Source: Octopus vulgaris (Eukaryota). From it: a DNA stretch of 64,000 nt. Shown in pieces: positions 1 through 64,000 of this stretch. Position 1 is the stretch's first letter; every line of letters begins with the position of its first letter. Below the pieces are notes generated by a model. It did not search any database. It saw nothing but the letters and a program-made list of their open reading frames with translations, and was not told the origin of the DNA. Where the stretch lies: the NCBI GenBank assembly GCA_951406725.2, contig OX597837.1, forward strand, positions 22,940,001 to 23,004,000, read 5' to 3'. The position numbers and the translations under genes are program-made.

Positions 1-398
1 AGAAACCTGGACGTTATCAAAGAAGCTTGAGAGGCGGTTGGATGGAACCTACACTCGCCTCCTTATGAGAGCTCAAAATCTCTCGTGGAAGCGCCATCCA
101 ACCAAAATGCAAATATATGGGAAACTACCACCTGTGTCATCTCTTGTGAAAGGTAGGAGAGTCCAGTTTGCTGGACATTGTTGTAGAGCTGAAAACAAAG
201 CAATTTCTACTCTTCTCCTCTGGAAGCCATCTACTCGCAATACCAGAGGGCGCACACTCTCCTACCCTGATGTAATCTCCAGGGATACAGGCATCCAGCA
301 ACAGGACCTCCGTAATGCCATGATGGACCGTGAAGTCTGGCGTAGCATGGTAAATTCCATTGTCTCGACCACGGTCGAACAATGATGATGATGATAAT
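1..398 (+). mobile_element. RTE-group LINE 3' end (open C-terminal ORF followed by (TGA)n tail)
   Basis: ETWTLSKKLERRLDGTYTRLLMRAQNLSWKRHPT...RRVQFAGHC...AMMDREVWR, stop at 383-385, then tgatgatgat. Confidence 0.85.
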
Positions 399-399
399 G

Positions 400-630
400 A
401 TTGTTATAAATGTGAATTTATAATCTGGATATAGATGCTGGAGGTTTTGAGGCAGTTGTCCATAGTTGTTCTGTTTCTCTTCAATTTCCAAAGAGATATT
501 CACTCAACAGGACAGTTGACCTCTATGATGGTATATACTTTTTCTTGCCTGTCCCTAACAGCAATATCTGACCTGTTATGTTTACACTTGGCATGTTTTA
601 AAGGGAATGTTCCACCAGTATTTCTTGTTT
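400..630 (-). mobile_element. Dong/R4-like LINE fragment (restriction-like endonuclease domain), degraded
   Basis: Minus-strand CKHNRSDIAVRDRQEKVYTIIEVNCP / NISLEIEEKQNNYGQL..LYPDYKFTFI resembles the RPD..IEVSCP..EK..Y motif of the RLE domain. Confidence 0.7.
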
Positions 631-673
631 GTTTGTTTGTGTGTGTGTGTGTGTCTCTGTGTACATATAAATA

Positions 674-996
674 TCCCAGACCGGGCGTTGTGAGTGTTTA
701 TTGAGCGAAAACACCTAAAAGCTCTACGAGGCTCCGGCAGGGGATGGTGGTGATCCCTGCTGTACTCTTTCGCCACAACTTTCTCTCACTCTTACTTCCT
801 GTTTCTGTTGTACCTGTATTTCAAGGGGCCGGCCTTGTCACTCTCTGTGTCACGCTGAATATCCCCGAGAACTACGTTAAGGGTGCACGTGTCTGTGGAG
901 TGCTCAGCCACTTACACGTTAATTTCACGAGCAGGCTGTTCCGTTGATTCGGATCAACCGGAACCCTCATCGTCGTAACCAACGGAGTGCTTCCAC
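674..996 (+). mobile_element. 5'-truncated tRNA-derived SINE (body shared with 36061-36372, different tail)
   Basis: cccagaccgggcg.tgtgagtgtttattgagcgaaaacacctaaaa...gtactctttcgccacaa is nearly identical to the reverse complement of about 36190-36306. The tail recurs at about 45735-45905 and 50403-50463. Confidence 0.75.
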
Positions 997-1884
997 ATAT
1001 AAATATATGTATGTATGCATGTAGTTAAGTATGTATGTAATATATGAGGTGTTATAAGAAAGATTCAAGACTGCATGATTTTTCATGATATTGTTATTAA
1101 ATTATTCGAAAACAGTAAAATTCTAACCCCTTTAGTTCAGGTATGTCATTGTTTAGCTCACCAAGTGAAAAAAGCCCGCAATTGAAAGTGTTTTAGCCAT
1201 GAAATACCCATACCGTTTTTGAAGAGAGAGAGAGTTATTTGGAGACATTTAGCAGCTATTTCTAGCAGGTCTGTTAACCACATTGGCTCATTGACGAGTG
1301 TTTGTAATAAATATATGAGTGGAAACCAGAATGCATTATGTAATTATACTATTCAGTTCTGTCATGTCCGTTCTGAGTTCATAACCTACAGGTGTTCACA
1401 TTACCTTGCGTCTTTCTAATATTGATAAAATGAGGTGGAATGGTTAATGCAATTGGCTATAGTGCTGACCTTCAACAACTGACCTTTATCCATAATATAT
1501 ATTATGGCAGCAGTGAGCAATGGCATGGGAAAGAACAGACTTAATGGAATGCAAATTATGAGCTGACACCAATCCTTGAAGGAATTAAATTTCACTTATT
1601 TGTGCAGATGATGTCCTTGATAAACTTAAATATCATATTCTTTTATGAGTATGGCTATGCTGGAGCACCACCTTGAAGGATTTTAGCCAAACAAATTGAT
1701 CCCAGGACTTATTTTTTAAGCTAAGCACTTATCCTGTTGGTCTCTTTTGCCAAACCGCTAAGTTATGGGGACATAAACACACCAACACCAGTGTTCAAGT
1801 GGTGACGGGGGGACCATCACAGACAGAAAGACATACACATATAAATATATACACACACACACATATATATATATATGTATGTAT

Positions 1885-2322
1885 ATACTCTTTACTCTTA
1901 TACTTGTTTCAGTCATTTGACTGCAGCCATGCTGGAGCACCGCCTTTAGTTGAGCAAATCGACCCTGGAACTTATTCTTTGTAAGCCCAGTACTTATTCT
2001 ATCGGTCTTTTGCCGAACCGCTAAGTTACGGGGGACATAAACGGACCAACACCAGTGTTCAAGTGGTGACGGGGGGACAAACAGACAGAAAGACATACAC
2101 ATATAAATATACATACACACACACACATGTATATATATATATATATATATATATATTAACATACACGGCAGGTTTCTTTCAGTTTCCATCTACCAAAATC
2201 CACTCACAAGTCTTTGGTCAGCCCAAGGCTACGTTAGAAGACACTTGCCCAAGGTGCCATGCAATGGGAATGAACCCAGAATCACGTGGCTGGGAAGCAA
2301 GCTTCTTACCACACAACCACAC
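1885..2322 (-). mobile_element. Family-A tRNA-derived SINE with internal (TA/CA)n; a partial extra copy lies at about 1650-1880
   Basis: Reverse complement of the ~400-bp consensus seen at 7178-7585. Confidence 0.85.
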
Positions 2323-2342
2323 CAACTGATAATGATTCTTCT

Positions 2343-2624
2343 TGTGGTGGCGCGAGTATGACACCCTCTGATGAGAATAGATGGGATCACTACATGAAAA
2401 TAGTAGCAGTTTGATGGAGTCAGCAGCTTATAGTTAGTCTTTGAAGTCCAGGTACAGTTTACAGTTTGAGTTAGTGTGTTGGAAATATTGATTCTTGGTT
2501 CGTTGAGTGCTTGCCACTGCTACTGTTTTTATTTTGTATTGTTATAACACTGTTACAGTGTGTTCTTTATCTATCATCGACAATATCAACCATACTACGA
2601 TACTGGAGGCTTCAGGATATTATA
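2343..2624 (+). repeat. 5' LTR
   Basis: tgtggtggcgcgagtatgacaccctctga...gatactggaggcttcaggatattata aligns with 7639-7915. Confidence 0.9.
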
Positions 2625-2626
2625 TC

Positions 2627-2638
2627 TAGCGATGAGGA
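2627..2638 (+). promoter_or_regulatory. Primer-binding site, probably for tRNA-Ser(GCU)
   Basis: tagcgatgagga, 2 nt after the LTR, equals TGGCGACGAGGA (complement of the tRNA-Ser GCU 3' end) with two transitions. Confidence 0.6.
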
Positions 2639-2696
2639 CTTTTCAAAGCTGATGTAGGTTATTTGACAATTAGTGCATCATACAAATAGTTAAATT

Positions 2697-3800
2697 ATGG
2701 AGAACTTATTAGCTGCAGTAATACAGCTTCAAGAGAAGCAACAGAAACAACTACAGGAGTTGCAGAAGCAAATATTACAACAACAACAATAGTTAACTGA
2801 GCTACAGTCAAGGAAGTCTGAAAATTCGTTAAGTTCATTTACACCAGATGAACTTGATTTCTGAACTCACTTATAATCCGGAGGAGGGTATTGTGTTTCA
2901 TGTGTACTACAGAAGGTATGAGGAAATTTTTAATAAAAGATTGCAAGTCATGCTCAGATGAGGAGAAAGTGCGGCTATTGCAATGCAAGATAGCTCCGGC
3001 CAAGTACAAACGCTACTGTAACTTTATATTGCCCAAAATGTCGAGTGAGATTTGTTTCCAAGAAACTATTGAATTACTCTCAAAGATCTTTGGTGACAAA
3101 AGTTCGTTATTTAACCCTCGAATAGAATGTTGGAACATAACAAAAAATGGTAATGATGACTTTATTACATATGTGTGAAAAGTTTAAACTTCAGAATATG
3201 CTTAAATCTCTTATCTTCACACAAGGTCTTATCATAACTGAATAGAGAAATTTGGGCAAGGATTCTCTCAAAAATGGAGCAAGCGAACCAAGACATAACC
3301 CTACAGACCATTGCGGAAGAATATGAAACAATGGTAAACCTGAAGCATGGTGTGAAAAAAATTTAACAGACAGATTCCACAAAAATTCAGATGTCTCAAC
3401 CTGGAAAGTACAACCAAAAATGAGTGCCAGGCCACAATCCATGTTAAGGATCTGGAAGCCTACACTTCAGAAAAGAGTGTCCGTTTAAAAACCAAAAATG
3501 TTATAGTTGTCAGAAATTTGGTCACAAGAGCTCACGCAGCAGGACAAGACTACAAGGGTCAAACACAAAAAGTTCTAAGGTGTTTTCAGCAAAAAGTGAA
3601 TATGACACAGAAACAAGAAAATTTTGTACATTTAAAAATAAATGGTGTAAATATTAAACTACAGTTGGATACAAGTAGTGAGATTTCAATCATAAATGTG
3701 TATACATGGAGGAAAATTGGGAAACTGAGGTTACATAAAACCGTAAAATTGTGCATGATGTGACAGATGATAAATTACATTTCATGGGCAAAATGTGTAA
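2697..3800 (+). pseudogene. Gypsy gag + aspartic protease, disrupted
   Basis: Q-rich start MENLLAAVIQLQEKQQKQ; zinc knuckles ..HFRKECPFKNQKCYSCQKFGH at about 3440-3535; protease motif LQLDTSS at about 3660. Confidence 0.85.
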
Positions 3801-4132
3801 GGGTAAAGACCCCCTTCGGTCATGAATGACCATGGGATTGCACCTAGAAAGTTACCCTCCTAGACACAAGTCCGGGCAAGGTTGTTTATGGAAGGCCAGC
3901 AGTCGCCCATGCATACCAGCCTCCCCTCTCCACGCCACCAGTGTTATCCAAGGGAAAGACAAAGGTCGATACAGCTTGGCACCAGTGACGTCGCAACTCA
4001 TTTCTACAGCTGAGTGAACTGGAGCAACGTGAAATAAAGTGCCTTGCTCGAGAACACAACACGCAGCCCGGTCCGGGATTCGAGCTCACAACCTTACGAT
4101 CGTAAGCTCGACGCTCTAACCACTGAGCCATG
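3800..4132 (-). mobile_element. Young tRNA-derived SINE inserted in the Gypsy protease region
   Basis: Head tggctcagtggttagagcg...gagctcgaatcc (A/B boxes), core tgtgttctcgagcaaggcactttatttcacgttgctccagttcactcagctg, TSD caaaatgtgta at 3789-3799 and 4155-4165. Confidence 0.85.
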
Positions 4133-4523
4133 TACAAAAATTGTAACCACTGTACAAAATGTGTACAGACGTCATATTTCAAGGAGAAACACACAAACCA
4201 TACATGCATGTATGTATGTATGTATGTATGTATATATGCTTTTCATGATATTGTTATTAAATTATTCGAAAACAGTTACATTCTAACCCCTTTAGTTACA
4301 GGTATGTCACTGTTTAGCTCACCAAGTGAAAAAAGCCCGCAATCAAAAGTGTTTTAGCCATGAAATATCCGTATCGTCTTAGAAGATGGAGAGATATTTG
4401 GAGACATTTAGCAGCTATTTCTAGCAGGTCTGTCAACTGCTCATTGACAAGTGTTCGTAATAAAATATATGAGTGGAAGCAAGAATGCATTATGCAATTA
4501 TACTATTCAGTTCTGCCATGTCC

Positions 4524-7100
4524 TGTTAAAAATAAATAGTCAGAGGAATTGAAAAGAAAATTGAAAAAGATATTTTCTCAGATGCTAATGGAGGATTTAA
4601 AAAAGACTGAAGCCGGCTTTCAAGTAAGTGAAAACGCTGTGCCTGTATCTAAATCTAACAGAAGAGTACTGTTTGCTGCAATTGGATTCATAAATGACAG
4701 ACTGGGAAAAAGTGGAATCATTAAAAAGTTGGATTACTCTAAGTGGGTGGCACCCGGGTGTGCATTAAAAAGAAAAATAAGAAGATCATGCTGTGTGCCA
4801 ATTTGAACGACTACTTAAAGACATGCCATCATTCACTGCTGGCTCCAGAGGATATTTTCGCAAAATTAAATGGTGGAAAAATTTTCTCCAAATTGGATCT
4901 GTTCGACACTTATTTACAGATTAAAGTAAATGACAAATGCTCAAAGTATCTGACAATAAATACACATAGAGGATTGTGCAGATATACCTTGTTACCTTTT
5001 GAATTAAAGGTTGTACTGGCAATATTTCAGCAAATCATGGATGCTATGTAATCTGATTGTGAATTTACAATCCCTTATTTGGATGATATATGAAAAGTAA
5101 TTAGTGTGAACAGCATGTGGAGCATACAAAAGCTGCACTCAAGAAAATTGAAGAGTATGGGTTCACTTTGAGTGATGAAAAATGCAAATATTTTTTTGCC
5201 CAAAATTAGGTACTTAGGGAAAATAATTGATAAAAACTGTAGATGGCCTGACCCATCAAAGACAGATGCAATAAAGAATATACCTGCTTTGACAAATATA
5301 CCAACATTACAAGCGATTCTTGGGCAGGCAAACTACTACAAAAACTACATTCCTAACACGCACGGATTAAGAGCTCTATTGAATGACTTATTGAAAAAAG
5401 GAAGTAAAGTGGAATTGGTCAGTTAAATGCCAAAACACTTTTGAAGAAATAAAAAAATTCTAATCACAGATTTTTCTCTAGTAAATTTCAATCCTGAAAT
5501 GGACATTGTTGTAGTGACTGATGCTCCAGAGTATGAAATAAGAGCAGTTTTGCTACACAAGTATAAAGATAGAAGTATGAAACCAATGATTCATATTTCA
5601 TGCTCATTGATAGCAGTAGAGATAAAAATACAGTCAGATAGAAAAAGAAGCCCTATCAATTATCTTTGCAGTGAAAAAATTTCACAAGTTTCTGTTACAA
5701 ACGGATCACCAACCATTGCTATCAATTTATGGGTCAAAGAAAGGGTTACCTACCAGTACAGTGAACTGACTACAACATTGGGGTATAATATTACTAAATT
5801 ACAATTTCAAAGTGTGGTATATTCCATCCAAAAAAAATTGGTCATGCTGACTGTCTATCAAGATTAATTCCCCAAAATACGGAACCACTAGAAAATATCG
5901 TGACAGCCACACTGAAGGCAGAAAATGAAATAAAAAGTATTATGACTAATGTTATCCAAGAACTGCCAGCGACTCACAGGATATAAGAATGAAATCTGTA
6001 GGTGATGAGTATATTACAAAGATGAAAGAAGCTTTAAAAAATAAGCAGAATAAAAATACAAATATGAGAAGATATTATGATGTATGAGCAAAGAGTTGTA
6101 GTACCAACTACATTACAAAAATGTGTATTGCAGCGATTCTACAGTGGACACCTGGGAATGTTGAAGATGAAAGCTCTGATGAAGAGCTATATCTTGCCCA
6201 ACTATGGACTGGGATATCAAAAATTTGGTGAGAACCCCACAGGTAAAATATGAAAGTCCCACAGGTAAAAATATGAAAGTCGCACAGGTAAAATATGAAA
6301 GTCCCACAGATAAAATATGAATCATGGCTGGAGACTGAGAACCCATGATCTAGGTTACTATGCTAGACCGATGAATGGCACTTACTACCTAATCATGGTA
6401 GATAGCTGTACAAAGTGGCCAGAGGTATGCAGGTGCAATAAACCAACCACTAAGACAACTATAAAGTTCCGATATGAATTGTTTGTGCAATACGTTGTTC
6501 CAGACATGTTAGTTTCTGATTATGGAATGCAATTCTTGGGGTATGAATTCAAGAACTGTAAAATGCATGTGATAAAGCATATTTTCACTCCACCCTACCA
6601 CCTGAGGTCAAATGGGGAGGTAGAAAGATTCCTGGATGTTCAAAGGAGAGTTAAGAAACGCTAGGAATGAATTAAGTAACAACGAAGCACTAACAAAATT
6701 CTTAAGGGTATATAGAGTAACCCCCAATCCAAGTACAAATTCAAGAAAAGTCACCTACAGCATTGATGTTTGTAAGAAGAATAAAATCGATTTTTGGTAA
6801 GTTATTGCCAGAGAAAAAAATGATGTAAAGGAAATACGAAAGATGTAATGAAGTATTTCAAAGTAGGAAATAAAGTGCATTTTAAAACCTACAAAAATGG
6901 TAAAGAAGGCTGAAAGGATGGCTTTGTAACCCAAAAAATAGGAAGTATGATGTATCTAATTTAAAGGATCATGCTGGGAACATGAGACACCTAAATCTGC
7001 TAAAGAAGAGACCTACCGAAGAATGGAGAGAAATTCCTATGGAAGTATTTTTTGATGCAATCAATGTCCCAGCACTAAAAGTAATGGAGTCCCTTAGAAC
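4524..7100 (+). pseudogene. Gypsy pol (RT, RNase H, integrase), disrupted
   Basis: RT: FSKLDL..YLQI..LTINTHRGL, YLDDI at about 5077, YLGKIID. RH: [17 protein letters not shown]: GHLGM.KMK, DSCTKWPEV, SDYGMQF, PPYH.RSNGEVERF. Confidence 0.88.
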
Positions 7101-7177
7101 CAGCATGAAAATAATGGAAGGAGACCGAACAGCTTGAGATAAGGCCTAAGCAAAAAAGATACTAAAAAATAATAATA

Positions 7178-7590
7178 TAGGCGCAGGAGTGGGTGTGTGG
7201 TAAGTAGCTTGCTAACCAGCCACATGGTTCCGGGTTCAGTCCCACTGCGTGGCATCTTGGGCAAGTGTCTTCTGCTATAGCTCCGGGCCGACTAATGCCT
7301 TGTGAGTGGATTTGGCAGACGGAAACTGAAAGAAGCCTGTCGTATATATGTATATATATATCTATATGTATGTGTGTGTGTGTGTTTGTGTGTCTGTGTT
7401 TGTCCCCCTAGCATTGCTTGACAACTGATGCTGGTGTGTTTACGTCCCCGTCACTTAGCAGTTCGGCAAAAGAGACCAATAGAATAAGTACTGGACTCAC
7501 AAAGAATAAGTCCCAGGGTCAATTTGCTCGACTAAAGGCGGTGCTCCAGCATGGCCGCAGTCAAATGACTGAAACAAGTAAAAAGAAAAG
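7178..7590 (+). mobile_element. Family-A SINE (reference copy) in the Gypsy 3' region
   Basis: ggcgcaggagtgg.tgtgtggtaagtagcttgc...ggttcagtccc (A/B boxes), ccttgggcaagtgtc core, internal (TA)(TG) microsatellite, tail ggcggtgctccagcatggccgcagtcaaatgactgaaac. Confidence 0.9.
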
Positions 7591-7627
7591 AAAAAAAAAT
7601 CTTTATTCCTTCAGAACTCGAAATATC

Positions 7628-7915
7628 AAAAGGGGAGATGTTGTGGCATGAGTATGACACCCTCTGACAAGAATAGATGGGGGCCCACTACATATAGATA
7701 GTAATGGTCTGACATAGTCGGCAGTTCATAGTTTGGTCTTTGAAGTCCAGGTACAGCTTACAGTTCGAGTTGGAAATATTGATTCTTGGTTTGTTGCATG
7801 TTTATTACTGCTGCTGTTTCTATTTTGCTTTGTTATAACACCGTTACAGTGTATTCTTTACCTATCATCGACAATATCAACCGTACTATGATACTGGAGG
7901 CTTAAAGATATAACA
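7628..7915 (+). repeat. Polypurine tract (7628-7638) and 3' LTR (7639-7915, TG...CA)
   Basis: aaaaggggaga|tgttgtggcatgagtatgacacc...cttaaagatataaca. Confidence 0.9.
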
Positions 7916-8861
7916 CTTTTATACATTTGAAGTTTTGTGCCACCAATTTAAAAGAAATTAATAATGGGTGTCTATAATGAAAGTAAAACAAGTTGGCATT
8001 GGCTCAGATATGTTGTTATGAAGTTGGCTTTTCAACTTCACGCTTCTGAGATTGATACCAGTTGGAAGACATTACCTTGGGCAAGTGTCTTCTACTAAAA
8101 ATTTGTGAGTGGAATTTGGTAGACAGATATTGTAGAGATGTTCATTTGCATAACATCGTTATTTTCATTAATGCTACCATCATCAATTTACATTACTTTT
8201 CCATGCAGGTATGCTGCAAGATAGATCTCATAGTGTCTTATCACACACACACACAGATACATGTATATATTCACAGTGTCATGTAATCGATTTAAGCACA
8301 CACACACATTAATATTTATATAGTTTGATAAAGGCTAGCGTGTTAAGAGACTGAAGTCCTTATCATTCAACATGTAGAAGTTTAACAAACATATACTCTA
8401 CTAAAAAGTATCAAGTAATTCTTCAGTTTAATGGTTAATTTTGTACATAACTTGACACAGAAGCAAAAAGTAATATGCACGAACACACATTTTCTATTAA
8501 AAATGGGCAGATGTACAGTGACTTGAAGTTGAGAGTTTTGTGTGTTAGCACTTATCAATACATGAAACTCAGCTCTTGAGTCACTCAGTAACTTCTGCTG
8601 ATTATTAATAAAAGAAAATGTATATATACACTCATGTTTTGAGTTCAATCTTCTTCTTTGCATCACCAAACTTACACACACACACACACACACAACCACA
8701 TATATATATATAATTTAATTCTTGTATTTATGCAGCTGAGGATTGCTCTTCATTTAAATTATTGTAATGGTTGCATTGTTCAATTAAATGGAGTTGCTTG
8801 AAACGATCATGCTGCATTACCTCTGGATATTCTGTTGCTTATTTTGATTATTATATATATA

Positions 8862-9100
8862 TATCAGAAAGGTGGGTATAAATTCCAATACTGAAGCAGC
8901 AGAGAGGGCCACTAGGTGGCTTTGAATGAAGGGGGCAGAACAGTGGTTTACCGCTATTGGGATGCAGGCAGGGACTTGATGAACCTTGGCTGGATCAAAT
9001 GGCCAAAGGGATCTGGTGCAGAAAGATCCTAAACTTCACGAGACCACAGGAACATCACTGACAATGCTTTCCAGAACATCCATCAGATATATCTTGAAAC
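8862..9100 (+). mobile_element. HERO/NeSL-like RLE LINE 3' end, degraded
   Basis: EAAERATRWL*MKGAEQW resembles the EAAEKASRWLWIKR C-terminus, followed by a 3'UTR-like segment. Confidence 0.6.
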
Positions 9101-9290
9101 TATATATACCAGTTTTACATTTTGGCACAAGGCCAGTAGTTCAGCTGGTACTGAATTTATCGACCCTCAAAGGATGAAAGAAAAAAAAACTGACCTTGGC
9201 TGAATTTGAACGCAGAACGTAAAGACAGATGAAAAGCCACTAAGCACTGGGTCTGGCATACTAACAATTCTGCCAGCTCACCACCTTACT

Positions 9291-9344
<54 letters not shown>

Positions 9345-9590
9345 TGTGCCGGTGGTGCGTAAAAAGCACCATCCGATCGTGGTTGTTTGCCAGCCTCGTC
9401 TGGCACCTGTGCCGGTGGCACGTAAAAAGCACCCACTACACTCATGGAGTGGTTGGCGTTGGGAAGGGCATCCAGCTGTAGAAACACTGCCAGATCAGAC
9501 TGGGCCTGGTGCAGCCTTCTGGCTTCCCAGACCCCAGTTGAACCGTCCAACCCATGCTAGCATGGAAAGCGGATGCTAAATGATGATATA
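9345..9590 (+). mobile_element. Non-autonomous RTE-derived repeat (family C) ending in (GAT)n; other copies at about 11932-12130 (+), 17820-18077 (+), 20378-20477 (-), 21833-22205 (+), 35107-35370 (-), 43290-43610 (-), 59448-59640 (-)
   Basis: Recurrent gtgccggtggcacgtaaaaagcacc...ggcgttaggaagggcatccagc.gtagaa...aacccatgctagcatggaaagcgga.gctaaacgatgatg. Confidence 0.75.
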
Positions 9591-9974
9591 TATATATTGA
9601 GCAAGTAGCATAGGTGAACAACAAAGAAATGTACAAGGAAAACAAAAGAACACTACAAGTCTGATCCATTCATCAGTTGTCAAAATTTTGGCACACACAC
9701 ACACACGTGTGTGTGTTTTAGTAATGTATATCAGTAAAAAATGCAAAAACTTCAATGAAAATTGATAAACTGCAGCATATTGTCCAACAAAAATCCTTTG
9801 TTTGATATCTGTTCCACCTGAGTGACACTGACAAATTCTCCTATATCACTTTGACCATTATAAATGCAGCAAGTCAGGTAGGACCCTTTTGGAAGAAGTG
9901 CCTGAGAACTCTTACCACTTATGACCCTCCCAAGAATATTAAATGGATGAGATGGATGGGTGGATGTAAATTAT

Positions 9975-10370
9975 ACTTTTATCTTTTACTTGTTTCAGTC
10001 ATTAGACTGCGGCCATGCTGCGGCACCACCATGAAGAATTTTTACCGAATGAGCTGACCCCAGTGCTTGTATATTTAAACCCGGGTACTTACTCTATCGG
10101 TCTCTTTTTCTGAACTGCTAAGTCATGAGGACATAAACACACCAGCACCAGTTGTCAATCAGTGGCGGGAGACAAATACAGACACAAAGACACACACACA
10201 CACACATATACACATATATACAATGAGCTCCTTTCAGTTTCCATCTACCAAATCCACTCACAAAGCTTTGGTTGGCCTGAGACTATAGTAGATGCTTGCC
10301 CAAGGTGTGGCACACTGGAACCATTGGTTGTGAAGCAAGCTTCTTACCACATGTCCATGCCTGCTCCTAT
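9975..10370 (-). mobile_element. Family-A SINE, older copy
   Basis: Diverged reverse-complement match to 7178-7585. Confidence 0.8.
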
Positions 10371-11394
10371 GGGTGCAGTCCCACTGTGGGAATGTTTTCT
10401 CAGAGTATAATTTAAATTATAATTTTATATTTTCTATTGAATTCTCATGCAACTCAAATTACATCATCTTTTGGATGCAACAATCCTAAGTGAAATTCCT
10501 GGATAAAAAGCATCTATTTAAGGCAAATTATCCCAAATATAGTGAATATGTGCTATTATATTTCCATTAATAAATCTGGGCGAGGCTGGGTACAGCTGGT
10601 AGCTAATATGTCATATACTCTTAATAGCTAGGAAAGCCATTATATGCTATACACTAATTTTAATTAACGATCTACATTACATTAATATCACTCACACAAC
10701 TGCTGTTGTTATAAAGGTGGTGAGATTAGTGTGGCAGTAAACTTCAAATGCATTCAGCTGTTTATTTTCTGTTTACAGTGTAATGTGAAAAGCAAATATT
10801 TTTAAGAACATGGATGGACTCACTGCTACCATTACTACAATCATTTTTCCTGAACCAGTTGGCACGACCCCAACTGGAATTAAAATGCTTAGATGCATGT
10901 CAGATTCTCCATTACAATCTTCAGATGCATTCTCTCTTTCTGCATTTAGCTAATTCTGTCAATGCCACTCCTACATGGCTCCTTGCCAAATACTGATTTT
11001 TTTTTACCCATGTTAGTCCAAGACTACTCATTCGTTAAGACAGGCTACATAATCAATCCAGTTGATTTTAGTATATTACTGGTACTTTTTTTATTGATCG
11101 TGCCGAGATGAAAGGCAAAGTTGAATATACATTTTTTTACTACCCACAAGGGGCTAAACACAGAGGGGACAAACAAGGACAGACAAACGGATTAAGTCGA
11201 TTACATCGACCCCAGTGCGTAACTTAATTTATCGACCCCGAAAGGATGAAAGGCAAAGTTGAATATAGAGGAGTTTTAATTTAGGTAATGCATGGCTGTG
11301 TGGTTATGATGCTTGCTTGGCAAACAGACAGAATTTTCGAGCTCAGTTCCATTGTCATTGCATGGAATCTTGAGCAAGTACCTACTACTATAGT

Positions 11395-11648
11395 GAAGGC
11401 ATGTGACTTAGTGGTTAGGATTGTGGACTTGTGATCATAAGATTGTGGTTCTGACTCTTGGACTTAGCGATACATTGTGTTCTTGAGCAAAACACTTCAT
11501 TTCATGTTGCTAGAGTGCACTCAGTTGGCAAAAATGAGCAATCTTGCAATGGACTAGCATCCCATCCTGGTGGGGAATACATACGCCATAAAACCAGGAA
11601 ACTGGCCCTTATGAGTTGGTATGACTTGAAAAGGTAACTTTTACCCAT
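11395..11648 (+). mobile_element. Old tRNA-derived SINE with the head/core type of 3800-4132 and a different tail
   Basis: tgacttagtggttagga...tgtgttcttgagcaaaacacttcatttcatgttgct..., tail cttgcaatggactagcatcccatcc. Confidence 0.65.
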
Positions 11649-11694
11649 TACTATACTCTTGGTTAAAATCCAATGCCTTGTGAGAGAAATTTGG

Positions 11695-11850
11695 CAGAAC
11701 TGTCAGACTTTGGAATGCTCCTCCATCTCATTGTTCTCCCTCCTTTTTATGACCTGAACTCTTTCAAGTCTGAAGTTAATTCAATCCTTTCGTCTTAATT
11801 TCTATTTCTTCATAGTTCTTCTCACCTCATTTAGGACTTACTTATAAAAA
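11695..11850 (+). mobile_element. CR1/L2-group LINE 3' fragment
   Basis: RTVRLWNAPP...DLNSFKSEVN resembles the R..WN.LP...L..FK C-terminal motif. Confidence 0.6.
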
Positions 11851-13326
11851 GAAATAAAAAAGGAAACTGGATGAAACCTGCAGGAAGCTCAACTAGTCTT
11901 GTAAGTGCCATCAACTGAATAAACATATCTACCCGATCGTGGCTGTTTGCCAGCCTCGTCTGGCACGTAAAAAGCACCCACTACACTCATGGAGTGGTTG
12001 GCGTTAGGAAGGGCATCCTTGCCAGATCAGACTGGGCCTGGTGCAGCCTTCTGGCTTCCCAGACCCCAGTTGAACCGTCCAACCCATGCCAGCATGGAAA
12101 GCGGATGCTAAACGATGATGATGATGATGACACTGAACTATGTGTTAGTATATTATATTTCAAACTGTGTCTCTTCAGTCTTTTTTAAACAGGTACCTAC
12201 ATAAACTATGTGTATGTTTATACCCTGTAATTTAGTAGTTCCACAGAGATCAATAAAATAAGTACAAGGCTTAAAAATAAGTACTAGGATTGATTCAACT
12301 CTATAAGATGGTGCTCTAGCATGGCGGCAATCCAATGACTGAAGCCAGTGCAAAATAATTTTAAAAAAGTAACAAAATTCCTGATAAATGTAACCTGGGA
12401 TTCTACCATTTCTGTCATAACTCCTCTATTACAAGATCTACATCATCTCAAATTCAACTAACATAATGACAATATACTAGCACATGTATAGAAGCTGAAG
12501 TCTCTAGTGATCTCCAATAATCTGTGCTGGATTTTAGAAAACAATACTAAGAGTAAATTTTAGCTTAAGATGAAGGTAATTGTTTTAGGAGAGATCAATT
12601 TATCTATAGATATCAATGTGATGATATGTATGTTCCAGGTATTTTTTATCTTTTACTTGGTTCAGTCATTGAATTGTGGCCATGTTGGGGCACCACCTTG
12701 AAGGGGTTAGTTGAACAAATCAACTCCAGTACTTATCTTGTAGGTCATTATTCTTATTCTATCACCTCTTTTGTGAAACTGCTAAATTATGGAGCCATAA
12801 ACTGCTATGCTAACAAGACCAATCTATGACTTTTCAGACACAGATTCATCTTCTCATGAAACAAGGAGATAGATGCCTCCAATACAAAGTGTAATTTGAG
12901 GGAAATTTGGCTGCTATTTCTAGTCTGTAAATGAATACCGTGTATGTGTGTTAGTGGCCTACTAATGAAATTGATTCATAACTACACTTTAACAATTTTT
13001 AAAAAATCAAATGTTGACACAGACATAAATATTTGAAAGAGAATAAAAAATGATGAACACGGCGAGTAATTTAAGATGTGTAAACGTATAATGTACGTGC
13101 CTACATACAATACCATGATTGAAGAAAAGTATGAATATTTCAGGAAATTTTTACAGCTAAAATCAATTGAATACAATTTAGATAATATGAAAAATTTAAT
13201 TTGAAATAATTATTTTTGAAATGTGCTTTTAAGTTAATTGAAATGAAGAAATTATTAAAGATTACTTTAGCTTTTTAACAGATTCATTCAAATTCATGAA
13301 GCACTTTAAAATTGTAAGTTTAAAAA

Positions 13327-13880
13327 GGTGGTGAGCCGGCAGAATCATTAACACACCAGGCAAAATGCTTAGCAGCATTTCATCCGTCTTTACGTTCTGA
13401 GTTCAAATTCTTTCAAGGTCAACTTTCCCTTTCATCCTTTCAGGGTTAATAAAATAAGTACCAGTTGTACACTAGGGTCAATGTGATCAACTAACCCTTC
13501 CCTTGAAATTACTGGCATTGTGCCATACTTTGAAACTGATATTACTACACTATATTACTACACTGTAGTACCAGTTGTACACTAGGGTCAATGTGATCAA
13601 CTAACCCCTCCCTTGAAATTACTGGCATTGTGCCATAATTTGAAACTGATGTTACTACAGTGTTTAAAGGTGGTGAGCTGGCAGAATTGTTAGTACTATA
13701 GGCAAAATGTTTAGTGGCATTTTGTCCATCTTTGCATTCTCTGTTTAAGTTCTGTTAAGGTCGACTTTACCTTTCATCTTTTTGGGGTTGATAAGGTAAG
13801 TTCCAGTTGAACATTGGGGTTGGTGTAATCGACTTACCCACTACCTGGAAATTGCTGGAGTTGTGCCAAAATTTGAAACC
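13327..13880 (+). mobile_element. Two older family-B (Meta-domain-like) SINEs with a ~110-bp tandem duplication of the tail
   Basis: ggtggtgagc.ggcagaat...cctttcatcctttc.gggtt.ataaaataagtaccag; 13457-13552 repeated at about 13567-13660. Confidence 0.75.
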
Positions 13881-13979
13881 AATATTTGGTCATTAATATA
13901 TTTCAAGTTTTGATGTTATTCCATTCTAAAAATCAGATAGCAATGACTGCAAAGAATTAGAATTAATCTCAACTCATCT

Positions 13980-14400
13980 CATCTTCTTCACCCACTTATT
14001 CTTGAGAAGGTCGTTGGGACAGAGTCCTTAAGCACACTTTCAACAGGTCCTTTCAGAAGCAACTGTCCTTAATTGATCCAACTGGATCCCCAAATGAGAC
14101 CAACAAAGTTTATCCGACCATCTTGCGCATGATCTACCCTGGGTCTCCTGCCGGTTGGTTTTTGCCTGTAAAACCTGTCCAGTAACTCTTTCCTATGATA
14201 TTCTTACCACATACCTGCTGTACCAGAGCTGTGATCTCTTAATTTGGAGAAGTAGTGGCTCTACCTGGAGTGTCTCTCTGATTGCTGAGATACACACTCT
14301 ATCGAGTAATGTTACTCCAAAAACTCTTCAGAAGAACCCGGTTTCGGATGCTTGTATTCATGATTGTATTCTTTTGGTCATTACCCAAGATTCATCATCA
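13980..14400 (-). mobile_element. RTE LINE 3' fragment, degraded
   Basis: ESWVMTKRIQS*IQASETGFF*RVFGVTLLDRV..IRETLQVEPLLLQIKRSQLW. Confidence 0.8.
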
Positions 14401-14470
14401 CAGACAAGGGTGGGCACAAACATTGAATTAAAAATAGCAATTGATATTTTTCTAAAATAAAACTATTTAT

Positions 14471-14698
14471 TTAACCTTTTAGCGTTCAGGTTATTCTATC
14501 AAACATAATGCCTATTGATTCCCATTGATTTGAATTAATCATGCATTATCTCATATCTTCAAGATCTTGACAGTGTAATTACTTAATGGGGAATAACATT
14601 GTAGGGTAGGTGTAAGAGCCTGGATCTGGTCAGTTTGAACATAAAACAGATGAACTATTTTGGCCGGATATGGCTGGTTTAAATACTAAAGGGTCAAT
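14471..14698. mobile_element. TTAA-flanked (piggyBac-like) MITE; related copy at about 51004-51218
   Basis: ttaa-ccttttagcgtt...aatactaaaggg-tcaa termini; internal homology to 51004-51218. Confidence 0.65.
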
Positions 14699-14788
14699 GC
14701 ATTACAAGCCTGCTATGTTGCACTGGAGAAACATTTAGAGAATTGATTTGCTTCTCGCAAGATGATACGTGAACACAACTAATGATAA

Positions 14789-14926
14789 TGAACCTTTAGC
14801 ATGCTGAAAGTGAATCATGCCACTGTATGAGTTTTCTCCCCTGTAGCTCCAGGTGCACTATGTTTCATTGAGAAGGGAGAAAACTCATATGGCAATATGA
14901 TTCGCCTTTAGTGTGCTAAAGGTTAA
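14789..14926. mobile_element. Short palindromic MITE with ~50-bp imperfect TIRs and TTAA-type ends
   Basis: cctttagca.gct.aa.g.gaatcat...atgagttttctccc / gggagaaaactcat...atgattcgcctttagtgtgctaaagg-ttaa. Confidence 0.7.
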
Positions 14927-15849
14927 TGCGTGTATATATGTTTGTGTGTCTGTGTTTGTCCCCACCACCATTGCTGATGTTGGTGTGTTTACGTCTTCGT
15001 AACTTAGTGGTTTGGCAAAAGAGACCGATAGAATAAGTACTTGGCTTACAAAGAATCAGTTCTGGGGTCAATTTGTTGGACTAAAGGCGGTGCTCCAGCA
15101 GTCAAATGATTGAAACAAGTTAAAATAATAAAAAGATATATATATATATATATACAAACGCACATGCATCTCTATTTTATTTAAAAAATTCTATTATACT
15201 AACAGATTACTGAAAGCATTTATTGCCCAAACTTTCCTTTCACGATAATTACATTTCATGCTAGTGCATGTGTGTGTGCACGCAGGCATTTGCATGTGTA
15301 TGTATGCAGCCATGTGTGCATGTATATGTGTGTGTGCATGCATGTGTGTGTGTGGGCTTGTGTGTGTATGCGTGCGTGAGTGTGTATTTTATGGCCAGAT
15401 ACACGAATGCTTAATGAATTCCATTTATCTTGCACCAGTTCCATTTTTCTTTATTCGTTACAGAGAAAGTTCCAAGACATTATTTGCTTAGAGCAATTTT
15501 ATTATTATTGTCTCAAAATATTGGTCTCAAATTTTGCCACATGGCTAGCAATTTGTGAGGGGAAGGTAAAATCGATTACATTGTCCCTTCCTCCCATCAC
15601 CACTACCACCACCACCACCACCACCACCACAATCCCCCTCAGTATTCAACAGGTACTTATTTTATCAATCTTGAAAGGATGAAAGGCAAAGTAGACACTC
15701 CCTCTCTCACCACCATCACCACCAGTGGTGGCAGATAAACTCAGAACGTGAAGATGGAAGAATTTGTTGCTAAGCATTTTTACAGTGTATTAACGATTCT
15801 GCCAGCTCACTACATTATTGTCGCAGAAAAAATAAATTTTAAAACTCAG

Positions 15850-16013
15850 AGACGTAGGAGAGGTTGTGTGGTAAGAAGCTTGCTTACCAACCACATGGTT
15901 CCGGGTTCAGTCCCGCTGCGTGGCACCTTGGGCAAGTGTCTTATACTGTAGCCTTGGGCCAACCAAAGCCTTGTGAGTGGATTTGGTAGACGGAAACTGA
16001 AAGAAGCCCGTCT

Positions 16014-16068
<55 letters not shown>

Positions 16069-17240
16069 ATGTATATGTTTGTGTTTGTTCCCACAACATT
16101 GCTTGATAACCGATGCTGGTGTGTTTACGTCCCCGTAACTTAGCAGTTCGGCAAAAGAGACCGACAGAAGAAGTACTAGGTTTACAAAGAATAAGTCCTG
16201 GGGTCGATTTGCTCGACTAAAGGTGGTGCTCCAGCATGGCCACAGTCAAATGACTGAAACAAGTAAAAGAGTAAAAAAGTAAATTTATTCAATACTTTCG
16301 AGTCTTCTATATCTTAAGCTGATTTTAGACTTTACTTTAAATATGCTAAAGCCTATCCTTTCTCCAGAACACACACACACACAAGAAATGCATATAGGCA
16401 CATGCACACCTGCGCACACAAAGACGTCTGATTTAAATTTGATGAAATGATTAATTTAAATCTTAATCAAATGCAGACATGGCTGTGTGGTAAGAAGCTT
16501 GCTTCCCAACCACATGACTCCAGGTTCAGTTCCAGTGCGTGGCACATTGGGCAAGTGACTTCTACTATAGCCTGGGATTGACCAAAGCCTTGTGATTGGA
16601 TTTGGTAGACCGAAACTGAAAGAAGCCTGTCATGTGTATGTGTCTGTGTTTATCCTGCACCACCATTTGACAACCAGTGTTGGTTTGTTTATGTCCCCAT
16701 AATTTAATGGTCTGGCAAAAAGAGGCCAACAGAATAAGAACCAAGATTTTAAAAAGAAGTACTGGGGTTGATTCATTTGATTAGAAATACTTCAAAGCGG
16801 TGCCCCAGCATAGCTGCAGTCTATTGATTGGAACAAATAAAAAAAAATACTCTCTCTTTTAGTCTTTTACTTGTTTCAATCATTTGACTGCGGCTGTGCT
16901 GGAGCACTGCCTTTAGTCGAGCAAATCAACCCCAGAACTTATTCTTTGTAAGCCCAGTACTTATTCTATCGGTCTCTTTTGCCGAACCGCTAAGTGACAG
17001 GGACGTAAACACAACAGCATCGGTTGTCAAGCAATGCTATGGAGATTAACACAGACACACACATACATACATATATACGACAGGCTTCTTTCAGTTTCCG
17101 TCTACTAAATCCACTCACAAGGCATTGGTCGGCCCGGGGCTATAGCAGAAGACACTTGCCCAAGATGCCATGCAGTGGGACTGAACCCGGAACAATATGG
17201 TTGGTTAGCAAGCTCCTTACCACACAGCCACTCCTGCGCC
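15850..17240. mobile_element. Cluster of three family-A SINEs: 15850-16280 (+), 16472-16850 (+), 16862-17240 (-)
   Basis: Matches to the family-A consensus; the last two are tail-to-tail. Confidence 0.85.
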
Positions 17241-18443
17241 TAATACTTTGGTTTAAAAAAAAAAATTTTCTTTTTATTGGTAAGTAAGTAGTACAATAAT
17301 ATTTCAAGTGAAATCTCAATTGTTGTAACTATTATTAATATCATATATGTGATAAGACATGATTGTGAATTGGGTTTGAGGTTGGGATACATTCTGTGGC
17401 CATCTTACATTGTGTAACTGTCAAAGCTTTCCTGTGAGTTTGCCAGATGTTGTCCAAATGGAAATTATGAACGGATATTGGCACTGATGCAACTGCAGAA
17501 ATTATTGGAATCATGCCATGCTAGATAACTTCACACTTTTCCCCTTCTAGTTGGTTTTTTCAACAGAGGAGCCTTGAAGGAATGTAAACCAGGATATTTT
17601 GACTTAATTTAATTGTAAGCGACACACAATATTAGAGTAATTTCATGAAATCTCTGCTTTATTCTTTCATAACTGTAAATTAAAATTCAGCTCAGTTCTA
17701 ACAGCACAAAAATTGAAGAAGGGTTGTTTGCACCATAATACTAATACAGTTTTCATGCTACTAAACAAATTCTCTATCCTCTGGTGTGAGAGATCATTTG
17801 GCCGATATGCATTTATGGTTCCCCGTGCCGGTGGCACATAAAAAGCACCATCCGTTCGTGGCCGTTTGCCAGCTCTGTCTGGCACCTGTGTGGGTGGCAC
17901 GTAAAAAGCACCCACTACACTCACGGAGTGGTTGGCGTTAGGAAGGGCATCCAGCCGTAGAAACACTGCCAGATCTGACTAGGCCTGATGAAGCCTTCTG
18001 GCTTCACAGACCCCAGTTGAACCGTCCAACCCATGCTAGCATGGAAAACGGAAGCTAAACGATGATGATGATGATGAAATTTATAGATTTATTCAATACT
18101 TTCGAGTATTCTATATCTTAAGCTGATTTTAGACTTTACTTTAAATATGCTAAAGCCTATCCTTTCTCCAGAACACCCACACACAAGAATGCATATAGGC
18201 ACATGCACACACGTGCACACTCGCACACACAAAGAAGTCTGATTTAAATTTGATGAAATGATTAATTTAAATCTTAATCAAATGCAGACATGGGTGTGTG
18301 GTAAGAAGCTTGCTTCCCAACCACATGACTCCAGGTTCAGTTCCAGTGCGTGGCACATTGGGCAAGTGACTTCTACTATAACCTGGGATTGGCCAAAGCC
18401 TTGTGATTGGATTTGGTAGACGGAAACTGAAAGAAGCCTGTCA

Positions 18444-19050
18444 TGGACACTGAACAAATTTGAGAAGGATATGATCAATGTATGAGAAATGTGGGTGTAT
18501 GGGAGAATGTTACAAGTATCTTACAAGGACCATCAGACAAATGAAGAGGTGTCACAATAAGAAGGTGAAAGATGATAATTCCTGAACATTGTGAAAAAAC
18601 CAAAGCTCATCTATTATGACCATATTCAAAGAAGCTGGGGTCTGGAAAACATTATCATCAAAGGAAGAGTATATTTCTTTACTACCCGCAAGGGGCTAAA
18701 CACAGAGAGGACAAACAAGGACAGAAAAAGAAAAAGGGATTAAGTCGATTACATCGACCCAGTGTGAAACTGGTACTTTATTTATTGACCCCAAGAGGAT
18801 GAAAGGCAAAGTCGACCTTGGCGGAATTTGAACTCAGAACATAACAACAGACGAAATACCACTAAGCATTTCACCCGGCCTGCTAACGTTTCTGCCAGCT
18901 CAGGGCAGTAGATCAAAAGACAGGCAAAGAATGTAATGGATGGATAATATCATGAACTGGTGGGACAAGAGTGGCAAGCAACTGGAGGACTTAAGCAACT
19001 TGGGAAGACTTTTGTTGTTGTGTTATCAATGCACTGCAGGTGTACAACAC
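18444..19050 (+). mobile_element. RTE (BovB-like) LINE 3' fragment split by a young family-B SINE (18673-18902, minus)
   Basis: WTLNK..EMWVYGRMLQVSYKDHQTNEEV...KLIYYDHIQR..LENIIIKGRV | GSRSKDRQRM*WMDNI. Confidence 0.8.
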
Positions 19051-19288
19051 ATGACAATGACTCTCTGTCTCATATGAACCAAAGTTGCTATGATTCCTAT
19101 ATGATCAGAACATTACAATCTTGGTGTTGTGAACATAACAACTGGCTTCAAAGGCTGTAAGTTAATGACTCTTGGAAGGTAATGTTGTGACATACATTGT
19201 GATCAAAACAAATATCAATGAAGCCAAACCTATTAGTAATCACATCAGGTAAACGTCTGCTATCTATGCAGTATTTATTTCTCCACCA

Positions 19289-19678
19289 GGTAAGTAGCTT
19301 GCTAACCAACCACATGGTTCCGGGTTCAGTCCCACTGCGTGGCATCTTGGGCAAGTGTCTTCTACTATAGCCTGGGATTGACCAAAGCCTTGTGATTGGA
19401 TTTGGTACACTGAAACTGAAAGAAGCCTGTCGTATATAGGTATGTATATATATATATGCGTGTGTGTGTTTGTGTGTCTGTGTTTGTCCCCCTAGCATTG
19501 CTTGACAACCGATGCTGGTGTGTTTACGTCCCCGTCACTTAGCGGTTCGGCAAAAGAGACCGATAGAATAAGTACTGGGCTTACAAAGAATAAGTCCCGG
19601 GGTCGATTTGCTCGACTAAAGGCGGTACTCCAGCATGGCCACAGTCAAATGACTGAAACAAGTAAAAGAGTATAGAGT
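19289..19678 (+). mobile_element. Family-A SINE, slightly 5'-truncated
   Basis: Consensus match. Confidence 0.85.
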
Positions 19679-20111
19679 AGGGAAGTATTTCATAGAAAAG
19701 GGCAGCTTATATTCTGAAAAATACTATATTTACATGGGTGGGACAGAAACATGGTGTATGGTGAAGGAGGAATGAAAAAGAAATGAAACTTTTTGTGGAA
19801 TATTTTGATTTAGGTGAAAGAGAAATTATCTTAACAAAACAATACGATGCTGAACGAAAATGGGAAATTCCCTCAATGATAATTCTCTATCTGAACGTTA
19901 CAGGACATTAGGTTTGGTTTTAAAAAAGGTAAAAAAAAAAAAAAAAAAAAAATCAGTTTTACACAGATGTATATATTATGTACATAAACAGACCCCCCCC
20001 CACCACACATATGTAAATGTTATGTACATAAAATACACGCATGAATATACTATGTACACACACACATGAATAAATAAATTATAATTGTACAGTGATATTC
20101 CAGTTCAATGA

Positions 20112-20161
20112 AGCTATTAGAATATATTTAAAGATTAAATCATTTTAAAAACTTAATAATG

Positions 20162-20204
<43 letters not shown>

Positions 20205-20326
20205 TTATAATAATAATAATGCTATTAGAATATATTTAAAGATTAAATCATTTTAAAAACTTAATAATGATGATAATAATAATAATGCTATTAGACTATA
20301 TTTAAAAATTAAATCATTTTAAAAAC

Positions 20327-20371
<45 letters not shown>

Positions 20372-20372
20372 T
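20112..20372. repeat. Three copies of a ~42-bp unit separated by (AAT)n of variable length
   Basis: gctattagaatatatttaaagattaaatcattttaaaaactt at 20113, 20221 and 20287. Confidence 0.85.
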
Positions 20373-20528
20373 TAATCATCATCATCATCATTGTCGTTTA
20401 ACGTCCGTTTTCCGCGCTAGCACGGGTTGGACGGTTCGACTGGGGTCTGGTCGAACCGTCCAACCCGTGCTAGCGCGAATAATAATAATACTATTAATAT
20501 TAATAATAATAATAATAATAATAATTTT

Positions 20529-20560
<32 letters not shown>

Positions 20561-21062
20561 GATGGGCTACAGCAAATATTGTCTTGGTATAAAAGATGGG
20601 CTACAGCAAATATTCTGCTCAATGCCACAGATTTGCTTGTCAGTTGTTTGACCGTAACCAGTTGAGCATGTCCCTTAGTGGCTGACGATATGTGCATCTC
20701 TGATCATGAGCAGAAGTAGTGGGGGAGCATCATAGCCGTGTGTTGAAAGGAATTCTTGGAGGTTTGGATAATTCACCTTTGGAAGCATGGGTGGTTTGTT
20801 CAACATCCTTAAACAATCCTTATTCAAGGACCTTTTGGGTGGGATGGGCTACTCGACCAGAAGAAAATTCTCACTGGGCCCCACCTGCAAGGTCATGCGC
20901 TGTTTATCTTGATATGAGATCACTATGTTGCGCACATATGGTTGTGATGCATGTGCCTGGTGTATGCTTATCAGACAGGTAGTCATGATGGGTATACTGG
21001 GCTTCGTATATTTTACCCCAGTGTCACTTTGATAGCATGCACTGCTCTCTCTCTCACTCAAT
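20561..21062 (+). mobile_element. Unclassified (AAT)-flanked interspersed repeat, possibly a LINE 3' region; fragments at 25122-25162 (+) and about 58550-58710 (-)
   Basis: Shared ctacagcaaatattctg.tcaat.ccaca.atttgcttgtca and tail ccccagtgtcactttgat.gcatgcactgctctctcactcaataat. Confidence 0.55.
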
Positions 21063-21082
21063 AATAATAGTAATAATAATAA

Positions 21083-21500
21083 TCCTTTCTACTATAGGCA
21101 CAAGGCCTGAAATTTGGGGGAGAGGGATAGTTGATTACAACAACCCCAGTACTCAACTGGTACTTAATTAATCAACCTCAAAAGGATGAAAGGCAAAGTC
21201 GACATTGGCGGAATTTGAACGCAGAACGTAACGGCAGACAAAATACACTAAGCATTTCACTTGGCATGCTAATAGTTCTTATTTCTTTATTGCCCACATA
21301 GAGGGGACAAACAAGGACAGACAAAGGGATTAAGTTGATTACATCAAACCCAGCGCATAACTTGTACTTAATTTATCGACACCGAAAGGATGAAAGGCAA
21401 AGTCGACCTCGGCGGAATTTGAACTCAGAATGTTAACGGCAGGCGAAACACTGCTAAGAATTTCGCTTGGCATGCTAACATTTCTGCCAGCTCGCTGCCT
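21083..21500 (-). mobile_element. Two family-B SINEs (older 21083-21275, younger 21281-21500)
   Basis: Reverse complement of ggcggcgagctggcagaa...gttcaaattccgccgaggtcgactttgcctttcatcctttcggggtcgataaattaagtacc. Confidence 0.85.
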
Positions 21501-21529
21501 TTAACAACAACAAGAACAATAATAATGCA

Positions 21530-21772
21530 GGTAAAAAATGTATTCCTGTAGATATAGGTGCATTAGAAACTATTCCTAAACATTTGAACAAATGGATAAA
21601 AGAAATAGGTAGAGAAACTAGTTTAGTGCAGCTCCAGAAAACAGTATTATTAAGGACAGCTAGGATAGTTGGGAAGGTTCTTGACCATCTAAGGTAACTT
21701 GTTGTAGCCAGATGTTAGTAGTAATTTTTTTCCATCGGTCTAATCTGTCGTGCATATATGAAATGATAATAC
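21530..21772 (+). mobile_element. Dong/R4 LINE 3' end
   Basis: CIPVDIGALETIPKHLNKWIKEIGRETSLVQLQKTVLLRTARIVGKVL matches the typical IGALG..LQKTVLLGTARILRKVL C-terminus; it sits among AAT/AAC repeats. Confidence 0.85.
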
Positions 21773-22486
21773 TAATAGCAACAACAACTTAAACATAAAA
21801 AAAATAAAAAACAATGGAAATTGTAGCTGTGATACCAGTGTCGGTGGCACGTAAGAGAACCATCCGAATGTGGCAATTGCCAGCGCCGCCTCGACTGGCC
21901 TCTGTGCTGGTGGCACGTAAAAGAACCATCCGAATGTGGCAATTGCCAGCGCCGCCTCGACTGGCCTCTATGCTGGTGGCACGTAAAAAGCACCATCCGA
22001 TCGTGGCCGTTTGCCAGCCTCGTCTGGCACGTAAAAAGCACCCACTACACTCTCAGAGTGGTTGGCGTTAGGAAGGGTATCCAGCCGTAGAAACATTGCC
22101 AAATCAGACTGGGCCAGGTGCAGCCTTCTGGCCTCCCAGACCCCAGTTGAACCGTCCAACCCATGCTAGCATGGAAAGAGGATGCTAAACGATGATGATG
22201 ATGATTAGAAGAAGTGAAAGGTAAAAGAACACTACTTCAACAAAAACCAATAGTACATAGCACAATGAGAAAACCAACATAAAATTCAACCAAAAATATA
22301 TGTGTGTGTTTGTGTGTGTGTATAGAGGTAGCAATGCAGATGAACAGTTATATATATATATATATAACATAAAGGAAATATACAGAATATGAAGAAAATA
22401 AATACTTTATTCAGTATTTTTTGTGCTGTATCTATATACATAAAATACATCGAATACAGGACATCACCAATGAGTGAAAAATACAG

Positions 22487-22489
22487 ATT

Positions 22490-22538
<49 letters not shown>

Positions 22539-22589
22539 GTAGATAGATAAATAGATAGATAGATAGATAGATATAGATAGGTAGATAGA

Positions 22590-22621
<32 letters not shown>

Positions 22622-22645
22622 TAGATAAATAGATAGATAAATAGG

Positions 22646-22680
<35 letters not shown>

Positions 22681-22692
22681 GTAGATAGATAA
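22487..22692. repeat. (GATA)n microsatellite; compound (TA)/(TCTA)/(TC) block follows at about 22965-23380
   Basis: Read directly from the sequence. Confidence 0.95.
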
Positions 22693-22766
22693 ATATAACT
22701 GTTTGATCTATACATGTAACGCTCAATAAATGTGTTGAGTGCCCTTCTTTTGTTTGTCAACTCAAT

Positions 22767-22797
<31 letters not shown>

Positions 22798-23218
22798 GAA
22801 GCCTAATTGTGTTTATCTCCATTACTCTCTCTATATCGGCTCAGGCTAGATCTCTTTTATATCCACTATTGATGGTGCAAGCCCAGCCCTGGATGAAGAA
22901 TTTGGTGTTTAAATTCTTCTGAGCACTACTATATATTGAGCATATCCATTTTTCACATTTTGACTGTATCTATCTACCTACCTATCTCTCTCTCTCTCTC
23001 TCTCTATCTATAGATATATATATAACTATATCTATATCCCTCTATATCTATCTATCTATCTATATAACTATATCTATATCCCTCTATATCTATCTATCTA
23101 TCTATATCCCTCTATATCTATCTATCTATCTATCTATATATATATATATATATATATATAGATAACTATATCTATATATCTCTCTCTCTCTCTCTCTGTC
23201 TGTCTGTATGTATGTATG

Positions 23219-23261
<43 letters not shown>

Positions 23262-23324
23262 CTATCTATCTATCTATCTATATCTCTATATATATACACA
23301 TACATGTGTGTATTTACATATATA

Positions 23325-23364
<40 letters not shown>

Positions 23365-24030
23365 GTTTATATATATATGTAAGTAACTATATAGGAAGTT
23401 AATTTAAACGTATGATTTGTGGAAAGTAACAAAAATTAGCCATTGAAATTAAACAGAAAATTGTTTAATCGTGCAACTAGTTGGAAATGAACATTAGTTT
23501 ATTGTTAGTTGTGTGGAGAGTATGAAAATGTAGAAGAATATTGATTGAATGTGTGAAGCTAGGCAGTGACTAGAGCAACAATAATAGTATGATGCAGCAG
23601 AGAGTAGTAAAAGGCAAAATAACCTTGCCATCATTCTATCTTGTTGCACAGTAACCAAGTGAAGTTGTTCGCGTTAAAAACCTTAACTACAAACAAGACA
23701 AACACTGGTTGATAAATGATTGAAACTATAAAGAAATTCCACAGAGAAAAAATACCAAAGAAAACAAAAGTGCAAACGAAATAATTGATATTATTAAATA
23801 TAATTTTTGATGGAGAACACTCCCAATTTGTCTAGACTCTAAGTAAGTGTGTATGTGTGTGTGTCTCTCTCTTTGTGTTTACAATATTTCCCAAGCTGGA
23901 AAAAGAGATAATTTGAAATAATTTAGAACAAACAAAATTTCTAGAATTGTATCTTATGTTGTTTATATTTATTTCTATTAAGTAAGTGTAAGTTATAAAT
24001 GAACACTGACTGAAAAATATAGGTTCTTAA

Positions 24031-24630
24031 CAAGTGTTTTTCAACCATTTTTTTTTTCACCAATGTTTCTTTTTGATTCCTATTTTACTGACATGGACCC
24101 TTATAGCCATCTAATGTTTAAACAAAAATCCAATTATATTTTTATAACTAAATATTATTAGGAACTGTATAAAAGAATTGCTGAAAGTATATATACCATG
24201 TTTCTGTCCCACCCTTGTATATATATCATATTTTTCAGAATATAAGCTGCCCTTTTGATTGAAATACTTCCTTATTTTGCTAAAAGTATAGCCAGTTTAT
24301 TGCACATAAATATATGTTTCTTTATTACCCACAAGGGGCTAAACATAGAGGGGACAAACAAGGACAGACAAACGAATTAAGTCGATTACATCGACCCCAG
24401 TGTGTAACTGGTACTTAATTTATCGACCTCGAAAGGATGAAAGGCAAAGTCGACCTCGGCGGAATTTGAACCCAGAATGTAACGGCAGACGAAAAATACG
24501 GCTACGCATTTCGTCCGGCGTGCTAACTTTCTGCCAGCTTGCCGCCTGTACAATTTATTGCACATAAATATAGACAACAAAATCTTATCTGGACACCCAA
24601 GGGCCATATAGACCCCAGTTGAGAATCTAG
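24031..24630. mobile_element. Old hAT-like MITE interrupted by a young family-B SINE (24315-24546, minus) and an ~80-bp foreign insert; related remnant at about 28000-28243
   Basis: caagtgtttttcaacc...gaccccagttgagaatc termini; SINE flanked by the duplicated tttattgcacataaatata. Confidence 0.6.
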
Positions 24631-24834
24631 ACGTTAAAGTCTCAGACTAACAAAATCTCAGACCAACATAAGCTCCTACATTTAATGTAAAGTGTTACAC
24701 AAAGTATTTCATAATACCTAGATCAGAGTTGAAACCACATTTATTAGGACACATTTGACTCCAGTAAAACCTTAGACCAAGCTAAGCACAAAAATCATTT
24801 GTCTCTCCACAACTAATAATAATATCAATAACAA

Positions 24835-25066
24835 TCCTTTCTACCATAGGCACAGGGCCTGAATTTTTGTGAGGCGGGATAAATTGATTACATCAACCCC
24901 AGTGCTTGACTGGTATCTATTTTACTGAACCCAAAAGGATGAAAGGCAAAGTTGACCTTGGTGGAAAATGAACTAAGCATTTAGTCCCTCTTTACATTAA
25001 CAATTCTTCCAGCTCGCCACCTTAATGATAATAATAATGATGATGATGATGATAATAATAGTAATA

Positions 25067-25121
<55 letters not shown>

Positions 25122-25161
25122 TCCCAGTGTCACTTTGATGGCATGCACTGCTCTCTCACTC

Positions 25162-25246
<85 letters not shown>

Positions 25247-25489
25247 AGAAGAAGGAGAATAATGATAATAATAATCCTTTCTACTAAAGGCACAAGGCCT
25301 GAAATTCTTGGTGGAAGGGACTCGTCAATTACATTGACCCTAGTGTTTTACTGGTACTTAATTTATTGACCCCGAAAGGATGAAAGGCAAAGTTGACCTT
25401 AATGGAATCTGAACTCAGAACTTAAAGACAGACAAAATGCTGCTAAGTATTTTGTTCAGTGGGTTAACAACTCTGCTAGCTTGTTGCCT

Positions 25490-25525
<36 letters not shown>

Positions 25526-27128
25526 AAATAATAATAATCTTTTCTACCATAGGCACAAGTCCTGGAATTTTGGGAGAGGGGATTAGTCGATTACATCAAC
25601 CCCAATGTTTAACTGGTACTTAATTTAGCGACCCTGAATGGATGAAAGGCAAAGTCGACCTCAGTGGAATTTTAACTCAGAATGTGAAGATGGACAAAAT
25701 GCTAAGCATTTTGCTTGACATGCTAATGATTCTGCCAGATCACCACCATGATCATCAGTGCTAACGAGTCTGCCAGTGCACCACCATAATAATGATAATT
25801 ATAATAATTGCTCCTGATTAAGGCAGAAGGCCAATAGTTTTGAGGGAAAAGGTGGTTAGCTGATAACATTAAGTCAAGTACTTGAATACTTTATGAAACC
25901 CAGTGGTGTGAAAATCAAAATCATCAACTTCTGAAGGATTGGAATTAAGAACATGAAGGGCTGAAAAGCCAAAGAATTTTACTGACTTAACTGTTAAATT
26001 TAAAGACAGCATCATCTGATTTATAATTGGTAAAACTGGAAAAACACAGAACCAGTTCTGTAATGATATTGGATATGTTACCTCATAGGTAAATTCTGGA
26101 AAATAGTGACACAAGAATCTGTAGATATAGTTAAAGAACAGTCTCAGAGAATTTGAAGATTTTTAGATTTTTATATGTGATTTCCAATGTCTGGTACTGT
26201 AATTCATTTACTAGTTTCAGCCATTTGACTGTGATCCTGTTGGGATATTGTTATAAAAAGCTTTTAGTTAATCATATTGACCACAGCACTTATTTTGAAG
26301 TTTGGGACTTATCAATCTCTATTTGTCAAACCACTAAGTTATAGGACATAAATATGGAGAGGTATGTTTTTGAAGCAGTGTCAACATAATGACAGAAGAC
26401 ATACAAACACATACAAATGGTGAGCCTCTACACAGTTTCTGTCAACTAATTTCATTAATTGGTGAACCAGGGGCTTAAGTAGAAAATACTTGCCCAATAA
26501 CTCCTTTCTACTATAAGCAAAAGGCCTGAAATTTAGGGGAAGTGGGGAAGTTGATTACAACCCCAGTGCATTGCTTATTTAATTGACCCCCGAATGTGAA
26601 AACAGACAAAATACCACTAAACCTTTTGTCTGGTGTGCTAACAATTCTGTCTAAATAATAATAGTAATCTTTTTTATTATAGGTAGGAGACCTGAAATTT
26701 GGGAGAGGAGGATAGTCAATTAATTTGATCTCAGTACTCACCTGGTACTTAATTTATTGATCCCAAAAGGATGAAAAGCAAAGTCGACCTTGACGAAATT
26801 TGAACTCAGAATGTAAAGATGGACAAAATGCTACTAAGCATTTTTCCCAGTGTGCTAACTGTTCTGCCAGCTCACCGCCTTAATAATAATAATAATGATC
26901 TATTTCTTTACTACCCACAAGGGGCTAAACACAGGGAGGACAAACAAGGACAGACAAACAAATTAAGTCGATTATATCGACCCCAGTGCGTAACTGGTAT
27001 TTATTTAATCGACTCCAAAAGGATGAAAGGCAAAGTCGACCTCGGCGGAATTTGAACTCAAAACGTAACGGCAGACGAAATACGGCTACGCATTTCGCCC
27101 GGCGTGCTAACGTTTCTGCCAGCTCGCC
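24835..27128 (-). mobile_element. Series of same-orientation family-B SINEs (24835-25022, 25275-25490, 25538-25748, 26500-26880, 26903-27128) among (AAT)n, (AAG)n and (ACT)n
   Basis: Repeated atcctttctact.taggcacaaggcctgaaatt...aaaggatgaaaggcaaagtcgacct. Confidence 0.8.
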
Positions 27129-27129
27129 A

Positions 27130-27420
27130 ATAGGACTGAGGTAACTCCTCCAGAAGTTATACAGAAATAAATAGAAGATTGCCATATCATGTGAAATTGG
27201 TTGAACAATATTTCGACATCTAGCTAGAAGACACGCTAGATGCTGAAATATTGTTCAACCAATTTCACATGATATGGCAATCTTCTATTTATTTCTGTAT
27301 AATTTCTAGAGGAGTTACCTTGGTCCTATATAATCTTAACAAAAAATGAAGTAGACTGACATGTAATTTTTGAACCTGTGGAAGGCACGCTAGATGCCGA
27401 AATATCGTTCAACCAATTTC

Positions 27421-27423
<3 letters not shown>
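27130..27423. mobile_element. Penelope pLTR- or retrozyme-like unit: 154-bp tandem period plus an inverted copy (95-bp arms)
   Basis: Arms 27130-27224 and 27235-27329 are near-perfect reverse complements; gaag.cacgctagatgc.gaaatat.gttcaaccaatttca occurs at 27227 and 27381. Confidence 0.65.
27370..27412 (+). ncRNA. Minimal type-I hammerhead-ribozyme-like motif (variant core)
   Basis: Stem I ttgaac/gttcaa; core CUGUGGAA; stem II ggca-cgctaga-tgcc; GAAA; palindromic stem III AUAU; predicted cleavage triplet AUC. Confidence 0.6.
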
Positions 27424-27469
<46 letters not shown>

Positions 27470-29522
27470 TAATTCTTTTATTTTATTATTAAAAGAATTA
27501 ATTATTATTATTATTATTATGTGAATAATAATAATAATAATGATAATAATAATTATAATAATAATAATAATCCTTTCTACTAAAGGTACAAAGCCTGAAA
27601 TTTTAAGGGGAGGGGCTAGTCAATTACATCGACCGCAGTGTTTCACTGATACTTAATTTATTGACCCCCAAAAGGATGGAAAGCAAAGTCGACCAAATAA
27701 TAATAATAATCACTGTATCCCAGTCAATGTGGATGTATGAGAGACGTTTCACATCTGCTGATATCTCTGTGCTTATGTGCACAGCACGTCTAAATGAGAG
27801 ACTTTCTAAGGACTAATTCCACAATATTACAGCACTCTCATAATGCATCCACATTAAGTAGGATACAGAGACTACTATTTGGTAATAAAGCTGCCTCCAT
27901 CACAAATACCTATGAGTTTATTGATTAGATTATGTTAATATTCACTTTGGGTAATCCTTTAAGTCAATCAAAAATAACAGGGACACTGTTGGCATTTGCT
28001 TTCATGCCATTTGATGTTTAAAAACTAATTTTAAAGATATTTCTTTCAAAATTCCTATTTTGTTATTCACCCATCAGTTATTTCTTGCAATAGATACATT
28101 TAAATCAAAACTTTTCTCGGACCCTTAAAATACTACTGTGAATGCCCACTTTATTATTTCGGTAGCATGGACATCCCTGCAAAATCTATTTATATGGACC
28201 CCCCCCCACCAGGGGTCATGTGGACCCCAGTTGAGAACCACTTGTCTAATCCATGCCAGCATGGAGAGCAGACATATGATGATGATAATGATGACAATGA
28301 TGATGATGGGGACGATGATGATGATGGGGACGATGATGATGATGCTTGGTATTTCAAAGATTCATAAATCAGACAAATCTGATCATTATTATTATTAGTT
28401 CGACTTTGCTTTCCATCCTTTTGGGGTCAATAAATTAAGTATCAGGGAAACACTGGGGTTGATGTAATTGACTAGCTCCCTCCCCTTAAAATTTCAGACT
28501 TTGTACCTTTATAGAAAGGATTATTATTATTATTATTATTATTATGTGAAGATCTGCACGTAGTCCTGCAAGCTATCATCAACACGATAATGTTCTTGCA
28601 CAGCCTTAGTAAGGTTTTCCCTGCTACACTCCACCAGCTGGTTGAACTGAATTAATGACACTTAGGTACCTTCACTATGAATACACTGTATAACGGCAGA
28701 ACACAATCTGTAGGTTACTCAGTAGGAACAGTCGGCAGTCTGACACCCTACCAATTCAGTAAGTCACATCTGTCTCAAATTCTAAAAAACATTTTCTAAT
28801 ATAATTATTTTTCATGTGAAATTCAAAAGAAGCTAAAAACTATTGATGTCGGTTTACATTATTGACGATTAAAATATGTATACACAATTAGAATGCTAAA
28901 ATGTGTTGATGGCAGTGAAATAAATTAACTTTTGTAATGAGGCAGGCAAAACCCCACCCCCAAAAATATCAGAATAAAAGCTATTAGTAAAAACAAAAAA
29001 AAAACTCCAACAAAACCAAATAACAAAATGTCATAATTGATGCAGTTCACAAGAGAATGAAAAGATAGTGATTAGAAAGAAAACATTATCAACATATTAA
29101 GTTGATAGTTAGAATTGCATTAATTAATAACTAACGACTACCCCTTCTCCTTTCCACCTAAATACAAATTGTAATTTCTGAATTATCTTATACCATATAA
29201 TTTTCTGATTAATAATCTACAAAAAAAAGACGTAGCCATCAGAAGTTACCTACAAAACAAATTAGCAAAGAATTTGTATTAAATTATTCAGACATTGTCA
29301 TGGCAATAGAAACGGCAAACATTCGCTGACAATCATTTCTCATATGTTGAGAATAGGTAAAAAAAAAAAAACCCAAAAAACTGAAAAAAAAACCCAAACA
29401 AAACAAAACCTAATTAAACATAAATTACATGAAATATAAGCATGTAGCACGTGTATACTACAATATATGCATATTGTCAGTAAATCATAAATCCGAAAGA
29501 GAATCATAATATATATATTATA

Positions 29523-29587
29523 TAGTATAGTGGTAAGTATCCCCGCCTGTCACGCGGGAGACCGGGGTTCGATTCCCCGCTGGGAAG
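29523..29587 (+). pseudogene. tRNA-Asp(GTC)-derived sequence lacking the 5' acceptor strand (head of a mini-SINE)
   Basis: tagtatagtggtaagtatccccgcctGTCacgcgggagaccggggttcgattccccg has intact D, anticodon and T arms; the upstream tattata cannot pair with ctgggaa. Confidence 0.85.
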
Positions 29588-29658
29588 ACATTTGTACTTT
29601 AATGGCGGTGCCCCAGCATGGCCATAGCTCGTGAGCTGAAACTAGTATCAATCAATCA
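29523..29658 (+). mobile_element. tRNA-Asp head + CR1-type tail mini-SINE
   Basis: The tRNA part is followed by atggcggtgccccagcatggccatagctcgtgagctgaaacta, matching the LINE end at 47808-47850, then (TCAA)n. Confidence 0.7.
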
Positions 29659-31077
29659 TATGTATATGTATGAAATATTCTAAGAGCCAGCTCTTTTGGT
29701 CAAACCATAGTTGTTCCCTTGGGTGGGAACAACCATAGCAACTATGGCAATAATGATCAAAATGCTCCACACCATGTATGATCAAAAGGAAGATCCATAA
29801 TGATGGTAATTACTTCAAACATTACTCAGAATTACTAATTAACTAAATTAAATTAATATTATATTCCTTTGTTTGATTGGTTCAATATTTCAAAAATTTC
29901 CAATCAATGCCTTTTGACTGAACAAACCATTACTGTTCCCCTCTCGATGTTCATCGATCCATATTTAATATTGTAACACAACATAATTAACTCCCTTACT
30001 CTGATGACGCTAAAAGCTCAGTCACTCCTTCCTTTTAAACTTACAAACGATTAACATAATCATCCTTTCTCCCCGCTTGCTATTGAGTTGTTTCAAAGTA
30101 CAGGTGACTTTATAGAACACTCTCAGTGAAAAAGCTTTTTACCTCCAGTCATGTATTTAACCAGCTGTCACACATTAATAATAAAGAGCTGTATCCCATC
30201 TATAATAATGTCTCCAATGTTAAACCATGATTGTCATCATAGCAATGCCGAACTTCTCATTGTTTTTTTTTTTTTTTTTTTTTTTGAGGGTTTTTTTTTT
30301 GCTCTTCTTTTTTTTTATCCTTTCATTTCTAGTTTCCTTATTTTTCAATGCTGCCTCATTTTGGTAAAATAACAACATTTCTGAAAGTATTTAATGCGGT
30401 GGATGAACAGATGAACAAGCTGTTGGGGAATTCTCTACTTCCACTGTTAGCAATTACAAATGATTGATCAAGTGTGTTTGAAAGCACATTTTCCAATGAT
30501 TGTTTGAAATTATTCACCAAATCAAATCAAAATCATTGTTTGGATCCTTATATTTAGAAAAATCATAAAGGCTTGACTACCACCAGAGTCCCATAATAGA
30601 ACAACCTTCCATCAATACAATTGTAATTTTTTTTTGTGTTTTTCTTTTTACCTTGTTAATTTAGAACGACTAATGGAAAATATACATCTTTACACTGATT
30701 GTGTACAATGATGTATATAAATAGGATTGTGTAGAAAATGTTCAAGTCAGTAACAATAATTAATCAACTTCATTTTATTTTTCCTTATATAAAACATCAT
30801 CATCATCATCGTTATCATCACATTTTTATGCTTGCTTTTTTTTCCATTTTGACATGGATTAGATGAGTATTATTGCAGTAATGCAGTTTTCTATGACAGA
30901 TGCCCTTCCTATTTGCCAAACCTTACTTGTATTTTCAAATAAGATACTTTTAATCCATTACTGTTCACTTGTCAAAACATGAGATATGCTGAACTATGGA
31001 AAGCTCAGCTTACAGGAGATTTAAAAACCAAGTGTGATTAGATAAAAACATGAAGAAACCAGCTCACCTTCCCCCCA

Positions 31078-31137
<60 letters not shown>

Positions 31138-31140
<3 letters not shown>

Positions 31141-31422
31141 AGTCATTCCATAAATGATGTGGTTCTTTTATACTTTTATTTTTCAAAATTAAGATAACCA
31201 AAGATTATTTTTTAGTCTAAAATATACTCTCCTTCATTTTCTACAACATTCTTCTATCTATCTGGTAGACTTGCAAAGATCCCTCTTCCAAACTTCACTT
31301 GTCTATGATAAAAAACACTCCTTTAGTACTGTTCTGACCTTGCCTACAGAATTCATATTTTTCCGTACAAATGATTTTGAAGACTGTGGAGTAAATGATA
31401 ATCAGAGGGGGGAATGTCTGAT
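31138..31422 (-). mobile_element. mariner transposase 3' remnant
   Basis: SDIPPSDYHLLHSLQNHL (YSPDxAPxDY motif) ... SLPDR*KNVVENEGEYILD*, next to (TA)n. Confidence 0.85.
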
Positions 31423-31686
31423 GATGATGATGATGTTAGTCGAATACGGAGCAGTAATAAGAAAATGAGATGACAAAGGAATAAATGATAATCTGATTGT
31501 TTAATCCTTTTGCCATCTCATTTTCCTATACATATAAGAGAGTAAAGATAATCTGCTCAAAAGACAACTGGCAAACAGTCTTGTTTTCAGCTTGATAAAT
31601 GGCAGAATAAATTATTTTGATCAGGAAAACCTGGGTAGCTGTATTTACAAGGTTTGTAATTTTTATAAGATTATATATATATATAT

Positions 31687-32065
31687 AGGGAAAGTTTATG
31701 AAAAAAAAACAAAAGACGTAGATAGGTGGGGTACAAAACAACCATGTATTACTATAGCGCTCAGGAATAGAAAAAGTCTTTTACGTTTCGAGCCTACGCT
31801 CTTCTACAGAAAGGTACACAGAAAAACGAGGAGAGAAAAAAATGTGTGCAGTGGCCAACGATCTATCATGGCATCTGACTCGGACAAAATGGTCAGACAG
31901 GAAGAGGAATGTAGGGGAGATAACAAGGTAAAGATGATCCCCAACACAAAGGTGTGTGTGTGTATAAGAGAGTATGTATGTGCGTGTGAAAGAGGGCTGG
32001 TGGTCTGGACGTGTGTATGTATGTATGTATGTGTAGGTGTGAAGATGTGGGGATGGGTGTGTGAT
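31687..32065 (-). mobile_element. Penelope-like element terminal fragment between (TA)n tracts
   Basis: Contains the PLE-type terminal motif ctgtagaagagcgtaggctcgaaacgt. Confidence 0.55.
31778..31813 (-). ncRNA. Minimal hammerhead-ribozyme-like motif (variant core)
   Basis: Minus strand: cttt-CUGUAGAA-gagc(gtag)gctc-GAAA-cgt-a-aaag; stem I cttt/aaag, palindromic stem III ACGU, triplet GUA. Confidence 0.6.
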
Positions 32066-32952
32066 ATATATATATATATATATAAAAGTTGAAAAACATA
32101 TAACATATAATAAATACATGAATGAATGGAAAACAGACATAGAAGCTCAGCAACTCCTCATTAGTTATCAGCCTGAGGGTCAAATGCAATTTTACACACA
32201 TACACACACACACACACACAGAAGGTCAGGATATTAATATTTTGTATTGATTATCTTCTCTTTCATCTTTTCCTTGTTTCAGTCAAATTTTTAACATACC
32301 ATGTCTAAAAGGAAAGCTATTCCTTACACAAACATACACACATACACGAATTCACTTTGAATTTAACCAATTGTAGATCACTTTGAAAACATTGTGTTAA
32401 CATGTATTTTCGGAAATATGAATTTAAATGATATTTGATATTTTCTCTATCTAAATATGTTAATAGAAACAATTGTTGGCTTTGTAAGATGAATTCTACA
32501 ATTAAAAACAATTTTCTCTATATGTATATATTTTATGTATAACACACTGAATTTCTCAAAATTCTCCTAATGATATTTAAATCTACTTGCATTTATTGGC
32601 ATCTGATTGCTGGATATATTTAACCAAATTCATTTAAAACTGAGTGCTTTATTGATATCTGCCTGAATTTTTAATCCCTTTTTTTCTTATATATATATTC
32701 ATCACCCTTTTGTACTATCTTATATCTCTCCCCACCATTACACACTCAATAACACTATAAAAATAGTCAAATTTTCCCAAGAACTTAATTCAATTTGAAA
32801 ACTCCACTAGAATGGACGAAAGCACTAATATATGATATATGATGTATAAAAACATGTAATATACAAATAAATATCTGTAAATATAAAACCATCCGAATTT
32901 CTGAGTACCTCATTTCAGCTAATATAAAATACCTGTACATCATCTCCAAACC

Positions 32953-32997
<45 letters not shown>

Positions 32998-33129
32998 ATA
33001 AAATAAATGATGGATAGGTGTCAAATAAGTAATAATTTTACATTCTGGTATACACCATGTGAACTGATAACCAAGTCTGTAAGAGGAGCTTACTGTGATA
33101 GCCACATGATTTTCTGAATCTGTTGTAAA

Positions 33130-33289
33130 CGTGGGCATGGCTGTGTGGTTAAGAAGCTTGCTTCCCAAATGCATAGTTCCAGTTTCAGTCCCACAGCATG
33201 GTACCATGCCCAGGTGTCTTTTATTATGGCCTCAGGTCAACCAAAGCTTTGTGAATGGATTTGGTAGATAGAAACTGAAAGAATTCGGT

Positions 33290-33323
<34 letters not shown>

Positions 33324-33703
33324 TCCCACCACCACTTAACAACCAATGTTGAATTTTTTATGATTCTGTAACCCTAGTGACTCACCAAAAAGCATTGAGA
33401 GAATAATAACCAGGCTTATAAATGAAATAGGGCTTGGGGTTGATTTATTTGACTAAAACCCTTCAAAGTGGTGCCCCAGCATGGTCACAGTTCAATGACT
33501 GAAACAAGAAGATAAAGGATAAAAGATTTCCATGAGGCTGTGTGGTAAGTAGCTTGCTTACCAACCACATGGTTCCGGGTTCGTTCCCACTGCGTGGCAC
33601 CTTGGGCAAGTGTCTTCTACGATAGCCTCGGGCTGACTAAAGCCTTGTGAGTGGATTTGGTAGACAGAAACTGAAAGAAGCCCATCGTATATGTATATAT
33701 ATA

Positions 33704-33755
<52 letters not shown>

Positions 33756-33960
33756 CTTGTGTGACTGTGTTTGTGCCCCCAGCATCGCTTGACAACTGAT
33801 GGTGGTGTGTTTGTGTCCCTGTAACTTAGTGGTTCAGCAAAAGAGACCGATAGAATAAGTACTAGGCTTACAAAGAATAAGTCCTGGGGTTGATTTGCTC
33901 GACTAAAGGCGGTGCTCCAGCATGGCTGCAATCAAATGACTGAGACAAGTAAAAGAGTAA
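33130..33960 (+). mobile_element. Two tandem family-A SINEs (older 33130-33525, younger 33535-33960)
   Basis: Consensus match. Confidence 0.85.
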
Positions 33961-34624
33961 ACAAAACACTTCCAGTTTCTGTGGATGAATGAACACGTGT
34001 AAGTTTAGACAAATTATAGATGTTTCCCTTCCCGGCTCAACACACAAAACTACGCATACAACAGTGAATGTAAGAAGAGAGATTTAAAATCCAGATACTT
34101 TAATAATCACCAGTATTCTCCAGGCTGTACCGAATGTTCTTCAAAACTAAACCATTTCACTGATAAGCTAACCAAATACTGAATCATACAAAAGTAATAC
34201 AGAAAAGCACATGGCTTAAGTAAATGCTAAAACCCCAAATTTAATATTGATAGAAATGCTGTCAAAAGCAGAAGCTATGCTTATGCATGGAATGCATGTG
34301 GAAAATTACCAAAAAAAAAAAAATACATATATATATATATATATATGTATGTATTCAAAACTTCTTAAATCTTTTACCTGCTTTAATAGATTTAATTCTA
34401 GTAAGAAATGTCGACAAATCTGGTAAGAAAAGTTTGATTGATATTGATATAATGATGAATGACAAATAGCTACGGCTTAATGTATTTGGTCTCTTGTTCG
34501 TAATCAGTGAATTATTTCGATTTAGTTAGGGAGAGTATATATCATTCCTAACTTAATGAAACTGAAGAGTCCTCCCTCTCTTTCTCCGAAGATATAAAGT
34601 ATTAAACTTTTATGCAAGATCTGC

Positions 34625-35105
34625 GCATGTGTGTACATATACACATGCTTTCTCACATACACACACACACAAACATTCACATATGCATATCTACACACAC
34701 ACACACACACACATATATGTGTATATATATATATATTTACATACACAGATGTATATATATACATATATACAAATTCACACACATATATATACATGCATGC
34801 ATGCACACACACACATGCAAACATATGCATATCTACACACACACACACACACATGTAAACATATGCATATCTACACACACACACACACACACACATGCAA
34901 ACATATGCATATCTACACACACACACACACACACATGTAAACATATGCATATCTACACACACACACACACACACACATGTATATATATATATATTTTTTA
35001 TATATATATATATTTACATATACACGCACATATACATACAGATGTATATATACAAGTATACAAATTCACACACATATGTATACATGCATATATGCACACA
35101 CACAC
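34625..35105. repeat. Compound CA/TA minisatellite with a ~40-bp unit (aacatatgcatatct(ac)n atg.a)
   Basis: Read directly; it generates the spurious His/Thr-rich ORFs. Confidence 0.9.
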
Positions 35106-36060
35106 ATCATCATCATCATCATCGTTTAACGTCCACTTTCCATGCTAGCATAGGTTGGACGATTTTGACATAGGGCTGGCGAACCAGATGGCTGCACAAG
35201 GCTCCAATCTTGATCTGGCAGAGTTTCTACAGCTGGATGCCCTTCCTAACGACAATCACTCTGAGAGTGTAGTGGGTGCTTTTTACATGCCACTGGCACG
35301 GGGCCAGTCAGGCAGTAATGGTAATGACCTCGCTTGAATCTTTTTACAGGTGCCAGTAAGGCGACGCTGGTGTGCATGCATATATATATACATATATGCA
35401 TGCACACACACACACGCGCGTGCGCAGGTGATAAATCTCAATGAATTTATAGCTATCAAAAAGTAAATACACTAGTGCTTCCCAAAGTAGGCAGCACTTC
35501 CCTAGTAAAGTGGTGGAACATTTTGTATGTGCACTGGTGTCAAAAGAAGAGGGATGGTACTAAACATATTTGTACAAACTTGAAAATAAATAAAAAAAAA
35601 AAAGAAAAGAAAAGAAAAGATGAAAATATTCACAATAAGTATGTATCTGGAATATCAATCAGACTTGAAACTAAATGAAACCAAACCAAAGTGATTAAAA
35701 ATTTAGGACCAAAAAAATATTCTTTTAAGATAAAAAGATTCAATATGATCAGTGAGTAGAACTCAAGTGAATAATTCTGATAATATCTAGAGGAAACTAT
35801 TAGTCCTTCTGCAGACAATCTCTTTGGTGTTGGTGGCAGAATGAAATGCAGCCAGTAAACAGGGTAAAATGATTGATGACAAGAAGAGTATCCAACAGTA
35901 AAAACCCATGCCTCCCTACATTTATTCTGGCATAGTAAATGTATGTATACATCATGTATCATACTAAATGTATATACAACATTGAAAAGCACAATGCTGT
36001 GATTTTAGCCAGAGTGAAATCTTTTTGTACACTTGTGTTAAAAACCTTATATATATATAT

Positions 36061-36372
36061 CACTGTGATCACCGTGACTGACCAGGCTATCAGATGTTGC
36101 TACACATCGCTGGTCACAATGCGCTTCGCATTGTTTTAGCCTTCAAACGACGCCACCCCGCTGGCTAAGCGAGCAGGCCAACAGAAGAAAGAGTGAGAGA
36201 AAATTGTGGCGAAAGAGTACAGCATGGACCGCCACCACCCCCTGTCGGAACCTCGTGGAGTTTTAGGTGTTTTCGCTCAATAAACACTCACATCGCCCGG
36301 TCTGGGAAACGAAACCGTGATCCTATGACCGCGAGTCCGCTGCCCTAACCACTTGGCCATTGCACCTCCACC
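36061..36372 (-). mobile_element. Full-length tRNA-derived SINE (possibly OR-like)
   Basis: Minus head gtggaggtgcaatggccaagtggttagggcagcggactcgcggtc...ggtttcgtttccc. Confidence 0.75.
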
Positions 36373-36837
36373 TATATATATATATATATATATATCTTAA
36401 TAAGGAAAACAGTCACAGCAGTGATTCATAGGAAAAAAAACATGTTTCGTCCTACTCGGGGCTTGTCAATGTCAAGAAGTTCATGTCAACATTCACACAC
36501 ACACACACACTATTATATATAAACAATAAAAACTGACCAAAACTATAGAATTATTAATATATATAAGGCTGATGAAATTACACAGAGATGTTTTAGAAAA
36601 AAAAAGACAATTGTTTATATAGATATTTGTAATTCTATCAGAATGTTTTGTAGCTAAATGAAAATCATAGAAATTACGATGCCAGCGCTACAAGACAAAT
36701 GCATCTATGTATGCAGTATACATTAAACCAGCGCTTTTGGGACCTTCGTGGTACTAGATTATCATATATGTCAGTGTATGAAACCGAATCTTAAAGAAAT
36801 GAAGCAAACAACTAAAGAACACAACAACAACAACAAC

Positions 36838-36883
<46 letters not shown>

Positions 36884-36884
36884 G

Positions 36885-37335
36885 TGGTTCCAAAGTTTGG
36901 CATAAGACCAGTAATTTGGGGGGGGGATAAGTCAGTTACATCGATCCCAGTGCTCAACCAGTTCTTATTTTATCAACCCTGAAGGATGAAAGGCGAAGTC
37001 AACCTCGGTGGAATTTGAACTCGGAACGTAATAACAGATGAAATACTGTTAAGCATTTTGCCTGGTATGCTAACAATTCTACCAGCTCACTGCCTTAATG
37101 ATAACAATGATAATAATAATAACAATACTTTCTACTATAGGCACAAGGCTTGAAATTTTCGGGGAAGAGACTAATCGATTACATCAACCCCAGTGCATAA
37201 CTGGTATTTAATTTATCGACCCCGAAAGGATAAAAGGCAAAGTCGACATTGGCAGAATTTTTAACTCAGAACGTGGAGACAGATGAAATACTGCGAAGCA
37301 TTTTGCCCAGCATGCTAATGATTCTGCCAGCTAAA
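36885..37335 (-). mobile_element. Two family-B SINEs with different tails
   Basis: Same Meta-like core; the two tails begin ggttccaaagtttggcataagacc and ctttctactataggcacaagg on the + strand. Confidence 0.8.
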
Positions 37336-37526
37336 TGCCTCCAGAAAACTGGAAAATCCAGAAACTCAAGACACTTCTGGTTCTTAACTTGCTGGATAAT
37401 TGGTCCAATACTGTATTTTGTTTTTTAGTTCCATCAATTTTCTCTAAATACATCTGTCTTGAGTAATTCAAAGGGTTAAACTTTCTTACTTATAACGAAG
37501 ATATTCCAGAAAAATATTTCAGCTTT

Positions 37527-37570
<44 letters not shown>

Positions 37571-38057
37571 CTTTTCTACAAGCTTTGTTTTTCTAATACC
37601 TTTCCCAAATTGGTCATTTTTATTTACAATGAAAATCATTTTCATTAATAAGTGGACAATGCTACTGGACATTTCATCACCACTACTTCGAAGATACTGG
37701 TTCATTCTTGCTCTCCCCTAAATGTGAGTAGCCATGTAGCTGCTCCTCTACAATATTAACCAGCTCTTACCCATTGCTTTCCCTCATACCTTAAAACCAT
37801 CACCTCACATAGAGATGCTCCTACCATCTCCTTGAATTTTGTAGACCTGCAAGCTGTATGGCAACCTCACTACTACCAGTGGCATGAGAAAAAAAAACAC
37901 TCAGTACACACTGTAAAGTGGTTGGCATAAGGAAGGACATCCAGCTGTAGAAACCCTGCCAAAAGACACCTTAGAGCACAAGGCAGTTTTTGGACCCACT
38001 GGATTCTGTCAAACTGTTCAACCCATGCCAGCAGGAAACATGAAATGATGATGAGGG

Positions 38058-38415
38058 TCAGTCATTTAACTGTGGCCACACTGGAGCACTGCCTTTAGTC
38101 CAACAAATTGACACCAGGACTTATTCTTTGTAAGCCTAGTACTTATTCTATCATTCCTTTTGCCGAACCGCTAAGTTATGGGGACATAAACACACCAACA
38201 TTAGTTGTCAAGTGATGGTGGGGAGACAGACACAGACACACAAACATATATACGATGGGCTTCTTTCACTTTCCCTCTACCAAATCTACTCACAAGGCTT
38301 TGGTTGGCCCAAAGCTATAGTAGAAGACACTAGCCTAAGGTGCCATGCAGTGGGACTGAACCCGGAACCATGTAGTTGGTAAGCAAGCTTCTTACCACAC
38401 AGCTACTCCTGTGCC
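38058..38415 (-). mobile_element. Family-A SINE
   Basis: Consensus match. Confidence 0.85.
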
Positions 38416-39052
38416 TATATGTATATGCACACACATACATAGTAGATAAAAGAAAATACATCCTTTTCAACATAAATATAAACAATAATGGAATGATCCT
38501 GCCAGCCACTGATGGTAATTAGGAGAAAAAAATCAGGCTTTACAAAAAAAAAAAAAAATTGTCAGTAAATTGTGTTTATTGGGTAATTAGATACTGGATT
38601 AATAGACCATTTCCGTATTGGTTTCAAATTTTGGCATAAGGCCAGCAATTTCAGGGGAGGAGATAAGTTGATTACATTGACCCCTGTGTTCAACTGGTAC
38701 TTATTTTACCAACTCCAGACGGATGAAGGGCAAAATGGACCTCAGCAGAATTTGAACTCAGAAATTAAGACAGACGAAATGCCATTAAGCATTCTGTCCA
38801 GTATACTAATGATTATGCTAATTTGCCACCTTAACCTTTATGGTAGCATTAAACATACAACTACTGTTGTGTTTGTATAGTTGTAGTAAATTGGTGAGGA
38901 AGCCTTTATGTGGTCCCCTAACTTTTCTAGAAATAGAAGCTAAATCTCTCTCTCTCTCATATGCAATCATCTTACAAATTGAAGGACACACTGGATAATG
39001 TAATCCTAGATATACTGCGACTGATAAAAAGAAGGGACAGATAAAAATTGAA

Positions 39053-39265
39053 GGCGGCGAGTTAGCAGAAACATTAGCACGCCAGGCGAAATGCTTAGCG
39101 GTAGTTCTGAGTTCAAATTCCGCCGAGGTCGACTTTGCCTTTCATCCTTTTGGGGTTAATAAATTAAGTACCAGTTACGCAGTGGGGTCGATGTAATCGA
39201 CTTAATACCTTTGTCTGTCCTTGTTTGTCTCCTCTATGTTTAGCCCCTTGTGGGCAATAAAGAAA
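39053..39265 (+). mobile_element. Young family-B SINE
   Basis: ggcggcgagttagcagaa...agccccttgtgggcaataaagaa; flanking duplication ataaaaagaagggac. Confidence 0.85.
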
Positions 39266-39741
39266 TAAAAAGAAGGGACGGTCAAGATGGAAATGTTTTG
39301 ACCACGGGTCTGCTTGATTTCTAAGAAGACATTGAGCTAAGCAACGTCAACAAACCGAGTCACAACTACTAAATTTATTCAGTTGTAATTATAAACCACT
39401 AATGATGATGATGATGACAATGATGATGATGATGGTGATGACAAAGGAAACAAAGAAAGAAGATTAAATACATTTTCACCGGACCACTTGATGAGCAAGT
39501 CATACAACAATTGCTAGCTTATGGCCAAACTAACAATGGAGATCGTTGCAATCCTCATTGAAACGGGATGACGGTAATCAATAGGGAATAGGTGAACAAT
39601 CTTACTGTTAGCCAATCAATAGGTAATATAGGAAAAAGTGTGAGGTATGAAGACAGGTAAGTTCACAACTTACGAACAATACTGTTATGAAACTGATCAA
39701 TAGTTTGATAAAACTAACAATTCATTATTATTGTCTTTATT

Positions 39742-40330
39742 AAGGCAGTGAGCTGGCAGAATCGTTACTGTATCAGGCAAAATGTCCACTGAAGTCCACT
39801 TTGCCTTTCAACATTTCAGGGTCAGTAAAATAAGGACCAGTTGAACACTGGGGTCGTTGTAATTGTCTTAGCTCCTCTCCTGAAATTGTGGGTCTTGCGT
39901 CAAAATTTGAAACCCTTATTATCATTATTAAGGTGGTGAGCTGGCAGAATCGTTAGTGTATCAGGCAAAATGTCCACTGAAGTCCACTTTGCCTTTCAAC
40001 ATTTCAGGGTCAGTAAAGTAAGGACCAGTTGAACACTGGGGTCGTTATATTTGTCTTAGCTCCTCTCCTGAAATTGCGGGTCTTACGTCAAAATTTGAAA
40101 CCCTAATTATCATTATTAAGGTGGTGAGCTGGCAGAATTGCTACAGTACCAGGCAAAATGTTAAGCACCATTTTTCCCATCTTTGCATTTTGTGTTCAAA
40201 TCCCACTGTGGTCAATTTGCCTTTCATCCTTTCAGAGTTGATGCTAAGCATACCAGTCAAGCACTGCAGTCAGTGTCAGTGACTATCTCCCCACCAAAAT
40301 TTTCCGGTCTTGTGCTTATCATAGAAAGGA
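39742..40330 (+). repeat. Tandem array of old family-B SINE units (~187-bp period; first two near-identical and sharing an internal deletion)
   Basis: tgtatcaggcaaaatgtccactgaagtccactttgcctttcaacatttcagggtcagtaaa at about 39769 and 39956. Confidence 0.8.
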
Positions 40331-41935
40331 GCTTATTATCATTATTATCATTATCTTGTGCTTATTATTACTATAATTAGTAGTAGTATTAAGGTGTAAG
40401 GCAGTGAGCTGGCACAATTGCTAGCACACTGAACAAAATGCTTAGTGTTATTTCATTTATCTTTATGGTCTGAGTTCAAATACCTATTTCTTTATTATCC
40501 ACAAGGGGCTAAACACAGAGGGGACAAAAAAAGACAGACATAGGTATTAAGTCGATTACATCGACCCCAGTGCGTAACTGGTACTTAATTAATCAACCCC
40601 GAAAGGATGAAAGGAAAAGTCGACCTTGGCGGAATTTGAACTCAGAACGTAACGGCAGAGGAAATACGGCTACGAAATACCACCATGATCGACTTCAAGT
40701 AATGGGGGTTCATGTAAGTGACGAGTCCCCTCCCCGAGATTTCAAGCCTTGTGCCTATAACAGATAGAATTATTAGCAGAACCTTTAGCATGTTGGGACA
40801 AAATGCTTAGTGATATTTCTTCTGACTTTATGCTTAAGTTCAAATGCTGCTGGGACTGACACTGTCTTTCAACCTTTCAAGGTTGATAAAATAATACCAG
40901 TTGGTTTCAAATTTTGGCACAAGGCCAGCAATTTCAGGGGAGGGGATAAGTTGGTTACATCCACCCCAGTGTTCAACTGGTACTTATTTTACCAACTCCA
41001 GAAGGATGAAGGGTAAAATGGACCTCAGCAGAATTTGAACTAAAAACTTAAAGGGTTGACATAATTGACTAGTCCTCTCCCACAAAATTTCAGGCCTTAT
41101 ACACAAAGTAGAAAGGATTATTGCTATAAGTATTTCTTTGATAGTTTCATGTGAATTTATGTTGCACCTCTGTGATTCTGAGGTGTGTGCAACATTGTTT
41201 CTCTTTTTTGTGAGGATTGGAGGTGTGTAAACTCCTCCTGTTGGTGGACTGCATCAGACTGTTTTGTTGTGGGGTTTAGTTTCTTGTAATCAACTTCCCC
41301 TTCCCCTTAAAATTGCTGGCCTTGTGCCAGACTTTGAAGCAATTATTATTATATAAGGGCAACAAGCTGGTGGAATTTTTATTACATGGAATAAAATGTT
41401 TGGCAGCAGTTCTTCTAGCATTATGTTCAAGTTCCATAGAGGTAGACTTTGCTTTTTATCCTTTCAGAATTGATAAAATAAGAACCAGTTGAGAATTGGG
41501 TCCAATGAAATCAACTAGCTCCCTGTCAAAAAAAAACTTTCAAGCCTACTTACACACAAAGCTTTAATTAGCCTTGGGCTATAGAAGACACTTGCCTAAA
41601 ATGCCATGCAATGGGATTGAACCTGGAACCATGTGGTTGGGAAACAAACTTCTTATCACTAAACCATGTTTGTACCAAAATATGTGTATGTATTTGCATG
41701 TGTACACATGTGTATATTTAAGTATTGAGTCCTTCTTACAAGAAAGGAGCTGGCTCCTAACAAAGAAGCAAAGCTTTACCACTGGAATTTGAATAACAAA
41801 AACACTAGAAAAGTTTTGCATATATTTATTGTTCTGCTTACAGATTGTATTTGTAAAGTATACATTAGATGGCCACTTTCCTTGTCTATAAACCCTAACT
41901 TTTTGAAACTGTCACTTAATATTTACAAACACAGC

Positions 41936-42092
41936 CAGTGCTGTCTTGGCATTATTATAAGCCTTGGGCAAATCATTGCACTGGGTCCCATTAGTAAATA
42001 CATATATTTTGATAGCAACACACAGCATACATAGATTAGAATTGAGCCCCTAAAGGGACTTCCCAATGTGCCCATGCCTGGAGAAGGCACTG
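41936..42092. mobile_element. Short hAT-type MITE
   Basis: TIR cagtgctgtct/agaaggcactg; 8-bp TSD aacacagc/aatatagc (2 transitions). Confidence 0.6.
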
Positions 42093-42169
42093 AATATAGC
42101 CAAAAATATGAATAATAATTGATGTAAATGTGAATTTATGATCAGAGTAGAATAGCTACATGTTTTAAG

Positions 42170-42207
<38 letters not shown>

Positions 42208-42963
42208 GGAGAGAGAGAGAGAGTGTGTGTGTGTGTGTGTGTTAATATTGACATTCAATTGTTAATATAACTAAAAACTAAACAGAATATAGCTTTGAGA
42301 TGAATAATTCTCAGACAAAGTCCCTAATACTTAAATATAAAACTGAAAAAAAAAAAAGGTTTTGATTTAGAAATACTGCCCCAGTTTAATCCCTGAATAT
42401 GTTACATAAAAGAACAAAACAAAATAAAACAATAATATGCCTGTCTAATAAAGATGTTTGCTGTTATATAATATCAGACTGGTCAAAACCACCATCGACT
42501 GTCTGCCAGAAATAACTAGAGTTGTGTTAACACTTTCAAGTTTAAGATATGATAGTGTCTGGCAGGGCTACAATTTTGCTTTAGATTTACATCTCAGCTT
42601 AGCAGTCAACTGCAGTATGACAGCCACCAATCAGCTAGTTGGAAGTTCAAGACCAGCACACTTAATAGATTGTAGCTGAGATAAATGTGATGCAGAACAA
42701 GTATTGATTTCTTATGCAAACACAAACACTTAGCAATAGATTTCCTAAGAAATGAGGAGGGTAATACGCTGTGACATTCATGCCTCTGTCAGTGCTATTA
42801 CAAATGGAGTAACATTTCTTCCTCTTTTACATTGTGAGTTCAAATGCTGTTGAAGTTGATTTTGCCCTTCACTTGTTCGGGGACAATAAAATAGGTACTG
42901 GAGTTGATGGGATAGATCCTAGACCCATAACTTCAGGCCTTGTGCCAATAGAAGAAAGATTTG

Positions 42964-43192
42964 TTAACCCTTTCGTTACTGTATTTATTTTGAGATTCTC
43001 AGTGTTTCTCTCAATTATTTTAGATATAACAAAGAATTTAGTAAAATAACTTAGTTATCATTAAGCTAGTGTTAGGAACATAAATTGTGACTAAGGTTTG
43101 GTGGAAGATTTTAATTCAAAACTTATGAAGACAAGACATTTGTACTACAGAGCCAGAGCCGGTTTCAGCTGGGTTGGTAACAAAAGGGTTAA
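42964..43192. mobile_element. piggyBac-like MITE with TTAA TSD
   Basis: ttaa-ccctttcgttac...gtaacaaaaggg-ttaa; inverted sister copy at 54761-54988; older remnant at about 43828-44010. Confidence 0.85.
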
Positions 43193-44345
43193 GAGGTGCA
43201 AGCTCAATTGGATGTCTTAATGTAAAGAAATTAAAGTTGCAGAATTGACTAATGCTAACTACTTCATGGAGTTTGCTTAAGAGGCAGTCTTCATCATCAT
43301 CATCATTATTATTTAGCATCTATTTTCCATGATAGCATGGGTAGGGCCATTTGACTGGAGCTGGTAATCTGGAGAGCTGCACTGGGCTCTGGTCTGTTTG
43401 GGCTTGGTTTCTATGGTTGGATGCCCTTCGTAATGCCAACCACTACAGAGAATGTACTACATGTCTTTGATGTGTCACCAGCACATGTGCCTTTTACCTG
43501 TCACCAGCATGGGTGCCTTCTATATGTCATGGTACAGGTGCCTTTCGCATGTCACTGGCACTGACTCTGACTATAATTTCACTTAGCTTGATGTATCTTC
43601 TCAAGCATAGCAACTCACCTGTCATCACCATCATGAACACATCAGGATTGGTAGAGTGACAATCAAAATACCTTGTGGTATTTACATCCCTTTATATTTG
43701 ATATCCCTAAATCAATCAATCAAGCACTAGGGTTCATTGACTTTTGTTCCCCTCCTCCATCAACTGCACTTACGTCTGTGTTGATCCTAGAGACCCATTA
43801 CGCTAGAATTTATAATTCCTCTGATGTTTAACTCTTTTGGTACCAACCTGCCTAAAACTACCCAGGTGCTATGATACAAATTTCATGTTTTAAAGTGGTT
43901 TAAATTAAAAACTTCCATCAAAATTTCATGCCAAGTTATGTTCTAAAGAAGCTTAACAATGACCAAGATATTTTACTAAATTCTTCATTATTTTATGAAA
44001 GTTTAACGAAAACGATGGAGCTGTTAGCGCTCCACTGGCATGGGTGCCAGTCATCGAATTTAGTTCAATTTCGATTTTACTTGCCCCAAAAGGTCTTTGC
44101 AAATGTCCAACGAAGATGAAATTAAATGTCTTGCTCAAGGATGCAATGCATCACAAATTTTGAAAATTGAACCCATGACCTTACAGTTGTGGGTCCAACA
44201 ACCAATCCACTGTGTTAGATGCCTTAGCAAGTGCTTGACATGTAAGAACTTAATATAATATAATTATTGTTATCTTACATGGATAGAAGTTCTCTCATTT
44301 TCAGAAGGGAATTGTTGATTATATTAACACCAGATGATTATATTA

Positions 44346-44577
44346 AGGTGGCCAGCTGGCAGAATTGTTAGCACACCGGGTGAAATGCTTAGCTGTAATT
44401 CGTCTGCCGCTACGTTCTGAGTTCAAATTTCGCCGAGGTCGACTTCGCCTTTCATCCTTTTGGGGTCGATAAATTAAGTACCAGTTACGCACTGGGGTCG
44501 ATGTAATTGACTTAACCCCTTTGTCTGTCCTCGTTTGTCCCCTCTGTGTTTAGCCCCTTGTGGGTAGTAAAGAAATA
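44346..44577 (+). mobile_element. Young family-B SINE nested in an older minus-strand family-B copy
   Basis: Flanking duplication atattaacaccaga / atatcaacaccaga. Confidence 0.85.
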
Positions 44578-45611
44578 TATATCAACACCAGACCTTGGAA
44601 AGATGAAAAGCAAAGTTGATCCTGGAAAGATTTGAACTCAAAACGTAAAGAGCCAGAACACATACCATAGATTCTGGAATCAGTTGCAGACCAGTTGTAA
44701 GTAGGATTCAATGTTATAATTAATAATTTGAAGCTCAAATCTTATTGAGAGTTTGAAAAGAAAAGATGAAGAAAAAATATAAAAAGATAGAAAGCTGCTG
44801 TTTTGTTTTTCTGTCCAAAGGGTTTTTAACCTAATGAATTATAAACTAATATTTATAGCCAACTTTGCTTCAAGATACATCATTAATAAAGACACATTTA
44901 GATATTTCTAGCTGTTTCTATATTTGCATTCTAATTACAATAAACATTTCTTTTAAAAAAAAGACATTTCGTTGGTGAGAAAGAAACAACATTTGTTGAG
45001 GAAGTGATAAAAACAAACTGAGAAATCAGAAAGAAGTCTGAGAATTAAATTAGACCAGTAGAACAGTTAGATATTATTTGGTGTGTAAGGTTGATTAAAT
45101 AGTTTTCTTTGTTGTGTGAAGAAGCAAGCCTTACAGTAATGTTTCATTTGAGATTTTGAAAACCAAGTTGAATAACGGCAAATATTTATTCATTCATTTG
45201 GTTCTTTTTCTATCAAATTAGTCTGTTGATTTAGTAAGTTAAGAAAATCAGATTAGCTGATGGAAGGATAATAAAAGTAATTATCAAATAACGAGATGAT
45301 AAGCAAAGCTTTGTTAATTTTAAACTAATTACAAAACTTTGAAAGCAACTGAGTTGCTGCTGAAGTAAGAAACAATGCCAGAATTGACAGTTGAAGGTGA
45401 TAAAGGATTGTGTTTTTGGTGTGTCAAATTAAGGGTTGTTATAATTAATGTTTCATCTTAAATGTCAATGAAGAAATTCAATACCAGACTGGTTATTCAG
45501 CTTCCAGATGTTCAAAATTTACAGAAATCTAGGAATTTTGTGCAGTTCTGTTCAATATACTGTACTCTTGTCTTAGGTAAATAGTCCCTGCTCTGCATAT
45601 CGGTTAATTTA

Positions 45612-45908
45612 AAGGTACATGGCTTAGTGTTTAGGGTATTCAGCTCATGATTGTAAAAGTGTGAGTTTGATTCCCAGTGACATGTTGTGTCCTTGAGCAA
45701 AACACTTCATTTCACATGGCTCCAGTCCACTGTTATTCAAAGGGCCAGCCATGTCACATTGTGTCACACTGAATCTCCTTGAGAACTACATGAAAGGTAC
45801 AAGTGTCAGTGGAGAGCTCAACCATTTACATGTTAATTTCATGAGCAGTTTGTTCTGTTGATTGGATCAACTAGAACAACCCCCATTACCATAACTGACA
45901 GAGAGCCA
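45612..45908 (+). mobile_element. Old SINE with the head/core of the 3800-4132 type and the tail of the 674-996 type
   Basis: tggcttagtgtttaggg...tgtgtccttgagcaaaacacttcatttcac, then ttcaaagggccagcc.tgtcac...gagaactac. Confidence 0.65.
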
Positions 45909-46494
45909 GGAGGCGGGCTGTGTGGAAATTGTATACAGTGTATTAAAAATAGTTTTGTTCTTAACTTTCCTATGTGGATTGATAAATATTGGTTTTAAAT
46001 TTTGGCACAAAACTGATCATTTCAGGGAGGGGATAAGTTGATTACATCGACCCCAGTATTCAACTGGTATTTATTTAATTGCCCATGATGGGATGAAGGC
46101 GGCAGAGGAAAGATAGTAGACGCTATCAAACGACATTATAGAGAGGAAGTAAAAGGAAGGGAAGAAAGAGAGAGAGAGAGAGAGAAAGAGAAATGGAGGA
46201 AGACAGGCAGATAAAAGAATGAGAGGAGACTTGTCAAAGTGTGTGTTTTTTGCCCTAGCAATGACACCTTTTAAGATAGGGATTTCTAGCCCACTCGCAT
46301 CCTCACCTCATTTTACATGTCCCTGTAAATTTTGGAGTCAATCCGACGAGATCTAGTGGCCTCGGCAGAGTTTGAACTCTGAATGTAAAGACGAATGAAA
46401 TGTTGCTAAGCATTTTGTCCAGCATTCTAATGATTCTGCTGACTTGCTGCTTTTGGAATGGTAAATATCAGACATGCTCTGTTTCAGATATTCT

Positions 46495-47155
46495 TGTATT
46501 CTTTTACTTGTTCCAGTCATTTGACTGTGGCCATGCTGGAGCACTGCCTTAAAGGGATTTTGTCAACAAAATTGACCTCAGGATTTATTCTTTGTAAGTC
46601 TAATACTTATTCTATCAGTCTCTTTTGCCAAACCACTAGGTTACGGGGATGTAAATACACCAATGTTGGTTGTCAAGTGATGGTGGGAGGACAAACACAG
46701 ACACAAACACATAAATATATGCTCATATATATATAGATATATGTGATGGGCTTCTTTCAGTTTCCATCTACCAAATCCATTTACAAGGCTTTGGTTGGCC
46801 TGAGGCTATAGTAGAAGACACTTGCCCAAGGTGCCACACAATGGGACTGAACCCAAAATCATGTGGTTGGGAAGCAAGTTTCTTATTTCTTTATTGCCTA
46901 CAAGGGGCTAAACATAGAGGGGATAAACAAGGACAGACAAAGGGATTAAGTCAATTACATCGACACCAGTGCATAACTGATACTTAATTTATTGACCCCA
47001 AAAGGATGAAAGGGAAAGTCGACCTCGGCGGAATTTGAACTCAGAACGTAGCGGCAGACGAAATACTGCTAAACATTTCGCCCAACGTGCTAACGTTTCT
47101 GCCTGCTCGCCACCTTTGTTAAGCAAGTTTCTTAATACACAGCCACACCTGAGCC
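46495..47155 (-). mobile_element. Family-A SINE interrupted by a family-B SINE (about 46885-47114)
   Basis: 14-bp duplication aagcaagtttctta on both sides of the inner element. Confidence 0.85.
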
Positions 47156-47403
47156 TATATGTATTAATTTGTACTGGTATCTATTAAATAAAACCATGTT
47201 CTTTACTTTTCTTCATTTAATTTTCATCCTATAAACATTATACAGCATACATGATACAGTACAATCTATTTTAAGAATGTTTAAGTATCCTAATAAATAT
47301 CAAACAGGTCCTGTTTTAGAAGTGTATTCATTTGAATCAGTTAAATGCAATTTAGCTCTTCACTTTTCATAGTTTATTTTGTATTTTAAGTATATATATA
47401 TAT

Positions 47404-47864
47404 AGACTCCCAGGAGAGAAGGTTGGAGAAGTATGCAGTAATATACATCTGGAAGGTCCTTGAAGGAATTGTGCCAAATTTTGGTACTGAAAGCTACACC
47501 AATGCCGGACGGGACGATACTGCATAGTGCCAAAGATCCCAGCAACGCCATCGCACTTCAGGACCAGTTACTGCAACAGCCTGGGTTTCAGAGGCCCACA
47601 GCTTTTAATATTTGCCCAAAGAGCCTGAAAAACCTGCACAAAGTAGATGTAGGCATTTTAAAATCAAAGCTGGTCTTCTTCCTGTCGAGAGTCCCAGATG
47701 AACCTAACTCACGGCAAGAGGTGCAAATGAGGGTAGCTACATCAAACTCCATTCTTCACCAAGTGCCACATATTGGAGGAGGCTCTCAGTAGTAACAGTG
47801 TAGCAAAATGGTGGTGCATCAGCATGGCCGTAGCTCTGAGCTGAAACTACAGAAAAAAAAAAAA
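47404..47864 (+). mobile_element. CR1-group LINE 3' end with hairpin tail and A-run
   Basis: ERRLEKYAVIYIWKVLEGIVPNFG...FNICPKSLKNL..KSKLVFFLSRVPDEP..ATSNSILHQ; 3'UTR ggtggtgcatcagcatggccgtagctctgagctgaaacta. Confidence 0.85.
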
Positions 47865-48519
47865 GACTGTCTCCAGAAAACTGAAAAATCCAGAAATCCA
47901 GGACACCTCTGGTTCTTAGCTTGCTGGATAATTGTTCCAGTACTGTATTTTGGTTTTAGTTCCATCAATTTTCTATAAACACATCTCTGTCTTGAGTAAA
48001 TCGAAGGGTTAAACTTTCTTATTCAAAACAAAGATATTCCAGATGAATATTTCAGCTTTTTAATTTTGCCTTTCTTGCAAGATAATATATTTTCAAAGAA
48101 CCCCAAGAGAAAGCATAAATCAATTCTAAATTATGCGAAATTTTACTCTGTAGAGATATCAATATATGAACCAGCCAGATTTTATATTCAAGTCTCATTA
48201 ATCAATTAGTGTATTGGGTTGGCTTACTTTTATCACCTTTTCCTTTAACATACATTTTCCATTCTTGTTTTTTTTTTATTTATTTAAACCCTTCCTTTTG
48301 CACTTGCTAACATACCCATTCCATAAATTATCTAAATATAGCTGATTCACTTGGAATATTATCAAAGTTTTAACTGTATTTATTAGTGGCTTTCAACAAT
48401 GAAGTTAAGTTTACTTCACAAAACTTCAGTTGTTTACAAAATTTCACAAGATGAAAGCTAAGCTAATTAACTGTTACATATTTTTATTTATTTTATATGT
48501 ATCTATTTCTCTTTTATTT

Positions 48520-48722
48520 TTCTCTTTTACTTGTTTCAGTCATTTGTCTGTGGCCATGCTGGAGCACCACCTTTAATCGAGCAACTCGACCCCGGGACTT
48601 ATTCTTTGTAAGCCCAGTACTTATTCTACTGGTCTCTTTTGCCGAACCGCTAAGTAACGGGGACATAAACACACCAGCATCGGTTGTCAAGCAATGCTAG
48701 GGGGACAAACACACACATACAT

Positions 48723-48765
<43 letters not shown>

Positions 48766-49988
48766 CATATATACGATGAGCTTTCAGTTTCCGTCTACCA
48801 AATCCAGTCACAAGGCTTTGGCCAGCCCGAGGCTATAGTAGAAGACACTTGCTCAAGGTGCCATGCAGTGGGACTGAACCCAGAACCATGTGGTTGGTAA
48901 GCAAGCTACTTACCACACAGCCACTCCTGTGCCTTTATTTATTTATTTAGAGAGAGAGAGAGATGGATGGATGGATGGATGGTTGGATGGATGGATGGAT
49001 GGATGGATGGTTGGATGGATGGATAGATGGCTGGCTGGCTGGATAGATAGATGAAAAGATGGATAGATAGATGAATGGATACATAGATAGGTAAATATAG
49101 ATAGATAGATATTAAAATTGATTTTGTTGTGTGAAATTTGTCACAATTTAGTACTGTCAGCAAAATGTACTGGAAATGTGGGTAATATTTGATGATAGAT
49201 TTCATATTAAGCTACCATTTCATTGTTTCATGTACCCATTTCAAATACTGGGTCTTTAACATATCAAATAACTCATCCTTTATCCCAATACTGGTTTATA
49301 CCCACTAGACCTGCTAGAAACAGCAGCCAAAAATCTCCCTCAAATATTCTGCTATCTTATGCAGAGGAAGGATGCATTAGACGATGTCTTAAAAATACCC
49401 TTTAAAAAAGGCAGGACCGTCTCGGGTGAAATGCCTTTGAAATAGGTTTGCTCAAAATGGGTTAACTTGAGGTGAATCAGCAACAGAACTCCTTCACGCC
49501 CTTGGACAACTCCAGCAAATCATCATTCAGGGTGTGCTCTGTGTTTTTAACATACTAAATCTCTCTAGAGAAGTTTCTTTGAGATAAATATTACAGCCAA
49601 CACCATTCTGTATTTGTATACTCTTTTATTCATTTTTTACTCTTTTACTCGTTTCAGTCATTTGAATGCGGCCATGCCGGAGCACCGCCTTTAATCGAGC
49701 AACTTGAACCTGGGACTTATTCTTTTGTAAGCCCAGTACTTATTCTATCGGTCTCTTTTGCCGAACCGCTAAGTAACAGGGACATAAACACACCAGTATC
49801 GGTTGTCAAGCAATGCTAGGGGCACAAACACAGACACACAAACACACACACATACATATATATATATATACATATATACGACAGGCTTCTTTCAGTTTCC
49901 GTCTACCATATCCACTCACAAGGCTTTGGTCGGCCCGAGGCTATAGTAGAAGACACTTGCCCAAGGTGCCATGCAGTGGGACTGAACT
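48520..49988 (-). mobile_element. Two family-A SINEs (48520-48932, 49630-49988) with (GGAT)n at about 48963-49025
   Basis: Consensus match. Confidence 0.85.
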
Positions 49989-52037
49989 GTATATACATTT
50001 TAAAAGTTATACATTTCATTATCTGAATATCATCGTTAAGCAAGTACAGTTGAATTAAAAAATAATGGAGGGAATGAGAGAATTCAGCACCTGAGGTAGG
50101 GTTGGGGAAATTACACGTATAAAACCAGTAGAGAGGTATAGGAGTTTTTTTAAACCCAATAATCAAGGTAGTGAAGGAGTTCTCATGTTTTGGTTTGATT
50201 TAGCTTCCTCAATGATGAGTACTTTCAGTCATTCTGAGTTAGAACTTTTGTTCTGATATAAAAAGATCAGCAAATACAAAAACAAACATTTGTATACATG
50301 ATATAGTATATGTCATTTTAAGAATTTTATCTTAATAAATATCAAACAGATCCTGCTTTAGAAGTATATAAATTTGAATCTGCTGAATACAATTTAGCTC
50401 TTTCTTCCTGTTTCTGTTGTACCTGTATTTCAAAGGGCCAGCCTTGTCACACTCTGTGTCACAGAAGCTCGCTTCAAAAACACATGGTTCTGGGTCGAGC
50501 CCTTCTATGTGAAATCTTTGTCAAGTGTCTACTATAGTGTCAAGCAGCCAAAGCTTTGCGAGTGGATTTGGTAAATGGAAACAGATAGAAGCCCCTCGTA
50601 TATGTACATATACAAGTATATATTTATGTGTGTCATTGTGTAAGGCTTTATCCCTCTCACCATACATGGTTCTGGGTCGAGCCCTTCTATGTGAAATCTT
50701 TGTCAAGTGTCTACTATAGTGTCAAGCAGCCAAAGCTTTGCGAGTGGAGAATAAATACTAGGCTTACAAAGAATAAGTCCTGGGGTCAATTTCTCTGACT
50801 AAAACCCTTTAAGGTGGTGCTCCAACATGGCCACAGTCAGATGACTGAATCAAGTAAAAGAACAAAAGAATATATTTAGACAGTCTCCAGAAAACTGGAA
50901 AATTCAGAAATCTAGTCCTTAGTTTGTTGGATAATAAGCCCAGTACTGAATTTTGTTCCCAGTTTCATCAATTTTTTATAAATACCTCACTGTCTCAAGC
51001 AATTCAGCATTCAGGTTTCTCTGTCAAATGTAATGCTTATTTATTCATATTGTTTGAAATTAATCCTGCATTACCTTGTGGCTCTGAGATTTCAATGATG
51101 TGATTGCTTGCTTTCAGAAATACATTGTAAGGTATGTGTGAGAGGCTGGATATAGCCAGTTTGAACATAAAACAAGTATTAGGGCCGGATATGGCCAGTT
51201 TAAATACTAAATGGTTAAAGGGTTAGATTTCCTTATAGAAACTAAGATATTCCAGGATAGCCTTGTATTTCTGTAGCAAGGCACTTAGGCTTGTTCTTTC
51301 ATCACAGAATAACCTCTCAACATCTGGCTTAGAATCATTGCCCCCTCCTCCCCCTTTCAAATACTATCCAGCTCCCATTCAGTTGAGGTTTTTCTGCCAC
51401 CTTTTTTTTTGTTTTTTTCCTTCTTCAAGTTCTTTTCTTTCTTACTTGTTTTACAAGTTACTTGGCAATCTCATAAGAGTTGGTGGCATGAGAAAAAAAA
51501 AAGCAACCAGTATACTCTGTAAAGTGGTTGGTGTTATGAAAGGCAACAAGCTGTAGAAACCATGCCAAAACTGACATGGCCCCATGGCTCACCAGATCCT
51601 GTCAAACCACTCAACCCATGCCAGCATGGAAAAGAAACATTAAGTGCTGATAAATTATGATGTACTTGAAACAACATTATACTGGTTTCAAATTTTTGTA
51701 CAAAGCCAGCAATTTCAAGGGCAGGGGTTTAGTTGATTACATCAACCCCAGTGCTCAACTGGTACTTATTTTATCAACCACCAAAAAAATGAAGGGCAAA
51801 GTCAACCTCGGTGGAATCTGAACTCAGAAAGTAAGTATAGATAAAATGCTGTTAGGTATTTTGTCTGGCATGCTAATGATTCTGCCAGCTTACCATAATG
51901 ATGTATAAAACAATCCCATCACTCACAACGAGCATAGGTATAAGTCTATTACATCGACCCCAGTGCTCTATACGACGAAAGGATGAAGGCAACTGACGGC
52001 GTGCTACGTAGAGACATACCGTAAGACAGTGCTAAGT

Positions 52038-52104
<67 letters not shown>

Positions 52105-53164
52105 ACAGTGTTAGCTGTCATATTTTGTCACAGAGAAATTTCACTGAAGACATTCAGAATAACTTTAGACACCAGTAATGGCATATCAACTAGAATAATT
52201 ATACCTGGCAATAACTAAGGGCAATTCACCTCTTGACCATTCCCTGGCAATGAGACTTGACCATTCCCTGGCAATGAGAGTGACATATCTAGGAAGTTGT
52301 ACGATCTGAGCTGATGAATGGATTAAATGTAGACAAGTAATTAGTGACCTCAGGATAACAGCTAGAAGTATTCAGAAGCAGAAGAACATAAGGAAGAAAG
52401 GATGCAAGCAAAATGATCCTGCTACTGCAAGTAACTTCCAAGAAGGTATCTTCAAGGTGTGGCTGAGTGGTAAAAAGCTTGCTTCCAAACCATGTGGTCT
52501 TGGGTTCAGTCCCACTGCACAGCGCCTTAGGCAAGTGTTTTTCACTATAGCCACAAGCTGACCAAAACCTTGTGAGCAGATTTGGCAGACAGAAACTGAA
52601 AGAATCCTGTCATATATATATGTATATACACACACACACACACACATATATGTATATATATATATATATATTTAAAACATTACTTTATATAATTTCCCAG
52701 AGGAAATAGCTAAATTCTTTAGCTGCTATTTCTAAAAGTTCAGTGTGTGGTAAAGTAAATTTTTTTGTTGAACCCTAATTATATATAGTAATGTTTTAAA
52801 TATACTGTAAATGGTCTTTTTACATGCTGAACACTGCTTGGTAAAATTATTAATTACTAATTAATTAATTTTACCCTTATCATTATTGATTATATATATA
52901 TATATATATATGTGTGTGTTTGTGTTTGTTGCTCACTACTGCTTGACTACCAGTGTTGGTTTCTTGAGAGCCCCATAATTTATTGGTTCAGTAAAAATAG
53001 ACTGAAAGAACAAGTACCAGGCTTAAAAAGGCAAGTACAAGGGTTTGTTAGTTTGACTATATCCTTCATGGCAGTGCTCCAGCATGGCAGTATTCCAATG
53101 ACTGAAACAATGAAAAGATAAAAGATCTGTGGTAAAAAGACAGAATTAGGGGACTCTGATATAG

Positions 53165-53456
53165 ATAGCTGCTGTGAGCTACAGACAAGGGTTGTAGGTG
53201 AAACAAGGTCTTCACAATGCAGACAGGTGAAGCTTGCTGCTTGTCTGCTTTGAGCTTTTGCTTGATGGGGCCAGGGTCATCCCAGGTTAGTGGTCACAGA
53301 AACATCATCACATGCTGAGCTGACCAGGTCCACCAGTGCTCTCCATTGCTCAAGCCAGTTCTTCTGCATTCTCTAAGCAGACATTGAGCTTCTGGAGATC
53401 TACATCAATCACAGCCGGCCATCTGGTGCAGGGCTTGCTATGAGGCCTGTTCCAGC
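53165..53456 (-). mobile_element. RTE LINE 3' remnant
   Basis: WNRPHSKPCTRWPAVIDVDLQKLNVCLENAEELA / WRALVDLV resembles WKRPRGRP..RW...WRALV. Confidence 0.6.
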
Positions 53457-53923
53457 CCCCAGCTGATTGAGCAGGCCTATGACCAAAAGTATTCCAGCCT
53501 TAAATATCCTTCCTTTTTATTGATAGGCATAGGAAACCTAGGCACATATGATGCAATGTTTTCTTTACTAAGAAAGTAAAATGCAATTCAATGAAGGCTT
53601 GGTTACTATTTCTCACAGGCTGAGCCCACATGAAGGCTCCCTCTTTGGGTCTGAGTAGTTGGAAACGACAACAGATCAATCACTGATGAGGTCAAAAGTG
53701 TTACCTTGGTCAGGACAGACTGTAATATTTTCATAGATACCCATTCAATAGATCTATGTTTCCTTAGATACACGTTCAATAGATCTATGTGAAGAGAGAA
53801 ATCTTAATGTGTTTGGTGAGGCTGAGTGCAAGATCTGGATCACATTGTTTCAAAGTGATGGAAGTGACAGTGTAGAGGTTGGATTGCTGGGTCAGAATGA
53901 TAGGGAATTCTTTTTCCTTTATA

Positions 53924-54142
53924 TAGGGGGGCAGTGAAAAGTTCCTGGTTTTGTGTAAAAGAAAATACAGGAAGATCAGTTAATTATGAATTTATTCAAC
54001 ATATTCCCCTCTCAAATTCACACACTTATTGCAGTGTTCCTTCAGTTTTCCTAAGCCCTATAAAAGAAGTTGGAAGGTTGAGCCGTCAACTAGGCCTTTT
54101 GTGATATCCTTAAAACCAGGAACTTTTCAGAACTCCGTTGTA
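53924..54142. mobile_element. mariner-derived MITE (TA ends)
   Basis: tgaaaagttcctggtttt ... aaaaccaggaacttttca TIRs; internal tttattcaacatattcccctc transposase-end remnant. Confidence 0.75.
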
Positions 54143-54760
54143 TAGTTGGGGTAGTATTGATTGAGGAGCCTTTGTGCCAGTTGAGAGGTTAAGCTATAAC
54201 TGAAGGAAAGAAATAGGGGTCATGCTAGAGAGGAGATACTTGGCCACTCCAGTTGGCAAAGAAAGGAAAGAAAAAGAGATAAAGTTAGCAGGATAGGCAA
54301 GGAAGAGATGTGTTGAAACATACCAACATTGGTGGAGATGATTTGGGACCTGGTTGTAATTTGGGATGTGATAGAGCTTGCAGGCAGGCCATTCACTATA
54401 CACCTCAACATGAAGCTGTAATATACTACAGATAGTAAGTAACTGCTTGATACTGTAAGCATGCATGACTTGGTAGCATGTACCATGCTTTCACTAAACG
54501 TTTTAGGTGCCCGTATAATCTACAAGTGACAAACAGGTTCCCAGCACTTTCACCTTTGACCTAGCAGAACATGTAGAATGTGACTGCTGGAGAAATGAAA
54601 AGAGCATTGCATCAGTATTAGGTCAATCCTTCTTTGTATTTTTATTGTTCTTGAATGGATGATGATAACGTGGAGCTTGGTGGAATTTGAACCTAAGAGA
54701 GCCAAGACAAATATCATAATGCAATTTATCCAATGCTCTAATGACTACCAATTCATCACT

Positions 54761-54988
54761 TTAACCCTTTCGTTACCAACCCGGCTGAAACCGGCTCTGG
54801 TTCTGTGTACAAATGTCTTGTTTTCATAAGTTTTGAATTAAAATCTTCCACCAAACCTTAGTCACAATTTATGTTCCTAATACTAGCTTAATGATAACTA
54901 AGTTATTTTACTAAACTCTTTGTTATATTTAAAGTAATTGAAAGAAACACAGAGCACCTCAAAATAAATTCAGTAATGAAAGGGTTAA
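54761..54988. mobile_element. piggyBac-like MITE with TTAA TSD (inverted sister of 42964-43192)
   Basis: ttaa-ccctttcgttacc...gtaatgaaaggg-ttaa. Confidence 0.85.
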
Positions 54989-55435
54989 ACAGTAATATAC
55001 TGAGGTTGATTCAATCACCTATGAAAAATGCCATCCTCATTCTCTAATTTCTTGTGTTGATGACTACTAGAAAAAACGGTGTTTCCATCAGCTTGAAGGA
55101 GTCCATTAAACTCCAAGCACTGAAACACAGCAGGAAAACTGCAGACACAACAAAGCAAACCAGATGAAATGATTTACCCACGAAGTGGACCCCTTATCAA
55201 GACCATAACATTCCCACCCTCACATCCACCACTCACTCAATAACACACCTTCAGCTATTAAATATCGGCCAAGAGCCTGTTCTAAAGAAATCAATATGTT
55301 ACATCTAACCAGCAACATTTAATATCTAAAGATGTTTTATTTATTCTTATTATACGACAGTAAACCAGTTTAAATAAATAATTATATACTATCTTCGAGC
55401 GAGATAGTATTAGTTAGTTAAGTAGTAGTGAACTT

Positions 55436-55482
<47 letters not shown>

Positions 55483-55771
55483 CAGCCAGAGATGAAACAA
55501 GTTAATTGGGCTTTAAGTACTTTTAGTTGACAGCCAGTCCAATCTTTGTTTTTACTCACACTTGTCAACATTTGACTGACAATGTGTATGCATGTTCTAT
55601 GTGTGACAATGTGCACATTCACACTTCATTGAAAGGCAAACTAAGTTATGATAATTAAAATTCTAAATGATAATCATTTATTTTCCACAGGGATGAAAGA
55701 ACTAGAACATAATAGGATATGAAAATTTTATTCATGTAAACATATTTAAGTCGTTATTCAAATACAGAAAT

Positions 55772-56162
55772 ATACTCTTTTACTTGTTTCAGTCATTTGA
55801 CTGCGGCCATGTTGGAGCACCGCCTTTAGTCGAGCAAATCGACCCCGGGACTTATTCTTTGTAAGCCTAGTACTTATTCTATCGGTCTCTTTTGCCAAAC
55901 CGCTAAGTAACGGGGACGTAAACACACCAATGTCAAGCAATGCTAGAGGGACAAACACAGACAAATATATACACACACATACACATATATATATACATAT
56001 ATACGACAGGCTTCTTTCAGTTTCCGTCTACCAAATCCACTCACAAGGCTTTGGTCGGCCCGAGGCTATAGCAGAAGATGCCCAAGATGCCATGCAGTGG
56101 GACTGAACCCGAAACCATGTGGTTGGTTAGCAAGCTACTTACCACACAGCCACTCCTGCGCC
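55772..56162 (-). mobile_element. Young family-A SINE
   Basis: Near-consensus. Confidence 0.88.
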
Positions 56163-56845
56163 TTCAAAGATTTAAATATGTAAACTATATATTAATATGT
56201 CTCTATTATATTTGTATTACAAACTGTATATTTATATATAAAAATGTAATATGAGGGCAGGTGTGGCTGTGTGGTAAGAAGTTTGCTTCCCGATCACATG
56301 GTTCCAGGTTCAGTCTCACTCCGTGGCGCCTTGGCCAAAGTGTTGTCTACTATTGTCCCAGGATGATCAGAGCCTTGTGAGTGGATTTAGTAGACATAAA
56401 ATAATTTATTCGATTAAATCTCTCAAAGTGATGCCCCAGCATGGCCACAGTCAAAGAACTGACAATAAGACTATTACAGATCAATGCTATCTACATAAAG
56501 ATATGTACAGTATGTTGTTTTTTGTTAAAGTATGTGTTTGTGTGTGTGTGTGTGAGAGAGAGAGGGATAGAGAGAGAGTTCATACATCATTACTTCAAAG
56601 ATTTAAAGTCTTCAGCCGATATGGACGGCAACAGCTCGATATAATGTATTTTTATGGGACCTTTCTTTAACGAGATGGTTGCAGTGGTAGTGGTGGTAGT
56701 GTTGGTGTGTATGTGTGCATGTGTGCGGGTGGTGGGGTTATTGAATTATATTAAATATATAAAACTCTTGCATGAGGAAAATCAATATAAAGTCAAAACC
56801 TGTTCTTTCTATGATGACTTACTTGTAGAAGTTAATTAAAATAAG

Positions 56846-56880
<35 letters not shown>

Positions 56881-56892
56881 GATAGACACATC

Positions 56893-56934
<42 letters not shown>

Positions 56935-56949
56935 CATACATACATACAC

Positions 56950-56998
<49 letters not shown>

Positions 56999-58094
56999 CA
57001 CACACACTTATTCATACATACATACATACGTGCGTATACATAAAGTAGTAGGTAAAGAAACAACTCTTAAGACTTCATCACACAGTGGAAATAACGTTTT
57101 TCAGAAAATTCTTAAAAAGCTGAAGATCAATAAGAGTTGACAATGAATTTTCCTTACAATTTTTACATTACAAAAAAAAAAAAAAATGTATATAAAAAAT
57201 AAAAGGGACAAATTCATTTACCATATTTATTTTGAGATATTTTTTTTTTATATCTCAGAGTTGGCTTCACAATCAATTAAGTCTATTTTTCTAGATAAAG
57301 ATCTATTTTAATAAATGTTAGATTCTTAAAACAAAATTACCAATATATAAGAGAAAAAAATTTTTTAAAAACTCAGCTACAATTTTATGGAGAATAATCT
57401 ACTGCTGTTAGTTTTCCTGGCCACTAACTAGTGCTTAATGCTTTAACAAGAACATCAAAGAGAGATTTTTTTTCTATTTACTGCATTTTTTTCCAATTTT
57501 ACTATTTCAAGATACATTTGTTCTCTAGTATGAAAGCTATTCACTTACAAGGAACAAATTTATAATTTGTCATGAAAATAAATTTTTAGAGGTATTCTTA
57601 TTTTCATCTTTGGTTCTTATTAACATTTCAAAATAATTACATGAAGCAAATAATTATTTTATTTTTATAGATTAATTAGTATGGGATAACACTTATCTCG
57701 AGTACACTCATTCGATAACAAAAATGTCAAACAAAACAAACAAACAAAAAAAAAACTTCCCATCGTCAGTTTATATTTGCAAATTTTATAATTAAATGTG
57801 ATTTAATAACGAATTTCAATCAAATCGATTAAGAACTCATGTCATTGTGTTTAGGAGACAAATTTTTTTTCACTCATTTAAAATGTGTGGTGAATAACAA
57901 GTATGGTAAGAGTATAAAGCTTTGCTATCAATGTGAGAAAGGCCTAGATCTAGATTTTACAAAAATCCTGAAATCGGCTTGGAATAAGGAAATCCTGTTA
58001 GGTGAGAAAAAACACAAGTAGGATTGGAGGGATTATATTAAACTGTATAATATGGTTTTTGTCCTAGGGTAACAACTGTTATTTCCTATTTACG

Positions 58095-58484
58095 TACTCT
58101 TTACTCTTTTACTTGTTTCAGTCATTTGATTGCGGCCATGCTGGAGCACCGCTTTTAATCGAGCAACTCGACCCCGGGACTTATTCTTTTGTAAGCCCAG
58201 TACTTATTCTATTGGTCTCTTTTGCCGAACCGCTAGGTAACGGGGACATAAACACACCAGCATCGGTTGTCAAGCAATGCTAGGGGGACAAACACACACA
58301 AGCATATACATACATATATACGATGGGCTTCTTTCAGTTTCTGTCTACCAGATCCACTCACAAGGCTTTGGTCAGCCCGAGGCTATTGTAGAAGACACTT
58401 GCCCAAGGTGCCACACAGTGGGACTGAACCCGGAACCATGTGGTTGGTAAACAAGCTACTTACCACACAACCACTCCTGCGCCC
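58095..58484 (-). mobile_element. Young family-A SINE
   Basis: Near-consensus. Confidence 0.88.
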
Positions 58485-58928
58485 TTAGAAAGTATGAAAA
58501 ATGACTACTATTTCCTTCAAATTTTGCTTTAGCTACATTTATTCAAAACCTCAATGAGTTCCTCTCAAAACATGGTTATTATGCTTCCCCACTACTCCTG
58601 CTCATGGTCAGATATGCACTTATTGTCAACCACTAAAGGATATACTCAAGTGGTTAAAATCAAGCAATTGACAAGCAAATATGTGGTATTGAACAGAATA
58701 TTTGCTACAGAAACTTAGCACTGAATTTGTCTCAAGTGTAATGGAAATTAGGTCAGTTTCAAAACATTGGCGTTCAGGTCACAAAAGCAAAGTTTGATGG
58801 GAATGGTAGTGATTTCCTTTGATTTCTAGATAGAAGCAAATAGGAAATAACACTTACAAAAAGAATTAAAATTCTGTAACAAAAAAATTATTGATTAAAC
58901 CATATGATATCATCATTATCATTTAACG

Positions 58929-59439
58929 CAGGGGTCACCAAACTTTTTCTGCGGCAGGCCAGAGAATGATGAGCATGGGCTGCATTACCATTTTGTTCAA
59001 TACAATACAGTGAACACCCAAAAAATAAAGACAACCAACATATCTATTTACCAATGAGTTATCAAAGAAGGTGACATTAGCAATAAGATAGTTATATCAC
59101 AGCCAGTGTGCACATACCCGAATTTCACAAACTAAGCAGCAAAAAAGGTTAGTGAGATTTGTGAAACTGGTGTTTAGCTTTTAAGATATCATCAAGATTT
59201 GCTTAGGAATTACTGCATCCAACCAAGAGAATTGCTTCCAAATGTTCACCAGTCAACCTTGTTCGATGAGCTGACTTCACATTCTTCACTTGTGAAAATG
59301 TTTGCTCACAGACATAAGTTGTTCCAAACACTGCTGCCATATCAGAAGGAAATGAACTCTCATTGTAGGTACTTATATAAACGGTATAATGCGGTGGCAG
59401 GCTAGATCTGGCCTGTGGTCTGTATTTTGGTGACCTCTG
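58929..59439 (-). mobile_element. Internally deleted hAT (Charlie/SPIN/GTF2IRD2-like) transposon nested in a family-C repeat
   Basis: TIRs caggggtcaccaaa / tttggtgacctctg; 8-bp TSD atttaacg/atttaatg; hATC remnant MAAVFGTTYVCEQTFSQVKNVKSAHRTRLTGEHLEAIL. Confidence 0.9.
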
Positions 59440-60564
59440 ATTTAATGTTCTCCATGCTGGTATGAGTCGCACAGTTTGACAAGAGTTGACAAGACTATGC
59501 CACCAAGTTTTATTGTTTGTTTTGGTATGGTTTCTATGATTGGATCCCCTTCCTAACATTGACCACTTTACAGAGCATTCAGATTGCATTTTTCATGGCA
59601 CAATCAGCAGGGGCGTCACCAAGTAACTTGCAAGAAAAGACAAAGTGACTCTCGACCGGCGGGGGGAAGGAAGGGGGAGAGTAGTATCGAGGGAGGCGGC
59701 TTTGAGCCAGTTGATAAGAGGTTAAAAGAATAGTAGAGGAATAGATACAGGTGTCTTGCTGTAGAAGAGATACAAGGATACTCCGGTTAGAGAAAAAAGA
59801 GAGAGAGAGAGATGTGGTGGCTGTGTGCCAGTATATACTCTCAAGGCACAGTGTGAGAGAATATAGGTGACAAAAAGAACAAACATTCAGAAACACATAC
59901 ATGACAAGCTACTTTCAGTTTCTGTTTACCAAATTCACTCACAAGGCCTTTGTTGACCCAGGGCTATAGTAGTAGACACTTGCCCAAGGTGCCACATAGT
60001 GAGACTCAACCTAAAATCATGGTTAGGAAGCAAACTTCTTACCACACAATCATATATTCAGCCACACCTCTGCCTACTCTGCAAATCTTTTAGATAATAC
60101 TTTAATTAATAAAACAATAAATTAAAGACTATTGCTTACTTAGGACAAAGTTATTTGTCCCACTTTGAAATTTTCCCAACCCCAGAAGTTTCTAGACAAT
60201 GTCAAATACAAAACAAAAGGTATACAAATATTAATTAGTTTTTATCAAGTGTGACATATCAAATCAATTGCTTAGAGTTTTAACGAGTCATTAGTGTGTC
60301 ATTGCTATTGGAGGATACAGAAGTTGTGGTGTTCAAGCTTTTCTTGGAGAGTACTTTGTAACACACCATCCACCAATCAAGACTTATGAACTGTTACTGT
60401 TGATGTATGAAGATATGGTACGTTCAACAATGGAGATTCTGCTCTAGTTTTGAAGGGGGTTTATCTAAGAGATTTATTTGAAAGAATCTGTCTCCCATAC
60501 AAAGATACCCACTTTGCGTGTGTGGGCATGGCTACATGGTTCAGAAGTTCACTTCACACCCAAG

Positions 60565-60626
60565 GTCCAAAAGATATGAAAGTGGTAAAGATGATAGAGT
60601 TGACAGTTCCCTGGGAAGAAAACATG
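60565..60626 (+). mobile_element. Tiny HERO/NeSL-like RLE-domain fragment
   Basis: VVKMIELTVPWEENM (ELTVPWE motif). Confidence 0.55.
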
Positions 60627-60627
60627 G

Positions 60628-61013
60628 GCCCCAGGACTTACTCTTTGTAAGCCTAGTACTTATTCTATCACTCTCTTTTGCTGAACTGCTAAGTTACAGC
60701 GATGTACACACACCAGCATCAGTTGTCAAGCGATGTTGGAGGGACAAACACAGATACACAAACACACATTAAGTTAGACATGGCCTGGACCAATCTTTGA
60801 TTGAAGCATATCAAAGTTTTATCTATATATATATATATATATGGATATACGATGGGCTTCTTTCAGTTTCTGTCTACCAGATCTACTCACAAAGCTTTGG
60901 TCGGCCTGAGGCTATAGTAGAAGACACTTGCCCGAGATGCCATGCAATTGTACTGGACCCGGAACCATGTGGTTGGTAAGCAAGCTACTTACCACACAGC
61001 CACTCCTGCACCT
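60628..61013 (-). mobile_element. Family-A SINE (3'-truncated, small internal insert)
   Basis: Consensus match. Confidence 0.85.
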
Positions 61014-61543
61014 ATAGTTAATTATCCCCAGTTTAGTCCTGATTTGGCAAACTTTTCATCAAAAATATTTCAGTTGTGATCATTTGTCATTTCATTTCAA
61101 CGTATCTAAGACTAAACTACGAAGAGTTTCCTTCTTTTTACACAGAGATTTAGCTGCTATTTCAATGTGAGACTTCATTACAAATCCTGGTTAACATGAC
61201 TACTGCTGCCACCAGCTATGATACAACAACAGCTAAGAAAGAACCGAACAACATATTTATTTAGAACTGCGAATAAATAAATACAATTTTGCATAATTTT
61301 CAAGAAGTGATATTCTAAAAATGACATCATACATCAGAGGAAGGAGCCATAATTACATAATTAACATGTAATAAATGAGAGAAGAGGGAAAAATAAGACA
61401 GTCCTCTATAAATAAAAATTAATATAATGTCTTCTTACAGATTCATTAAAAAAAATTAACTTAACAAAAAAAAAATTGGTGATAAGTGTTAACAGAAGCA
61501 TAATGTGTTATTTAAAATCTTTTATTAGTGGAGTAGGAGAAAT

Positions 61544-61890
61544 TATATATATATATGTATGTATGTATGTATGTGTATATATGTATGTATGTATATATAT
61601 ATATATGTGTGTGTGTGTATAAAATATATAAGTATATATATATATGTGTATATATATATATATATGCATATATATGTATATATATATGTGTATATATATG
61701 TGCATATATGTGTAAATGTATATAATATATATATATATGTGTGTGTGTATAAATATATAAGTATATATATATATATATGTGTATATATATATATGCATAT
61801 ATGTATATATATATGTGTATATATATGTGCATATATGTGTAAATGTATATAATATATATATATATATATATATATGCATATGTGTAAATG

Positions 61891-61922
<32 letters not shown>

Positions 61923-62005
61923 GTGCATATAATATATATGTGTAAATGTATATAAGTTATATGTATGTATATAATATACATACACACACACATATATATA
62001 TGTAT
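61544..62005. repeat. Complex TA/TG-rich minisatellite about 100 bp into the intron from the tomosyn donor
   Basis: Read directly; it is the source of the I/Y-rich spurious ORFs. Confidence 0.9.
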
Positions 62006-62110
62006 GAATGTATCTGTCGATCTATGATATACATAAATGTAATTTAAAGTACTCCATATATATAAATGTGTATATATGCATATAGAAGTAAATATATATC
62101 AGTCACTCAC

Positions 62111-62211
62111 CGTTCTTTCATAAATTTCAAGGTGTGTACAATATCTGGCCTTTTTTGTCGGTAATTCCATAGATGTAAGGTATCATCAGAACAAACTGTT
62201 ACCAATGCACC
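62111..62211 (-). CDS. STXBP5: Internal coding exon of tomosyn / syntaxin-binding protein 5 (N-terminal WD40 region), phase 0 to phase 2
   Basis: Minus strand reads pyrimidine-rich ...ttcaatttccatttgaaatttcag|GGTGCATTG...AAAGAACG|gtgagt; 101 nt = 33 codons + 2. The translation GALVTVCSDDTLHLWNYRQKRPDIVHTLKFMKE(R) matches my recollection of human STXBP5 GALVSALADDTLHLWNLRQKRPAILHSLKFCRER. Confidence 0.93.
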
Positions 62212-62550
62212 CTGAAATTTCAAATGGAAATTGAAGGGAATCATAATTATCGTTTAGAAATAAACGCAAAACAAATGTAAAATAAAATTAATTAATAAAT
62301 GTAGAAGAAAAGTGTTATGAATAGATCTTATTTTAAATGTGTTTTTTTTTTGCCGTTGAATGGTTGAATCTTGGAGGAAGCGGGTGTTGAGTGCTTAGAG
62401 CTCCTATGTAGCAGAAGAAGAAGAAGAGGGCGGTTGGTTGGCTGGCTGGTTTTCGGTATTTTTGAAAGACCAAAAGTTTAATTACATGTAATAAAGCAGG
62501 AACAGAGAGATGTAAATTGAAAAAGGAGGCTGGAAAGGTTGTGTGTAATC

Positions 62551-62596
<46 letters not shown>

Positions 62597-62855
62597 GGAG
62601 AAAGAAAGAGAGTGAGTAGTAAGATGGTATAAACAACAGTTCCAAATGAATACCGGAATGAAATCAAGAGATATAGAGTAAATAAACATGGTCAAAGAGG
62701 ACATAGTCTTCAGCATGGCCTGAAGAATAGAAATCATTGGCAAAAAGAAATATTTTGCTATTGTTTAGCCCAAGGCTAGGTCTTATTGAGTAAGTCCATA
62801 ATCAAAGACGTTGCACCCAAACTATGCCATCTTTTTATTCAGACAAACTATATAT

Positions 62856-63760
62856 AAGCGCAGGAGTGGCTGTGTGGTAAATAGCTTGTTTACCAACCAC
62901 ATGGTTCCGGGTTCAGTCCCACTGCATGGCACCTTGGGAAAGTGTCTTCTACTATAGCCTCGGGCCGACCAAAGCCTTGTGAGTGGATTTGGTAGATGGA
63001 AACTGAAAGAAGACCATCGTATATATGTATATATATGTGTGCGTGTATGTTTGTGTTTGTCCCCCTAGCATTGCTTGACAACCGATGCTGGTGTGTTTAT
63101 GTCCCCATCACTAAGCGGTTTGGCAAAAGAGACCGACAGAATAAGTACTGGGCTTACAAAGAATAAGTCCCAGGGTCGAGTTGCTTGATTAAAGGCGGTG
63201 CTCTAGCATGGCCGCAGTCAAATGACCGAAATAAGTAAAAGAGTAAAGAGTAATAGGGATATAAACACACTAACACCGTGGTGGGGTAAAATACAACGCA
63301 TATAGATATATACATAAGATATATACATACATGCATATTACAACACATATATGTACATACTCACACACACATATAGGAGCAGGCATGGCTGTGTGGTAAG
63401 AAGCTTGCTTTGTAACCACATAGTTACAGGTTCAGTCCCACTGCTTGTCACCTTGGGCAAGTGTCATTAATTTTAACCTTGCACTGACCAAAGCCTTGTG
63501 AGTGGATTTGGTAGACTGAAACTGAAATAAGCCCATTGTACATATATTGTGTGTGTGTGTGTGTGAGTTTGCATGTGTGTGCTTCTCCCCCACCACTGCT
63601 TCACAACCAGTATTGGTGTGTTTATGTCCCCCGTAATTTAGTTGTTTGGCAATAGAGTTTGATAGGATAAGTACTAGATTTTAAAAAAAGTACTGGGGTA
63701 ATTCAACAAGGCTGAGCCCCAGCATGACCACAGCCTAATAACTGAAACAAGTAAAAGATA
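62856..63760 (+). mobile_element. Two family-A SINEs (62856-63254 young, 63375-63760 older)
   Basis: Consensus match. Confidence 0.88.
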
Positions 63761-64000
63761 TATATATGACAGGCTTCTTTCAGTTTCCATCAACCAAATC
63801 CTCTCACAAGACTTTGGTTGGACTGAAACTATGGTAGAAGACACTTGCTGAACCGAAGACCATATTCTTGGGAAGCTACATAGTCACCTATATAAATGAT
63901 ATCTAATAATTTGAAGAATCTGTCAAGGAATTTAAATTTCCAGGAAAGAGGATTTGTGATAATAAAACAATTGTAAAACAACTCTTGAATAGCAAAAAAT

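Follow-up and report, generated by a model that had tools for sequence, protein, structure and literature searches.

Two motifs in the window, the whole 64,000-nucleotide stretch of Octopus vulgaris DNA that was analysed (G000:C24:22940001-23004000), belong to retroelement families in which the core of a minimal type I hammerhead carries U instead of A at position 6. U6 is the state of both families, here called A and B, and not a private mutation of single copies. Tens of thousands of retroelement copies bear the A6U core with the remaining core letters kept, and cleavage is predicted for them. The motif appears to be the minimal Penelope hammerhead type in a new U6 variant form and is treated here as a predicted ribozyme. 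On balance, both motifs are probably minimal type I hammerheads of U6 families for which self-cleavage is predicted to be slow and to take place only in dimers.

Two hammerhead motifs in the window

The two motifs have the following positions:

27370-27412, plus strand: motif A, the family A hammerhead (minimal type I), with U6 at 27379 and the predicted cut at 27406/27407
31813-31778, minus strand: motif B, the family B hammerhead (minimal type I), with U6 at 31806 and the predicted cut at 31782/31781

Motif A has the stems, the core and the AUAU palindrome that the original prediction had drawn. Stem I consists of six pairs, UUGAAC/GUUCAA (27370-27375 and 27407-27412), and the core (27376-27383) reads C3 U4 G5 U6 G7 G8 A9 with an extra A at 27383. 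They are followed by stem II, GGCA/UGCC (four pairs, 7-nt loop), and by GAAA, the palindrome and C17. The second motif, proposed earlier with its strand unstated, is also real and lies on the minus strand. Its stem I has four pairs (CUUU/AAAG), its core is CUGUAGA with an extra A (N7 at 31805, extra A at 31802), and 3' of the core there are stem II GAGC/GCUC (four pairs, loop GUAG), GAAA, the palindrome ACGU and A17. The motifs have in common C3 U4 G5 U6 N7 G8 A9, the extra A, a four-pair stem II opening with G-C, GAAA, a four-letter palindrome and an NUH triplet. Outside the core no likeness between them was detectable (z 0.2), and the stems and contexts differ as completely as had been claimed.

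A descriptor relaxed to CUGNNGA matched exactly these two sites on both strands of the window, and a stricter one gave two window matches versus none in 300 dinucleotide shuffles. Short AT-rich motifs may match by chance, and two other apparent U6 families turned out to be misread (see below). Given the shuffle result, the family-wide U6 and the existence of A6 relatives that share stems and flanks, however, it is scarcely credible that the motifs arose by chance resemblance or by mutations peculiar to two dead copies. Neither motif had an Rfam hammerhead match at E values up to 10, and the published search descriptor requires 'cuganga' (PMC4209133), so that searches with the canonical core miss the variant, as anticipated.

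Both families show the hallmarks of minimal type I hammerheads of Penelope-like elements (PLEs): C3 U4 G5 N7 G8 A9 and G12 A13 A14, an extra nucleotide between 9 and 10.1, a G10.1-C11.1 pair, stems I and II of at least three pairs, and a palindromic 15.1-16.1 with an NUH triplet (AUAU-C in family A, ACGU-A/U in family B). The A6 that also defines this type is replaced by U in both families, and they were therefore filed as a variant.

Family B, a Neptune-like Penelope element

Motif B lies within one longer feature:

31672..32063, minus strand: Neptune-like Penelope pseudo-LTR, 5'-truncated and ending in (TA)n, 87% identity to the 3' pseudo-LTR of L121

Family B consists of pseudo-LTRs of a Neptune-like Penelope element, the linker type covering Neptune or Nematis. 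Its copies are 5'-truncated and share an end in (TA)n, 100 nt past the predicted cut, and the longer ones run into a Penelope-type frame. In the near-full-length copy L121, an open reverse transcriptase (RT) frame of 679 aa contains RYIDD and a CX4CxxC linker. The GIY-YIG region of this copy is in another frame than the RT and is 50% identical to that of the homologue P0014; homologues of L121 carry RVT_1 and often GIY-YIG as well. The motif with U6 is present in both pseudo-LTRs of L121, 4.18 kb apart, the 5' one having C3U. The RT, the C-terminal GIY-YIG, the flanking pseudo-LTRs and the linker, of which the form CX2-5CxxC is a mark of PLEs of the Neptune or Nematis type (PMC8557442), place L121 in that type, and it resembles the Neptune1_Nv row.

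Family A, a short non-coding unit

The surroundings of motif A consist of three adjoining features:

27227..27429, plus strand: partial tandem of family A, with an upstream hammerhead 3' half (27227-27258), a unit of 154 bp, the complete hammerhead and a short 3' tail
27130..27224, minus strand: family A unit in inverted orientation, truncated at its 5' end, with 95-nt arms 94% complementary to 27235-27329
27423..27571, no strand assigned: (TAA)n microsatellite in which the inserted family A copy ends on its 3' side, likely the target of the insertion

Family A is a non-coding, non-autonomous unit of 154-158 bp with one hammerhead, arranged as partial tandems and inverted truncated copies inside (TAA)n. 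Such inverted truncated copies and partial tandems are the architecture given for Penelope-like insertions (PMC8557442). The Penelope-like link originally suggested for the motifs is thus established for motif B by RT, GIY-YIG and pseudo-LTRs, and for motif A it is likely, judging by architecture. No autonomous partner of family A was found, nor any linked PLE frame at the loci examined. No likeness was present between the flanks of families A and B, and the two are unrelated. Family A looks like a single subfamily, and it therefore offers no covariation test.

At 12 of 44 sites, family A units lay in or near the tail of an RLE-type non-LTR element, within 1.5 kb of its 3' UTR. The possibility that family A is itself this 3' UTR was rejected: a microsatellite lies between the two, the unit can point either way, and behind one of these elements there is no unit. 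The intervening microsatellite and the variable orientation led us to read the two as sharing a target. The RLE-type element is a young retrotransposon (L128:3423-6008, L129, L130) that ends in (TAA)n and is presumably R4/Dong/HERO-like.

Satellite arrays with a 137-bp period also derive from family A (G000:C1:206287436-206289256 and 206309919-206313518; L141, L157). In these long arrays the motif is broken, stem I and part of the core being deleted and GAAA changed to GGAA. Around the family A insertion in the window, several diverged copies of a repeat of about 250 bp are nested in (TAA)n (26502-27128, 27571-27700, 28380-28500). Further downstream, at 29523-29579 on the plus strand, there is a tRNA-like Rfam match of 41 bits with no ARAGORN call, probably the head of a tRNA-derived SINE.

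With metazoan non-LTR retrozymes, as far as the accessible parts of PMC7229834 and 10.64898/2026.07.22.740005 describe them, family A shares the non-coding unit with one hammerhead and the occurrence as monomers, partial dimers and arrays. It differs from them in its U6, its inverted truncated copies and its long arrays with a broken motif, and in having a minimal hammerhead, whereas that of retrozymes is of the canonical type I and has a stem III. Retrozymes are also marked by tandem units 150-450 bp long, each with one hammerhead; family A has partial dimers of 154-158 bp, and the motif is broken in its long 137-bp arrays.

Position 6 within families and across the genome

Within both families U6 strongly prevailed in the 2.8-Gb genome. 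In family A, a search on the exact flanks with the core left open gave U6 in all 31 copies, and a looser pattern, counted by eye, gave U in 83, A in 3 and C in 2 of 88. In family B, a query upstream of the motif retrieved 29 copies, all with U6, and among the 492 matches to a core-open pattern, 98 of the first 100 had U6, again by eye. A wider core-open pattern had 22,034 matches versus none in the reversed control, and among the first 62 of these, 57 had U6, three A and two C. The original prediction had named A6 family consensuses as the outcome that would make the two motifs private mutations. Both families carry U6, and the counts (31/31 in family A, 57/62 in family B) bear out the proposal of a lineage-specific variant rather than random decay.

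A stem-blind pattern run across the genome had 30,198 matches with U6 (reversed control 682), 12,652 with A6 (control 403) and 2,008 with C6 or G6 (control 227). Among the C6 and G6 matches listed, most derive by point mutation from the U6 or A6 families, which indicates that position 6 is either A or U and not free. Pairing was not enforced by this pattern, an extra nucleotide was required, and stem II with its loop was limited to 10-16 letters; A6 motifs with longer stems are missed by it, and the U6 to A6 ratio of 2.4 to 1 therefore holds only within the pattern. Among the U6 matches, no more than 1,131 (control 220) had a stem II that did not open with GA, so that a single clade dominates, supplying about 96% of the U6 matches.

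The notion of two contexts thus stood in so far as two separate lineages carry U6, but their contributions are very unequal, and the other apparent U6 families were misread. The CUGUGGAG-GGU family is actually an A6 hammerhead whose CUG sits in a longer stem II. In the CUGUUGAG-GUAG family, the U6 reading leaves no consistent stem I, and CUGAUGA lies upstream. With both candidates removed, two lineages were left.

Two further groups of copies were noted. L313, L321-L330, L338 and L339 form an A6 hammerhead family with long and short stem II forms; a deletion between two repeats that contain CUG apparently relates one form to the other. In a small family of repeats (L317, L318 and L331-L335), CUGAUGA lies upstream of a stem and GAAACGUA, at a distance of about 40 nt, and this repeat may be a split-core hammerhead.

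Constraint on the core and origin of U6

Variation among the 62 family B copies was concentrated at two positions of the motif. N7 was U in 25, A in 14, C in 12 and G in 11 copies and followed the subfamilies, requiring 12 changes on a tree of the flanks alone versus a mean of 32 after shuffling (0 of 200 shuffles as low). H17 was A in 49, U in 12 and G in one copy, with about five changes on the flank tree. Positions 3, 4, 5, 8, 9, 12, 13, 14, 15.1 and 16.1 had the majority base in 59-62 of the 62 copies, the changes being confined to 0-3 scattered copies per position. Mean conservation of the flank columns was 0.71 on the 5' side and 0.85 on the 3' side, and 53 of 122 columns reached 0.9. 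The copies had been picked by stem II and stem I, and the columns of these stems are therefore uninformative. As far as these alignments go, the core variation is the pattern expected for a hammerhead under selection in master elements.

This pattern also bears on a founder effect, by which a master with a decayed and dispensable hammerhead was amplified and its motif is now unselected. Naiad elements thrive without canonical hammerheads (PMC8557442), the U6 matches come mostly from one clade, for which a single origin is compatible with the tree test given below, and the motif is broken in the long tandem arrays of family A. Since U6 arose, however, there have been about 12 changes at position 7 and about five at position 17, while the rest of the core has stayed nearly constant and the flanks have diverged. 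This contrast between core and flanks largely refutes a founder effect, which we regard as improbable.

The motif is covered by a pile-up of contigs from four runs with three organism labels, and the rows listed, beside which there are 13 further ones, vary inside the motif only at positions 7 and 17; the kind of run is uncertain, and the contigs show neither ends nor strand. No compensatory change of stem II was seen inside the U6 clade. Two copies of one U6 subfamily (L179, L180) have a U-U mismatch in stem II and a UUCG loop, and another member of the clade, L319, has a poorly pairing stem II.

A6 families with homologous pseudo-LTR flanks occur in the same genome. A6 relatives with the same stems as U6 copies differ from them only at position 6, or at 6 and 7 (L181-L183), and in more distant A6 families the outer pair of stem I is changed from C-G to G-C. 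In a tree of 42 hand-picked motifs, constructed with positions 6 and 7 masked and with a midpoint root only, 27 U6 and four A6 rows were separated from 11 A6 rows by a fully supported branch. Position 6 required three changes on this tree, two of them forced by strong branches, yet the AU test did not reject monophyly of U6 (p 0.277). The tree suggests that clade B acquired U6 either a single time, perhaps followed by a reversion, or repeatedly. The A6 relatives whose flanks are homologous to those of family B show no flank likeness to family A; U6 therefore likely arose at least twice, family A being the putative second origin.

Folding, copy ends and the proposed cleavage

Folding of the bare motifs predicted stems I and II, stem I of motif B only weakly, and the hammerhead fold was not predicted for motif B with 40-nt flanks. 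In the monomer of both motifs U6 was predicted to pair with the invariant A15.1, as part of a three-pair helix U4-G5-U6/A15.1-Y-R. The median probability of the G5:15.2 pair was 0.55 in 26 U6 motifs versus 0.01 in 22 A6 motifs, the rows being related to each other. Since the rows are related and the pair is dictated by the letters, the trapping of A15.1 by U6 is offered as a hypothesis and not as evidence of selection.

In the proposed mechanism, U4-G5-U6 of a lone copy would pair with A15.1-Y-R and hide the palindrome, and the monomer would be kept off. Two copies in one transcript would pair through the ACGU or AUAU palindrome, forming stem III, and the paired dimer would cut after position 17. 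The cut may free or circularise the element RNA, as has been proposed for other Penelope hammerheads. Nearest-neighbour folding gave -13.4 for the active dimer versus -25.2 for other dimers, and -10.9 versus -20.6 kcal/mol. The model thus favours other dimers over the active one, and help by proteins may be needed.

The ends of genomic copies were compared with the predicted cut. With a query wholly 3' of the cut, none of 29 family B copies began at the cut and 16 of them began 85-96 nt upstream of it, an edge that is likely the transcription start. In an A6 control family, likewise 0 of 29 copies started at the cut, and copy ends therefore neither show nor exclude cleavage. No pile-up of family A copy ends was seen at the predicted cut. 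In L242-L270 (family B) and L272-L300 (the A6 relative), most copies are fragments of about 200 nt that contain only the pseudo-LTR and have a fixed 3' end; their shared 5' edge precedes the cut by up to 96 nt in the U6 family and by about 100-104 nt in the A6 family. These fragments are likely SINE-like RNAs from an internal promoter, copied with the hammerhead intact. The idea that U6 is a trick letting short uncut copies spread was unsupported, as the A6 family has the same short intact copies.

Most family B copies thus derive from RNA intact across the cut site. The motif may accordingly have lost cleavage and been kept for another job, such as RT binding or a promoter or packaging signal in the pseudo-LTR, an explanation that we take as a serious possibility while judging it the less probable one. 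Changes of A6 slow known hammerheads (in the accessible parts of PMC9901934 and PMC3088659), the palindrome is predicted to be trapped by U6, the sequence of stem II is near-invariant in the clade with its prevailing GA opening, and functions other than cleavage are left open by PMC4209133 itself, in the text available. The variable positions 7 and 17, on the other hand, are those that hammerhead catalysis leaves free, G17 being found in a single copy of 62, and intact short copies are equally common in the A6 control.

We tentatively put forward a further reading of the folding models, which we consider rather doubtful: U6 would be a working and convergent core, and its pair with A15.1 a safety catch, off in a lone copy and released when two copies pair through their palindromes.

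Comparison with known hammerheads

Lunse, Weinberg and Breaker reportedly described in 2017 small Penelope hammerhead variants with a diminished stem III and dimer cleavage, about 150,000 variants in all. The closest known counterparts of the U6 motif are the minimal hammerheads of PLE pseudo-LTRs (Cervera and de la Pena 2014, PMC4209133). According to the accessible parts of that paper, these share the short stem I, the extra nucleotide between 9 and 10.1, G10.1-C11.1, the palindromic 15.1-16.1 without a real stem III, the NUH triplet, the location in pseudo-LTRs and the thousands of mostly solo copies. They differ at position 6, which is A in all 56 representatives of the Fig. S3 of that study and U here. 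The only core change reported for PLE minimal hammerheads in the same parts of the paper is U3-A8. Minimal Penelope hammerheads are described there as inactive alone and as cleaving weakly as dimers via the palindrome, even with A6.

A natural change at position 6 is also known from the A6C hammerhead of phage Bcep176 (Perreault et al. 2011, PMC3088659), which, in the text available, has low but detectable activity (<0.1 per min). That case is a single phage sequence with C6, whereas here U6 is fixed in a second family as well as in a retroelement clade that numbers more than 20,000 copies. When a type III hammerhead was subjected to deep mutagenesis, every single or double change in the CUGA turn left low activity, a C3-G8 swap excepted, as given in the accessible part of PMC9901934. 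A natural A6U was not found in the hammerhead literature covered, including the available parts of PMC6765202, PMC6962438, PMC6155905, PMC11014351, PMC6466107, PMC10085705 and PMC7229834.

Implications

A6 is treated as an invariant nucleotide of the hammerhead and is fixed in search descriptors, and yet the U6 form outnumbers the A6 form by about 2.4 to 1 within the pattern searched here. Between L182 and either L176 or L169, position 6 is almost the only difference, and such natural pairs make it testable whether Penelope hammerheads must cut or whether their fold serves another purpose. Cleavage by the U6 form, if true, would extend the known catalytic core, and its absence, if true, would mean a conserved hammerhead fold with a non-catalytic role. 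Should the doubtful safety-catch reading be correct, the commonest minimal hammerhead form in this genome would be invisible to CUGANGA searches, counts of animal hammerheads would be much too low, and A6 would not be invariant.
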